DNA from: an uncultured Pseudomonadota bacterium
GTDB lineage: Bacteria > Pseudomonadota > Gammaproteobacteria > Burkholderiales > SG8-39
Direction: 5' to 3'
Assembly: GCA_937907425.1 (NCBI GenBank)
Contig: CALCIE010000024.1
Span: 74,764 to 138,763, forward strand
Length of the DNA stretch: 64,000 bases
Below the pieces are notes generated by a model, which had not been told where the DNA came from, did no database searches, and saw only the letters and a list, made by a program, of their open reading frames with translations. Below are positions 1 through 64,000 of this stretch, one piece after another. The position numbers and the translations under genes are program-made. Numbering within the stretch: the stretch's first letter is position 1; each line of letters begins with the position of its first letter.

Positions 1-814
1 GCGCATAGCGCATCACGGGCAGATGATGCGGGGACGGCTGCAGGTACTGGCCGATGGTCAGCATGTCGACGTCGTGCGCGCGCAGATCGCGCATCACCTG
101 CAGGATCTCCTCGTCGGTCTCGCCCAGGCCCAGCATCAGTCCAGACTTGGTCGGCACCTGCGGGTGACGCGCCTTGAATTCCTGCAGCAGCTTGAGCGAA
201 TGGTGGTAATCCGAACCCGGTCGCGCGGCCTTGTACAGCCGCGGCACGGTTTCCAGATTATGGTTCATCACGTCCGGCGGCGCGGCGCACAGGATGTCCA
301 GTGCGCGGTCGAGCCGGCCGCGGAAATCCGGCACCAGCACCTCGATCTTCGTCTGCGGCGAGTGCTCGCGCACGGCACGAATGCAATCGACGAAATGCTG
401 CGCCCCGCCGTCGCGCAGATCGTCGCGGTCCACGCTGGTGATGACCACGTAGGAGAGCTTGAGTGCGGCGATGGTTTTTGCCAGGTGCAGCGGCTCGTCC
501 GGGTCGAGCGGCAGGGGGCGGCCGTGGGCGACGTCGCAGAAAGGACAGCGGCGCGTGCAGATGTCGCCCATGATCATGAACGTCGCCGTGCCGTGGCCGA
601 AGCATTCGCCGATGTTGGGGCAGGACGCTTCCTCGCACACCGTGTGCAGCCGGTGCTCGCGCAGGATGCGCTTGATCTCGTAGAAACGCGACCCCGCCTG
701 CGGCGCGCGCACGCGAATCCATTCGGGCTTGGGCAGCTTTTCCTGCGGCACGATCTTGATGGGGATGCGCGCGGTCTTGCCTTCGCCCTTGTATTTGACG
801 CCGGGTTCTTTCAT
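1..814 (-). CDS. lipA: lipoyl synthase (radical SAM); N-terminal ~271 codons, C-terminus runs off the window start
   Basis: Absent from the ORF track because there is no stop in the window. My reverse-strand translation from ATG (814) reads [64 protein letters not shown]... Both LipA cysteine clusters are present, and the gene lies directly downstream of lipB. Confidence 0.9.
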
Positions 815-824
815 CGCTCGACTC

Positions 825-1484
825 TCAGGGAAGCGCCAGTTTAGCAGCTGCCGCAAGCAAGGCGTTGATACGGGCGGCGAGAAGGTGCGCGGCATCGGCC
901 GGGGCGGCGTCCACGCCCAGGTCGCGCAATTGCGTCACCGCAAGACCCTGGTAGCCGCAGGGATTGATGTAGGAGAAAGGCGCGAGATCCATGTCGACGT
1001 TGAACGCCAGGCCGTGATAGCAGCAGCCGTTGCGCACGCGCAGGCCCAGCGCGGCGATTTTCGCGCCGTTCACATAGACGCCCGGCGCGCCGGGTCTGCG
1101 TTCGCCGACGATGGCGAAGCTTTGCAACAGGTCGATGACCGCCTGTTCCAGCAGGTGCACGAAGCCTCTCACCGTCAGCGCGCGCCGGCGCAGATCGACC
1201 AGGGTATAGACCACCGCCTGGCCGGGACCGTGATAGGTGATCTGGCCGCCGCGGTCGATCTGCACCAGGGGAATGCCGGTGTCGACGAGCAGGTGCTCCT
1301 TCTTGCCCGCCTGGCCCAGGGTATAGACCGGCGCATGTTCGACCAGCCACAACTGATCCGGGCTTGTCTCGTCGCGGGCGACGGTATAGCGCCGCATGGC
1401 TTCGTAACAGGCTGCGTAGTCCACGCGTCCGAGCGCGCGGATCTCGGCCGGTTCGAAGTTCAGGGCTTGCGGCAGCGCGCTCAC
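825..1484 (-). CDS. lipB: octanoyltransferase (lipoyl(octanoyl) transferase)
   Basis: ORF 825..1514 contains ..[50 protein letters not shown], typical of LipB. I prefer the GTG at 1484, which gives a GTGA overlap with the ybeD stop, over the GTG at 1514. Confidence 0.88.
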
Positions 1485-1747
1485 AGCACCATCGTCACCA
1501 TGGGGTGATCGCACAGTTCCCGGTAGAGGCTGTCGAGCTGCTCGCGCGAAGTGGCCTGCACCGTGACCGTAACGCTCAGGTATTTGCCGCCGCGGCTGGG
1601 GCGCATTTCCATGGTGGCGGCATCGAAGCCGGGATCGTGGCGCCTGACGATCTCGAACACCGTCTGCGCGAAATCCTTTTGCATGCGCCCCACCACCTTG
1701 ATGGGGAAGGGGCAGGGATATTCGATCAGGGATGGCTCTTCAACCAC
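1481..1747 (-). CDS. ybeD: YbeD-family (DUF493) small protein
   Basis: The 88-aa product aligns by eye along its whole length with E. coli YbeD (..[11 protein letters not shown]...[24 protein letters not shown]..). It sits in the conserved position between dacC/dat and lipB. GTG start. Confidence 0.85.
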
Positions 1748-2597
1748 GCGCGTACTTCTCCTTGTAGTCCTGGTAGAGGGCGTACATCGCGCGGTACACC
1801 GGACCCGGCGCGCCGTTGCCGACCGGCATGCCGTCGACCACGGTGACGGGCATGATCTCGCGGATCGAGGAGGTCAGCCAGACCTCGTCCGAGGCGTAGA
1901 GTTCGGTCAGCGTGATGTCGCGCATTTCGAAGGGCAGCTCGTGCGCCTTGGCCAGTTCGAGCACCAGGTCGTAGGTGATGCCCGGCAGGATCAGATGATC
2001 CTTGGGCGGCGCGACGATGATGCCGTCCTTGACGATGAAGACGTTCGCGCTGGAGGCCTCCGTGACCTTGCCGTCGCGCAGCAGGATCACTTCCGCGCAG
2101 CCCGCGTCCACCGCTTCCTGGCGCAACAGGCAGTTGGCGATGAGCGAGGTGGTCTTGATGTCGCAGCGCAGCCAGCGGTAGTCCTCGCGGGTGATGACCT
2201 TGTAGCCTTCGGCGCGCTGCGCTTCGGTGGGCTGGCGCAGCGGGCTGCTCATGATGAGCACCGTCGGCTCCACCGGCGGCGAGGGGAAGGGCTGGTCGCG
2301 CGGCGCGACGCCGCGCGTCACCTGCAGGTAGACGCTTTGATCGTCCCAGGGATTGGCATCCACTACGCGTTGCAGCAGCTCGCTCCAGCGCTCGTCGTCG
2401 TAGGGATTGGCGATGCGTACGCTCGCCAGGCTGTAGCGCAGCCGGGCGAGGTGCTCGCGCAGGCGGAACAGGCGGCGGTTGTAGGCCGGGAGCAGTTCGT
2501 AGACCGCGTCGCCGAAAATGAAGCCGCGGTCCAGCACCGAAACTTTGGCGTCGGACTTGGGAACGAACTCGCCGTTGAGATAGACCGTTTCGCTCAC
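1740..2597 (-). CDS. dat: D-amino-acid aminotransferase (class IV PLP aminotransferase)
   Basis: 285 aa beginning MSETVYLNGEFVPKSDAKVSVLDRGFIFGDAVYE.., the class-IV fold signature. GTG start is preceded by GGGGAGGG. Confidence 0.8.
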   Translation of the reverse strand: MSETVYLNGEFVPKSDAKVSVLDRGFIFGDAVYELLPAYNRRLFRLREHLARLRYSLASVRIANPYDDERWSELLQRVVDANPWDDQSVYLQVTRGVAPRDQPFPSPPVEPTVLIMSSPLRQPTEAQRAEGYKVITREDYRWLRCDIKTTSLIANCLLRQEAVDAGCAEVILLRDGKVTEASSANVFIVKDGIIVAPPKDHLILPGITYDLVLELAKAHELPFEMRDITLTELYASDEVWLTSSIREIMPVTVVDGMPVGNGAPGPVYRAMYALYQDYKEKYARG

Positions 2598-2634
2598 TTC
2601 GTGCCCTCCCCGGCCGGCGCGGCGCCCGCCCGGC

Positions 2635-3756
2635 CTATTTCAGCCACAGCCGGATGGTATCCCAGATGCGGCCGAAGAAGCCGGCCTGCGGCACGTTGTC
2701 CAGGGCGACGACGGGGTACTCGCCGACCGGCTTGCCGTCCAGCGTCACCCGCACGGTGCCCACTTCCGTGCCCGCGGCGATGGGCGCGATGAGCGGCTGT
2801 TGCGATACCAGCTCGGCCTTCAGTTTCTCGGCGTCGCCGCGCGGCAGGGTGAGATAGAGGTCTTCGCGCGGGCCGGCGTTCACCGTGTCGCGGGCGCCCT
2901 TCCAGACCGGCAGCGTGCTCACCGTCTGCCCTTTGCGGTAGAGCAGCACGCTGTCGTAGAACTGGAAGCCGTAGTTCAGCAGCTTGAGACTCTCCTGGGC
3001 GCGCGCGGCTTCGGAAGCAGTGCCCATCACCACCGAGATCAGACGGCGGTCGCCGCGTTTGGCGGAGGCGATCAGGCAATAGCCGGCCGATTCGGTATGG
3101 CCGGTCTTGACGCCGTCCACATAGGGATCGAGCCACAGCAGCCGGTTGCGGTTGAGCTGGTTGATGTTGTTGTAGCGGTACTCGCGCGTGGCGTAGAGCG
3201 CGTAGTGCTGCGGAAACTCGCGGATGATCGTCGCGGTGAGCCGGGCGAGGTCGCGTGCGGTCGAGTAGTGGTTGGGATCGGGCCAGCCGGTGGAATTGGC
3301 AAAACGGGTGTTCCGCATCCCCAGGCGCTGAGCCTCGCGGTTCATCATTTGCGCGAACACCTCTTCGGAGCCGCCCAGCAGTTCCGCGAGCGCGATGGTG
3401 GCGTCGTTGCCCGATTGCACGATCACGCCGTAGAGCAGTTGCTCGACCGTGACGGGTTTGCGCGGCTCGATGAACATGCGCGAGCCGCCGGCCTTCCACG
3501 CGTTGACCGACACCGGCACCACCTGATCGGGCTGAATCTGCTTCTTCTCCAGCGCCTGCGCCACCAGATAGGCGGTCATCAGCTTGGTGAGCGAGGCGGG
3601 TTCGAGCCGTTCGTCGGCATTGTGCTCGGCGATGATCTGTCCGGTCTGGTAATCCATCAGCAGCCAGGCCTTGGCAGCGATGGGCGGAGGCGGCGGCGCA
3701 TCGGCCAGCGCGAGCAGGGGAAACAGCAACAGGCAGGCGAATAGACGACGCATCAT
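2635..3756 (-). CDS. dacC: D-alanyl-D-alanine carboxypeptidase (PBP5/6 class)
   Basis: SxxK (ASLTK), SGN (QSGNDA) and KTG (VKTGHT) motifs are present. A signal peptide MMRRLFACLLLFPLLALA starts at the internal ATG 3756; the track ORF extends upstream to 3858. Confidence 0.9.
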   Translation of the reverse strand: MMRRLFACLLLFPLLALADAPPPPPIAAKAWLLMDYQTGQIIAEHNADERLEPASLTKLMTAYLVAQALEKKQIQPDQVVPVSVNAWKAGGSRMFIEPRKPVTVEQLLYGVIVQSGNDATIALAELLGGSEEVFAQMMNREAQRLGMRNTRFANSTGWPDPNHYSTARDLARLTATIIREFPQHYALYATREYRYNNINQLNRNRLLWLDPYVDGVKTGHTESAGYCLIASAKRGDRRLISVVMGTASEAARAQESLKLLNYGFQFYDSVLLYRKGQTVSTLPVWKGARDTVNAGPREDLYLTLPRGDAEKLKAELVSQQPLIAPIAAGTEVGTVRVTLDGKPVGEYPVVALDNVPQAGFFGRIWDTIRLWLK

Positions 3757-3880
3757 TGAATGACTCTGTGTTTGGAACGGGAACAAAGGCGGGCGTGTAC
3801 GATTATAAGAGGGTATGCAACGCGCCCGTGACGGCGGTGCCGCGCCCGTTCGATGCATCGACGCGCGAATGGTTCCGCTT

Positions 3881-4768
3881 CTAGCGCAGGATGTGGGGCT
3901 TGAAGTTGAGGCTGCGGCTCAGGCGTTCGGCGATCTCCCCCGCTTCGGCTGCCGAACCGTAAGGGCCGAGGCGTACGCGGAACAGGCCCTGGTGCGGCAC
4001 GATGTCGACGGCGCGATCCAGCAGGGCGGCGACTTCGCGCGTGATGCGTTCGCGGAAGCTCTCGGCGTTGGCGCGCGCGCTGAATGCGCCGAGTTGCAAA
4101 TAAATGTTGCCTTCCGCAGCGGGCTCGGCCGGTGCGGCACCGTCCTTGGCGTCGGCGACCGCCGGCGCGGCGTCCGGTTGCGGAAACACCCGCTCCACTT
4201 CCACCAGCGCGCTGCCCTGCTCTACATAGCCCAGCTTGTACGCGGCGGCGTAGGACAGGTCGATGATGCGGTCGTGCAGGAACGGCCCGCGGTCGTTGAT
4301 GCGGACCACGACCGAGCGCCCGTTGGCGAGATTGGTCACGCGCGCATAACTGGGGATCGGCATGGTCGGATGCGCGGCCGTCATGGCGTACATGTCGTAG
4401 GGCTCGCCACTCGCCGTGGGTTTGCCGTGGAATCTGCGGCCGTACCAGCTCGCGATGCCGCGCTGGCGGAATTCGCGGCGGTCCACCATCGGCACGTACT
4501 CTTTGCCGAAGGCGACATAGCGTCGGTTGGCGTAGCGATGCAGTGGTTCGTCGCGCGGCACGGCATCGGGCACGCGGTCCAGGTCCGCCGGGACCTGGTC
4601 GCCCGGTCCGTCGTCCAGGTAGTAGCCGCCGCCTTTGGCGCTCTTGGCCGGCGGTGCCGACTCGGGTTCGCCGGGACCGCGCACGGGCGCGCTGCCGCAT
4701 CCCCATAGGGCGAGCAGCAGGCCGCCCACCGCGAACCAGCGTACCGTCGACGATCGCAAGCTTTGCAC
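3881..4768 (-). CDS. rlpA: septal-ring lytic transglycosylase RlpA (DPBB domain plus C-terminal SPOR)
   Basis: Lipobox LLLALWGC; GIASWYG..FHGKPTASGEPYD..AAHPTLP-like DPBB core; C-terminal YLQLGAFS..A SPOR motif. GTG start behind GAGGAGGAGG. Confidence 0.9.
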   Translation of the reverse strand: MQSLRSSTVRWFAVGGLLLALWGCGSAPVRGPGEPESAPPAKSAKGGGYYLDDGPGDQVPADLDRVPDAVPRDEPLHRYANRRYVAFGKEYVPMVDRREFRQRGIASWYGRRFHGKPTASGEPYDMYAMTAAHPTMPIPSYARVTNLANGRSVVVRINDRGPFLHDRIIDLSYAAAYKLGYVEQGSALVEVERVFPQPDAAPAVADAKDGAAPAEPAAEGNIYLQLGAFSARANAESFRERITREVAALLDRAVDIVPHQGLFRVRLGPYGSAAEAGEIAERLSRSLNFKPHILR

Positions 4769-4777
4769 GCCTCCTCC

Positions 4778-5875
4778 TCAGGTCTGGATCAGCTTACGGT
4801 GCTTCTGGATGCTCATCAGGATGCCGATGCCGAGGAACAGCGTCACCAGCGCGGTGCCGCCGTAGCTGATCAGCGGCAAGGGCACGCCCACCACCGGCAG
4901 GATGCCGCTCACCATGCCCATGTTGACGAACGCATAGGTGAAGAACGACAGCGTGATGGCACCGGCGAGCAGCCGCGAGAAAAAGGTCGCGGCGTTGGCG
5001 GCGATCACCATACCGCGGGCGATCAGCGCCAGATAGAGCAGCAGCAGGATGCTGTTGCCGATCAGGCCGAATTCTTCCGAATACACGGCGAAAATGAAAT
5101 CGGTGGTGCGCTCGGGGATGAAGTCCAGATGCGTCTGGGTGCCTTCCAGCCAGCCCTTGCCCTTGAGGCCACCCGAGCCCACCGCGATGGTGGACTGGAT
5201 GATGTGATAGCCGGCTCCGAGCGGATCGCTGGTGGGATCGAGCAGCGTCAGCACCCGGCGGCGCTGGTAGTCGTGCAGCATCGACCAGAAGATGGGCATC
5301 GCGGCACCGGCGGCCGCGGCCATGCCCAGCATGAGCTTCCAGGGCAGGCCGGCGAGGAAGATGACGTAGAAGCCGGCCGCGAGCACCAGCATCGCGGTAC
5401 CCAGATCCGGCTGCTTCATGATCAGCCCGACCGGAATGGCGAGCAGGATCGCCGCCACCAGGAAGTCGCGCAGCCGGACTTCGCCTTCGTGCTTGTCGAA
5501 ATACCAAGCGAGGACCAGCGGAGTGGCGATCTTGAGCATCTCCGAAGGCTGGAAACGGACGAACCCCAGGTTCAGCCAGCGTTGCGAGCCGTTGACGATC
5601 TCGCCGAACAGATCCACCGCGACGAGCAGCGCGACGCCCACAAGATAGATGGGCACCGCGAGCCGCATCAACATCTGCGGCGGCACCTGCGCCGCCACCC
5701 ACATGACGCTCAATGCCACGGCGATGTTGATGCCCTGCGCGATCAGGCGCGAAGCGTCCTGGTTGGCCGCGCTGTAGAGCGTGAACAGCCCGACCGCCAG
5801 CAGCACAGTGCTGATGAACATCAGCGGGCTGTCGATGTTGCTGGTGAAGCGCTGCAGGAGTTTTTTCAACATCAT
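4778..5875 (-). CDS. rodA: peptidoglycan glycosyltransferase RodA (SEDS family)
   Basis: The true start MMLKKLLQRFTSNIDSPLMFIST.. lies inside track ORF 4778..6487. The product is a polytopic SEDS sequence ending ..PLPLISYGGTALVT... ATGA overlap with mrdA. Confidence 0.92.
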   Translation of the reverse strand: MMLKKLLQRFTSNIDSPLMFISTVLLAVGLFTLYSAANQDASRLIAQGINIAVALSVMWVAAQVPPQMLMRLAVPIYLVGVALLVAVDLFGEIVNGSQRWLNLGFVRFQPSEMLKIATPLVLAWYFDKHEGEVRLRDFLVAAILLAIPVGLIMKQPDLGTAMLVLAAGFYVIFLAGLPWKLMLGMAAAAGAAMPIFWSMLHDYQRRRVLTLLDPTSDPLGAGYHIIQSTIAVGSGGLKGKGWLEGTQTHLDFIPERTTDFIFAVYSEEFGLIGNSILLLLYLALIARGMVIAANAATFFSRLLAGAITLSFFTYAFVNMGMVSGILPVVGVPLPLISYGGTALVTLFLGIGILMSIQKHRKLIQT

Positions 5876-7782
5876 TCGGCTCCCGCAGTGGCAGCGACCG
5901 GCTGCACGGCCGGGGTCTCGGGCAGTTTGCCGAGCAGATAGTAGTCGAAAGCGACGCGTGCGATCGGGGCCGCCACGGTGCTGCCGTGCCCGCCGTTCTC
6001 CACCAGGACGCCGATCGCGATCTTGGGATCGTCGGCCGGGGCGAAGGCGATGAACAGGGCGTGGTCGCGGAAGCGCTCGGCGATGCGCTTCTCGTCGTAC
6101 TTCTCGTTCTGCTTGATGCCGATCACCTGCGCGGTTCCGGTTTTGCCGGCGAAAGCGTAAGCAACGCCTTTGCCCGCTTGGGAGGCCGTCCCGCCGGGGC
6201 GGGTGACGTCCACCATCGCCTGCTTCACCAGCGCCAGCCACTGGGGGTTGAGCTTCACGTGGCGCACCGGCTCCGGCTCGACCGGGCGTTTCTCGCCCGT
6301 GCGCGTGTCGACGATGTATTTCACCAGGTGCGGGCGGTAGGCGATGCCGTCGTTGGCGAGGATCGAGGTGGCATAGGCCAGTTGCAGCGGCGTGGCGAGG
6401 TTGTAGCCCTGGCCGATCGTGACCGAGACGGTGTCGCCGGTGTACCAGCGCTGGTCTTCCGGGCGCGAGAAGCGCTTGCGCTTCCATTCGCGCGAGGGCA
6501 GCAGGCCGCCCCGCTCGCCCGGGATGTCGATGCCCGTCGGCGAGCCGAAGCCGAACTGCGACAGGAAGCCGTGCATCACGTCGATGTCGATGTCGGTCGA
6601 CAGACCGTAGTAATAGGTGTCGCAGGAGACCACGATCGACTTGTGCAGGTTAACCTTGCCGTGGCCGCCGACCTTCCAGTCGCGGTAGCGGTGCGTATGT
6701 CCGGGCAGCGTGTAATAGCCCGGGTCGTTGATGGTGTAGTCGGGCGTGCGCTTGCCCAGTTCCAGCGCCATGAGCGCCATGAAGGGCTTGAAGGTCGAAC
6801 CGGGCGGATAGGCGCCGCTCAGCGCGCGGTTGGTGAGCGGTTTGTCGGGCGAATTGTTCAGCTCCGCCCAGGTCTGCGGATCGATGCCGTCCACGAACAG
6901 GTTGGGATCGAAGCCGGGTTTGCTGACGAAGGCGAGCACACCGCCCGTCTTCGGCTCGATCGCCACCGCCGCGCCGCGATAGTCGCCGAAGGCGGCTTCG
7001 ATGATCTCCTGCAGTTTGGCGTCCAGGGTGAGGATGAGGTTGTTGCCGGCGATGGGCGGGTTCTCCGACAGGGTGCGGATCGGCCGGCCGTTGGCGTCGA
7101 TCTCCACCTGCGCCGATCCGGTGGTGCCGTGCAGCTCGTACTCGTAGCTCTTCTCGAGACCGACCTTGCCGATGTAGTCGGTGCCCTTGTAGTTGGCGGT
7201 CTGCTCGTCGGCCGCGAGCTGTTCCAGATCGCGGTCGTTGATGCGCCCCATATAGCCGAGCGCGTGCGAAGCCAACTCGCCGAACGGGTAGTCCCGGTAC
7301 AGGCGCGCCTTGATCTCCACGCCGGGGAAGCGGAACGCGTTGGCCGCGAAACGCGCGACCTCCTCGTCGCTCAGGCGGGTCTTGATCGGCAGGCTGCCGG
7401 CGGCGCGCAGTTCCGCGCGCAGTTTACGGAAGCGGTTGCGGTCGCGCGGGCTGATCTCGATCAGTTCCGCCAGCGCGTCGATGGTCGCTTCCGGGTCCTC
7501 GACCTTGGCGGGGTCCATCTCCAGCGTGTAGGCGGAGAAGTTGCGCGCCAGCACGACTCCGTTGCGGTCCAGGATCAGACCGCGGTTGGGCTGGATGGGG
7601 ACCACCGAGATGCGGTTGTCCTCGGCCTTGGTCTGGTAATACTCGTGGCGGATCAGCTGCAGCCAGGTGAAGCGCCCGAACAGGATGCCGAAGGCGACGA
7701 GCACGCCCACGCCCGCGACCGCCAGACGTCTGCGGAAGCGGTACAAATCACGTTCATGGTCGCGGAATTCGGTGAGGCTCAT
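5872..7782 (-). CDS. mrdA: penicillin-binding protein 2 (elongasome transpeptidase)
   Basis: 636 aa; N-terminal anchor, then STFKP (SxxK), and KTGTAQ near the C-terminus. Sits between mreD and rodA. Confidence 0.93.
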   Translation of the reverse strand: MSLTEFRDHERDLYRFRRRLAVAGVGVLVAFGILFGRFTWLQLIRHEYYQTKAEDNRISVVPIQPNRGLILDRNGVVLARNFSAYTLEMDPAKVEDPEATIDALAELIEISPRDRNRFRKLRAELRAAGSLPIKTRLSDEEVARFAANAFRFPGVEIKARLYRDYPFGELASHALGYMGRINDRDLEQLAADEQTANYKGTDYIGKVGLEKSYEYELHGTTGSAQVEIDANGRPIRTLSENPPIAGNNLILTLDAKLQEIIEAAFGDYRGAAVAIEPKTGGVLAFVSKPGFDPNLFVDGIDPQTWAELNNSPDKPLTNRALSGAYPPGSTFKPFMALMALELGKRTPDYTINDPGYYTLPGHTHRYRDWKVGGHGKVNLHKSIVVSCDTYYYGLSTDIDIDVMHGFLSQFGFGSPTGIDIPGERGGLLPSREWKRKRFSRPEDQRWYTGDTVSVTIGQGYNLATPLQLAYATSILANDGIAYRPHLVKYIVDTRTGEKRPVEPEPVRHVKLNPQWLALVKQAMVDVTRPGGTASQAGKGVAYAFAGKTGTAQVIGIKQNEKYDEKRIAERFRDHALFIAFAPADDPKIAIGVLVENGGHGSTVAAPIARVAFDYYLLGKLPETPAVQPVAATAGAE

Positions 7783-7874
7783 CTGGAGCTTGGCTGGATG
7801 CGGGACGGCACGGCTGGGCTCATGACGCGCGGCATCGCCGCAAGGTCCGAGCCGGCCCGCCTGCTAAGAGTGCC

Positions 7875-8396
7875 CTAGATGGGCCGAGTTTCGTCGATGT
7901 CGTCGGGCGCACGTTGCGGAGCGAGCAGTAAGTCGGTAATGAAAGGCCACAGCAGCGCCGAGATCCCGATCCCGACCAGCGTCAGCCAGCCCGGGAAGGT
8001 GCCGCCGGCGATCAGACGCACCGCCAGCATGATGAGCTGGGAGAGCAGCAGCAGCACGAACACGTGGACCGCCTGCGGCCAGACGCCGAACAGCAGCACG
8101 CGCCGGTGGATGACATGGGCGCCGAAGGCGAGGCAGGCGTAGGCCAGCGCATGCTGTCCGATCAGCGCGCCATTGGCCGCGTCCATGGCCAGGCCCAGCA
8201 CCCAGGCGATGCCCACCCCCACCTTGCGCGGCTGATGGATGCACCAGAAGGTGAGCGTCAGCGCCAGCAGATCGGGGACCAGCCGCAGATCGGGCCAGGG
8301 CAGCAGATTGAAGGCCAGCGCGCCCAGCAGGCTGAAGGCGATGAAGAAGGGATTGGCCGGGCGCAGGATGCGCTGCGGTTGCTGCTGCCTTTTCAT
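7875..8396 (-). CDS. mreD: rod shape-determining protein MreD
   Basis: 173-aa polytopic membrane protein directly after mreC, with an ATGA overlap. Confidence 0.85.
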   Translation of the reverse strand: MKRQQQPQRILRPANPFFIAFSLLGALAFNLLPWPDLRLVPDLLALTLTFWCIHQPRKVGVGIAWVLGLAMDAANGALIGQHALAYACLAFGAHVIHRRVLLFGVWPQAVHVFVLLLLSQLIMLAVRLIAGGTFPGWLTLVGIGISALLWPFITDLLLAPQRAPDDIDETRPI

Positions 8397-9316
8397 CGGC
8401 CGCGCCCCCTGCTCCGCGCCCGTTTCGCGCCGCGTGCGCGGTCGTCCTCGGGCTGCGCTTCCGTTTCCGCCAGGCGGGGAATGTCCTCCCGGTGCTGAAC
8501 CACCAGCACCTGGCGGTGCTGGTTGGTGCCGGCCGCAGGCCGCAGGCGGATTTTCGCGAAGGACATGGTCGCGTCGCGCTCGACGTGGGTCACCGTAGCC
8601 ACCGGCACGCCGCGCGGGTAGACGCCGTCCAGCCCGGAGGTGACGAGCTGGTCGCCGACCTGGACGTCGGCGTTGGCGGGCATGTAGCGCAATTCCATGG
8701 TATGACCGTCGCCCGAACCGTAGGCGATGCCGCGCAGGCCGTTGCGCAGCACCTGCACCGGGACGGACAGGTTCTTGTCGGTGACCAATGTGACTTCGGC
8801 GAGCAGCGGCAGCACGCGCGTGACCTGCCCCAGCACGCCCTGGTCGTCGACCACCGGCTGGCCCAGCTCGATGCCGTGCTGGCTGCCGCGATCGATGATC
8901 ACCTTGCGGCTGAAGGGATCGCGGCCGGCATAGACGATTTCGGCGAAGACCGTCTGCGAAGGGATGGTGCTGCGCGCATCGAGCAGCCTGCGCAGGCGCT
9001 CGTTCTCCTGCTCGAGCGATTCCAGCACCTGCAGGGACTGCGCGGTCAGCAGTTGCTGCGCCCGCAGTTCGGCGTTCTCGCGCTGCAGGCGGGCCTGGCT
9101 GCTGAAGAAATCGCTGACCTTGTTGAAGGCGATCACCGGCGCGGTCGCCACCTGCTGCAGCGGATAGATGGCCAGCGTCAGCGCATGGCGCAGCGGTTCG
9201 GCGTACTGGAACCGCGCATCCAGCACCATCAGCAGGACCGACAGCAAGCCGAAGAAGGTGAGCCGTGCAAGCGGAGCCGGGCCGCGCTTGAAGAACTGTG
9301 GCGGCTGATACTCCAT
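8393..9316 (-). CDS. mreC: rod shape-determining protein MreC
   Basis: 307 aa; N-terminal anchor, coiled-coil region (..LQRENAELRAQ..LEQENERLRRLL..), then a beta-rich domain. Located between mreB and mreD. Confidence 0.9.
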   Translation of the reverse strand: MEYQPPQFFKRGPAPLARLTFFGLLSVLLMVLDARFQYAEPLRHALTLAIYPLQQVATAPVIAFNKVSDFFSSQARLQRENAELRAQQLLTAQSLQVLESLEQENERLRRLLDARSTIPSQTVFAEIVYAGRDPFSRKVIIDRGSQHGIELGQPVVDDQGVLGQVTRVLPLLAEVTLVTDKNLSVPVQVLRNGLRGIAYGSGDGHTMELRYMPANADVQVGDQLVTSGLDGVYPRGVPVATVTHVERDATMSFAKIRLRPAAGTNQHRQVLVVQHREDIPRLAETEAQPEDDRARGAKRARSRGRGR

Positions 9317-9384
9317 GCGGCTTCAGGCGTTCCCTTCAAATGCCGCCTGGCATCCACCCGTGCGGACGGTCCGGGCGGCGGGCA

Positions 9385-10455
<1,071 letters not shown>

Positions 10456-10477
10456 TCAGTTCGAAGAAAGCCGGCCT

Positions 10478-10506
10478 TTAGAGGCACTTAAAAGGCGACG
10501 TATAAT
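10478..10506 (+). promoter_or_regulatory. candidate sigma70 promoter for gatCAB (TTAGAG-17 nt-TATAAT)
   Basis: A perfect TATAAT at 10501-10506 lies in an AT-rich patch of the mreB/gatC divergent region, with a weak -35 at 10478-10483 and a 17-nt spacer. Sequence inspection only. Confidence 0.4.
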
Positions 10507-10545
10507 ACATGAGTTTAAACGCTTGTTTTGAGCGGAAATTTGCAA

Positions 10546-10833
10546 ATGCCACTAAGCGCCGAAGAAATCAAGCGCATCGCCCGGCTGGCCCGCATCGAAG
10601 TGACGGACAGCGAACTGGACGAGGTGCGGGTGCAGCTGAACAACATCCTTGCCATGATCGGGCAGATGCAGGCGGCCCCGACCGAGGGCGTCGAACCCAT
10701 GGCGCATGCCCAGGACGTGGCCTTGCGTCTGCGCGAGGACGTCGTGACCGAACCCGACCGGCGCGAGCTGTTCCAGTCCATCGCGCCGCAGGTCGAAGCG
10801 GGCCTGTATCTGGTCCCCAAAGTCATTGAGTAA
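10546..10833 (+). CDS. gatC: Asp/Glu-tRNA amidotransferase subunit C
   Basis: [41 protein letters not shown].. is typical GatC. ATG at 10546; the track ORF begins at an upstream TTG, 10528. Confidence 0.9.
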
Positions 10834-10866
10834 CCATCCGATCCCCGGCAGGGGATCCCGATCGCC

Positions 10867-12324
10867 ATGTTGAATGCATCCCTGGCCGAGCTTTCCGCCG
10901 CCCTGGCCGCGAAGAAGATCTCCAGCGTCGAGCTGACCCGGAGCCTGCTCGACCGCATCGCGGCCCTGAACCCCAGGCTCAACGCCTTCATCACCGTCGA
11001 TCCGGAGCGCAGCCTGGCGCAGGCGCGTGCCGCCGACGAACGCATCGCCCGAGGCGAGGCGACGCCGCTCACCGGCATCCCGGTCGCGCACAAGGACATC
11101 TGGTGCGCAAGCGGCTGGCGTACCACATGCGGCTCGCGCATGCTGGAAAATTTTGTCGCGCCCTACGACGCCCACGTCATCGAGCGTTTCGATGCCGCCG
11201 GCGCGGTCAATCTGGGTAAGTGCAACATGGACGAATTCGCCATGGGTTCGTCCAACGAGACCTCCTACTTCGGCCCGGTGCGCAATCCCTGGAACACCGA
11301 GTATGTGCCGGGCGGCTCCTCCGGCGGTTCGGCCGCCGCGGTGGCGGCGCGCCTCGCGCCGGCCGCAACCGGTACGGATACCGGCGGCTCGATCCGCCAG
11401 CCGGCCGCCTTGTGCGGTGTCTCGGGGCTCAAGCCCACCTACGGCCTGGTGTCCCGCTACGGCATGATCGCCTTCGCCTCCAGCCTCGACCAGGGCGGCC
11501 CCTTCGCCCGCTCGGCGGAGGACCTGGCGCTCCTGCTCAACGTCATGACCGGCTTCGACGCGCGCGATTCCACCAGCCTCGAGCGCGCACCGGAGGATTA
11601 CACGCGTTCGCTAAGCAACCCGCTTGCCGGGCTGCGCATCGGGCTGCCGCGCCAGTACTTCGGCGAGGGGCTGGCCGACGACGTGCGCGCGGCGGTCGAG
11701 GCCGCGCTCGAGGAACTGCGCAAACAGGGCGCGAGCACGGTGGACATCGATCTGCCCAACTGCGGGCTGTCGGTGCCTGCCTACTACGTGATCGCGCCGG
11801 CCGAGGCCTCCTCCAACCTCTCGCGCTTCGACGGCGTGCGCTACGGCTACCGCGCGCCCGAGTACGCCGATCTGGACGACATGTACTGCAAGACCCGCGC
11901 GCAGGGTTTCGGCGCGGAGGTGAAGCGCCGCATCCTGATCGGCACCTACGTGCTCTCGCACGGCTACTACGACGCCTACTACCTGCAGGCGCAGCGTGTG
12001 CGGCGCCTGATCGCCGAGGACTTCAAGGCCGCGTTCAAGCAATGCGACGTGATCGTCGGGCCCACCACGCCCACCGTCGCCTTCAAGCTCGGCGAGAAGG
12101 CTTCCGATCCGGTGCAGATGTATCTCAACGACATCTACACCATCGCCGCCAACCTCGCCGGCCTGCCCGCGATGTCCATTCCCTGCGGCTTCGGCGCCAA
12201 CGGCCTGCCGGTGGGACTGCATCTGGTGGGCAACTACTTCGACGAAGCGCGCATGCTCAACGTCGCGCACCGCTACCAGCTCGCGACCGACTGGCACAAG
12301 CGCATGCCGCAGGGGATCGAATGA
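10867..12324 (+). CDS. gatA: Asp/Glu-tRNA amidotransferase subunit A (amidase signature)
   Basis: 485 aa with the amidase signature [13 protein letters not shown] and ..[14 protein letters not shown]... Confidence 0.96.
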
Positions 12325-13781
12325 TGGAATGGGAAGTCGTCATCGGCCTGGAAACGCACGTCCAGCTTTCCACCGCTTCGAAAATCTTCTCCGGCGCCTC
12401 GACCGCCTTCGGCGCGGCGCCCAATACCCAGGCCTCGGCGGTCGATATCGCCCTGCCGGGCGTGCTGCCGGTCCTGAACAAGGGCGCGGTCGAGCGCGCG
12501 ATCCGCTTCGGGCTCGCCATCGGCGCGAAGATCAACCGGCGCTCGGTGTTCGCGCGCAAGAACTACTTCTATCCGGACCTGCCCAAGGGCTATCAGATCA
12601 GCCAGTACGAGCTGCCGATCGTCGAAGGCGGCGAGATCCGCATCCTCACTTCGCAGGGTGAGAAGAGCATCCGCCTCACGCGCGCGCATCTGGAGGAGGA
12701 CGCGGGCAAATCCCTGCACGAGGACTTCCACGGCATGTCGGGCATCGACCTCAACCGCGCCGGCACGCCGCTGCTCGAAATCGTCTCCGAACCGGACATG
12801 CGTTCCGCGGAAGAAGCCGTCGCCTACGCCAAGGCGCTGCACGCGCTGGTGCGCTGGATCGACATCTGCGACGGCAACATGCAGGAAGGCTCGTTCCGCT
12901 GCGACGCTAACGTCTCGGTGCGGCGCAAGGGCGATCCCAACTTCGGTACCCGGCGCGAGATCAAGAACCTCAACTCCTTCCGCTTCCTGCAGCAGGCGAT
13001 CGAGTACGAGGTGAAGTGGCAGATCGAGACGCTGGAGGATGGCGGCAGGATCGAACAGGCCACCGTGCTCTTCGATCCCGATACCGGTGAGACCCGCGCC
13101 ATGCGCACCAAGGAGGACGCGCACGACTACCGCTACTTCCCCGATCCCGACCTGCCGCCGCTGGTGCTGAGCGAGGAGTGGATCGAGCGCGTGCGCGGCG
13201 AGCTGCCCGAGCTGCCGCACATGAAACAGGAGCGCTATCAGCGCGAGCTGGGCCTGTCGGCCTACGACGCCCAGACCCTTACCCAGTCGCGCGAAATGGC
13301 GGCCTACTTCGAGGACGTGGTCGCGCGCCTGGGCGGCGCCGAAGGCGGCGCAGCGAAGACGGCGGCCAACTGGGTGATGGTCGAACTGTCCGGCGCGTTG
13401 AACCGCAGCGGGCTTGCCATCGAACAGGCGCCGGTTACGAGCGCGCAGCTCGCGCGGCTCATCGCGCGCATCCGCGACAACACCATTTCCGGCAAGATCG
13501 CCAAGGAGCTCTTCGACGCGATCTGGCAGGGCGAGGCGACGGGCGAGGACGCGGTCGATACGCTCATCGAGCGCAAGGGGCTGAAGCAGATCAGCGACGT
13601 CGGCGCGCTGACCGCGATCGTCGAGGAAGTGATCGCCGCCAATCCCAAGTCGGTGGATGAATACCGCGGCGGCAAGGAAAAGGCGCTCAACGCGCTGGTC
13701 GGTCAGGCCATGAAAGCCACCAAGGGCAAGGCCAATCCGGCCCAGCTCGCCGAACTGTTCCGCAACAAGCTGGCGAGCTAG
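12321..13781 (+). CDS. gatB: Asp/Glu-tRNA amidotransferase subunit B
   Basis: Begins [23 protein letters not shown].., a canonical GatB N-terminus, at ATGATGG overlapping the gatA stop. The upstream part of track ORF 11220..13781 is out-of-frame overlap with gatA. Confidence 0.95.
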
Positions 13782-14431
13782 CGCGAAGCCTTGGTCTGCG
13801 AAGGCGCGCCGCGCGTCAGTTGCAGATAGCGGCGCTTGTCCTCGTCGTAGCGCTGGGTGATGGCGGCGGCTTCGCGCTGTTTCGCCTCGAACAGCGAGCG
13901 GTAGGTGGCCAGCTCCGCTTCGTTCGCTTCCACTTCGCGCTGCAGCCTGGCCGGCAGGGGTTTGCCCTGCGCTTCGTACTGCTTCGCCTGTTGGGCGAGC
14001 TCGTCGCGGCGGGCCTCGGCTTGCGCGAGCTGGTGCTGCATGTTCTGCAGCGCTTCGCGGCTCTGCGCCAGCGCCCGCTCGCGCGCATAGTCGATGTCCT
14101 CCGCGCTGGCGTAGGTCTTGAGCAGCGCCTCGTTCTTGCGCGCCTCCTCGCGTGCGCGCTTTTCGGCTTCCTGGCGCTCGCGTTCCTGGGCTTCGCGCGC
14201 GGCGAGCTCTTCGGGGCTCAGTGCGCCGGCCGTGCGTTTGGTTACGACACCCTGACGGTTCAATTGCACATGGGCTTTGCCGGTCGCCTCGCTCGGCAGG
14301 CGGTCGCTGTAATGCACCACGCCCTTGTCGTCGACCCAGCGGTAGAGCTGCTGCGCAGCCAGGCCGGAAGGGGTTTGGGACAGCGCCGCGACGAGACCCA
14401 GCAAAGCCACCTTGTGCAATCGATCAGGCAT
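13778..14431 (-). CDS. DUF4124 domain protein with charged coiled-coil tail
   Basis: Signal-like N-terminus, then the [18 protein letters not shown] motif characteristic of DUF4124, then an E/R/A-rich helix. Confidence 0.7.
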
Positions 14432-15101
14432 AGCCTACGGCTCCATAGTGACGTCTGTACTCGCTGATCGCCTGCAGATACTTGGCGAACTCGGGTTCGT
14501 TCTTCAAATAGTCCAGCAGATCGTCGGCGGTGGCGATCGCGATGACCGGCACGCCGTAACGTTCCTCGACTTCCTGCACCGCGGATTTGTCGCCGGTGCC
14601 GCGCTCCATGCGGTCGAGCGAAATGGCCACGCCCGCCAGTTGCGCGCCATGCGCTTCCAGGATGGCGGCCGCTTCACGCACCGCCGTGCCGGCCGTCATC
14701 ACATCGTCGATCACCAGCACGCGGCCCTGGAGCGGCGCGCCGATGATGCTGCCGCCTTCGCCGTGATCCTTCACTTCCTTGCGGTTGAAGGCGTAGGGCA
14801 CGTCGCGGCCCATGCGCGCCAGCTGCATCGCCGTGCCGGCGGCGAGCGCAATGCCTTTGTACGCCGGACCGAAAAGCATGTCGAACGCCACTCCCGAGGA
14901 AAGGATGGCTTTTGCGTAAAATTCCGCGAGTCGATCCAACCGGGCTCCGGTGTTGAACAGGCCGGCGTTGAAAAAGTACGGGGTGGTCCTGCCGGATTTC
15001 GTCACAAAACTGCCGAAACGCAGCACACCGCAGTCGATACAGAAGCGGATAAAGTCCTGCCTGAATTCCGTCACAACTTGTTCCTTCGAAGCGCTAATCA
15101 T
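14424..15101 (-). CDS. pyrE: orotate phosphoribosyltransferase
   Basis: ..GSFVTKSGRTTPYFFNAGLFNTG..LFGPAYKGIALA..VLVIDDVMTAGTAVRE.. aligns with E. coli PyrE. ATG at 15101 chosen over the upstream TTG at 15152. Confidence 0.93.
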   Translation of the reverse strand: MISASKEQVVTEFRQDFIRFCIDCGVLRFGSFVTKSGRTTPYFFNAGLFNTGARLDRLAEFYAKAILSSGVAFDMLFGPAYKGIALAAGTAMQLARMGRDVPYAFNRKEVKDHGEGGSIIGAPLQGRVLVIDDVMTAGTAVREAAAILEAHGAQLAGVAISLDRMERGTGDKSAVQEVEERYGVPVIAIATADDLLDYLKNEPEFAKYLQAISEYRRHYGAVGYA

Positions 15102-15201
15102 GTCAATGGATGCTCGGGTCGCCGGGGGGCTTCCCCCTACCTGCTTCGGCAAAGCGTTGACCGCCCCCTCTGCCGATCAGCGCTTCCGTAAAGGTTTCAA
15201 C

Positions 15202-15984
15202 ATGTTACGCGTCATCACCCTCAATCTCAACGGCATCCGCTCGGCGGTCTCCAAAGGCTTCCTCGACTGGCTGGTGAAACAGAAGGCCGATTGCGTCTGC
15301 ATGCAGGAGATCCGCGCGCAGCAGGCGGACCTGTCCGACGCAATCCTTATGCCAAACGGATTGCACGCCCACTTCGCCTGCGCCGAACGCAAGGGCTATG
15401 CGGGCGTGGCCATGTATTGCCGCAAGGAACCCGATCGTTTCATTTCGGGTTTCGGCAGCGCGGAGTTCGACCCGGAAGGGCGCTATCTGCAGGCGGACTT
15501 CGGCGGGCTGTCGATCGTGTCGCTCTATATGCCCTCGGGTTCGAGCGGCGAGGAACGCCAGGCGGCGAAATTCCGCTTCATGGACGAGTTCATGCCGCAT
15601 CTTGCCCGGCTGGCGAAGAGCGGGCGCGAGTTCATCATCTGCGGCGATTGGAACATCGCCCACACCGAAAAGGACTTGAAGAACTGGAAGTCGAACCAGA
15701 AGAACTCGGGTTTTCTGCCGGAGGAACGCGCCTGGCTCACGGAAGTGTTCGAGCGCCACGGCTGGGTCGACGTGTACCGCCGCCTGTATCCGGAGGCGAC
15801 CGGCGAAGGCTACACTTGGTGGTCCAACCGTGGTCAGGCGTACGCGAAGAACGTGGGCTGGCGCATCGACTACCAGATCGCCACGCCCGGCATCGCCGCC
15901 AGGGCCTTGAAGGCCTCGGTGTACAAGGAGCAGAAGTTCAGCGACCATGCGCCGCTGATCGTCGATTACGACTATGCGATTTGA
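15202..15984 (+). CDS. xthA: exodeoxyribonuclease III (AP endonuclease)
   Basis: MLRVITLNLNGIRSA...CMQE...GDWNIAH...WWSNRG...RIDY...SDHAPL.. are ExoIII/EEP motifs. The internal ATG of track ORF 14950..15984 is used. Confidence 0.92.
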   Translation: MLRVITLNLNGIRSAVSKGFLDWLVKQKADCVCMQEIRAQQADLSDAILMPNGLHAHFACAERKGYAGVAMYCRKEPDRFISGFGSAEFDPEGRYLQADFGGLSIVSLYMPSGSSGEERQAAKFRFMDEFMPHLARLAKSGREFIICGDWNIAHTEKDLKNWKSNQKNSGFLPEERAWLTEVFERHGWVDVYRRLYPEATGEGYTWWSNRGQAYAKNVGWRIDYQIATPGIAARALKASVYKEQKFSDHAPLIVDYDYAI

Positions 15985-16008
15985 GCCGTTGAGGAACACC
16001 GTCCCGGC

Positions 16009-17322
16009 ATGAGCGAGCCACGCTCCGACTGGCGTGCCCGGCTGCCCGCGGGCCTGCGTCCCTACTTCGAATCCGCGCCGCTCGCCGCGCTGTTCCTCGG
16101 CATTTCCTCCGGCTTCGGCTTCGCGATGATCGGGGCGACGCTCACCACGCGGCTCGCCCAGCACGGCATCACCAAAAGCGCCGTCACCGCTTTTGCCCTC
16201 ACCTTCCTCGCCTACAACTTCAAGTTCCTCTGGGCGCCGATCGTGGACAACGTGCGCCTGCCTTTGATCGGGCGCTACGGGCAGCGGCGCAGCTGGCTGT
16301 GGGCCACGGGCGTCGCGGTGATGGTGGCCGTCGTATGGCTCGGCCTCGCCGATCCCGATGAGGCCCTCTACATGGTGGCGTTGGCCGCCATTGCGGTGGG
16401 CATCGCCGGCGCGACCTTCGACATCATCATCGACGCCTATCGCATCGAGCTGCTGGAACCGCGCCAGCTCGGTGTGGGCTCGGGCATGTCGCAGTACGGC
16501 TGGCGCATCGGCGCCGCGGCGGCGGGCGCGCTGGCGCTGGTGATTGCGCAACGCGCGGGTTGGGCGGCGGCCTATATGGCCTGCGCGGCGTTCGCGCTGC
16601 CCGCCATGCTGGTCGGCGTGGTGATGGGCGAGCCCAAACGCCATCGCGAACCCGCCAAGCCGCACGGGCTGACCGAAGCCATCGTCGCCTACTTCAGTCC
16701 GCTCACCGAATTCCTCAAGCGTCAGGGCGCGCTGGTGGTGTTGCTGTTCGTGCTGATCCACAAGATCGGCGACACGCTCGCCAATCTCACCTTGCGCCTG
16801 CTGTTCCAGGATCTGGGCTTCAACAACGACGAGATCGCCTTCTACGACGTGGGCATCGGTTTCGTGTGTCTGCTCGTCGGCGTGTTCGTCGGCGGGGTGA
16901 TCTACACCCGTCTGGGCATGAAGCGTTCGGTGCTGATCAGCCTGGTGCTGATGGCGATCTCCAATCTCAGTTTCGCGGGCCTTGCCGCCGCCGGCCATAC
17001 TAATCTCGGCATGGCGGCGGCGGTGGGTTTCGAGAATTTCGCCAGCGGTATCGGCGGCGTCACGGTGGTGGCCTATCTGTCCGCGCTCTGCAACCTGCGT
17101 TTCACCGCGAGCCAGTACGCGTTGCTTTCGGCGCTGGCGAGCATCGCCGGGCGGGTGCTCACCGGCACCACGGTGGGCGCACTGATCGACGCGATCGGCT
17201 ACGTCTACTTCTACGTGCTCACCACCATCATCGCCCTGCCCGGCGTGGTACTGTTCTGGCTGATGATGCGCTCCGGGCTCGCCGATCTGTCGCTCGGCTC
17301 GGCCGGCCGCAACGGCGACTGA
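16009..17322 (+). CDS. ampG: AmpG-family muropeptide MFS permease
   Basis: 437-aa polytopic MFS protein with AmpG-like ..FKFLWAPIVD..RRSW.. and ..GFENFASGIGG.. segments. Confidence 0.8.
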   Translation: MSEPRSDWRARLPAGLRPYFESAPLAALFLGISSGFGFAMIGATLTTRLAQHGITKSAVTAFALTFLAYNFKFLWAPIVDNVRLPLIGRYGQRRSWLWATGVAVMVAVVWLGLADPDEALYMVALAAIAVGIAGATFDIIIDAYRIELLEPRQLGVGSGMSQYGWRIGAAAAGALALVIAQRAGWAAAYMACAAFALPAMLVGVVMGEPKRHREPAKPHGLTEAIVAYFSPLTEFLKRQGALVVLLFVLIHKIGDTLANLTLRLLFQDLGFNNDEIAFYDVGIGFVCLLVGVFVGGVIYTRLGMKRSVLISLVLMAISNLSFAGLAAAGHTNLGMAAAVGFENFASGIGGVTVVAYLSALCNLRFTASQYALLSALASIAGRVLTGTTVGALIDAIGYVYFYVLTTIIALPGVVLFWLMMRSGLADLSLGSAGRNGD

Positions 17323-17930
17323 TCAGGCCTTGCTGCAGCGGTACACCGCCAGGCTGCCGCGCAGGTTCGGCAGCAGACGAACCGGTTTGTTCTCGTGCAG
17401 CACCAGCCGTTCGAGGATGCGCACGCCGCGTTCGGCGCAGAAGGCCTCGAAATCGTGCAGCGTGCAAAGGTGGATGTTGGGCGTGTTGTACCACTGGTAC
17501 GGCAGCTCGTCCGAGACCGGCATGCGTCCGTTGACGCCGAGCTGCCAGCGCGTGCGCCAGTAGCCGAAATTCGGGAAGGTGACGATGGCCTCGCGGCCCA
17601 CGCGCAGCATTTCGTCCAGCACCACCTCGGTCTGGCGCATGGCCTGCAGCGTCTGCGAAAGGATGACGTAATCGAAGGCGCCGTCCTCGAATTCGGCCAG
17701 GCCGCGCTCCAGGTCGCCCTGGATAACGTTGATGCCGTTGCGCAGCGAAGCGATCACCTTGTCGTCGTTGATCTCCACGCCGTAGCCCGAGACGCCGCGC
17801 GTGTGCTTGAGGTACTTCAGCAGCAGGCCGTCGCCGCAGCCCAGATCGAGCACGCGCGCATTGGGCCGGATCCAGGCCGCGATGGCTGCGAAATCCGGCC
17901 GGCCCGCAAGACTGATCTGTTCCTGCTGTG

Positions 17931-17934
<4 letters not shown>
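17323..17934 (-). CDS. metW: methionine biosynthesis protein MetW
   Basis: 203 aa with ..[31 protein letters not shown].. typical of MetW. 4-nt overlap with metX. Confidence 0.92.
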
Positions 17935-19130
<1,196 letters not shown>

Positions 19131-19188
19131 CGTTGTACTTGTTTGGCGCGCACGCGGCGCGTGCGCTGGAAAAGCCTGACCGCTCTCC

Positions 19189-19231
19189 AAAACGAAAAAA
19201 CCCGTTCGAGCTCGCGTGGCTCAAACGGGTT
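19189..19231 (-). terminator. strong intrinsic terminator inside the metX leader (possible attenuator)
   Basis: The minus strand reads CCCGUUUGAGC-cacgcga-GCUCGAACGGG (11-bp stem with one G.U) followed by UUUUUUCGUUUU. It lies ~59 nt upstream of the metX ATG and ~145 nt downstream of the preceding ORF stop. Confidence 0.8.
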
Positions 19232-19233
19232 AC

Positions 19234-19312
19234 CCTCGCTTTAGCCGTACTTATTTGACACACCGTCATGCACTGACGGCGGGCGCCCGCAAGCTGAACA
19301 TCAAATCGGCGC
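19234..19312 (-). promoter_or_regulatory. candidate SAM-responsive (SAM-II-like) riboswitch aptamer upstream of metXW
   Basis: The minus strand reads GCCGAUUUGAUGUUCAGCUUGCGGGCGCCCGCCGUCAGUGCAUGACGGUGUGUCAAAUAAGUACGGCUAAAGCGAGG. AUUUGA/UCAAAU can form a helix, and loop GCUU can pair with the 3' AAGC as a pseudoknot, which recalls my memory of the SAM-II layout. Not verified with a covariance model. Confidence 0.35.
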
Positions 19313-19375
19313 AAGCACGGTCTTTCGACCGGCTTCGTCCCGGCCGCCGGCGAACCGGCTGCCGAGGACCGCATC

Positions 19376-19768
19376 TTAGCGCGATTCGCGGTGTGCTTGC
19401 CAGTCGGCGCGGCGGAAGCGCCGGCGGCGTGCGGGCAGCCGGTCCCTTAGGGCGAGGTATTCGTCCAGGCGCGCATCGAGCGCCGCGCGCAAGGCGGCCG
19501 GCAATGCGGCCGCCGCGCCGCGGAAGCGGGCCACGAGCTGCCGCGCCTCTTCCTCGTTCTTCGCGATGCGCTCGCCGTCGTGATAGAAGCGGCCACCCCC
19601 TTTCCACACCAGCGCCCGGTCTTCGGCATCGTCGCCGTAACACAGCTCGAACGCGGCGAGCGTGCCGGCGGCGTCCTGCCACAGGAACAGGTCGAAATAG
19701 TCGTCGTGGAACCAGCGGCGGGTGAGGCCGGGCTCGTCCTGGCGCAGGCCGGTGATCTCTCGCAGCAT
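19376..19768 (-). CDS. hypothetical 130-aa cytoplasmic protein
   Basis: The internal ATG at 19768 (MLREITGLRQDEPGLTRRWFHDDYFDLFLWQD..) is preceded by GGAGGAGG. The upstream part of track ORF 19376..20020 overlaps ptsI. I recognise no family. Confidence 0.55.
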   Translation of the reverse strand: MLREITGLRQDEPGLTRRWFHDDYFDLFLWQDAAGTLAAFELCYGDDAEDRALVWKGGGRFYHDGERIAKNEEEARQLVARFRGAAAALPAALRAALDARLDEYLALRDRLPARRRRFRRADWQAHRESR

Positions 19769-19809
19769 GCCTCCTCCGTCCGGGTGGAGCGCCGGCCGCG
19801 AGACGCGGT

Positions 19810-21585
<1,776 letters not shown>

Positions 21586-21596
21586 GCGCCCCCGCT

Positions 21597-21866
21597 CTAT
21601 TCGGCCTCGCCGAAGCGATTGCCGATGAGCTCGACCAGCGCGGCGAGCGCGGCTTCCGCGTCCTCGCCCTCGGCGTCGATCTCGATGCGGCTGCCCTTGC
21701 CCGCGGCCAGCATCATCACGCCCATGATGCTCTTGGCGTTGACCCGCCGGCCGTTGCGCGACAGCCAAATTTCGGATTTGTACTTGCTCGCGGTCTGCGT
21801 GAGTTTGGCCGAAGCGCGCGCGTGCAGCCCGAGCTTGTTGATGATTTCAACTTCCCGTTGCGGCAT
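21597..21866 (-). CDS. ptsH: phosphocarrier protein HPr
   Basis: 89 aa, MPQREVEIINKLGLHARASAKL.. with the active-site His in the GLHARAS context. Confidence 0.93.
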   Translation of the reverse strand: MPQREVEIINKLGLHARASAKLTQTASKYKSEIWLSRNGRRVNAKSIMGVMMLAAGKGSRIEIDAEGEDAEAALAALVELIGNRFGEAE

Positions 21867-22260
21867 TGGACTCGGAAGGAACGAGATGAACGATGCCGTC
21901 GTGACCGCCGCTCATCGCCTTTGCCACCACGGTACTGAGGTCTTCGTTGCGGTAGGTGAGCGCCCGCACCAGCATCGGCAGGCTGGCGCCCGACAGCACC
22001 TCGACCTTGCCCGGCACGTACAGGCGCGTGGCGATGTTCGAGGGCGTGGCGCCCATCATGTCGGTGAGCACCAGCACGCCCTGGCCTTCATCCAGTTGCT
22101 TCACGAGCTCTTGGGCCACCGGCAGGATGAGATCGGGATCATCGTGCACGGTCACGCCCACCTGGCGCACGCGCAAGGGCCGCTTGCCGAGCACGTGACT
22201 GGCGCAATGGATGAGCGCTTCGCCGAAGGCGCCGTGGCTGACGATCAGGATCCCGACCAT
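21847..22260 (-). CDS. PTS EIIA component, mannose/fructose family
   Basis: 137 aa, MVGILIVSHGAFGEALIHCASHVLG.. with the EIIA-Man N-terminal His motif. Overlaps ptsH by 20 nt. Confidence 0.85.
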   Translation of the reverse strand: MVGILIVSHGAFGEALIHCASHVLGKRPLRVRQVGVTVHDDPDLILPVAQELVKQLDEGQGVLVLTDMMGATPSNIATRLYVPGKVEVLSGASLPMLVRALTYRNEDLSTVVAKAMSGGHDGIVHLVPSESNAATGS

Positions 22261-22269
22261 GGTGCAAGT

Positions 22270-23235
22270 CTAGCCGGCTTCGGGCGCTTTGCGTGCCGCA
22301 AGCGCCTCTTCCAGCGCGTCGATGTACATCTTCGCCACATCGAAGCCGGTCTGCGCCGCGATTTCGCGAAAGCAGGTGGGGCTGGTGACGTTGATTTCGG
22401 TGATGTAGTCGCCGATCACGTCCAGGCCCACCAGCAGCAGGCCGCGCCGGGCGAGGACGGGGCCCAGCGCCTCGGCGATCTCGCGGTCGCGTGCGCTCAG
22501 GGGCCGCGCGACGCCCGTGCCGCCGGCGGCCAGGTTGCCGCGCGTCTCGCCCGGCTTGGGGATGCGCGCGAGCGCGTAGGGTACGGGCTTGCCGCCGATC
22601 AGCAGCACGCGCTTGTCGCCTTCGGTGATCTCGGGAATGAAGCGCTGCGCCATGATCGTGCGGCGGCCGTGGTGCGACAGCGTCTCGACGATGGCGTTGC
22701 GGTTGAGGTCATGGCGCGTGACGCGGAAGATGCCGGTGCCGCCCATGCCGTCGAGCGGTTTCAGCACCACGTCCTGGTGCTCGTCGATGAAGGCCTGCAC
22801 TTCCCAGGCGAGCCGCGTCACCAGCGTGGGCACCGTGTACTGCGCAAACTCCGCGATCGCGAGTTTTTCGCTGTGGTCGCGGATCGCGCGCGGATCGTTG
22901 AACACGCGCGCGCCTTCGGCCACAGCCCGTTCCAGCAGCCAGGTGCTGGTGACGTACTCCATGTCGAAGGGCGGGTCCTTGCGCATCAGCACCGCGTCGA
23001 ACTCGGCGAGCGCCGTCTCGCGCGAGGGCCCGAGCCGGTACCAGTCCTCCTCGTCGCCGGTCAGCGTGAGCGGCGCTGCGCCGCCCAGTACCCGGCCGCC
23101 TTTCCACATCAGCCCCTCCTGCATCATGACGTGCAGCTCGTAGCCGCGCCGCACGGCCTCCACCATCATGGCGTAGGTGGAATCCTTGTAGGGTTTGATG
23201 GACGGCAGCGGATCGAGGATGAAGCAGAGTCTCAT
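22270..23235 (-). CDS. gshB: glutathione synthetase
   Basis: MRLCFILDPLPSIKPYKDSTYAMM..VLKPLDGMGGTGIFRV..GETRGNLAAGG..LLVGLDVIGDYITEINVTSPT.. are canonical GshB ATP-grasp segments. The remainder of track ORF 22270..24837 is spurious extension. Confidence 0.95.
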   Translation of the reverse strand: MRLCFILDPLPSIKPYKDSTYAMMVEAVRRGYELHVMMQEGLMWKGGRVLGGAAPLTLTGDEEDWYRLGPSRETALAEFDAVLMRKDPPFDMEYVTSTWLLERAVAEGARVFNDPRAIRDHSEKLAIAEFAQYTVPTLVTRLAWEVQAFIDEHQDVVLKPLDGMGGTGIFRVTRHDLNRNAIVETLSHHGRRTIMAQRFIPEITEGDKRVLLIGGKPVPYALARIPKPGETRGNLAAGGTGVARPLSARDREIAEALGPVLARRGLLLVGLDVIGDYITEINVTSPTCFREIAAQTGFDVAKMYIDALEEALAARKAPEAG

Positions 23236-24512
23236 GCGCTCGGGGCGGTTTCTTCCAATTCGATGGAGGCGGCGAGCAGCGCGAGCCGCGCCACCACGCC
23301 GTAGGCGTAGAAACGGTTGGGCGTGGCGTCCGCGTCGGCGAAGGGGTCCGGCTGGGAGCAGCAGTCCTCGAAGGCCAGCGGCTCGAAATGCATGCCGGGC
23401 GCGTTGAGATTCTCGTCCTTGCCGCGGCCCGTATGCACGCGATAGAAACCGCCCACCACGAAGTGGTCGATCATGTACACCACCGGTTCGGCCACCGCGT
23501 CGTTGACGGTCTCGTAGGTCGGCACGCCTTCCTGGATGAGCACTTCGTGCACTTCCAGGCCTTCCTTCACCACCGCCATCTTGTTGCGCTGCTTGCGGTT
23601 CAAACCGACCACGTCGTCGGGGCTGCGCGCGGTCATGACGCCCATGCCGTAGGTGCCGGCATCGGCCTTGACCACCACGTAGGGTTCTTCCTCGATGCCG
23701 TATTCGCGGTATTTCGCGCGGATGCGTTCGAGCAGCGTCGCGACGTTGGTGGCCAGGCAGTCTTCGCCGCTGCGTTCGCGGAAGTCGATTTCGCCGCAGC
23801 GCGCGAAGTATGGGTTCACCAGCCAGGGATCGATGCCGATGAGCTCGGCAAACTCCTGCGCCACGCGGTCGTAGGCGGCGAAGTGCCGCGACTTGCGGCG
23901 CGTGGCCCAGCCGGCATGCAGGGGCGGCAGCACGAACTGTTCGTCGAGGCCGCGCAGGATCTCCGGCACGCCCGCGGAAAGGTCGTTGTTCAGCAGGATG
24001 GTGCAGGGATCGAAATCCGCCAGCCCGAGGCGGCTGCCGCGGCGCACCAGCGGTTCCAGCAGCAGCGGCGGATGATCCGGCACCTCGACCTTCGTCGGCC
24101 GGTCGATGTCGGGCAGCAGGCTGCCGATGCGGACGTTGAGCCCGGCCTGGCGGAAGATCGTCTGCAGACGCACGACGTTCTGCAGGTAGAACACGTTGCG
24201 GGTGTGGTTCTCCGGGATCAGCAGCAGATTGCGCGCGTTGGGGCAGATCTTCTCGATCGCCGCCATCGCCGCCTGCACGCACAGCGGCATGAACTGCGGA
24301 TTGAGGTTGTTGAAGCCGCCGGGGAAGAGATTGGTGTCGACCGGCGCCAGCTTGAAACCGCTGTTGCGCAGGTCGACCGAACCGTAGATGGGCGGCTCGT
24401 GCTCCTGCCACTGGCCGCGCAGCCAGTGCTCGATCGTGGCGCTCGCCGACAGGATTCGCGCCTCCAGCTCGGCAAGAGGACCGGTAAGAGCGGTCGTCAG
24501 ATGTGGAACCAT
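23232..24512 (-). CDS. gshA: glutamate-cysteine ligase (short ~430-aa proteobacterial type)
   Basis: Starts MVPHLTTALTGPLA.., then ..YGSVDLRNSGFKLAPVDTNLFPGGFNNL... 4-nt overlap with gshB. Confidence 0.85.
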   Translation of the reverse strand: MVPHLTTALTGPLAELEARILSASATIEHWLRGQWQEHEPPIYGSVDLRNSGFKLAPVDTNLFPGGFNNLNPQFMPLCVQAAMAAIEKICPNARNLLLIPENHTRNVFYLQNVVRLQTIFRQAGLNVRIGSLLPDIDRPTKVEVPDHPPLLLEPLVRRGSRLGLADFDPCTILLNNDLSAGVPEILRGLDEQFVLPPLHAGWATRRKSRHFAAYDRVAQEFAELIGIDPWLVNPYFARCGEIDFRERSGEDCLATNVATLLERIRAKYREYGIEEEPYVVVKADAGTYGMGVMTARSPDDVVGLNRKQRNKMAVVKEGLEVHEVLIQEGVPTYETVNDAVAEPVVYMIDHFVVGGFYRVHTGRGKDENLNAPGMHFEPLAFEDCCSQPDPFADADATPNRFYAYGVVARLALLAASIELEETAPSA

Positions 24513-24632
24513 GCTTTTGTCTAGTACCGGTTGAAAGGACGGCGCGAGGTCCGCGGACGATTCTAGCCCAGCCCGGCGGCGGGCCGTCCAATTTCGCGCC
24601 CTGCGCCGCGTATCCGTTACGGGTGTAGATGG

Positions 24633-24660
24633 CAAACGGGGCAGCCTCAAGCTGCCCCGT
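24633..24660 (-). terminator. putative terminator after the cytochrome c gene
   Basis: The minus strand reads CGGGGCAGC-uugag-GCUGCCCCG followed by UUUG. Good stem, short U tract. Confidence 0.5.
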
Positions 24661-24686
24661 CGGAATGGAAAGTTTGAGGCGCCGGT

Positions 24687-25193
24687 TTACTTGGCGGCGT
24701 TGACCATGTAATCGACAGCCGCTTTCACTGCGTCGTCCGCCAGCGAGGGGTTGCCGCCTTTGGGCGGCATGGCGTTCAGACCCTTCAGCGCGGAGGTGTA
24801 CAGGGCGTCCTTGCCTTTGGCGATACGCGGCGCCCACGCGCCCTTGTCGCCGAACTTCGGCGCACCGGCGACGCCGGTGCCGTGGCAGGCCACGCAGGCC
24901 TGGTTGTAGACCGCATCGCCGGAGGCGACTTCCGTCGTGCCGCCGGCCGCCGCGCCCGGCGCCCCGCCGGCGGCCTCGGCGCTGATGGCCACGTCGGCCA
25001 CCGGCCGGATCCGCTCGGCAACCGCCTCAGGATCCAGCGCCTTCGCGCTGGGCGCCTTGCTGCTGGTGACGAGCTGGGTCAGCAGGATGATGCCGACCAC
25101 GGGTATGAGGAAGGCCAGCACGACCACGACGATAAGTTGCTTCGGCGTCTTGATCGGCGAGGAGTGAGCGTGGGAGGAGCCTTCATCCTTCAT
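24687..25193 (-). CDS. membrane-anchored c-type cytochrome (cytochrome c5-like)
   Basis: 168 aa; one N-terminal TM helix, an Ala/Gly/Pro linker, a CVACHG heme-binding motif and a downstream ..NAMPPKGG.. Met ligand region. Confidence 0.85.
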   Translation of the reverse strand: MKDEGSSHAHSSPIKTPKQLIVVVVLAFLIPVVGIILLTQLVTSSKAPSAKALDPEAVAERIRPVADVAISAEAAGGAPGAAAGGTTEVASGDAVYNQACVACHGTGVAGAPKFGDKGAWAPRIAKGKDALYTSALKGLNAMPPKGGNPSLADDAVKAAVDYMVNAAK

Positions 25194-25340
25194 GATGCGG
25201 AACCTTTGGCGGTAGTTGTTCTTCGATCAGGCGGACGTCACGGCGGACGCGCCGAGGCAGAACGCAAGGCGCGGATTATAGCGGCAAGGGGCAGACCGGC
25301 AAAGCCGGCGGCGCTTTGCGCTACAATCACACCCGTTCAC

Positions 25341-25417
25341 GCGCCCGTAGCTCAGTTGGATAGAGTGTTGGTTTCCGAAGCCAAAGGTCACAGGTTCGAA
25401 TCCTGTCGGGCGCGCCA
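25341..25417 (+). tRNA. tRNA-Arg (anticodon CCG)
   Basis: 77 nt: GCGCCCG-UA-GCUC..GAGU-G-UUGGU-UUCCGAA-GCCAA-AGGUC-ACAGG-UUCGAAU-CCUGU-CGGGCGC-GCCA. Folds as a cloverleaf by hand, CCA is encoded, and it is close to E. coli argX. Confidence 0.95.
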
Positions 25418-25769
25418 CCTCGATCATCCCCATTCCCGTCCTGCAAGCTGTCCGAATCCGTTCGTGCCTGGAACAGGACCGGGCGCCGTTCGAATCGCAA
25501 TGCGGGAGGATGGCCCGCGCCTTGGGCGCGGAGCGTTTCTACGGCGGTTTGCGCGCGGCGGGATTTACAAGCCAGCGCGCGCTGTTCAACATGTAAAAGG
25601 GCTTTCGCCTCGCTCGTGCGCTGCGAAGCGCAGGGGTGCCGGAGGAAAAATGCCCGCAATCTCGTGGCTGCGGCGGCATCGGACGCGGTAGTATCCGGGG
25701 CGCGTGCTTTTCACGACGACGATAAGGTCCCTGCGGGCCAAGTTCATCAAACAAAGAGGAGGTCTAGAG

Positions 25770-26750
25770 ATGCGAGGATACAAGGCGATATTGGGCGCGG
25801 TTGCGCTGGGGCTGGGCGTGCTGGCCTCGAGCGCGAACGCTCAGGAATATCCCACCAAGCCGATCACCATGATCGTTCCTTTCGCGGCCGGCGGTCCGAC
25901 CGACACGGTGGCGCGTTCGATCGCGGCGGCGATGCAGGACTACCTGAAGCAGACGGTCGTCGTGGAGAACGTGGGCGGCGCCGGCGGCACCATCGGCGTG
26001 GCGCGCGGGGCGCGTGCGCCGGCCGACGGCTACACCATCACCATGCATCACATCGGCATGTCGACGGCGCCCACTCTGTACCGCAAGCTGAGCTTCGATC
26101 CGCTCAAGGACTTCGAGTACATCGGCCTGGTCGCCGACGTGCCGATGACCATGATCGCCCGCGCGGACTTCCCGCCCAAGGATCTGAAGGAATTTCTCAG
26201 CTACGTGAAGGAAAACCACAAGAAGCTGACCTACGCCAACGCCGGCGTCGGCGCGGCCTCGCATCTGTGCGGCCTGCTGTTCATGTCGGCGATCGGCGTG
26301 GACTTCATCACCGTGCCCTATAAGGGCACCGGCCCGGCCATGAACGACCTGCTGGGCGGCCAGGTGGACTTCATGTGCGACCAGACCACCAACACCACCT
26401 CGCAGATCAAGGCCGGCAAGGTCAAGGCCTACGCCGTCACCACGCCGCAGCGCCTGGCCAACTTCCCCGATCTGCCGACGCTGCAGGAAGGCGGTCTCAA
26501 GGACTTCGAGGTGACCGTGTGGCACGGCCTGTACGCGCCGAAGGGCACGCCCAAGCCGGTGATGGACAAGCTGGTGAAGGCGCTGCAGCACGCGCTGCAG
26601 GATCCGACCGTGAAGCAGCGCTTCAACGATCTGGGTACCGCGCCGGTGCCGCTCGAGCGCGGCACGCCGGAAGCGCTGCGTGCGCACCTGGAGGCCGAAA
26701 TCAACAAGTGGCGTCCGATCATCCAGGCGGCCGGCACCTACGCCGACTGA
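25770..26750 (+). CDS. Bug-family (TctC-like) tripartite tricarboxylate transporter substrate-binding protein
   Basis: Signal peptide MRGYKAILGAVALGLGVLASSANA, then QEYPTKPITMIVPFAAGGPTD.., the Bug-family hallmark. ATG behind AAGAGGAGG. No tctA/tctB partner genes adjacent. Confidence 0.88.
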   Translation: MRGYKAILGAVALGLGVLASSANAQEYPTKPITMIVPFAAGGPTDTVARSIAAAMQDYLKQTVVVENVGGAGGTIGVARGARAPADGYTITMHHIGMSTAPTLYRKLSFDPLKDFEYIGLVADVPMTMIARADFPPKDLKEFLSYVKENHKKLTYANAGVGAASHLCGLLFMSAIGVDFITVPYKGTGPAMNDLLGGQVDFMCDQTTNTTSQIKAGKVKAYAVTTPQRLANFPDLPTLQEGGLKDFEVTVWHGLYAPKGTPKPVMDKLVKALQHALQDPTVKQRFNDLGTAPVPLERGTPEALRAHLEAEINKWRPIIQAAGTYAD

Positions 26751-26774
26751 TCCGGCGCGCTTCGGTCACGGAAA

Positions 26775-26800
26775 GCGGCCCGCACGGGCCGCTTTTTTTT
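26775..26800 (+). terminator. intrinsic terminator
   Basis: GCGGCCC-gcac-GGGCCGC followed by eight T. Confidence 0.88.
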
Positions 26801-27182
26801 ATTGGGGCGGTTGCGTTTCCGCAGCCGCGTCGCACCCCGGCGAGACGTTGCCGGGCGCGCACTCGCGGCCCGCACCGGGCGGCAGCCCGAACCGCCGCGG
26901 GCCGCCCGTTTCCCAGGGGTGCCTGATGCGATGGGGCGCGTTCCAGTGACGCGAATCCTGCGTCTGCGGGACTTCGGCGGGCGGCGTCGGAGCGGTGAGG
27001 CCGGAGGCCGCAGGTGCGCGCTCGCTCCAGCGCATGCTGCCGTCGATCTGCCGCCGGCCCTCGCTCACACGACCGTCGGCGTAGTAGCAGGTCTCACTGC
27101 CGTCCGCCCACTTCTGACAGCCGATCTGCGCCGCAGCCAGCGCCGGTGCCAGGCTCAGTAACGCCAAAACGCAGGCGCGCAT
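26799..27182 (-). CDS. hypothetical small exported protein
   Basis: Internal ATG gives MRACVLALLSLAPALAAAQ (signal peptide), followed by a Cys-containing, Pro-rich sequence. No family recognised, and high GC makes the call weak. Confidence 0.35.
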   Translation of the reverse strand: MRACVLALLSLAPALAAAQIGCQKWADGSETCYYADGRVSEGRRQIDGSMRWSERAPAASGLTAPTPPAEVPQTQDSRHWNAPHRIRHPWETGGPRRFGLPPGAGRECAPGNVSPGCDAAAETQPPQ

Positions 27183-27260
27183 CCACACCTCCTCCGCAGC
27201 CACATGGATTCAGTGTAGGGAGCGCCGTGCAGCGCGTTGTAAAACTTGATCCGCGGGGCT

Positions 27261-28148
27261 TCAGCCGAGCCCGTGCGCGCGGAACCACTCGATGCAACGC
27301 TGCCAGGCGTCCTCAGCCACTGCCTTCCTGTAGGTCGGCCGGTAGTCGGCGTGGAAGGCGTGCGGCGCGTCCGGATAGACGACGATTTCGCTCTTCCTGC
27401 CCGCCGCTTTCAGCGCGGCGCGCATGCGTTCCACCGATTCCACCGGAATGCCCTGGTCGGCGCCGCCGTAGAGCCCCAGCACCGGTGCGCGGATGTCCGC
27501 CGCGACATCGAGCGGATGCCGCGGCGTGTTCTCGGTTTTGTCGCCCACCAGGCGCCCGTACCAGGCCACGCCTGCCGCCAGCTTGGGATTGTGCGCGGCG
27601 TAGAGCCAGACGATGCGGCCGCCCCAGCAGAAGCCCGTGATGCCGAGCTTGTCGCCGTCGCCCTTGGGATGTTTGGCGGCCCAGGCGGCGGTGGCGTCCA
27701 GGTCCTGCATCACTTGCGCGTCCGGCACCTTGGACACCACTTCCTTGAAAATGGTCGGGATGTCGCTCATGCCGCTGACATCGCCCTGGCGCGCGTAGAG
27801 CTCGGGCGCCACGGCGAAATAGCCCAGCTTGGCGAAACGGCGGCAGACGTCCTTGATGTGTTCGTGCACGCCGAAGATCTCCTGCACCACCAGGATCACC
27901 GGGTACTTGCTGGCTTTTTGAGGCGCCGCATAGTAGGCGGGCAGTTCGCCGTCGTGCACGGGAATCTTGGTTTCGCCCGCTTCCAGACCGTCGGCCGGCG
28001 TGACGATCATCGTTTGGGCCATGACGGGTTGGGTGGCGAGCGCGAAACCCGCCGCCAGGCTCGAGACGAGAAAGCCCCGGCGGGTGAAAGGGATTTCGGG
28101 CATCAGGCTGCGGAATTCGGCTTCGTCGACGGCGGCAGTACGGCTCAT
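27261..28148 (-). CDS. dienelactone hydrolase family protein with twin-arginine signal
   Basis: [24 protein letters not shown] Tat-like signal. ..[41 protein letters not shown].. is the DLH fold with nucleophile Cys in GFCWGG. Confidence 0.85.
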
Positions 28149-28220
28149 GACACGCTCCTCCGGCAGATGACGGGGCAGATCTTGAGCAGGGATTGTGCCA
28201 CCGGCCGGGCGGCAAGCGCC

Positions 28221-28529
28221 TTAGGCGACGAACAGCTGCAGGGTCGCGACCAGGGCGACCAGCCCGGCGACGGCCGTGATGCCGAGCGCGATGCGCCGGG
28301 AACGTGCCCGCGCCGCGCGGGCTTCGGCGCGTTGGGCCTCGATCATGGCGGCGACATGGGCCCACCTGTCGCCGGCGTTCTTCTCATCCGCGGCGGGATT
28401 GTCCCAGCCGATCACGGTCGGCGGAAACGCCGATTCGGCGCCCAGCACCGAATCGTCCCAGTCGGCCCAGGGCGACTGGTCTTGCGCGCGCGATGCGCGC
28501 TTGCGGTCCTTGTCCGGGGAAGAGGCCAT
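28221..28529 (-). CDS. hypothetical small protein with C-terminal TM helix
   Basis: MASSPDKDRKR.. acidic/Trp-rich region, ..AQRAEARAARARSRR.., then IALGITAVAGLVALVATLQLFVA. Start ambiguous (TTG at 28562 or ATG at 28529). No family recognised. Confidence 0.35.
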   Translation of the reverse strand: MASSPDKDRKRASRAQDQSPWADWDDSVLGAESAFPPTVIGWDNPAADEKNAGDRWAHVAAMIEAQRAEARAARARSRRIALGITAVAGLVALVATLQLFVA

Positions 28530-28609
28530 GTCGCCGAGCGTACCCCAAAAATGAGGCGACAAAGTGTCGACTAGGGCGCATTTTCATGCCGCCCGCGCGC
28601 TCTGTCGGG

Positions 28610-30160
28610 CTAGATCAGGATGACGTCGTACTGTTCCTGGGTGTAGCTCGTCTCCACCTGCAGGGAGACGGGCTTGCCGATGAAATCGCCCAGCATCGCC
28701 AGCGACTGCGACTCCTCCTCGAGGAACATGTCGATGACGGACTGGGAAGCCAGGATGCGGAATTCGCGCGCGTTGAACTGGCGCGCCTCGCGCAGGATCT
28801 CGCGCAGAATCTCGTAGCACACCGTGCGCGCGGTCTTCACCACACCGCGGCCGCCGCAGGTCTTGCACGGTTCGCACAGTACGTGCTCGAGGCTCTCGCG
28901 CGTGCGCTTGCGCGTCATTTCCACCAGCCCGAGCGCGGTGAAGCCGTTGACGGTCATCTTGGTGCGGTCGCGCGACAGCGCCTTGTTGAGCTCCGCCAGC
29001 ACCGCCTCGCGGTGGTCGGGGTTCTCCATGTCGATGAAATCGATGATGATGATCCCGCCCAGGTTGCGCAGACGGAGCTGCCGCGCGATCACCTGCGCCG
29101 CCTCCAGGTTGGTCTTGAAGATCGTGTCGTCGAAGTTGCGCAGACCGACGAAGCCCCCGGTGTTGACGTCGATGGTGGTCATGGCCTCGGTCTGGTCCAT
29201 GATCAGATAGCCGCCGGACTTGAGATCGACACGCCGTTCCAGCGCCCGCTGGATTTCCTCCTCGATGTTGTAGAGATCGAACAGCGGCCGTTCGCCGGTG
29301 TAGTGCTCCAGCTTGTCCGCGACGTTGGGCGTGTAGAGCTGCGCGAAGCGCTGCAGCTTGAGGAAGTTCTCGCGCGAATCGACGATGATGCGGCCGGTGT
29401 CGCGGGTGGCGAAGTCGCGCAGCACGCGCTCGGCGAGCCACAGGTCGTGATAGAGCAGCGCAGGCGGCGAAGCCGTCGTCGCGCGCTCGCAGATGTTGGC
29501 CCACAGCCGGCGCAGGTAGGCGATGTCGTTGGCCAGCTCCTCGTCGGTCGCCGTCTCCGCCATGGTGCGGATGATGAACCCGCCCTTCTCGTCCGGCGGC
29601 ACCATCTGCTGCAGGCGTTCGCGCAGGGCGCGGCGTTCGGCCTCGTCCTCGATGCGCTGGGAGATGCCGATGTGCGGGTCCTGCGGCAGATACACGAGGA
29701 GGCGGCCGGCGATGCTGATCTGAGTGGAAAGCCGCGCGCCCTTGGAGCCGATGGGGTCCTTGATGACCTGCACCATCAGCGGCTGACCTTCGGTGAGGAT
29801 CTTCTCGATCGGCTTCACCAGCGCGGGCTTCGGCAGCCCGTTGCGGCCTTCCTCACCCTGCGAATGGCGGCCCTGCCAGATGTCGGCCACATGCAGGAAG
29901 GCGGCGCGTTCGAGACCGATTTCGACGAAGGCCGACTGCATGCCGGGCAGCACGCGCACCACCTTGCCCATGTAGATGTTGCCGACCAGGCCTCGGTTGG
30001 CGCTGCGCTCGATGTGCAGTTCCTGCACCGCGCCGTCGGCGACCACCGCCACGCGCGTCTCCTGCGGCGTGATGTTGATGAGGATGTCCTCGGGCACCAC
30101 ATCGCGTTCCACCGCCGTGCGCGGCACGGTGGGCGCGGGCGACTGCGGGGCGCTGCTCAT
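28610..30160 (-). CDS. rng: ribonuclease G (RNase E/G family)
   Basis: From MSSAPQS..: S1 domain ..GNIYMGKVVRVLPGMQSAFVEIG.., then ..TIDVNTGGFVG.., ..IIIIDFIDM.., and the CxxCxGxG zinc link. The track ORF extends spuriously to 30514. Confidence 0.93.
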   Translation of the reverse strand: MSSAPQSPAPTVPRTAVERDVVPEDILINITPQETRVAVVADGAVQELHIERSANRGLVGNIYMGKVVRVLPGMQSAFVEIGLERAAFLHVADIWQGRHSQGEEGRNGLPKPALVKPIEKILTEGQPLMVQVIKDPIGSKGARLSTQISIAGRLLVYLPQDPHIGISQRIEDEAERRALRERLQQMVPPDEKGGFIIRTMAETATDEELANDIAYLRRLWANICERATTASPPALLYHDLWLAERVLRDFATRDTGRIIVDSRENFLKLQRFAQLYTPNVADKLEHYTGERPLFDLYNIEEEIQRALERRVDLKSGGYLIMDQTEAMTTIDVNTGGFVGLRNFDDTIFKTNLEAAQVIARQLRLRNLGGIIIIDFIDMENPDHREAVLAELNKALSRDRTKMTVNGFTALGLVEMTRKRTRESLEHVLCEPCKTCGGRGVVKTARTVCYEILREILREARQFNAREFRILASQSVIDMFLEEESQSLAMLGDFIGKPVSLQVETSYTQEQYDVILI

Positions 30161-30780
30161 GAGCGGTACTGGCTCTGGAAACGGCGCAGCAACGCGGCCG
30201 TTTCGTAAAGCGGCAGCCCCATCACGCCGGTGTAGCTGCCGAGGATTTCGGGAATGAAGGCCGCGGCGCGTCCCTGGATGGCGTAGGCGCCGGCCTTGTC
30301 GTAGGGCTCGCCGGTATCGACGTAATGGATGATCTCGTCCTCTTCCAGAGGGCGGAAGCGCACCACGTTCTCGTTCAGCACGAAGTCCATGGTGCTGTCG
30401 TAGGCGAGCGCCACGGCGGTCAGCACCCGGTGTTCGCGTCCGGAGAGCTGCTTGAGCATGCGGATCGCGTCGGCGCGGTCGGCCGGCTTGCCGAAGATCT
30501 GGCCGTCGAGGCACACGGTGGTATCGGCCGCCAGCACCGGCAGGCGCGGCAACTGACGCTGCAGCACGCGCATCCAGCCGGCTTCGGCCTTGGCGCGGCA
30601 GATCCTTTCGACGTACTGCTGCGGATCTTCGCCGGGTCGCGGCGTCTCGTCCACGTCGCCTTCGCGGCCGGCGTGTTCGCGCAGCACCAGCACGTCGAAA
30701 GGCACGCCGATCTGCTTCAGCAGCTCGCGCCGGCGCGGGCTGCGCGAGGCGAGGTAGATCCGGGGCAGCGGGGCGAGCAT
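30157..30780 (-). CDS. maf: Maf-family nucleoside triphosphate pyrophosphatase
   Basis: ..IYLASRSPRRRELLKQIGVPF.. and ..DKAGAYAIQG.. motifs. 4-nt overlap with rng. Confidence 0.9.
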   Translation of the reverse strand: MLAPLPRIYLASRSPRRRELLKQIGVPFDVLVLREHAGREGDVDETPRPGEDPQQYVERICRAKAEAGWMRVLQRQLPRLPVLAADTTVCLDGQIFGKPADRADAIRMLKQLSGREHRVLTAVALAYDSTMDFVLNENVVRFRPLEEDEIIHYVDTGEPYDKAGAYAIQGRAAAFIPEILGSYTGVMGLPLYETAALLRRFQSQYRS

Positions 30781-30790
30781 TAGTTGTTCT

Positions 30791-31261
30791 TTATGTCCGG
30801 TGATACGGATGATTATCGAGGATCGACACGGCCCGATAAAGCTGCTCCGCGAGCAGCACGCGAACTAAGGCATGCGGCAGGGTCAGGCTGGACAGCCGCA
30901 ACTGCAGCTCGGCGGTGCTTTTCAGTGCCGGGTCCAGGCCGTCCGCGCCGCCGATGATGAAAGCCAGGTCGCGGCCTTCGCCCAGCCAGCGTCCGAGCGA
31001 CTCGGCCAGCCGCGCGGTGGTGAAATCGGCCCCGCGTTCGTCGAGCACGATGCGCCGCGCCTGGGGCGGCAGCGCGGCTTCGATTCGCGCCGCCTCGGCC
31101 CGCATGCATTGCGCCGGGGTGCGGCTGCCGCCGCGGCGCTCGGGACGGATCTCGATCAGCTCGATGCGCGCCTTGCGTGGCATCCGGCGGCTGTAATCGG
31201 CGAACGCCTCGTCCACCCATCCGGGCATGCGTTCGCCGACGGCGACGATGAGCAGACGCAC
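30791..31261 (-). CDS. rlmH: 23S rRNA (pseudouridine1915-N3)-methyltransferase
   Basis: 156 aa, SPOUT family, ..FIIGGADGL....[32 protein letters not shown] start. Confidence 0.92.
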
Positions 31262-31321
31262 ACCCTACTCCCCGGTCCGTGAGTCTCCCCAACGCGGCAT
31301 GGCGGGTGTCGCCCGCCCGCC

Positions 31322-31699
31322 TCAGGCGCTGGGTTGGGCGTTGGCCCGCGCCCGCACGCTGCGGCGGGCACGCGGCTTGGGCTGATCCCAGAGTTCTTCG
31401 AGGTTGTAATGCGCCCGGATGGCCGGTTGCATGATGTGGATGATCACGTCGCCCGCGTCGACCAGCACCCATTCGCCGACTTCTTCGCCTTCGACGCCGA
31501 AAACGCGTTCCCCAAGCTCGCTCAGCTTGTCCTGAACGCTGCGGGAAAGGGCTTTGATCTGGCGCGCCGAGTCCGCGCTGGCGATGATGACTCGGTCGAA
31601 GAGGCTGGTGAGATGGCTGACGTTGTAAACCGCTATGTCTTTGGCTTTGATGTCTTCAAGCGCTTCGACAATGGCTTTTTGCTTCCTGCGGATATCCAA
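31322..31699 (-). CDS. rsfS: ribosome silencing factor RsfS
   Basis: ..IVEALEDIKAKDIAVYNVSHLTSLFDRVIIASADSARQ..GEEVGEWVLVDAGDVIIHIM.. is typical RsfS. TTG at 31699 lies 7 nt after GAAGGAGG; the track ORF extends to 31933. Confidence 0.85.
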   Translation of the reverse strand: MDIRRKQKAIVEALEDIKAKDIAVYNVSHLTSLFDRVIIASADSARQIKALSRSVQDKLSELGERVFGVEGEEVGEWVLVDAGDVIIHIMQPAIRAHYNLEELWDQPKPRARRSVRARANAQPSA

Positions 31700-31742
31700 G
31701 ACTGGGCGGCCTCCTTCGGGTCGCGTGCCGAGCGCCCATCGC

Positions 31743-32393
31743 TCAGCGATACAAACCCTTGGACTCAATATAGCGGAGAACGGTTTCCGGAAGCAAATAA
31801 CGCACGCTGCCGCCGCGCGCGATGCGTGCGCGGATGTCGGTCGAGGAAATGGCGAGCCGTGCCGAAGCGAAATGCACGATATAGCCATGCGGCCGCTCGC
31901 CGATGCGGGCCGCTTCGGCGAGCCGTTCGGCATAGACGTTCGCGAGCGGCGCGGGCAGCTTGTCCACGTCCAGTTCGTAGCCCGGGCGTTCGGCCACCGC
32001 GAAATGCGCCAGATCGAACAGGCGTTCCCAGCTCCGCCAGGTGTGAAGCGTGAGAAACGAATCCATGCCGAGGATCATCACCAGCGGGCGCCTCTCGCCG
32101 AGCTCGCGCCGCAGGCGTTCCAGCATCGGTACCGTGTAGGTGGGCTCGTCCGACTCGAGTTCGGAGGCGTCGATGCTGAAGCGCGCTTCGTCGGCGATGG
32201 CCAGGCGCAGCATGGCGAGCCGGTCGGCGGCCGGAGCGCGCGGCGCGGCTGCGCGATGGCCCGGCGTGCCGGAGGGAATCCAGCGCACTTCGGGCAGCCG
32301 CAATTCGTCGGCGGCGTCGAGCGCAAGGCGCAGATGCCCGTAATGCACCGGATCGAAGGTGCCGCCCATCAGCCCGAGCGGAGTCTCTGCCAC
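31743..32393 (-). CDS. nadD: nicotinate-nucleotide adenylyltransferase
   Basis: ..GLMGGTFDPVHYGHL.. (H/T)xGH motif and ..ISSTDIR.. motif. GTG start. Confidence 0.92.
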   Translation of the reverse strand: MAETPLGLMGGTFDPVHYGHLRLALDAADELRLPEVRWIPSGTPGHRAAAPRAPAADRLAMLRLAIADEARFSIDASELESDEPTYTVPMLERLRRELGERRPLVMILGMDSFLTLHTWRSWERLFDLAHFAVAERPGYELDVDKLPAPLANVYAERLAEAARIGERPHGYIVHFASARLAISSTDIRARIARGGSVRYLLPETVLRYIESKGLYR

Positions 32394-32412
32394 GTCTGCG
32401 CCCCGGTGCGCT

Positions 32413-33666
32413 TCAGGTGCGGACTTCGCCCTGCCCGAGCACGACGTATTTCTGCGAGGTGAGCCCTTCCAGGCCCACCGGCCCGCGCGCGTGCAGCTTG
32501 TCGGTGGAGATGCCGATTTCCGCGCCCAGGCCGTATTCGAAGCCGTCGGCGAAGCGCGTCGAGGCGTTCACCATCACCGAGCTGGAATCCACTTCGCGCA
32601 GGAAACGCTGCGCGCGCGCTTCGTCCTCGGTCACGATGGCGTCGGTGTGATGCGAACCGTAGCGCTCGATGTGCTCGATCGCTTCATCCAGGCCCTTGAC
32701 GATCTTAACCGCCAGGATGGGAGCGAGGTATTCGGTGTACCAGTCCTCTTCGGTCGCGGGCTTCATCGGCACGATGGCGCGCGCCGCCTCGTCGCCGCGC
32801 AGTTCCACGCCCTTGGCAGTGTAGATCTCCGCCAGCCGCGGCAGCACGCGCGGCGCGATGCCTTCCGCGACGAGCAGCGTCTCCATGGTGTTGCAGGTGC
32901 CGTAACGCTGCGTCTTGGCGTTGTCGGCGATGCGGATCGCCTTGTCGATGTCCGCCTTGTCGTCGATGTAGACGTGGCAGACGCCGTCGAGGTGTTTGAT
33001 CATCGGGATGCGCGACTCGTTCATGATGCGCTCGATGAGCGACTTGCCGCCGCGCGGCACGATGATGTCCACGTATTCCTTCATCGTCAGCAGCTCGCCC
33101 ACCGCCGCGCGGTCGGGCGTCTCGACGATCTGCACGGCCGTTTCCGGCAGTCCCGCCTCGCGCAGGCCTTCGCGCACGCAGGCGGCGATCGCCATGTTCG
33201 AGCGCACCGACTCCGAGCCGCCGCGCAGGATGGCGGCATTGCCCGACTTGAGGCACAGCGCCGCCGCGTCCGCCGTGACGTTGGGGCGCGATTCGTAAAT
33301 GATGCCGATGACGCCGAGCGGCACGCGCATGCGGCCCACCCGGATGCCGGAGGGTCGTTGCTGCAGATCGGTGATGACGCCGATGGGATCGGGCAGCGCG
33401 GCGACCTGTTCCAGGCCTTGCGCCATCGCCTCGATGCTTTTCGGCGTCAGCGTGAGCCGGTCGATGAACGCGGCGTCCGCGCCGCCGCTGCGCGCGGCTT
33501 CGACGTCGGCGGCGTTGGCTTCGAGCAAGGCAGGCGCTTGTTCGCGCAAGGCGCGCGCGATGGCGTGCAGGGCGCGGTTCTTGGTTTCGGTATCGGCGCG
33601 GGCGAGGAGGCGCGCGGCGGCGCGCGCCTGCCGGCCGAGCTGCTGCATGTATTGTTTGACGTCCAT
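32413..33666 (-). CDS. proA: gamma-glutamyl phosphate reductase
   Basis: [17 protein letters not shown].. ..IYESRPNVT.. ..CNTMETLLV.. are canonical ProA. The start could also be ATG 33675; the track ORF extends spuriously to 34401. Confidence 0.93.
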
Positions 33667-33695
33667 GTGCGGCATTCTAGCGGGCCGGGAAGGAC

Positions 33696-34700
33696 TTAAG
33701 CGAGCTGGCGGCCCAGTTCCAGCAATTCGTCCCAGGGATCGCCTTTGCCCAGGCCCTTGATCAGGCGGTCGATGTGCGCGGCTTTTTGCAACGCGCCCTG
33801 CAACCGTTCCGGGGCGAGGCGGCGCGCGGCGGCGGCGATTGCGCGTTGGCGCGGCTCGCCCCAGATGCGGTATTCGCGAAAGACGTCCTGCAAGGGACGG
33901 CCCGCGGCCTGTGCCGCCTGCACCCGCAGCACCGCGCGGATGTCTTCGCTCATCACCCACAGCACCCGGTTGGGCGCTTCGCCCTCGCCTTCCAGACCGT
34001 CCAGTACGCGTGCCAGCCGCCGCAGATCGCCGGCCAGCAGGGCCTCGGAGAGCTGATAGACGTCGAAGCGCGCCACGTCGAGCACGGCCGCGCGCACCTG
34101 CTCGAAACCCAGTTCGCCTTCGGGATAGAGCAGGCCGAGCTTCTGGATTTCCTGGTGGGCGGCGAGCAGATTGCCTTCCACGCATTCGGCGATGAAGGCG
34201 AGCGCTTCGGCGCTCGCGCGCTGCTTCTGGCGCGCAAGCCGTTGCGCGATCCATTGCGGCAGCTGGCGGCGGTCCACACCGTAGACATCGACCACCACGC
34301 CGGCGCGTTCGAGCGCCGCGAACCAGCCGCTCGCCTGCGTCTTGCGGTCCAGCCGCGGCAAAGTGACCAGCGTCAGCACGTCGGGCGAGGCCGTGCGGCA
34401 ATGGGCTTCGATGGCCGCGGCGCCCTCCGTCCCGGGTTTGCCGCCCGGAATGCGCAGCTCGATCAGCGTGCGGTCGCCGAACAGCGACATCGACGCGGCG
34501 CAGGCCTCCAGCCGGCCCCAGTCGAAACCGCGTTCGACGTTCAGCACCTGGCGCTGCGTGAAACCGGCGGCGCGGGCCGCCTGGCGCACGGCGTCGGCGG
34601 CTTCGAGCGACAGCAGCGGTTCGTCGCCGTGGATCACGTAAAGCGCCGCGAGACCGCGCGCGAGCTGGGCATCGAGCTGATCGAGCCGGATCGCGCCCAT
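33696..34700 (-). CDS. holA: DNA polymerase III delta subunit
   Basis: 334 aa with ..[22 protein letters not shown].. HolA N-terminal pattern. Conserved lptE-holA neighbourhood. Confidence 0.88.
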
Positions 34701-34709
34701 CGTCCGCGT

Positions 34710-39485
<4,776 letters not shown>

Positions 39486-39545
39486 ACGACGCGGGCGGAG
39501 CGGCTGTTAAACTCGCCCTTTTTGCTGCAGTCGTTCCAAGTTCTC

Positions 39546-41741
39546 GTGTCCAACCTGCTCGACAACCTCAATCCCGAACAACTTGCCGCCGTCACCCTGC
39601 CCGCGCAACACGCCCTCATCCTGGCCGGCGCGGGCTCGGGCAAGACGCGCGTGCTCACTACGCGCATCGCCTGGCTGATCCATACCGGCGCCGTGGGACC
39701 GCAAGGCGTCATGGCCGTGACCTTCACCAACAAGGCGGCGAAGGAGATGCTCACCCGCCTGTCGGCGATGCTGCCCATCAACACGCGCGGCATGTGGATC
39801 GGCACTTTCCACGGCCTGTGCAACCGCATGTTGCGCGCGCATCACCGGGATGCCGGGTTGCCGCAGTTGTTCAGCATCATGGATTCGGGCGATCAGCAGG
39901 CGCTGATCAAGCGCGTGCTGCGCTCGGTGAACGCGGACGAGGACAAGTTCCCGCCGCGGCAGGTGCAGAACTTCATCAACAACGCCAAGGAACAGGGCGA
40001 GCGGCCGGGCGACGTCGAAGCCTACGACGACATGTCGCGCCGCTACGTGGAGTTCTATTCCATCTACGAAGAGACCTGCCAGCGCGAAGGCGTGGTCGAT
40101 TTCGCCGAGCTGCTGCTGCGCTCCTACGAGCTGCTGTCGCGCAACGAAATCCTGCGCGACCATTACCGCAACCGCTTCCGCCACATCCTGGTGGACGAGT
40201 TCCAGGACACCAACCGCCTGCAATACAAGTGGCTGAAGCTGCTGTGCGGCCCGGAGAGCGCCATCTTCGCCGTGGGCGACGACGACCAGTCGATCTACCG
40301 CTTCCGCGGCGCCAACGTCGGCAACATGAGCGACTTCGAGCGCGACTTCCGGGTGCAGAACGTCATCCGCCTGGAGCAGAACTACCGCTCGCACGGCAAC
40401 ATCCTCGACGCGGCCAACGCCCTCATCAAGAACAACGCCAACCGCATGGGCAAGAACCTGTGGACGGCGGCGGGCAAGGGCGAGCCCATCCGCGTCTACG
40501 AGGCGCAGACCGACGGCTACGAGGCGCACTGGATCGCAGAGGAGGTGCAGGCCCTGACCCGCGAAGGCGTTCCGCGGCGCGAGATCGCGGTGCTGTACCG
40601 TTCCAACGCGCAGTCGCGCGTCATCGAGCACGCGCTGTTCTCGGCCGGCATCCCCTACCGCGTCTACGGCGGCCTGCGCTTCTTCGAACGGCAGGAGATC
40701 AAGCATGCGCTGGCCTACCTGCGTCTGCTCGCCAACCCCGACGACGACAGCGCGTTCCTGCGCGTGGTGAACTTCCCGGCGCGCGGCATCGGCGCGCGCT
40801 CGGTCGAGGCCCTGCAGGACGCCGCCAGGGCGAACAACTGCAGCCTCTGGCAGGCGGCCACGCACCTCACCGGCAAGTCCTCGCAGGCGGTGGGCGGCTT
40901 CATCCGCCTGATCGAGACGCTGCGCGAAGGCACCAAGGGCCTTCCTCTTCCTGAGATCATCGAGCACGTGCTGCACGCGAGCGGCCTGCTCGATCATTAC
41001 AAGTCCGAGAAGGACGGCGCCGACCGCATCAGCAACCTCGAGGAACTGATCAACGCCGCCACCAACTTCCTGCAGGAAGAGGCGATCGACGTGCCGCTCG
41101 CGGAAGGCGCGCCGGGTGCGGCCGATGCGGCGGTGGATCCGCTGGCGGCCTTCCTTGCGCACGCCGCCCTGGAATCGGGCGAGACCCAGGCGCAGGAAGG
41201 TGTCGATGCGCTGCAGCTCATGACCGTGCACGCGGCCAAGGGGCTGGAGTTCCAGGTGGTGTTCATCACCGGTCTGGAGGAAGGGCTGTTCCCGCACGAA
41301 CAAAGCCTGCTGGAGATGGACGGCCTGGAGGAAGAGCGCCGGCTGATGTACGTGGCGATCACGCGCGCACGCCACCGGCTCTACCTTTCGTTCTCGCAAT
41401 CGCGCCTGCTGCACGGCCAGACGCGCTACAACGTGCCGAGCCGTTTCCTCGACGAGATCCCCAAGAAGCTCTTGAAGTGGCTGACGCCGCGCCTCGGCCG
41501 GCAGGTGAGCGAAGCCGCATGGTCGGGTGCTTCGCATAGCGCGCGCAGGGAAGCCGCGAGCGCCTCGCCCAAGAGCGAGTTGCCTTTCCGCATCGGTCAG
41601 ACCGTCATGCATCCGAAGTTCGGCCAGGGCACGGTGGTGAGCGCAGAAGGCTCGGGACCGGATGCGCGCGTGCAGATCAACTTCGGCCGCCAGGGGATGA
41701 AGTGGCTGGCCCTGGCCTACGCCAAGCTCACCCCCGTCTGA
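39546..41741 (+). CDS. uvrD: DNA helicase II (UvrD-type SF1 helicase)
   Basis: ..LLDNLNPEQLAAV...ILAGAGSGKTRVLT.. Walker A, ..ILVDEFQDTN.., ..TVHAAKGLEF..VAITRA... Start is either GTG 39546 (aligns with the E. coli UvrD N-terminus) or TTG 39522. Confidence 0.9.
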   Translation: MSNLLDNLNPEQLAAVTLPAQHALILAGAGSGKTRVLTTRIAWLIHTGAVGPQGVMAVTFTNKAAKEMLTRLSAMLPINTRGMWIGTFHGLCNRMLRAHHRDAGLPQLFSIMDSGDQQALIKRVLRSVNADEDKFPPRQVQNFINNAKEQGERPGDVEAYDDMSRRYVEFYSIYEETCQREGVVDFAELLLRSYELLSRNEILRDHYRNRFRHILVDEFQDTNRLQYKWLKLLCGPESAIFAVGDDDQSIYRFRGANVGNMSDFERDFRVQNVIRLEQNYRSHGNILDAANALIKNNANRMGKNLWTAAGKGEPIRVYEAQTDGYEAHWIAEEVQALTREGVPRREIAVLYRSNAQSRVIEHALFSAGIPYRVYGGLRFFERQEIKHALAYLRLLANPDDDSAFLRVVNFPARGIGARSVEALQDAARANNCSLWQAATHLTGKSSQAVGGFIRLIETLREGTKGLPLPEIIEHVLHASGLLDHYKSEKDGADRISNLEELINAATNFLQEEAIDVPLAEGAPGAADAAVDPLAAFLAHAALESGETQAQEGVDALQLMTVHAAKGLEFQVVFITGLEEGLFPHEQSLLEMDGLEEERRLMYVAITRARHRLYLSFSQSRLLHGQTRYNVPSRFLDEIPKKLLKWLTPRLGRQVSEAAWSGASHSARREAASASPKSELPFRIGQTVMHPKFGQGTVVSAEGSGPDARVQINFGRQGMKWLALAYAKLTPV

Positions 41742-41784
41742 ACCGCTTTGCACCGGCCCGAACGGGCCTTTCCAAGGAGGAGTT

Positions 41785-42615
41785 ATGTTGCGTTTGTTGG
41801 TGGCCCTTTATGCGGGGCTGAGCTTCGCTGTTGCTGCGCAGGCGCAGGGCGGCGAATACGAGCCCAGGGAGGGTCAGGAAGGCAAGGATGTCATCTGGGT
41901 CGGCACGCCGGACGCCCTGATCGAACGCATGCTCGACATGGCCGAGGTCAAACCCGGGGACTACGTCATGGACCTCGGTTCGGGTGACGGCCGCATTCCC
42001 ATCGCCGCCGCCAAACGCGGCGCGCGTGCGATCGGCATCGAGTACAACCCGGATCTGGTCGAGCTTTCCAAACGCAAAGCCGAAGCGGCGGGCGTCGCGG
42101 ACCGCACGGAGTTCCTCAAGGCGGACCTGTTCGAAACCGATCTTTCCAAGGCCGACGTCATCACCATGTATCTGTTGCCGGAGCTCAACATGAAGCTGCG
42201 GCCGAAGCTGCTCGAACTGAAACCGGGCACGCGCATCGTGTCCCATTTCTTCGACATGGAAGATTGGAAGTCGGACAACGACACCGTGGTGGACGGCCGT
42301 CCGGCCTATTTGTGGATCGTTCCCGCCAAGGTCGGCGGCAAGTGGAAGCTCTCCTATCCGGACGGCAAGGAGACGGCGGAGCTCACGCTGACCCAGAACT
42401 TCCAACTCATCTGGGGCGACCTGCGCCAGGGTGGCGAAACGCTGGAGCTGGGTGCACCCTGGCTCGCCGGCGATCGCATCCGCTTCACGGTGCGCGATGC
42501 GCAGGACCGTCCGCACCAGTACACGGGCAAGGTTTTCGACGGCCGCCGCATGGAAGGCACCGTCTCCGTGGACGGCAAGCAGACGCGGAAGTGGGTTGCC
42601 ACCCGCGTGCAGTGA
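41785..42615 (+). CDS. exported class I SAM-methyltransferase-like protein, paralog 1 (MTase core plus ~100-aa unknown C-terminal domain)
   Basis: ATG behind AAGGAGG. Signal peptide MLRLLVALYAGLSFAVAAQAQ; VIWVGTP..MDLGSGDGRIPIAAA (motif I), GIEYNP, DLFETDL, ADVITMYLLP, LKPGTRIVSH; C-terminus ..RMEGTV..WVATRVQ. Confidence 0.85.
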   Translation: MLRLLVALYAGLSFAVAAQAQGGEYEPREGQEGKDVIWVGTPDALIERMLDMAEVKPGDYVMDLGSGDGRIPIAAAKRGARAIGIEYNPDLVELSKRKAEAAGVADRTEFLKADLFETDLSKADVITMYLLPELNMKLRPKLLELKPGTRIVSHFFDMEDWKSDNDTVVDGRPAYLWIVPAKVGGKWKLSYPDGKETAELTLTQNFQLIWGDLRQGGETLELGAPWLAGDRIRFTVRDAQDRPHQYTGKVFDGRRMEGTVSVDGKQTRKWVATRVQ

Positions 42616-42769
42616 ACCCGCAGACCCCCCGTAGCCCCCGGCGCGGGCAGCTTGGTTTAGGATCAGGGCGCCGACCCGGGGTGGCCGGCTGACAGCCGCC
42701 CCGTTCGCCGGTACAGTGCTTGCTCACGCGTTGCACCGCCCCGCAAAGGGCATTGCAAGGAGGTGTGCG

Positions 42770-43609
42770 ATGGATCGGTTGCTGGCTGCGTTCGTCGTCG
42801 TGCTGGGCTTGCTCATGGGCGCGCAGGCGCGGGCCGCTGAGGAATACGCCCCCGTAGTCGGGCAGGCGGGCAAGGACGTGGTCTGGGTGCCCACGCCCGA
42901 AGCGCTGGTCGATCGCATGCTCGAGATGGCCAAGGTCACGTCCAAGGACTACGTGATGGACCTCGGCTCGGGGGACGGTCGCATCGCCATCGCCGCGGCC
43001 AAGAAATACGGCGCCAACGCGATGGGCATCGAGTACAACCCCAAGATGGTCGAGCTCTCCAAGCGCAACGCGCAGGAGGCGGGGGTCGCCAACAAGGTCA
43101 AGTTCGTCGAGGGCGACCTGTTCGAGGCCGATCTCGGCAAGGCCGACGTCATCACCATGTACCTGCTGCCGCGCATCAACATGCAGCTGCGGCCGAAGCT
43201 GCTGGCCCTGAAGCCCGGCACGCGCATCGTCTCGCACGCCTTCGACCTCGGCGACTGGAAGCCCGACGAGACGGCGGTGGTCGACGGCCGCGAAGCCTAT
43301 TTGTGGATCGTCCCGGCCAAGGTGGCAGGCAAGTGGCGCCTGTCCTATCCCGACGACGGCGGTACCCGGCCGCCGGTCGAACTCGATCTTAGCCAGCACT
43401 ACCAGATCATTTGGGGGAATGCGCGCGTAGGCGAACGGGTGTTGGACATCGCCAGGCCGTCGCTGTCGGGCACGCAGATCCGTTTCGGCCTGGGCGAGCC
43501 GGAGTCCAGGCTGGAATACAGCGGCGAAGTCAAAGGCAAGCGCATGGAAGGCACGGTCGTGACGAAGGAGGGGAACACGCTCCGCTGGGTCGCGACCCGC
43601 GTCCAGTAG
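42770..43609 (+). CDS. exported class I SAM-methyltransferase-like protein, paralog 2
   Basis: ATG behind AAGGAGG. Signal peptide MDRLLAAFVVVLGLLMGAQARA. About 60% identical to paralog 1 by eye, with the same motifs and the same C-terminal WVATRVQ ending. Confidence 0.85.
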   Translation: MDRLLAAFVVVLGLLMGAQARAAEEYAPVVGQAGKDVVWVPTPEALVDRMLEMAKVTSKDYVMDLGSGDGRIAIAAAKKYGANAMGIEYNPKMVELSKRNAQEAGVANKVKFVEGDLFEADLGKADVITMYLLPRINMQLRPKLLALKPGTRIVSHAFDLGDWKPDETAVVDGREAYLWIVPAKVAGKWRLSYPDDGGTRPPVELDLSQHYQIIWGNARVGERVLDIARPSLSGTQIRFGLGEPESRLEYSGEVKGKRMEGTVVTKEGNTLRWVATRVQ

Positions 43610-43691
43610 GAAGGCCTGTTTCGACCTCGTGCGGCGGCGATGCTGCCGCACCTTGGACGCGGCAGGCGTCCTGAGGAGGAGATGTCGACCG

Positions 43692-44528
43692 ATGTCTGCG
43701 GGGCTTGGCGACCTGTGGCGCGCCGTGGGGCCGGTGCGGGCCCAGCCGGTTCGTCGGCATGCCGTCCGCGGGGCCCCGGAAGTCGGCCAGCCGGGCAAGG
43801 ATGCCGTCTGGGTGCCCACGCCAGCCGTCCTGCTGGAAGAGATGCTGGATATGGCGCGGGTCGGCCCCGGCGACCGGCTGCTCGATCTGGGCGCGGGTGA
43901 CGGCCGCATCCTCATCGCCGCGGCCCGCCGCGGCGCTCATGCCGTCGGCATCGAATACGACCCGCAGCTCGTGCGGCTCGCGCGCCGCAACGTCCGCGAG
44001 GCCGGTGTGGCCGACCGCGTCAGAGTGCGTTGCGGGGATCTGTTCGAAACCGATCTCGGCCAGGCCGACGTCATCACCTTCTACCTCCTGCCGCATCTCA
44101 ACCTGCGACTGCGGCCCGCATTGTTGGGGCTGGCGCCGGGCACGCGGCTGGTGTCGCAGTCCTTCGGTATGGGCGACTGGCGGCCGGACGCCCAGGTGGT
44201 GCGAGACGGGCGCAGCGCCTTTTTCTGGGCGGTACCGGCCGATGTGCAGGGCGAATGGTGGGTCGAATACGCCGACGGCGCGCCCTGGCAGCGCTGGCAT
44301 CTGCGGCAGCGCTATCAGTACGTGGAAGGGGAAGTCCACAGTTCCGAAGGCTGTGCGCGCCTGCGCGCGGGGCGCCTGCGCGGCGCGGCCATGGAGTTCG
44401 TGCTCGGACGGTTGGGTGGAGGCCGGCGGCATTACAGGGGGCAGGTGGCGGGCGACAGCATGCGCGGTATCTGCGTGATGCCCGACGGCTCCTGCCGTGC
44501 CTGGTCGGCCGCGCGCGTGGCCCGGTAG
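43692..44528 (+). CDS. divergent SAM-methyltransferase-like paralog 3 (no recognisable signal peptide)
   Basis: AVWVPTP..LDLGAGDGRILIAAA..GIEYDP..DLFETDL..ADVITFYLLP..LAPGTRLVSQ; C-terminal domain much diverged (..WSAARVAR). Start uncertain: ATG 43692 or GTG 43629. Confidence 0.65.
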   Translation: MSAGLGDLWRAVGPVRAQPVRRHAVRGAPEVGQPGKDAVWVPTPAVLLEEMLDMARVGPGDRLLDLGAGDGRILIAAARRGAHAVGIEYDPQLVRLARRNVREAGVADRVRVRCGDLFETDLGQADVITFYLLPHLNLRLRPALLGLAPGTRLVSQSFGMGDWRPDAQVVRDGRSAFFWAVPADVQGEWWVEYADGAPWQRWHLRQRYQYVEGEVHSSEGCARLRAGRLRGAAMEFVLGRLGGGRRHYRGQVAGDSMRGICVMPDGSCRAWSAARVAR

Positions 44529-44642
44529 GCGCCGCCGCGGCGATCCCGATATAGCCAGCGCCGCGGCCTAGGCTTAGAGTAGCGGCCTTTCGCCCCGGCG
44601 AGCTATGCGGCGCCGCGGCACGCATTCCCACAGCAAGCAACC

Positions 44643-46169
44643 ATGGCCACCGACTACCTGGAACGCATTCTCAAGGCGCGCGTGTACGACGTCGCCGTCG
44701 AAACCCCGCTGGAATACGCCCCCAATCTTTCCGCACGCATGGGCAACCGGCTCATGCTCAAGCGCGAAGACATGCAGCAGGTGTTCTCCTTCAAGCTGCG
44801 CGGCGCCTACAACAAGATGGTCAATCTCCCGGCCGCGCAGCTGAAGAAAGGCGTGATCGCCGCTTCGGCCGGCAACCATGCGCAGGGCGTGGCGCTCGCG
44901 GCGCAGACTCTGGGCTGCAGGGCAGTCATCGTTATGCCCGTCACTACGCCGCGGATCAAGATCGACGCGGTCGCCGCGCGCGGGGCGGAAGTGGTGCTGC
45001 ACGGCGATTCCTATACCGACGCCTACGAGCATGCGATGACGCTGGTACGCAAGCGCGGCCTCACCTTCGTGCATCCCTACGACGATCCGGACGTGATCGC
45101 CGGCCAGGGCACCATCGGCATGGAACTGCTGCGCCAGAGCACCCGGCCGATCCACGCGGTCTTCGTGCCCGTGGGCGGCGGCGGACTCATCGCCGGCATC
45201 GGCGCCTACATCAAACGGCTGCATCCGGAGATCCTGCTGATCGGCGTCGAACCGGTCGATGCCGACGCCATGGCGCGTTCGCTGGAAGCCGGACGCCGCG
45301 TCACGCTCCCGCAGGTGGGGCTGTTCGCCGACGGCGTGGCGGTGAAGCAGGTGGGCGTCGAGACCTTCAAGCTCGCGCGCAAATACGTGGACGAAATCGT
45401 GCTGGTCGATACCGACGAGATCTGCGCCGCGATCAAGGACGTGTTCGAGGACACGCGTTCGGTGCTCGAACCGGCCGGCGCGCTGGCGGTGGCGGGCGCC
45501 AAGCTCTACGTCGAGCAGACCGGCGTACGCGACCAGAAGCTGGTCGCCATTACGAGCGGCGCCAACACCAACTTCAACCGCCTGCGCTTCATCGCCGAAC
45601 GCGCCGAGGTGGGCGAACATCGCGAAGCGCTGCTCGCGGTGACGATCCCCGAGCGCCCCGGCAGTTTCAAGGCGCTGTGCGCCGCGCTCGGCGAGCGCAG
45701 CGTTACCGAATTCAACTACCGCTACGCCGACGAGAAGAACGCCGAAGTGTTCATCGGCGTCGAAGTGCGCGACCGCGAAGAGACCCGCAAGCTCATCGCC
45801 CAGCTCAAGCGTCAGGGCTACGATCCGATCGACCTGTCCGACAACGAGATGGCCAAGCTGCACGTGCGCCATCTGGTCGGCGGCCACGCGCCGCGCGGCG
45901 CGAACGGCGACGGCGTCACCGAGCTGCTCTACCGCTTCGAATTCCCCGAGCGGCCCGGCGCGCTGATGCGTTTCCTCTCCAACATGCGCGCGGACTGGAA
46001 CATCAGCCTGTTCCATTACCGCAACCACGGCGCCGACTACGGCCGGGTACTGGTCGGCATGCAGGTGCCGGTGAAGGAAAGGCGCGCGTTCAAGGCTTTC
46101 CTCGACACCCTGGGCTATCCCTACGTCGACGAGAGCGACAACCCCGCCTACAAGCTCTTCCTCGCCTGA
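44643..46169 (+). CDS. ilvA: biosynthetic threonine ammonia-lyase (two C-terminal ACT-like domains)
   Basis: 508 aa; ..REDMQQVFSFKLRGAYNKM.. PLP lysine motif, ..GGGGLIAG.., and C-terminal regulatory repeats. Confidence 0.96.
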   Translation: MATDYLERILKARVYDVAVETPLEYAPNLSARMGNRLMLKREDMQQVFSFKLRGAYNKMVNLPAAQLKKGVIAASAGNHAQGVALAAQTLGCRAVIVMPVTTPRIKIDAVAARGAEVVLHGDSYTDAYEHAMTLVRKRGLTFVHPYDDPDVIAGQGTIGMELLRQSTRPIHAVFVPVGGGGLIAGIGAYIKRLHPEILLIGVEPVDADAMARSLEAGRRVTLPQVGLFADGVAVKQVGVETFKLARKYVDEIVLVDTDEICAAIKDVFEDTRSVLEPAGALAVAGAKLYVEQTGVRDQKLVAITSGANTNFNRLRFIAERAEVGEHREALLAVTIPERPGSFKALCAALGERSVTEFNYRYADEKNAEVFIGVEVRDREETRKLIAQLKRQGYDPIDLSDNEMAKLHVRHLVGGHAPRGANGDGVTELLYRFEFPERPGALMRFLSNMRADWNISLFHYRNHGADYGRVLVGMQVPVKERRAFKAFLDTLGYPYVDESDNPAYKLFLA

Positions 46170-46175
46170 GGCATC

Positions 46176-46358
46176 GTGCCGCGCGACGACTTCAGGCAAC
46201 GGCTCGGTGCGCTGGTGCTGGCCGCGGGCCTGGTTGCCGCGGCCGCGATCGCCGCGCTCAAGGGCGCGTGGTGGATCGGCGTCGCCTTGCTGGCGGTCTG
46301 GGCCGCGCTGGAACTGTGGCCGGCGCTCAGGCGCCGTTTGCGTAAGGAACGTTCATGA
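46176..46358 (+). CDS. hypothetical 60-aa two-TM membrane protein
   Basis: GTG start 7 nt after the ilvA stop. Two hydrophobic helices and a basic tail (RRRLRKERS). Its stop overlaps the next gene's ATG (ATGA), suggesting coupling. Confidence 0.4.
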   Translation: MPRDDFRQRLGALVLAAGLVAAAAIAALKGAWWIGVALLAVWAALELWPALRRRLRKERS

Positions 46359-47017
46359 GCAACACCACTTTCGGGCTGGACGAGCGCCTGCGCCGGTACG
46401 TCCTGCAGCACTCGCTGCGCGAACATCCGTTGCTCGAAGAGTTGCGCGCGGTGACGCGTCAGGACGCGCATGCGCGTTATCAGATTTCGCCCGAGCAGGG
46501 GCAGTTTATGGCTCTGCTCGTCCAGGCGATCGGCGCCAGGCGTTGTATCGAAATCGGCACCTACACCGGCTACAGCGCGCTCGTCGTGGCGCTCGCGCTG
46601 CCCGAGGACGGCCGGATCGTATGCTGCGACATCAACCGCGAGTGGACGGCCATCGCCGAACGCTACTGGGCGCGCGCCGGCGTCGCGCACAAGATCGATC
46701 TGCGCATCGCGCCGGCCCTGGACACGCTCGACGCCTTGCTGGACGCGGGCCATGCCGGCGCTTTCGATTTCGCGTTCATCGACGCCGACAAGGAAAACTA
46801 TCCCGCTTACTACGAGCGCTGCCTCGCGCTCCTGCGGACCGGCGGCCTGATCGCCGTGGACAACACGCTCTGGTCCGGGCGCGTGGCCGACGAAAGCAAT
46901 CAGGAGCCGAGCACGTGCGCGCTGCGCGCGTTCAACGCGGCGTTGCGCGACGACGAGCGGATTGCGCTCTCCATGCTGCCGGTCGGCGACGGTCTCACGC
47001 TCGCGCTGAAACGCTGA
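46355..47017 (+). CDS. class I SAM-dependent O-methyltransferase (caffeoyl-CoA OMT-like, Methyltransf_3 type)
   Basis: ..RCIEIGTYTGYSALVVALAL..GRIVCCDIN..FDFAFIDADKENY..GGLIAVDNTLW.. is the family pattern. Confidence 0.88.
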   Translation: MSNTTFGLDERLRRYVLQHSLREHPLLEELRAVTRQDAHARYQISPEQGQFMALLVQAIGARRCIEIGTYTGYSALVVALALPEDGRIVCCDINREWTAIAERYWARAGVAHKIDLRIAPALDTLDALLDAGHAGAFDFAFIDADKENYPAYYERCLALLRTGGLIAVDNTLWSGRVADESNQEPSTCALRAFNAALRDDERIALSMLPVGDGLTLALKR

Positions 47018-47035
47018 CCGGCCTTGCGCCGGTCA

Positions 47036-47719
47036 TCAGTGGCCGCTCTGGAATTCGCCCTGATAGCAGACGGGCGAGGCAAGTACGCTGGCATCGCCCG
47101 GCGGCTGCGGCGCACCGAGGAACACCAGCTCGTCGCCGTCGCGGCGATAGATGCCGCGCTCGGTGACGACGTAATCCACGGGGATGTCGTAGGGCTGCGG
47201 ATGGATGGTGTCGATTTTCGCCAGTTCGTAAGTCACGCCGATGACCGTGGGCCGTTTGGCGAGGCTCGCCAGTGTGCGGTCGAAGAAGCCGCCGCCGTAG
47301 CCCAGACGATAGCCGCCGGCATCGAAGCCGTTCATCGGCAGCAGCACGTAATCCGGCAGCAGTTCGTCGCTTTCGATCGGATAGGGAATGTCGTACACCC
47401 CGGGCACCAGCTTCACGCCCGGGTGCCATTCGCGGAACACCAGCGGCGTCTTCGGCGCCACCACCACGGGCAGGACCGTCCTGGCCCCGCGTTCGCGCAG
47501 CCGGCGGGCGAGGAAGCGCGCGTCGTATTCGTTCTTGTAAGGCCAGCAGAAGGCCACGACGCCGCGGTGCAGATTGGGGAAGCCGTATTCCAGCGAGGCG
47601 TCGATGGCTTTGCGGTGCGCTTCCAGCGTTTCGCGCGACAGCGCCATGCGGCGCTCGATCAGCGCCTCACGCATGCGCTTGCGCCATGCGCGCAGATCGT
47701 CCGGGGCGGTAGTAGGCAT
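47036..47719 (-). CDS. 5-formyltetrahydrofolate cyclo-ligase family protein
   Basis: ..LRAWRKRMREAL.. ..LLPMNGFDAGGYRLGYGGGFFDRTL.. is the MTHFS/YgfA signature. ATG 47719 has an AGGGAAAAG upstream; alternative ATGs at 47740 and 47746. About 35-aa C-terminal extension relative to E. coli YgfA. Confidence 0.82.
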   Translation of the reverse strand: MPTTAPDDLRAWRKRMREALIERRMALSRETLEAHRKAIDASLEYGFPNLHRGVVAFCWPYKNEYDARFLARRLRERGARTVLPVVVAPKTPLVFREWHPGVKLVPGVYDIPYPIESDELLPDYVLLPMNGFDAGGYRLGYGGGFFDRTLASLAKRPTVIGVTYELAKIDTIHPQPYDIPVDYVVTERGIYRRDGDELVFLGAPQPPGDASVLASPVCYQGEFQSGH

Positions 47720-47828
47720 GCTTTTCCCTGTTGTTGACATGGACATTGTGTTGCGGCGTTGAGGGGCGTGGACGCGCGCGGCCAATTCTTCACACGATCG
47801 CGGCGGTGCGCGGACTAATATAGCACCC

Positions 47829-49769
47829 ATGCGCTGGCTCGCTTTCGTGCTGCTCCTGCTTCCGTTCGTCCTGCGCGCTGCGCCGGCGGACGACGCGTTC
47901 CTCCTTGCGCGCGACGCTTGGCGTGCGGGCGATGTCGCGCGACTGGAGATCGCGTTGCCTGCGGTGGCTGGGCATGTGCTCGAGCCTTATGCCCGCTATT
48001 GGTATCTGCAGTTGCGCATCGAGGAAGCGGAGCCCGAGGAAATCCAGGCTTTCCTGCAGGCGCACGAAGGTTCCTATCTCGCCGACCAGTTGCGCAGAGC
48101 GTGGTTGCGCGTGCTCGGCAAGCGCGAACAGTGGGCGCTCTACGACGCCGAGTATGCGAAGCTCGCGCGCTCCGAGCCGGAGCTCGATTGCTATTACGCG
48201 CTCGCACGCGTGCGGGAAGGCGATCTTGCGGCGGCTGAGGAAGCGTTCACGGTATGGGACGCGGCGCGCGAAATTCCGGAGGGCTGCCAGCCGCTGGTCG
48301 CGGAACTGCACGCGGCGGGCAAGCTCGACGCGCGTCAGGTGTGGTTGCGCGTGCGCGCGCTCAATGCCGCGAACCGCACCGCCGCCGTGCCGCAGACACT
48401 GGCCTATCTGCCCGAACGCGAGCGGCCCGCCGACAGGCAGCTCGAGCGTATCGATAAGAAGCCCGCCGCATTCCTGCAGCAGGCGGAGCGGCTGAACCTG
48501 AAGAAGCGGCTCGACCGCGAACTGGTGATCTACGCCGTGCAGCGGCTGGCGCGCCAGGACGTCGAACGGGCGGCGCAACACTGGCTCGGGCTGCAGCGGC
48601 ATTTCGGCGATTACGACCGGGCCTATGTATGGGGGCAGCTCGCTTTCCGTGCCGCGCTCAACCACTTGCCTCAGGCGCTCGAATGGTACGGACGTGCCGA
48701 TGCCGCGCCCCTGAGCGACGAGCAGATCGAATGGCGGGTGCGCGCGGCCATGCGTGCCGGCGACTGGGCGGAAGTGGCGCGTTCGATCGAACGTCTGCCG
48801 GAGGCGCTGCGCAACGAACCGGTGTGGATCTACTGGTCCGCACGCGCCATGGCCGCGCTCGGCCGCCACGACGCGGCGGTGGCGCAATACGAGCGCATCG
48901 CCGGCGCGCCGCACTTCTACGGCAAGCTCGCGCAAGAGGAGCTGGGCCGCCCGCTGGTGGTGCCGCAGGAGCGGCATCGACCGGACGAAGCGGAATTGCG
49001 CGCGGCGGCCGAGCATCCGGGCCTGCGTCGTGCGGTGGCGCTGTTCGACGCCGATCTGTGGCTCGAGGCGGTGCGCGAATGGAACTGGGCGATCCGCGAC
49101 ATGGACGACCGCAAGTTGCTTGCGGTGGCCGAATTCGCGCGCCGCAGCGAGTTGTGGGACCGCGCCATCGCCACGGCCGAACGGACCCGGCAGCTGCACG
49201 ACTACTGGCTGCGCTTCCTCGCTCCCTATCGCGAGCGCTTCGCCGCGCAGGCGCAGGCCTACGATCTCGACGAATACTGGCTGCTCGGCCTGGTGCGGCA
49301 GGAGAGCCGTTTCGTGACGCAGGCGCGCTCGTCCGCGGGCGCGATGGGCCTCATGCAGGTGATGCCCGCCACCGCGCGCTGGATCGCGCGGCGCATGGGC
49401 ATCGGTTACCACCCCGACCGGATCACCGACGTCGACACCAATATCGCGCTCGGCACCGGCTATCTGCGCTACGTGCTCGATTCGCTCGACGGTCATCCGG
49501 TGCTCGCGGCCGCGGCCTACAACGCCGGCCCCAACCGTGCCCGGCGCTGGAAGGCGGACCGTGAATTGGAAGGCGCAATCTACGTCGAGACCATTCCTTT
49601 CACCGAGACGCGCGATTATGTGAAGAAGGTAATGACCAACGCCTCCTTCTACGCCGCGCTCTACGGCGGCAAGGCCGCGGGCCTCAAGCAGCGCCTGGGG
49701 ATCATTCCGCCGCGCACCTCCGAAGAAGGCTACACGCCCACGATCACCGGACAGGCGGGGCTACAATAG
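47829..49769 (+). CDS. slt: soluble lytic murein transglycosylase (Slt70-like)
   Basis: Signal peptide MRWLAFVLLLLPFVLRAAPA, long superhelical repeat region, and a C-terminal SLT domain ..RQESRF...GLMQVMPATA..AAYNAGP... Confidence 0.92.
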   Translation: MRWLAFVLLLLPFVLRAAPADDAFLLARDAWRAGDVARLEIALPAVAGHVLEPYARYWYLQLRIEEAEPEEIQAFLQAHEGSYLADQLRRAWLRVLGKREQWALYDAEYAKLARSEPELDCYYALARVREGDLAAAEEAFTVWDAAREIPEGCQPLVAELHAAGKLDARQVWLRVRALNAANRTAAVPQTLAYLPERERPADRQLERIDKKPAAFLQQAERLNLKKRLDRELVIYAVQRLARQDVERAAQHWLGLQRHFGDYDRAYVWGQLAFRAALNHLPQALEWYGRADAAPLSDEQIEWRVRAAMRAGDWAEVARSIERLPEALRNEPVWIYWSARAMAALGRHDAAVAQYERIAGAPHFYGKLAQEELGRPLVVPQERHRPDEAELRAAAEHPGLRRAVALFDADLWLEAVREWNWAIRDMDDRKLLAVAEFARRSELWDRAIATAERTRQLHDYWLRFLAPYRERFAAQAQAYDLDEYWLLGLVRQESRFVTQARSSAGAMGLMQVMPATARWIARRMGIGYHPDRITDVDTNIALGTGYLRYVLDSLDGHPVLAAAAYNAGPNRARRWKADRELEGAIYVETIPFTETRDYVKKVMTNASFYAALYGGKAAGLKQRLGIIPPRTSEEGYTPTITGQAGLQ

Positions 49770-49886
49770 CCGCGACACCGCCGCCGCAGGCGGCGGTGCC
49801 CGTTTTTCGTGCAGGAGGAATAAAGCCGGTGATCTTCGTCTGCTTCCTTGAACCCGCTCGTTCCGAACACCCGATCGAGGTGGGCC

Positions 49887-50849
49887 GTGGCTGACATCGT
49901 CGTCCTCGGCGGCAGCGGATTCATCGGCCGCCATCTCGTCGAACGCCTGGTGCGCGACCATCACCGCGTACGCGTGCCGACGCGCCGCGCCGAGCGCGCG
50001 AAGCACCTGCTGGTGCTGCCCACGGTCGAAGTCGTCGAGGCGAACGTGCACGACGCCGCCGTGCTGCGGCGGCTGTTTCAGGGCGCGGATGCCGTCATCA
50101 ATCTGGTCGGCGTGCTCCAGGACGGCCGCGGCAAACCCTACGGCGCAGGCTTCGCCGCGGCCCACGTGGAGCTGCCGAGCCGCGTGATCGAGGCCTGCCG
50201 GGCCGCGGGCGTGCCCCGTCTTCTGCACATGAGCGCGCTCAAGGCCGCCTCCGACGCCCCGAGCGCCTATTTGCGCTCCAAAGGCGACGGCGAAGCCGTG
50301 GTGGTCGGCGCGCGCGGTTACCTGCACACCACCATCTTCCGTCCTTCGGTGGTGTTCGGGCCGGAGGACAGCTTCCTCAACCTGTTCGCGAGGCTGCAGC
50401 GCAAGCTGCCCGTCATCGCGCTCGGCTCGCCGCAAGCGAAATTCCAGCCCGTGTACGTCTGCGACGTCGCCGAAGCCTTCGCGCGCAGCCTGTGGCGCGA
50501 AGACAGCTACGGCCGGGCTTACGATCTCGTCGGGCCGGCGGTCTATACGCTGGAGGAACTGGTGCGCTACGCGGGCACGGTTTCGGGACATCCGCGGCCG
50601 ATCCTGCCGCTCGGGCCGCGCGCCTCCTATCTGCAGGCGATGCTGATGGAGTTCGCGCCTGGCAAGCTGCTCAGCCGCGACAACTACTATTCGATGAAGG
50701 TGGACAACGTTTCCGACGCGCCGCTGCCCTTCGGCATCCGCGCCACGCCGCTCGAAGCGGTCGCACCCACCTATCTTGCCGCGGGACATCCGCGCGTGCG
50801 CTACTTCACCTTCCGCAACTACGCCGGCCGTACCTGGCGCGAACCATGA
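49887..50849 (+). CDS. NAD(P)-binding atypical SDR (complex I NDUFA9-like family)
   Basis: VVLGGSGFIGRHLV Rossmann motif and ..YLRSKG.. (YxxxK). GTG 49887 lies after GAGGTGGG; the track ORF begins at TTG 49848. Confidence 0.8.
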   Translation: MADIVVLGGSGFIGRHLVERLVRDHHRVRVPTRRAERAKHLLVLPTVEVVEANVHDAAVLRRLFQGADAVINLVGVLQDGRGKPYGAGFAAAHVELPSRVIEACRAAGVPRLLHMSALKAASDAPSAYLRSKGDGEAVVVGARGYLHTTIFRPSVVFGPEDSFLNLFARLQRKLPVIALGSPQAKFQPVYVCDVAEAFARSLWREDSYGRAYDLVGPAVYTLEELVRYAGTVSGHPRPILPLGPRASYLQAMLMEFAPGKLLSRDNYYSMKVDNVSDAPLPFGIRATPLEAVAPTYLAAGHPRVRYFTFRNYAGRTWREP

Positions 50850-51508
50850 ACCGTCCCGTCCTGCTGATCGGCAACAAAAACTATTCTTCCTGGTCGCTGC
50901 GGCCATGGCTCTTCATGGCCCATCACGGCCTCGATTTCGAGGAGCGCCGCGTTTCCTTGTACGCGCCGGGCTCGAAGGAGGAAATCCTGCGTCATTCGCC
51001 CGCCGGCAAGGTGCCGGTGCTGCTCGCCGACGGCACGGTGGTCTGGGATTCGCTCGCCATCCTGGAATGCCTGGCCGAACGCCATCCCGAAACGCAGGGC
51101 TGGCCTGCCGAGCCCGCGCTGCGCGCTCATGCGCGTTCGATCAGCGCGGAAATGCATGCCGGTTTCGCGGCCATGCGCGAAGCGCTGTCGATGAACTGCC
51201 GCAAGGTCTATCCGCCGCGGCAGTGGCCGGAGGCAGTGCAGCGCGACATCGACCGGGTGCTGCAGATCTGGACGGATTGCCGCGCGCGCTACGGTGCCCG
51301 GGGCGATTTCCTCTTCGGCCGCTTCACGATCGCCGATGCGATGTATGCGCCGGTGGTCTGGCGCATGACCGGCTATTCCGTGCCGATGCCCGAGGCGGCG
51401 CAACGCTACTGCGAGACGATGCTCGCGTTGCCGGCGATGCAGGCGTGGCGGCGTGACGCCGAACTCGAGGCCGAGGTGCTCGAACAGTTCGAGCGGCCGC
51501 TGCCATGA
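50846..51508 (+). CDS. glutathione S-transferase family protein
   Basis: MNRPVLLIGNKNYSSWSLRPW.. ..GKVPVLLADG..VWDSLAILEYL-like thioredoxin-fold N-terminus plus a helical C-terminal domain. ATGA overlap with the upstream gene. Confidence 0.82.
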   Translation: MNRPVLLIGNKNYSSWSLRPWLFMAHHGLDFEERRVSLYAPGSKEEILRHSPAGKVPVLLADGTVVWDSLAILECLAERHPETQGWPAEPALRAHARSISAEMHAGFAAMREALSMNCRKVYPPRQWPEAVQRDIDRVLQIWTDCRARYGARGDFLFGRFTIADAMYAPVVWRMTGYSVPMPEAAQRYCETMLALPAMQAWRRDAELEAEVLEQFERPLP

Positions 51509-52614
51509 AGATCTACGCCGTAGGCGGCGCCGTGCGCGACCAGCTGCTGGGGATGCCGGTGAAGGACCGCGATTACGTCGTGGTGGGGGCCACGCCGGAG
51601 GCGATGATCGCGCGCGGCTTCCGCCCGGTCGGCAAGGATTTCCCGGTCTTCCTGCATCCGGAGACCAACGAGGAATACGCGCTGGCGCGCACCGAGCGCA
51701 AGACCGGACGCGGCTACACCGGCTTCCAGTTCTATGCCGCGCCGGACGTCACCCTCGAGCAGGACCTTGCGCGGCGCGATCTCACCATCAACGCGCTGGC
51801 CCAGGACGAGCACGGCAACCTGATCGATCCTTACGGCGGGCTTGCCGATCTGCGCGCGGGCATCCTGCGCCACGTGAGCCCGGCTTTTGTCGAAGATCCC
51901 GTGCGCATCCTGCGCGTCGCGCGCTTTGCTGCGCGTTTCGGTTTCAGCGTCGCGCCGGAGACCATGGCGCTGATGCGCACCATGGTCGACAACGGCGAGG
52001 TCGACGCCCTGGTGCCGGAACGGGTATGGCAGGAATTCGCCAAAGGACTGATGGAGGAGCGGCCCGCGCGCATGTTCACGGTGCTTGACGAATGCGGCGC
52101 GCTCACCAGAGTGCTGCCCGAGTGGCAGGCTCTGGATGCCGCCCGAGCGCTCGCCGCGCTGAACGAGGCGGCCGATCGCCGCGCGGCGCTTCCCGTGCGC
52201 TATGCCGCGCTGTGGGCGGGCGCGACGCCCGAAACCGTGGAGGCCGCGTGCGAACGCCTGCGGGCGCCGGGCGACTGCCGCGATCTGGCCATTCTGGCCG
52301 CGCGCCACGGCCGTGCGCTCGAAGCGGCTGAAACGCAGGATGCCGCGACCCTCGTCGGCCTGTTGCAGGACGTGGACGCCTTCCGCCGTCCCGAGCGCTA
52401 TGCGTCCCTGCTGGACGCCGTCGCCTGCGATGCGAAAGCGCGCGGGCGCAGTCTGGAGCCTGCGCGGATGCGTCTCGGGACCGCCCTGGATGCGGCGCGG
52501 CGCGTCGATGCGGGCGCCGTTGCGCGCCGGCACCCCTCGCGCATCGCCGAAGCGGTCCGTGAGGCGCGCGTCGCCGCCGCAGAGGCCGCGCTTCAGGGAA
52601 CGGCGGCCCGCTAG
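51505..52614 (+). CDS. cca: CCA tRNA nucleotidyltransferase (class II), short form
   Basis: MKIYAVGGAVRDQLLGMPVKDRDYVVVG.. ..RRDLTINALA.. head-domain motifs. The C-terminal third lacks the HD-domain residues of E. coli Cca by eye. Confidence 0.9.
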   Translation: MKIYAVGGAVRDQLLGMPVKDRDYVVVGATPEAMIARGFRPVGKDFPVFLHPETNEEYALARTERKTGRGYTGFQFYAAPDVTLEQDLARRDLTINALAQDEHGNLIDPYGGLADLRAGILRHVSPAFVEDPVRILRVARFAARFGFSVAPETMALMRTMVDNGEVDALVPERVWQEFAKGLMEERPARMFTVLDECGALTRVLPEWQALDAARALAALNEAADRRAALPVRYAALWAGATPETVEAACERLRAPGDCRDLAILAARHGRALEAAETQDAATLVGLLQDVDAFRRPERYASLLDAVACDAKARGRSLEPARMRLGTALDAARRVDAGAVARRHPSRIAEAVREARVAAAEAALQGTAAR

Positions 52615-52650
52615 GCTAAAATCGCCGGCCTGTTCCACCTTCACTCTTCC

Positions 52651-54024
52651 ATGTCGTCCGTCCACGCACCGCTCTTTGCGGGCCTTGCGCGCAACCTCCT
52701 CAGCGGCATCCGGCTGGCCCTTTTCCTGCCGGTGAAGCCCTCGGATTTCAGCGTCTCGCCCGGTCAGTTCGCGCTGCTCGTCGGCTTCAATGCGCTGGTT
52801 GCGCTGGGCGGCGACCTGGTCCAGCAGGGCTGGCCGGGCATGTTGAACGCGGCGGCGCTGCCCGTGCTGCTGAGTCATGTGCCGCTGTTGCTGCTTGCCT
52901 GCCTGCTCGCCGCCAGCCTGCTCGGCCGGGGCGAATTGCTGCTGCCCCTTGCCGTCGCGCTCTGCGCTGCCGAACCGCTGTTCGAGGCGGTGACGCTGCT
53001 GCTGAGCGTGGACCCCCTCGGGGCCTGGATCGGCGCGCAGCCGGTGCGGACTTTGTCGCTGGTCTATGTCTTCATCGGCTGGTGGCTTGCGGTCGCGCTG
53101 CGCGCGCTGTGGCTGTTCGGTGGCTGGCGCGGCGTGCGCACGGTGTACGCGGGCGGCGTGCTGGTGCTCATGGTTGGGGTGTTCGCGTTCTTCGTGCCGC
53201 GCCCCCAGCTCTGGTTTGCCGCGGAAGAGTCCGGCCAGGCGGACACACCGAGCGTGGCCGACGAATCCCTGTTCCATCTGCAGCCGCGTCTGCTCGAGGA
53301 GGCGCTGGCGCAGCTCGAACCCGAACGCGCGGGACATCAGGACCTGTATTTCCTCGGCGTCGCGCCTTACGCCTCGGAAGACGTCTTCGTGCGCGAAGTG
53401 ATGGCGGTGCGGCAATTGTTCGACGAGCGTTTCCGCACCGCCGGGCGTTCGCTGGTGCTGGCGAACAGCCCGCAGACCCTTGCCGAGCTGCCGGTGGCCA
53501 CGGCGACCAATCTGCGCACGGTGCTGCAGCACCTGGGGCGCGTGATGAATCCGGAAGAGGATATGCTGTTCCTTTTCATCACGACCCACGGCGACGAGCG
53601 GCACGAACTGGCCTTCGAGCTGCCGCCGCTCAGGCTGCAACAGCTCACCCCCGCCGTGCTGTCGCGCATCCTGGCCGACAGCGGCATCAAGTGGAAGGTG
53701 CTTGTTGTGTCCGCCTGTTATTCGGGTGGCTTCGTGAACGCGCTGCGGGACGATTACACCCTGGTCATCACCGCGGCCGATGCCGACAGCCCTTCGTTCG
53801 GCTGCGAGAGCGGACGCGACTACACCTATTTCGGCCAGGCCTTCTTCGCCGAGGCGCTGCGCCAGACGTTCTCGTTCGTCGAGGCGTTCGACCGGGCGCG
53901 CGAGCGCATCGTCGAATGGGAGCGACAGGAAAGGCTCGAGCCCTCCAGTCCGCAAATCCACATCGGGACTGCCATCCGGCCCAGGCTTGCGCAACTGGAG
54001 CGGCAATACAATCCTGGCCGCTAG
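52651..54024 (+). CDS. membrane-bound peptidase C13 (legumain/caspase-fold) family protein
   Basis: The first ~190 aa are polytopic hydrophobic. The C-terminal domain has ..LFLFITTHGD.. (His) and ..VLVVSACYSGGF.. (Cys), the C13 His/Cys dyad context. Confidence 0.75.
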   Translation: MSSVHAPLFAGLARNLLSGIRLALFLPVKPSDFSVSPGQFALLVGFNALVALGGDLVQQGWPGMLNAAALPVLLSHVPLLLLACLLAASLLGRGELLLPLAVALCAAEPLFEAVTLLLSVDPLGAWIGAQPVRTLSLVYVFIGWWLAVALRALWLFGGWRGVRTVYAGGVLVLMVGVFAFFVPRPQLWFAAEESGQADTPSVADESLFHLQPRLLEEALAQLEPERAGHQDLYFLGVAPYASEDVFVREVMAVRQLFDERFRTAGRSLVLANSPQTLAELPVATATNLRTVLQHLGRVMNPEEDMLFLFITTHGDERHELAFELPPLRLQQLTPAVLSRILADSGIKWKVLVVSACYSGGFVNALRDDYTLVITAADADSPSFGCESGRDYTYFGQAFFAEALRQTFSFVEAFDRARERIVEWERQERLEPSSPQIHIGTAIRPRLAQLERQYNPGR

Positions 54025-54046
54025 CCGGCCTTAATTCGGAGGAAGG

Positions 54047-54664
54047 ATGATCGATCTGTACACCTGGAAGACGCCGAACGGACGCAAGGTCTCCATCATG
54101 CTCGAGGAAGTCGGGCTGCCCTATCGCGTGCATCCCGTGGATCTGGGCAAGGACGAGCAGTTCGATCCGGAGTTCCTCAAGATCAGCCCCAACAACAAGA
54201 TTCCCGCCATCGTCGATCCCTACGGTCCGGACGGCAAGCCCATCGCGATGTTCGAATCCGGGGCGATCCTGATCTACCTTTCCGCCAAGACGGGCAAACT
54301 GCTGCCGGAAGACATGCGCGGCCGTTTCGTGGCCCTGCAGTGGCTGATGTTCCAGATGGGCGGCGTGGGCCCGATGTTCGGGCAGCTGCACCATTTCCTG
54401 CGTGCGGCGAGCGAACACGTGCCCTATGCCATCGAGCGCTACAGGAAGGAGAAGGACCGGCTCTACGGCGTGCTCGACCGGCGGCTGGCCGAAGTGGAAT
54501 ATCTGGCAGGCGAGTATTCCATCGCCGACATCGCCACCTATCCTTGGGTCGCGCGCTACGAATGGCATCAGACCGACCTCAACGACTACCCCAACGTGAA
54601 GCGCTGGTTCGAGGCCATCAGCGCCCGGCCGGCCGTGCAGCGCGGCATGGCCGTGCCCGAGTAA
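54047..54664 (+). CDS. yfcG: glutathione S-transferase / GSH-dependent disulfide reductase (YfcG-like)
   Basis: [69 protein letters not shown].. aligns closely with E. coli YfcG. Strong SD GGAGGAAGG. Confidence 0.85.
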
Positions 54665-54678
54665 GTGGAAGCTGAACC

Positions 54679-56424
54679 ATGTCACTCATCGTTCTCGGCC
54701 TTTCCGGCGCCCTGAGCCACGATCCTTCGGCGGCGCTGTATATCGACGGCAAGCTCGTCGCCGCCGCGGAGGAAGAGCGTTTCGTACGCGACAAGCACGC
54801 GAAGAACCGCATGCCCATCGAATCGGCGCGCTATTGCCTCGCCGAAGCGGGCATCAAGCCGAGCGACGTGCAGGTCGTGTCCATTCCCTACGCGCCCATT
54901 CCCCTCACCACGCCGGCGCGCTGGCATTACGCGCGCCGCTACTGGTACGCCCCTGACCGTGCGCTCGACGCACTGTTCAACGGCAACCGCCGCTACCGGC
55001 GCTACCGCCAGCGCATCGAGTGGGCGCTGGTACAGCTCGGCATCGATCCGCGCAAGGTGCAGATCGACCCGGTCGAACACCATCTCGCGCATGCGGCCAG
55101 CGCCTACTACTGCAGCGGCTTCGAGGAAAAGACCGCCATCCTCGGCATCGACGGCAAGGGCGAATACGCCACGACCTTCTTCGGCGTCGGCGAGAACGGC
55201 CGGATCACCAAGATCAAGGAGTTCTACGATCCGGATTCGCTCGGGGGGCTGTACGGGGCGCTGACCGAGTATCTCGGCTTCGAGATGCTCGACGGCGAGT
55301 ACAAGGTCATGGGCATGGCGCCCTACGGCGACCCGGACAAGTACGACTTTTCGCGCCTGGCGAAATTCGAGAACGGCGAGCTCGTCGTCAACACCGAACT
55401 CGTCAACGTCATCGGCCTGCGCCGCTACAAGGAGAACGGCAAGGGCTTTTACTTCTCGCCCAAGCTGGTGGAATGGCTCGGCCCACGGCGCCAGGGCGAC
55501 GTGGCCGACGATCCCTACGTCCATTACGCCGCGAGCGTGCAGGCGCTGTTCGAGAAGCTCGCGCTGGAGATGATGGACTACTACCTCGGCGACATCATCC
55601 GCGAGACCGGCAAGATCGTGTTCTCGGGCGGCTGCGCGCTCAACGTCAAGCTCAACCAGCGCATCATCGCGCGGCCGGAGGTGAAGGAGCTGTTCGTGCA
55701 GCCGGCCTCGGGCGATGCCGGGACCGCGCTCGGCGCGGCCGCGTGGTCCACGGTGCAGCGGGGCGTGAAGGTCGAGAAGATGGAGCACGTCTATCTCGGG
55801 CCGAGCTACACCAACGAGGAGGTCATCGCCGCCTGCGCGAAGCACCCGGCGCGACCCAACTGGCGCCGGATCGACGACGTGCCGCAGCGCGTCGCGCGCA
55901 TCCTCGCCGACGGCCATCCCGTCGCTTGGTTCCAGGGCCGCATGGAATTCGGGCCGCGCGCGCTCGGTGCCCGTTCCATCCTCGGCTGTCCCTCGGTGCC
56001 CGGCATCGCCGACCGCATCAACGAGCAGATCAAGTTCAGGGAACGCTGGCGGCCTTTCTGCCCTTCCCTGCTCGACACCGTCGCGCCGCAGATGCTGCAG
56101 TCCACGCATCCGGCGCCCTTCATGACCTTCACCTTCGAGGTGGCGGAGGAATGGAAGCGGCGCGTGCCGGAGGTCGTGCACCAGGACGGCACGGCGCGCG
56201 CGCAGGTGGTCAAGCGCGAACACCATCCGCGCTACTACGACCTGCTGGTGGAGCTCGAAAGGCTCACCGGCAACGGCGTGTGCCTCAACACCTCGCTCAA
56301 CCGGCGCGGCGAGCCGATGATCTGCTCGCCCACCGATGCGCTCAACATGTTCTACGGCTGCGATCTGCAGTACCTGGTCATGGAGGACATCCTGGTGGTC
56401 AAGGAGGGCGCGAAACCGTACTGA
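54679..56424 (+). CDS. carbamoyltransferase (NodU/CmcH family)
   Basis: MSLIVLGLSGALSHDPSAALYIDGKLVAAAEEERF.. N-terminal ASKHA-like domain and ..WFQGRMEFGPRALGARSIL.. C-terminal YrdC-like/carbamoyltransferase motif. Confidence 0.9.
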   Translation: MSLIVLGLSGALSHDPSAALYIDGKLVAAAEEERFVRDKHAKNRMPIESARYCLAEAGIKPSDVQVVSIPYAPIPLTTPARWHYARRYWYAPDRALDALFNGNRRYRRYRQRIEWALVQLGIDPRKVQIDPVEHHLAHAASAYYCSGFEEKTAILGIDGKGEYATTFFGVGENGRITKIKEFYDPDSLGGLYGALTEYLGFEMLDGEYKVMGMAPYGDPDKYDFSRLAKFENGELVVNTELVNVIGLRRYKENGKGFYFSPKLVEWLGPRRQGDVADDPYVHYAASVQALFEKLALEMMDYYLGDIIRETGKIVFSGGCALNVKLNQRIIARPEVKELFVQPASGDAGTALGAAAWSTVQRGVKVEKMEHVYLGPSYTNEEVIAACAKHPARPNWRRIDDVPQRVARILADGHPVAWFQGRMEFGPRALGARSILGCPSVPGIADRINEQIKFRERWRPFCPSLLDTVAPQMLQSTHPAPFMTFTFEVAEEWKRRVPEVVHQDGTARAQVVKREHHPRYYDLLVELERLTGNGVCLNTSLNRRGEPMICSPTDALNMFYGCDLQYLVMEDILVVKEGAKPY

Positions 56425-56545
56425 GTGCGGCGTCGAAAAATGCACTACGCCGCGGCGCCGGACGTGGCCGGGGCACCGCGGCTTCGATTACCCTTGCGCT
56501 GCGCCTGCGGCGCCAAAACGATAACAATGCCGGGGAGGGAGGGAG

Positions 56546-57220
56546 ATGCCCGAGAACAAGGAACTCGAGTTCCAGGAGAAGTACGACGCGAAGCATTCGC
56601 TCGAGTACTTCAGGAAACATCAACGCGGTCTGCGCCGTCGGCTGACCACGTGGGCGGAACGCCGCATGCTGCGCAAGGCGCTGGCGATGATGGGCGATCC
56701 GGGTTCGGTGCTCGACATCCCCTGCGGCGCCGGACGCTTCTGGACCGTTCTTGCGGAACGTCCCGACCGGCGCATCCTGGCGGCCGATTACAGCGCCGAC
56801 ATGATCGAGACGGCGCGCCGCTTCCAGCCGCCCGAGCTGGTGGCGCGCGTCGAGACCTTCCAGGCCTCGGCTTTCGACATCAAGCTGCCCGATGCGGCGG
56901 TCGAAGCGATCGTCTGCATCCGCCTGATCCACCACATCGGCCAAACCGAAGACCGCCGGCGGATGCTGGCGGAGTTCCATCGCGTGGCGGCGCATACCGT
57001 CTGCCTCAGCTGCTGGGTGGACGGCAATCTGCAGGCGCGCCGGCGCAAGCGGCTCGAAGCGCGGCGCCCCAAACGCAAATACCAGAACCGCTTCGTGTTC
57101 GAGCGCGACACCATCGAACGCGAGCTCCGCGCAGCCGGTTTCGACATCCTCGGGCACATCGATCTGCTGCCGGGCATCTCGATGTGGCGCATGTACGTTC
57201 TGCGGAAGCGCGCCGCATGA
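56546..57220 (+). CDS. class I SAM-dependent methyltransferase
   Basis: Motif I VLDIPCGAGRF, ..ILAADYS.., ..IVCIRLIHHI... Strong SD GGGGAGGGAGGGAG. Its stop overlaps the next ATG. Confidence 0.82.
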   Translation: MPENKELEFQEKYDAKHSLEYFRKHQRGLRRRLTTWAERRMLRKALAMMGDPGSVLDIPCGAGRFWTVLAERPDRRILAADYSADMIETARRFQPPELVARVETFQASAFDIKLPDAAVEAIVCIRLIHHIGQTEDRRRMLAEFHRVAAHTVCLSCWVDGNLQARRRKRLEARRPKRKYQNRFVFERDTIERELRAAGFDILGHIDLLPGISMWRMYVLRKRAA

Positions 57221-58023
57221 GTGCCCTGCTCTATGTGGAGCCGGCCTACCGCGACCGGCTGGACGCTGCCGGATTGCGCAGCTTCGACGATCTGTGGGCG
57301 CTGCCCTGGAACTGGGTGGAAGAACCCAATCAGCGGCGCAGGGGCTGGAGCGGTGCGACCCGCGTCGTGATCGGTGAGAGCGAACCGCTCGCGCTGTTCG
57401 TCAAGCGCCAGGAGAACCACTGTTACCGCTCGCTGGCGCATCCGCTGCGCGGCAAGCCGACCTTCTACCGCGAATGGCGCAACATCAGCGTGCTGCGCGA
57501 GGCCGGTGTGCCCACTTTGGAGCCCATCGCCTACGGCGAGCGCGTCCGTGAAGGCCGTTATCAGGCCGTGCTGATCACCGTGGCGTTCGACGGTTACGTC
57601 GATCTCGACGAGCTGTTCGCGAACCGCGGCGGACTGGACGAGGCGACGCGCAACGCCGTATTGGCAACCCTCGCGCGCAATCTGCTGCGCTTGCACCGCG
57701 CCGGTTGCCGCCATAATTGCCTCGCCGGCAAGCATCTGATGGTGCGCATGGGCGCCGAGCCCGATGTGCGGCTCCTGGATCTGGAGAAGCTGAAGCACCG
57801 GCGTGCCTGGATTGCCGCTGCCGCGCACGATCTGGCGCGGCTCATCCGCTACACGCCGACCCTGTCGCTGGCCGATCATCATCACGTCGTGTACGAATAC
57901 TGCCGCGGGCTCTCGACCGGCGAGGCGCTCAGCCTGGTGGCGCTGATCAATCACAAGCTGAGCCGCAAGAAAGGGGTGCGTTACCGGATTGCCGACCCGC
58001 TCATGTCGTCGGCCGCGGCCTAG
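57217..58023 (+). CDS. lipopolysaccharide kinase (InaA/WaaP/Kdo-kinase) family protein, non-canonical catalytic loop
   Basis: ..RRRGWSGATRV....LFVKRQENH.. ..EWRNISVLREAGVPTLEPIAYGE.. ..LHRAGCRHNCLAGKHLMV.. ..LLDLEK.. is the family layout. The expected HRD-type Asp is not evident. Confidence 0.72.
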   Translation: MSALLYVEPAYRDRLDAAGLRSFDDLWALPWNWVEEPNQRRRGWSGATRVVIGESEPLALFVKRQENHCYRSLAHPLRGKPTFYREWRNISVLREAGVPTLEPIAYGERVREGRYQAVLITVAFDGYVDLDELFANRGGLDEATRNAVLATLARNLLRLHRAGCRHNCLAGKHLMVRMGAEPDVRLLDLEKLKHRRAWIAAAAHDLARLIRYTPTLSLADHHHVVYEYCRGLSTGEALSLVALINHKLSRKKGVRYRIADPLMSSAAA

Positions 58024-59168
58024 AGGGTGTGGAGGCGGTCGCCTGCGCGGAAGGCGCGCAAGGGCTCGTCCAGATCGCGCGTAAAGGCGATGACCTTGAA
58101 GAGTTCGCCCATTTCCGCGGGCGACATCAGCTTGTTGACCGCGGCGGCGGCCGGCAGGTAGCGGGCCGCGTCTTCGGGCGGCGTGCGCAACATCAACTCC
58201 GTGATGCCGAGATTGATGAGCAGTTGCGCCTGGGTGGTATAGCCGGCGATGTCCAGTCCGGCTTCGTGCGCAGCCTCCGCCATCGCGGTGAAGTCCACGT
58301 GCGCGGTGATGTCCTGCAGACCCGGCAGGTAGAAGGGATCGTCGTGCGCGCGATGCCGGTAATGGCACATCAGCGTGCCGGCGCTACGTTGCGGATGGTA
58401 GTACTCCGGACGCGGGAAGCCGTAATCGACGAGCAGGATGGCGCCGCGCTCCAGTACCTCGCCCAGGGTGCGGACGAAGGCACGGGCCGCGAGACCGATT
58501 TCCGTACGGTAACCGACCGGCAGCGCCAGCGCCTCGGCGGCGGCGCGCACTTCGCCTTCAGCCTTGCGCCAGGACCATTGCAGCGCGCGGTCCACGCCCG
58601 CCTGCTCGATGTCGTCCGCGGTGACGCGGATCACCTCCACCGGCATGGCGTCGAGCACCTCGTTGCCGAGGACGAGTCCGCGAAAGGACGGCGGCAGCTG
58701 GTTGAGCCAGGCCACGCGCTCCATCAGATGCGGCACTCGCGCCGCGAGCGTGTCCCGTTCGCGCGCGCGCAGTTCGGGCGAGAGCTCGAGAATGAGATAA
58801 CGCTCCGGCAGGCAGCCGAGACGGTCGAGCTCCTCGAGCACCGCGGCGGCGAGCGCGCCGCTGCCCGCGCCGACTTCGAGGATGTCGGGCAGCCCGGCGG
58901 CGATCAGGTCGCGCGCCTGTTGCGCGAGCGCATGGCCGAACAGCGGCGTCAGTTCGGGCGCGGTCGTGAAATCGCCCTCCCGGCCGAGCTTGCGGCTGCC
59001 GGCCGTGTAATAGCCGAGCCCAGGCGCGTAGAGCGCCAGTTCCATGTAGCGCGAGAAGGGAATCCAGCCGCCTGCCGCGTCGATCGCGCCTTCGATGTGC
59101 TGCCGCAGGCGGTTGCTGTGCGCAAGGGCTTCGGCGGCGGGTTCCGGAAGTCGGTCGTGGCGATGCAT
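58020..59168 (-). CDS. class I SAM-dependent methyltransferase, MidA/NDUFAF7 (DUF185) family
   Basis: ..FSRYMELALYAPGLGYY....GDFTTAPELTPLFG...ILEVGAGSGALA.. ..ILLVDYG.. are signature segments. Confidence 0.88.
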   Translation of the reverse strand: MHRHDRLPEPAAEALAHSNRLRQHIEGAIDAAGGWIPFSRYMELALYAPGLGYYTAGSRKLGREGDFTTAPELTPLFGHALAQQARDLIAAGLPDILEVGAGSGALAAAVLEELDRLGCLPERYLILELSPELRARERDTLAARVPHLMERVAWLNQLPPSFRGLVLGNEVLDAMPVEVIRVTADDIEQAGVDRALQWSWRKAEGEVRAAAEALALPVGYRTEIGLAARAFVRTLGEVLERGAILLVDYGFPRPEYYHPQRSAGTLMCHYRHRAHDDPFYLPGLQDITAHVDFTAMAEAAHEAGLDIAGYTTQAQLLINLGITELMLRTPPEDAARYLPAAAAVNKLMSPAEMGELFKVIAFTRDLDEPLRAFRAGDRLHTL

Positions 59169-59192
59169 GATCGGGCGATGGTGCGCGCCTCC

Positions 59193-59236
59193 GATAGAAT
59201 TATCAATATCCTAAGTAAGTGGACTATGGCGAGGGG
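59193..59236. other. left edge (AT-rich upstream region) of a ~1.3 kb low-GC cassette spanning about 59193-60509
   Basis: Composition drops abruptly right after the MidA start region: gcgcgcctccg | atagaattatcaatatcctaagtaagtgg. Hand-counted 60-nt lines inside the cassette give 47-48% GC versus roughly two-thirds in the flanks. Confidence 0.8.
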
Positions 59237-59986
59237 ATGTCAAAAAGCCTGGCTGGCAAAGTTGTTTTAGTCACGGGTGGCGCAAAACGCGTTGGAGCCG
59301 CTATCGTTCGACGGTTGCATGCCGCTGGTGCGGCGATTATGTTGCATTACAACACAGCGGCCCGAGAAGCAGAAGTTATGCAGTGCGAACTAAACAGTGT
59401 GCGTACCGGGTCGGTAGTCATTACAAAAGCCGATTTGAGAGACATCAGCGCGGTATCGGGGTTGATTGATGCGGTTATGACGCATTTCGGGCGGCTTGAT
59501 GTACTCGTAAATAACGCATCCACGTTTTATCCCACACCGATTGGCCAAATACGCGAAAGTGACTGGGAAAATCTGGTACATGTAAATGTAATGGCGCCGT
59601 TATTTCTATCGCAGGCAGCCAGTGCCGAATTGAAGTCGACTAGCGGCTGTATCATCAATATTGCTGATATCCATGCTGAACGGCCTCTTAAGCGCTATGT
59701 CGTTTACAGTATGGCTAAGGCCGCCTTGGTTGGCCTAACGCGCTCCCTAGCCGTCGAATTAGGCCCCGAGGTTCGGGTAAACGCCGTCGCGCCTGGGCCT
59801 ATCATTTGGCCAGATAATCCCGAATTCAACCCGCTTGAGCGCGACGCCGTCGTGTCCCAAACGTTGCTGAAACGTACTGGTAACCCAGATGAAGTCGCTC
59901 GTACAGTGTTATTTTTAGCTTCAGAAGCAAGCTATATCACTGGTCAGGTAATAAGCGTAGATGGTGGTCGTAATATCAGTTTCTAA
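59237..59986 (+). CDS. pteridine reductase-type short-chain dehydrogenase (FolM-like)
   Basis: ..VVLVTGGAKRVGAAIV.. (TGxxxRxG variant typical of pteridine reductases), ..NNAS.., ..YSMAKAAL.. (YxxxK), ..GPIIWP... Codon usage (AAA, TTA, AAT) is unlike the rest of the window. Confidence 0.8.
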   Translation: MSKSLAGKVVLVTGGAKRVGAAIVRRLHAAGAAIMLHYNTAAREAEVMQCELNSVRTGSVVITKADLRDISAVSGLIDAVMTHFGRLDVLVNNASTFYPTPIGQIRESDWENLVHVNVMAPLFLSQAASAELKSTSGCIINIADIHAERPLKRYVVYSMAKAALVGLTRSLAVELGPEVRVNAVAPGPIIWPDNPEFNPLERDAVVSQTLLKRTGNPDEVARTVLFLASEASYITGQVISVDGGRNISF

Positions 59987-60029
59987 CGCTTATGAAGGGG
60001 TGCGGGTTTGGTAACCAGCAACGCATGAA

Positions 60030-60494
60030 ATGAATAAAAGTGCACCGAATACACCACTAGTGCTTATAGACCGGCTTTATGTAGAAGCGCAGCAATGGGC
60101 GCGGCACTATGAGGCGCTACTTGTAAATACTAACGTTTTTATTGTCACCATCTCGCTGGCATTCTTAGGGATCGCTTTCTCAGATAAAGTGGCCGGCGTA
60201 GTGCGCTCATTGGCGATGATGGTTCCCATTGTTCTGTGCATCGTTGGCCTCGCGTTGGTCTGGACGCTATTTACGTTATACGCGCAGTGCGTAGAGCGTC
60301 TCATTCGATATGAGCGTGCGATGGGATGCTTTGACGAAGAGGTTGGGAATGGGCTCGATGGTGCGGGGTCGCTATTGCCTTTGGAACTTTCAAAGTTGCC
60401 CGTAAAGCGTCCGCCGTCGGTCCATTTTTTCAATTGGACTTACTTAATTTTGTTGGCCGTCTTTTTAACGCTGATGGTTTGGAGTTTGTTTTGA
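60030..60494 (+). CDS. hypothetical 154-aa membrane protein (3 predicted TM helices), low GC
   Basis: Hydrophobic stretches VFIVTISLAFLGIAF, MMVPIVLCIVGLALVWTLFTLY and WTYLILLAVFLTLMVWSLF. No family recognised. Same atypical composition as the preceding gene. Confidence 0.55.
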   Translation: MNKSAPNTPLVLIDRLYVEAQQWARHYEALLVNTNVFIVTISLAFLGIAFSDKVAGVVRSLAMMVPIVLCIVGLALVWTLFTLYAQCVERLIRYERAMGCFDEEVGNGLDGAGSLLPLELSKLPVKRPPSVHFFNWTYLILLAVFLTLMVWSLF

Positions 60495-60509
60495 GTGAGG
60501 TTGAGTAGG

Positions 60510-61415
60510 ATGGCCGCTGTTGGCCGTTCCGCTGTGCTGACGCAGAAGGCCGCCTACGAGGCCAACAAACTGCAGAAGCGTCTGCGCCGCCTCGTCGGCC
60601 AGGCGATCGCCGACTACGACATGATCCGTGCCGGCGATCGCGTCATGGTGTGCCTGTCCGGCGGCAAGGACAGTTACGGGCTGCTCGACATCCTCATGCG
60701 GCTGCGCGAGCACGCGCCGCTGGATTTCGAGATCGTGGCCGTCAATCTGGACCAGCGCCAGCCGGGTTTCCCCGAGCACGTGCTGCCCGATTACCTGCGT
60801 TCGCTGGGCATTCCCTTCCACATCGAGGTGCAGGACACCTACAGCATCGTCAAACGGGTGATCCCCGAAGGCAAGACGATGTGCTCGCTGTGCTCGCGGC
60901 TGCGCCGCGGCGTGCTCTACCGGGTGGCGGGCGAACTGGGCGCGACCAAGATCGCGCTGGGCCATCACCGCGACGACATCCTGGAGACCTTTTTCCTCAA
61001 CCTGTTCTTCGGCGGCAAGCTGAAGGCCATGCCGCCCAAGCTGGTGTCGGACGACGGCCGTCATGTGGTGATCCGCCCCCTCGCCTACGTCAGGGAGCGC
61101 GATCTCGAGGCCTATGCCGCGGTGCGCGGTTTTCCGATCATCCCGTGCAACCTGTGCGGCTCGCAGGAGAATCTGCAGCGCACCCAGGTCAAGATGATGC
61201 TGCGGGAGTGGGAGAAGCGTTTTCCCGGGCGTGTCGAGACCATCTTCCGCAGCCTGGCGGACGTCCGCCCCTCGCATCTGCTCGACCGGAAGCTGTTCGA
61301 TTTCGCCGCCGTGGCGGCGACCGGCGTGGCATGGGCCGAGGGCGACAGGGCGTTCGACCAGGACGAGTTCCCGCCGCCCGTGGCTATCCCATTGATCGAG
61401 CGGGATTCCTCTTAA
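60510..61415 (+). CDS. ttcA: tRNA 2-thiocytidine(32) synthetase
   Basis: ..[15 protein letters not shown].. PP-loop, ..[10 protein letters not shown].. and ..CNLCGSQ.. cysteine motifs. ATG 60510 sits where GC content returns to host level; the track ORF starts at GTG 60495. Confidence 0.93.
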
Positions 61416-61433
61416 AGACCTGTAGAATTTTAC

Positions 61434-61462
61434 TTGTCAAATTCATCTTGATGCGGCAAACT
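61434..61462 (+). promoter_or_regulatory. weak candidate promoter (TTGTCA-17 nt-CAAACT)
   Basis: AT-rich patch downstream of ttcA; near-consensus -35, poor -10. Inspection only. Confidence 0.25.
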
Positions 61463-61533
61463 CGCGCATTGCTCACCGACCGCGCCGCGCTCGACCGGGC
61501 CCGGTCCGGCGGGCGAGCGAGTCCCAGCCCCGT

Positions 61534-61800
61534 ATGAACTGCGCTGAACGTCTAGTCGCTCTGTTTGGCAGCCAGGCCGAAGTGGCCCGGCGACTCAAGC
61601 TCGACCGCGCCGTCGTCAACAACTGGGTCAAGTCCGGCTACGTCCCTTCGCGTTGGGCGATGGAAATCGAGCGCCTCACCGAGGGGCAGATCGCCGCAGT
61701 CGAAGTCCTCAACGAAGCCAACGCGCGCAAGCCCATCCGCGTCAAATCGCGTGGCGAGGAAGACAGTCTTTTCGGACCTACGTTCGTAGGAAGTGACATC
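61534..61800 (+). other. YdaS/Cro-like helix-turn-helix coding segment, open in-frame into the downstream aminotransferase (no intervening stop)
   Basis: MNCAERLVALFGSQAEVARRLKLDRAVVNNWVKSGYVPSRWAMEIERLTEGQI.. aligns by eye with E. coli YdaS (..VGGQSAMARLLGVSPPSVNQWIKG..PAERCPAIERATRGEV..). No obvious SD precedes ATG 61534. Confidence 0.5.
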
Positions 61801-63054
61801 ATGAATCCTTACGCGCCTCCCAAGCGCATCAAATCCTTCCATCCACCCCAGCGTGCCCTGTTGGGCCCGGGGCCGTCGGAGATCAACCCGCGCGTCATGG
61901 CCGCCATGGGGCTGCCGGCGATCGGTTATCTCGACCCGGCCTTCGTCGAGATGATGGAAGACCTGAAGGCGCTGCTGCGCTACGCCTTCCAGACGAAGAA
62001 CGCCCTCACCTTCCCGATTTCCGGGCCGGGCTCGGTGGGCATGGAATACTGCTTCGTCAACATGGTGGCGCCCGGCGATACCGTGATCGTGATGCGCAAC
62101 GGTGTGTTCGGCGGGCGCATGATCGAGAACGTGGAGCGCTGCGGGGCCAAGCCGGTCGTGGTCGAGGACGAATGGGGCGAGCCCTGCGACCCGAACAAGC
62201 TGGAGGACGCGCTCAAGAAGCATCCCGAAGCGCGCGTCGTGGCCTTCGTGCACGCGGAGACCTCCACCGGCGTGGAGTCGGACGCCAAGACCCTCATCGA
62301 AGTGGCGCACAAGTACGACGCGCTCACCATCATGGACGCCGTCACCTCGCTGGGCGGCTCGCCGGTGCTGGTGGACGAATGGCAGTGCGATGCCGTGTAT
62401 TCGGCCAGCCAGAAATGCCTGTCCTGCACGCCGGGCCTGTCGCCGGTGACCTTCAGCGACCGCGTGGTCGACTACGTCAAGTCGCGCAAGGACAAGATCC
62501 ACAGCTGGTTCATGGACATGAACCTGCTGCTCGGCTACTGGGGCAGCACCACCCGCACTTATCACCATACCGCGCCCACCAACAGCCTCTACGCGCTGCA
62601 CGAAGCGCTGCTGATCCTCAAGGAGGAAGGCATCGAGAACGCCTGGGCGCGGCATCAGCGCCACCATACCGCGCTGAAAGCGGGTCTGGAGGCGATGGGC
62701 CTGAAGTATCTGGTGAAGGAAGGCTATCGCCTGCCGCAGATGAACGCGATCCTCATCCCCGAGCCCCTGCTCGAGCATGAGGCGGAAGTGCGCAAGCGGC
62801 TGCTCAACGAGTTCAACCTCGAGATCGGCGCCGGCCTCGGTCCGCTCGCCGGCAAGATCTGGCGCATCGGCATCATGGGCTATTCCTGCAACTCGCAGAA
62901 CGTCATGCTGTGCCTGTCGGCGCTCGGTTCGGTGCTCTACGACATGGGTTACCCGATCCACGTCGGCGACGCCGAAAGCGCGGCGCATCAGGCCTACGCG
63001 CAGATGCACGCCAAGGCCGCCCAGCAAAAGAAGCGTCAGCCCGCGGCCGCCTGA
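61801..63054 (+). CDS. class-V PLP aminotransferase (alanine-glyoxylate / serine-pyruvate aminotransferase family)
   Basis: MNPYAPPKRIKSFHPPQRALLGPGPSEINPRVMAAM.. ..FVHAETSTGV.. ..SASQKCLSCTPGLSPV.. (PLP lysine in SxSQK). ATG 61801 is preceded by AGGAAG; the maximal ORF starts at 61534. Confidence 0.88.
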   Translation: MNPYAPPKRIKSFHPPQRALLGPGPSEINPRVMAAMGLPAIGYLDPAFVEMMEDLKALLRYAFQTKNALTFPISGPGSVGMEYCFVNMVAPGDTVIVMRNGVFGGRMIENVERCGAKPVVVEDEWGEPCDPNKLEDALKKHPEARVVAFVHAETSTGVESDAKTLIEVAHKYDALTIMDAVTSLGGSPVLVDEWQCDAVYSASQKCLSCTPGLSPVTFSDRVVDYVKSRKDKIHSWFMDMNLLLGYWGSTTRTYHHTAPTNSLYALHEALLILKEEGIENAWARHQRHHTALKAGLEAMGLKYLVKEGYRLPQMNAILIPEPLLEHEAEVRKRLLNEFNLEIGAGLGPLAGKIWRIGIMGYSCNSQNVMLCLSALGSVLYDMGYPIHVGDAESAAHQAYAQMHAKAAQQKKRQPAAA

Positions 63055-63072
63055 AACGGCGTCCAGGTGCGA

Positions 63073-63103
63073 TAAAAAGGCGACCTGCGGGTCGCCTTTT
63101 TTG
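63073..63103. terminator. bidirectional intrinsic terminator between convergent genes
   Basis: AAAAAGGCGACC-tgcg-GGTCGCCTTTTTT: an 8-bp GC-rich stem flanked by an A-run and a T-run. Confidence 0.85.
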
Positions 63104-63120
63104 TTATGCGGTGCGGCGCG

Positions 63121-63987
63121 TCAGGCCAGCGTACCGGTGAGCAGGAGCATGAGCGCGAAGCCCGCCGTCACACCCGTGGTGGCATGGCCTTCGTGACCAA
63201 GACGATGCGACTGCGGAATGATTTCGTGACTCACCACGAAGATCATGGCGCCGGCGGCGAAAGCGAGGCCCCAGGGCAGCAAGGCGGCCGAGAGGCCGAC
63301 CATCACCACCCCGGCCAAGGCGCCGAGCGGCTCCATGAGGCCTGTCGCCAAGGCGGCCAGCGCGCTCTTGGCGCGGCTGTAGCCGAGGCTGTGCATGGCC
63401 CAGGCGACGATCAGGCCTTCGGGAAGGTTCTGAGCGCCGATGCCGAGGGTGACGGCCGTACCTTCGGCCGCGCCGCTGGCATGCGCCACCCCGACCGCCA
63501 GGCCTTCCGGCACGTTGTGCAACGCGATCGCGAGTACCACCAGCCACACGCGCGACATGCCGGGGGCTGCACGGGGATGGCCGTTCTCGTCGGGCGTGTG
63601 CGCATGCGGTAACAGCCGGTCGATGAGCAGCATCACCGCGGCGCCGAGTCCCACACCGGTCGCGACGACAGCCGCGCTGCTCGTCTGCAGGGCCGGGACC
63701 ACGAGCGAGAACGCGGCGGCCGCGAGCATAACACCTGCCCCGAAGCCCAGCATCGCGCTCTGGCCGCGCGCCGACGTATTGCCGACGAACAGCACCGGCA
63801 GCGCGCCGGCGCCCGTCGCCAGCGCGGTGAACGCGGTGGCAAGCATGGCGGGGCCGAACGCGGGCGCGGCGGCGATGGCGTCGCGGAAGACGAACAGCGT
63901 CAACGCCAAAGCCGCCAACAGCGCCAGCGCCAGTCGCGGATCACGCTGCTGGAGCAGTTTGCGGGCGGCAAGTACGGCGGTCGTCAT
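63121..63987 (-). CDS. ZIP-family divalent metal transporter (ZupT/GufA-like)
   Basis: 288-aa polytopic protein with ..HNVPEGLAVG.. and ..QNLPEGL.. ZIP signature helices and a His-containing loop (HAHTPDENGHP). Confidence 0.88.
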   Translation of the reverse strand: MTTAVLAARKLLQQRDPRLALALLAALALTLFVFRDAIAAAPAFGPAMLATAFTALATGAGALPVLFVGNTSARGQSAMLGFGAGVMLAAAAFSLVVPALQTSSAAVVATGVGLGAAVMLLIDRLLPHAHTPDENGHPRAAPGMSRVWLVVLAIALHNVPEGLAVGVAHASGAAEGTAVTLGIGAQNLPEGLIVAWAMHSLGYSRAKSALAALATGLMEPLGALAGVVMVGLSAALLPWGLAFAAGAMIFVVSHEIIPQSHRLGHEGHATTGVTAGFALMLLLTGTLA

Positions 63988-64000
63988 GTCAATCCTTCAA

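Follow-up and report, generated by a model that had tools for sequence, protein, structure and literature searches.

A sharply bounded low-GC reductase–membrane protein gene pair between a MidA-family gene and ttcA as a probable in-place replacement in a GC-rich genome

The window analysed here is a 64-kb stretch of DNA (64,000 nucleotides) from an uncultured Burkholderiales bacterium. At its positions 59193-60509, a gene for a pteridine reductase and a gene for a predicted membrane protein, referred to as TM154, form a two-gene cassette located between a divergently oriented MidA-family methyltransferase gene and ttcA. The features of this region are listed below, with L022 and L024 denoting related lineages that carry the same locus.

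58020..59168, minus strand: MidA-family methyltransferase gene, native left flank, divergent from the cassette (PF02636, E = 2.9e-58)
59178..59201, plus strand: conserved intergenic block ATGGTGCGCGCCTCCGATAGAATT, putative promoter of the SDR operon and proposed left crossover (23 of 24 positions identical to L022 and L024)
59195-59200, plus strand: -10-like TAGAAT inside the conserved intergenic block
59202..59236, plus strand: AT-shifted 5′ UTR with the ribosome-binding site GAGGGG before the SDR start codon (GC 0.46)
59237..59986, plus strand: pteridine reductase (FolM/PTR1-type SDR), 249 aa (NF006598, 357.7 bits against a cut-off of 288)
59987..60029, plus strand: spacer between the SDR gene and TM154 (GC 0.535)
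60030..60494, plus strand: TM154, 154 aa, three predicted transmembrane helices (hydropathy and AlphaFold model; GC3 0.54)
60510..61415, plus strand: ttcA (tRNA 2-thiocytidine-32 synthetase), native right flank and last gene of the SDR-TM154-ttcA operon (NF007972)
60510..60541, plus strand: first 11 codons of ttcA, possible last donor-derived piece (non-homologous to the L022/L024 N-terminus)
60542..60580, plus strand: first highly conserved ttcA block (13 residues), proposed right crossover (38-39 of 39 nt identical to L024 and L022)
59023..61048, no strand: tract almost without strain polymorphism (one segregating site, 60269)

An earlier reading of the sequence alone had placed a pteridine-reductase-type SDR and a 154-aa protein with three transmembrane segments between MidA and ttcA, and profile searches and hydropathy analysis bear out this gene content. 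The reductase lies above the NF006598/PRK09135 equivalog cut-off, with a match spanning residues 12-254 of the 255-aa ORF. Like other FolM/PTR1-type reductases, it possesses the Rossmann and YxxxK motifs and, with 249 aa, the length of its orthologs, and the SDR cofactor and catalytic motifs TGGAKRVG, NNAS and YSMAK are aligned with theirs. It presumably supplies the FolM-type function, that is, the NADPH-dependent reduction of dihydropterins, e.g., dihydromonapterin. Enzymes of this type are reported to act as dihydromonapterin reductase, to provide phenylalanine hydroxylase with its cofactor and, in Burkholderia, to be linked to sulfamethoxazole resistance (PMC5587915). Within the 120 closest homologs, no other protein is as AT-skewed as that of the window, which shows the lowest GARP fraction among these 120 best matches, and the amino-acid changes private to it are AT-directed. 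The downstream gene scores 481.7 bits on NF007972, where the equivalog cut-off is 272, which identifies it as ttcA. No second copy of either the reductase or TM154 was found within the window.

For TM154, hydropathy analysis revealed three hydrophobic segments, and the AlphaFold model (pLDDT 72.7) predicts helices at residues 8-49, 56-98 and 129-153. Conserved motifs are situated at the N-terminus (LY-EAQ-W-RHYE) and after TM2 (IER-IR-E-LGC-D). Profile searches in Pfam, NCBIfam, PADLOC, PHROGs and PDB sequences gave no significant match, only sub-threshold chance hits such as UNC-50 (18.3 bits compared with a cut-off of 22.1), and Foldseek comparison of the model with the PDB returned generic helical bundles only (E ≥ 0.57). 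Homologs amount to 35 cluster representatives at E < 1e-3 among 1.84 billion proteins, the best non-self match sharing 66% identity. The comparison with the copy in lineage L029 yielded a pN of 0.25 against a pS of 0.74, which indicates purifying selection. The genomic contexts of TM154 differ among carriers, some of them being low-GC islands, and the copies of Gallionella and Paucibacter are 81% identical. Judged by its occurrence across genomes, TM154 appears to be a patchy, mobile accessory family. Since about half of the examined TM154 loci adjoin pterin-reductase-type SDR/ttcA clusters, it is probably an accessory inner-membrane protein with a role linked to pterin metabolism or to ttcA. 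As a side observation, TM154 is overlooked in most contigs by gene callers that were trained on the GC-rich host, and one contig has the reductase called on the wrong strand.

The segment 59193-60509 has a GC fraction of 0.496, compared with 0.667 for the remainder of the window. It represents the lowest 1317-nt stretch of the window, 10.2 standard deviations under the other windows (z = -10.2; 92 windows of the same size with a mean GC of 0.6665, an sd of 0.0168 and a minimum of 0.618), and no second 400-nt window with a GC below 0.56 occurs anywhere in the 64 kb. In steps of 20 nt, GC falls from 0.65 to 0.25 at 59200 on the left edge and is at least 0.6 again from 60500 onward on the right. 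The same pattern was observed for GC3 in bins of 25 codons, which ranges from 0.76 to 0.96 in MidA, from 0.24 to 0.60 in the SDR gene, from 0.40 to 0.64 in TM154 and again from 0.76 to 0.96 in ttcA (whole-gene values of 0.85, 0.49, 0.54 and 0.87, respectively). Of the 405 cassette codons, 20 are TTA, CTA or ATA (9, 8 and 3, respectively), whereas none of the three occurs in 2,425 flanking codons. The sharp low-GC segment and the foreign codon usage claimed by the sequence-only reading are thus both confirmed: the computed profile deviates significantly (z = -10), and this is the sole such dip in 64 kb.

At the first, second and third codon positions, GC is 0.59/0.45/0.49 in the SDR gene and 0.54/0.37/0.55 in TM154, compared with 0.70-0.72/0.45-0.47/0.76-0.94 in the reductases of the relatives. 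For the Salmonella genome, at about 52% G+C, the Lawrence-Ochman expectation amounts to 59/41/56 (PMC2394748). At all three positions, the composition of the window reductase fits a genome of about 50% GC. Moreover, the AT shift extends to the 5′ UTR and the spacer, so the low GC belongs to the DNA tract and not to codon selection. The amelioration of acquired DNA has been described (PMC2394748), and the cassette GC3 is without a sign of it, which suggests that the cassette would have arrived recently relative to the split from L022/L024.

The locus was then compared among related lineages. In L022/L023, L024/L025 (GCA_035305705.1) and L026, the order is MidA (minus strand), SDR and ttcA, the reductase has native GC (GC3 of 0.76-0.94), and TM154 is absent in all of them. 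In L022-L025, ttcA begins 13 nt past the SDR stop, while two native-GC genes are inserted between SDR and ttcA in L026 and 3.5 kb lie between them in L018. The surroundings are shared to a large extent: a downstream aminotransferase gene is common to L022/L023, L024/L025 and L026 wherever the contig extends that far, the carbamoyltransferase and Kdo genes upstream are common to L022-L025, and the downstream Zip gene to L024/L025. It had been proposed beforehand that, if relatives carry a native high-GC reductase at this position, the segment would be a xenologous replacement that brought an extra membrane gene with it. Three lineages fit this expectation, without TM154, and the closest available relatives lack the low-GC segment in the MidA-ttcA interval. 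Most likely, the segment is a swap of the resident reductase gene for an imported version plus one extra gene.

The divergence of the reductase points in the same direction. Compared with the syntenic orthologs of the relatives, it shows 63-67% amino-acid identity, a dN of 0.28-0.32 and a pS of 0.79-0.82, whereas the flanks share 79-91% identity with the same relatives (MidA 79-80%, ttcA 84-90%, carbamoyltransferase 90%) at a dN of 0.06-0.15 and a pS of 0.45-0.55. Among the relatives themselves, the dN of the SDR is similar to that of MidA; on these figures, the window reductase is over-diverged for its position. In neighbour-joining analysis, it forms a long branch inside the host's clade, with 40% of the bootstrap replicates making it the sister of the L022/L024 clade and 38% placing it at the base of the whole clade, and its best non-self match (67%) is the syntenic ortholog in the host's own relative. 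As the gene falls either within the host's own clade or at its base, the donor, if any, would be a relative and not a distant organism. The tree by itself thus gives no demonstration of xenology.

Detailed analysis of the borders showed that the low-GC sequence begins directly after the conserved block 59178-59201, which is recognisable in L026 too and is likely the promoter of the SDR operon. A consensus scan found no full sigma-70 match at this block and no convincing promoter or terminator consensus, the spacer 59987..60029 itself contains no terminator-like site, and an Rfam scan of 57.5-62 kb found no RNA family. The 5′ UTR can be aligned to that of L024/L022 with G/C-to-A/T differences, the counterpart in the relatives being visibly G+C-rich. 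At the other end, the 47 nt from the TM154 stop to the conserved ttcA block (60495-60541) have an intermediate GC of 0.62 over a length too short to assign. Donor DNA may reach through the first 11 codons of ttcA, and host-like composition and homology resume at 60542. The two short conserved blocks that bracket the AT-rich tract could have served as crossover sites.

We therefore consider it probable that about 1.34 kb of horizontally acquired DNA (59202 to ~60541) replaced the resident reductase in place and brought TM154 along, by homologous recombination with an unsampled lower-GC relative. The ancestral Burkholderiales state would have been a promoter followed by the pteridine reductase and ttcA, divergent from MidA, which is still present in three related lineages. 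We infer a related, unsampled donor bacterium with a GC content of about 47-52% and an operon version in which reductase, TM154 and ttcA followed each other. Its DNA would have recombined into the chromosome at the nearest conserved blocks (59178-59201 and 60542-60580), with mobile-element machinery playing no part in the import, and the outcome would be an intact three-gene operon under the native promoter. A search of 5.8 billion proteins, 185,579 species genomes and the JGI metagenomes retrieved no donor or near-donor. The 62% GC of the 47 nt before the conserved ttcA block exceeds the donor expectation and speaks against import, although this stretch is too short to weigh.

Two other origins of the segment appear far less plausible. 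Delivery by a classical mobile element (integron cassette, IS/MITE-borne passenger, phage moron or integrative islet) would agree with a small, compositionally foreign and sharply bounded tract, and with an SDR-ttcA junction that is variable, as seen from the extra DNA in L026 and L018. However, the scan for flanking repeats found chance-level 10-12-mers only and no terminal inverted or direct repeats above chance, no attC-like palindrome is present at the 3′ end of the cassette, and no integrase, transposase or tRNA gene lies within about 10 kb. Searches of 72,556 plasmids and 50,697 phages with TM154 (tblastn) and with the cassette (blastn) gave no homolog, and matches in PHROGs or PADLOC are likewise lacking. 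In addition, the resident gene was replaced rather than added to, and the native promoter block was kept, which makes such an element very improbable. These results agree with the initial claims that flanking repeats, integrase and transposase are absent and that a lower-GC donor contributed the segment through homologous recombination, the latter being further supported by the conserved bracketing blocks. A 19-nt inverted repeat at 58878/60677 was dismissed, as it stems from the similar peptides GLPDIL and GLLDIL on opposite strands. As for an assembly or binning chimera, in which a high-GC contig took in reads from a lower-GC organism, it might be suspected given that the host is known only from metagenomes and that most contigs have TM154 skipped by gene callers. 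In contrast, the same arrangement with identical junctions was found in at least 18 contigs of independent assemblies, which differ in samples and assemblers (JGI, MGnify/ENA, Logan) and some of which are 72-327 kb long; the operon structure is also coherent and the UTR aligns with the relatives. A chimera is thus next to impossible, and the segment is not an assembly artefact.

The strain-level data cover 11 contigs, which contain 102 segregating sites over 49-64 kb, and only one of these sites lies within 59023..61048. Every strain-level contig contains the cassette, which hardly varies among them (one SNP), and no cassette-free strain of the same species was found among the contigs carrying an identical MidA. 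The low polymorphism of this 2-kb tract is a weak hint at recent spread. Its use as proof of a recent sweep was rejected, as the SNPs are strongly clustered over the whole 15 kb.

The low-GC pair is also found outside the window. TM154 subfamily 1 is known from four lineages (window, L029/L001, L002 and L036), all of which possess the order SDR-TM154-ttcA with both cassette genes at a GC3 of 0.49-0.62, between flanks of about 0.77-0.87 (0.72 for a 49-codon tcdA fragment in L002). The GC3 of the pair is lowered by 0.17-0.37, and the shift falls at the gene boundaries in each lineage. In subfamily 2, GC3 mostly follows the host, with L018 and L032 as outliers; the GC-poor counts of 4/4 and 2/11 correspond to a hand-calculated Fisher p of ~0.01. 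The SDRs of the four modules are not monophyletic, each falling within the clade of its own host, though their TM154s form one subfamily. The L029 SDR shares 72% identity with TM-less relatives and its flanks 61-76%, so that this SDR is no more diverged than its surroundings, and the GARP values of the L029, L002 and L036 SDRs (0.356-0.363, background 0.362) represent an ordinary high-GC-type composition. In L029 and L036, TM154 and ttcA overlap as ATGA. A signature shared by the TM154-linked reductases was not obtained, with no column common to all four and three weak columns in three of the four; hidden common origin and convergent adaptation were therefore both rejected. A codon-position argument of "reverse amelioration" for L029, L002 and L036 was dropped, as the GC1-GC3 relationship specific to the family has too shallow and uncertain a slope.

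The import model leaves the recurrence of a GC-poor pair in four lineages unexplained, and four separate imports from unseen lower-GC relatives, without any sampled native carrier, are not a parsimonious solution. An alternative is an AT shift in situ, in which SDR-TM154-ttcA is an old arrangement that was lost in most lineages, the retained pair was held at or drifted to low GC, and the window reductase is a native ortholog whose branch was accelerated and AT-driven. The cause could be selection favouring AT-rich DNA or weak expression (silencer binding, slow translation of the membrane protein), or a divergent allele that escapes GC-biased gene conversion because it is unable to recombine. 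The excess of GC-poor pairs in subfamily 1, the polyphyletic, host-local SDRs beside a single TM154 subfamily, the ordinary GARP of the other three SDRs together with the normal divergence of that of L029, an ATGA overlap resembling those of long-established operons, a reductase tree compatible with the species position and a donor missing from the databases searched all favour this alternative. It is nevertheless hard to reconcile with the shape of the tract, as no known mechanism brings about a drop in GC of 17 points that is confined to exactly 1.3 kb, has edges of a few bases and takes in the UTR and the spacer yet spares the co-transcribed ttcA. A pS of ~0.8 and a GC1 drop of 0.12, set against a flank pS of ~0.5, would need a several-fold local rate increase, and the three closest relatives, all of them TM154-free, would need repeated precise losses that restored the 13-nt junction. 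Furthermore, L018 contains a GC-poor TM154 only, next to a native SDR, the TM154 similarities (66% for window-L029, 53% for L029-L002) are incongruent with those of the SDR and the flanks, and the subfamily-2 copies mostly match host GC, so the family is not intrinsically AT-rich. Combined, we regard the in-situ shift as possible, if on the unlikely side, and prefer replacement by imported DNA. That the low GC of the reductase-TM154 pair is a maintained property and not a mark of recent transfer seems unlikely to us; if true, core-like genes of GC-rich genomes would be kept AT-rich locally, possibly through selection on the DNA or mRNA, such as control of the ttcA operon by silencers or by the rate of translation, or through escape from GC-biased gene conversion.

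The replacement of a resident operon gene at the same position by a horizontally acquired version is termed xenologous gene displacement in situ (PMC1274311). In line with this type of event, the window reductase occupies the exact ancestral operon position with flanks and promoter kept, and the evidence is compositional and comparative. The differences are that the apparent donor belongs to the same betaproteobacterial clade and not to a distant taxon, which explains a gene tree without clear incongruence, and that an extra gene came too. The underlying concept of displacement "in situ in mosaic operons" was reportedly introduced by Omelchenko et al. in 2003. The present case is a further example of a known event type, most likely the ordinary replacement of a gene by an imported one.

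Pneumococcal capsule loci between dexB and aliA, as well as O-antigen loci, are switched by homologous recombination in conserved flanks. Similarly, the heterologous DNA of the window lies between conserved sequences without mobility genes, and the crossovers are placed, by inference, in the nearest conserved blocks. In contrast to those loci, the tract is tiny (1.3 kb, two genes), its anchors are 24 and 39 nt of near-identity, and no alternative alleles were seen within the species of the window. Recently acquired or accessory DNA is generally AT-richer than its host genome, and AT-rich accessory or acquired genes in GC-rich genomes were reportedly treated by Daubin et al. in 2003. The cassette resembles such AT-rich islets in its low GC, its use of rare codons, the patchy distribution of TM154 and the genes missed by callers, but differs from them in that it includes a housekeeping-type enzyme gene and that four separate lineages have the same two-gene module, GC-poor in each, at this position of the operon.

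The locus offers a textbook-like case in which a housekeeping-type gene was probably exchanged in place, apparently without a mobile element, and with an uncharacterised membrane gene alongside. TM154 represents an unnamed, rare membrane-protein family tied to pterin-reductase/ttcA loci of Betaproteobacteria, and these loci provide an entry point for assigning its function. The GC-poor module in four lineages may also serve as a small test case of whether AT-rich, "foreign-looking" DNA always means recent transfer. On the practical side, tracts of this kind call for caution in annotation, since gene callers trained on a GC-rich host can miss or misplace the genes within them.

The cassette at window positions 59193-60509 had been described in the sequence-only reading as a pteridine reductase and a three-helix 154-aa ORF without a family (TM154), placed between a divergent MidA gene and ttcA. 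Our annotation recovered the same gene content:

58020-59168, minus strand: MidA (PF02636), GC3 0.85
59237-59986: pteridine reductase (SDR; NF006598, 357.7 bits, cut-off 288), GC3 0.49
60030-60494: TM154, matching no family, GC3 0.54
60510-61415: ttcA (NF007972, 481.7 bits, cut-off 272), GC3 0.87

The dip in composition is genuine and extreme. The GC content is 49.6% in the cassette compared with 66.7% in the remaining window, 10.2 standard deviations under 92 other equal-length windows, and the sharp ends seen earlier are reproduced, as GC falls over ~20 nt both at 59200 and at 60495-60510. In the sliding GC profile proposed as a check, the cassette is the sole 400-nt window position under 56% GC in 64 kb. 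The A/T-ending codons regarded as foreign are equally distinctive, with TTA, CTA and ATA used 20 times in the cassette and never in 2,425 flanking codons.

The cofactor and catalytic motifs of the window's reductase are intact, and it is probably a FolM/PTR1-type enzyme, transcribed in a putative operon of promoter, reductase, TM154 and ttcA. In Burkholderia and other bacteria, FolM converts dihydromonapterin to the tetrahydro form used by phenylalanine hydroxylase (PMC5587915). Downstream of ttcA, a class-V aminotransferase (61534-63054) has a Cro/YdaS-like helix-turn-helix domain (PF15943, PF14549) at its N terminus, a fusion also kept in the related lineages L024 and L026.

Among database matches of the reductase, identity jumps from 100% to 67%, where the best hits are syntenic genes of the host's relatives. 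The order carbamoyltransferase, Kdo kinase, MidA(-), SDR and ttcA is found in both L022/L023 (from a Logan assembly) and L024/L025 (the Burkholderiales MAG GCA_035305705.1), and in L024/L025 the aminotransferase and Zip follow downstream. The third lineage, L026, has MidA(-), SDR, ttcA and the aminotransferase in common with the window, with different upstream neighbours. As anticipated for a xenologous replacement, all three possess a reductase of local GC (GC3 0.76-0.94) at the same position, and TM154 is present in none of them. The reductase stop codon is separated from the ttcA start by 13 nt in L022-L025. In L026 (6764-7815), two extra native-GC genes (an ABM monooxygenase and a DUF2272 protein) lie between reductase and ttcA, and this junction seems to tolerate insertions.

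Alignment with these relatives delimits the divergent DNA. On the left, the 24-nt block ATGGTGCGCGCCTCCGATAGAATT (59178-59201) in the MidA-reductase intergenic region matches L022 and L024 at 23/24 positions, is recognisable in L026, and has a -10-like TAGAAT at its end. The AT-rich sequence begins one base past this block, and the 35-nt leader (GC 0.46) is still alignable with the relatives' leader, showing G/C to A/T differences. On the right, codons 1-11 of ttcA are unrelated to their L022/L024 counterparts, and homology and host composition return at 60542 with the first conserved ttcA stretch (38-39/39 nt identical). The two nearest conserved blocks therefore bracket a divergent tract of 1,340 nt (59202 to about 60541, GC 0.50), the pattern expected of replacement by homologous recombination; the donor would then have shared the promoter block and operon, and hence would have been a relative. 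An exact 10-nt direct repeat, TGTTGGCCGT (60451-60460 and 60518-60527), flanks the TM154/ttcA junction in a position suggestive of a microhomology junction, repeats of that size being expected by chance across the region. A 19-nt inverted repeat (95% complementary; 58878-58896 and 60677-60695) on either side of the cassette is probably coincidental, since MidA (minus strand) and ttcA use the same codons to encode the similar peptides GLPDIL and GLLDIL, respectively.

Compared with L022/L024/L026, the reductase is 63-67% identical at the amino acid level (dN 0.28-0.32, pS 0.79-0.82), while the flanks show dN of 0.06-0.22 and pS of 0.45-0.55. Identities are 70-80% for MidA (79-80% to L022/L024), 82-90% for ttcA and 90% for the carbamoyltransferase. 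When the relatives are compared with one another, reductase and MidA evolve at similar rates. GC1/2/3 of the window's reductase is 0.59/0.45/0.49 versus 0.70-0.72/0.45-0.47/0.76-0.94 in its orthologs, its Gly+Ala+Arg+Pro fraction is the lowest among the 120 closest homologs, and its private amino-acid changes are towards AT-encoded residues. The codon-position values agree with the Lawrence-Ochman relations at a genomic GC close to 50%; the figures expected for Salmonella (about 52% G+C) are 59/41/56 (quoted in PMC2394748). Given this divergence, codon-position GC and residue bias, the reductase looks like a long-term resident of a ~50% GC genome in which amelioration has not yet begun to show.

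The TM154 ORF encodes three hydrophobic helices and no membership in described protein families was found, in line with its earlier designation as unrecognised. A pN of 0.25 versus a pS of 0.74 against its closest homolog, L029, indicates a real gene. Out of 1.84 billion proteins, an exhaustive profile search retrieved only 35 cluster representatives. Scanning 185,579 species genomes plus JGI metagenomes for sequence patterns located about 15 loci. Around half of these adjoin a pterin-reductase-type SDR, often together with a FolB-domain protein and ttcA (the window, L029, L002, L036, Chitinilyticum L018, Paucibacter L013, Roseateles L019 and L033). Other copies lie in low-GC islands (L030 and Gallionella, the latter in a low-GC stretch beside a transposase-like fragment) or after the RNase G gene in Pusillimonas (L015 363-2307, L017 895-2839), where the homolog starts one base past the RNase G (NF008689) stop, an operon context with no relation to pterin genes. 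TM154 is probably a small protein of the inner membrane, in which an amphipathic helix at the N terminus and another helix following TM2 are conserved; the repeated neighbourhood suggests a role linked to pterin metabolism or ttcA, and supports nothing more specific. The TM154 proteins of a Gallionella MAG (L020 1248-1730) and a Paucibacter sp. (L016 9956-10438) are 81% identical, which, between distantly related genera, points to probable lateral movement of the family.

In subfamily 2 of TM154, GC3 follows host GC in most loci, with L018 and L032 as clear outliers. In L018 (9956-10432; the cultured isolate Chitinilyticum litopenaei DSM 21440), the order is MidA(-), reductase and TM154, with ttcA 3.5 kb further along; the flanks and the reductase are native (GC3 of the reductase 0.81), and only TM154, at GC3 0.51-0.54, is GC-poor. 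This strain could serve for TM154 experiments. The distinct subfamily 1 is known from only four lineages, the window's and three other GC-rich ones, and 4/4 combine the order reductase-TM154-ttcA with GC3-poor copies of both genes, the shift sitting at gene boundaries in each.

GC3 in the four lineages carrying subfamily-1 TM154
Window: SDR 0.49, TM154 0.54, flank 0.86
L029/L001 (L029 2769-3998; L001 736-1971): SDR 0.56, TM154 0.57, flank 0.87
L002 (145-1373): SDR 0.62, TM154 0.57, flank about 0.86
L036 (592-1826): SDR 0.59, TM154 0.61, flank 0.77

This recurrence of the GC-poor module, which the import model leaves unexplained, is the one aspect worth pursuing. The Rhodocyclaceae-like L034/L035, nearest to L029, lack TM154 and show the order tcdA-reductase-ttcA, the reductase having native GC. 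The L029 reductase is not over-diverged from theirs (72% identical versus 61-76% for flanks). The four reductases linked to TM154 are scattered in the NJ tree, each inside its host's clade on a longish branch, and no diagnostic residues are common to them. The window's reductase is sister to L022/L024 in 40% of bootstraps, basal to the whole clade in 38%, and joins L029/L002 in <3%. Because of these split bootstraps and the lack of grouping, phylogeny neither proves nor excludes xenology.

Import by homologous recombination from a lower-GC donor was proposed from the sequence and, although not proven, is still the best explanation given the tract edges, the relatives and the reductase divergence; we consider it probable. 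The AT shift affects a contiguous DNA tract including non-coding parts and stops at conserved blocks, and composition is at equilibrium in each of the three codon positions. It goes together with the acquisition of a gene absent from the three closest relatives, and synonymous divergence far exceeds that of the flanks. The main rival, a resident reductase-TM154 module whose AT-richness was maintained or drifted in situ, draws on the recurrence in four lineages, reductases locally related to their hosts, TM154/ttcA junctions overlapping as ATGA in L029 and L036, and the failure to find a donor. Attributing the 4/4 pattern to four independent imports from never-sampled lower-GC relatives is indeed uncomfortable. 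No known local process would yield an AT shift like that of the window's tract yet spare the co-transcribed ttcA, and we regard in situ AT-richness as rather unlikely.

Delivery by a classical mobile element is poorly supported and very improbable: searches around the cassette confirmed that flanking repeats above chance, integrase and transposase genes are lacking, and detected neither tRNA genes nor Rfam families, nor any homolog of the cassette on plasmids or phages. An assembly chimera, also poorly supported, has a negligible chance, since the same arrangement recurs in at least 18 contigs, independently assembled from compost-type enrichment metagenomes; the host is an uncultured Pseudomonadota MAG, and PZN01025.1 is a near-identical (>=90%) MidA. 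The cassette adds a new example to a known kind of event, in situ xenologous displacement or the small AT-rich islet.

Gene callers skipped TM154 in 9/10 contigs of the window's species, leaving a gap between the SDR and ttcA calls in L003-L011 (e.g., L003 10751-11273), and in L001 (838-1479) a spurious minus-strand ORF was called instead of the low-GC reductase. Because they are missed in this way, AT-rich genes of GC-rich metagenomic contigs are under-represented in protein databases.

Contigs carrying the identical MidA included no cassette-free strain. Over 15 kb, about 11 strain-level contigs (99.2-99.99% identical) show 102 segregating sites, of which a single one falls within 59023-61048. 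Such near-invariance would fit a cassette that spread recently together with short native flanks, but is given little weight because polymorphism is clustered everywhere. The clusters, with 35 sites at 56500-58000, 18 at 61049-61500 and long stretches nearly without, are typical of recombination imports within the population.
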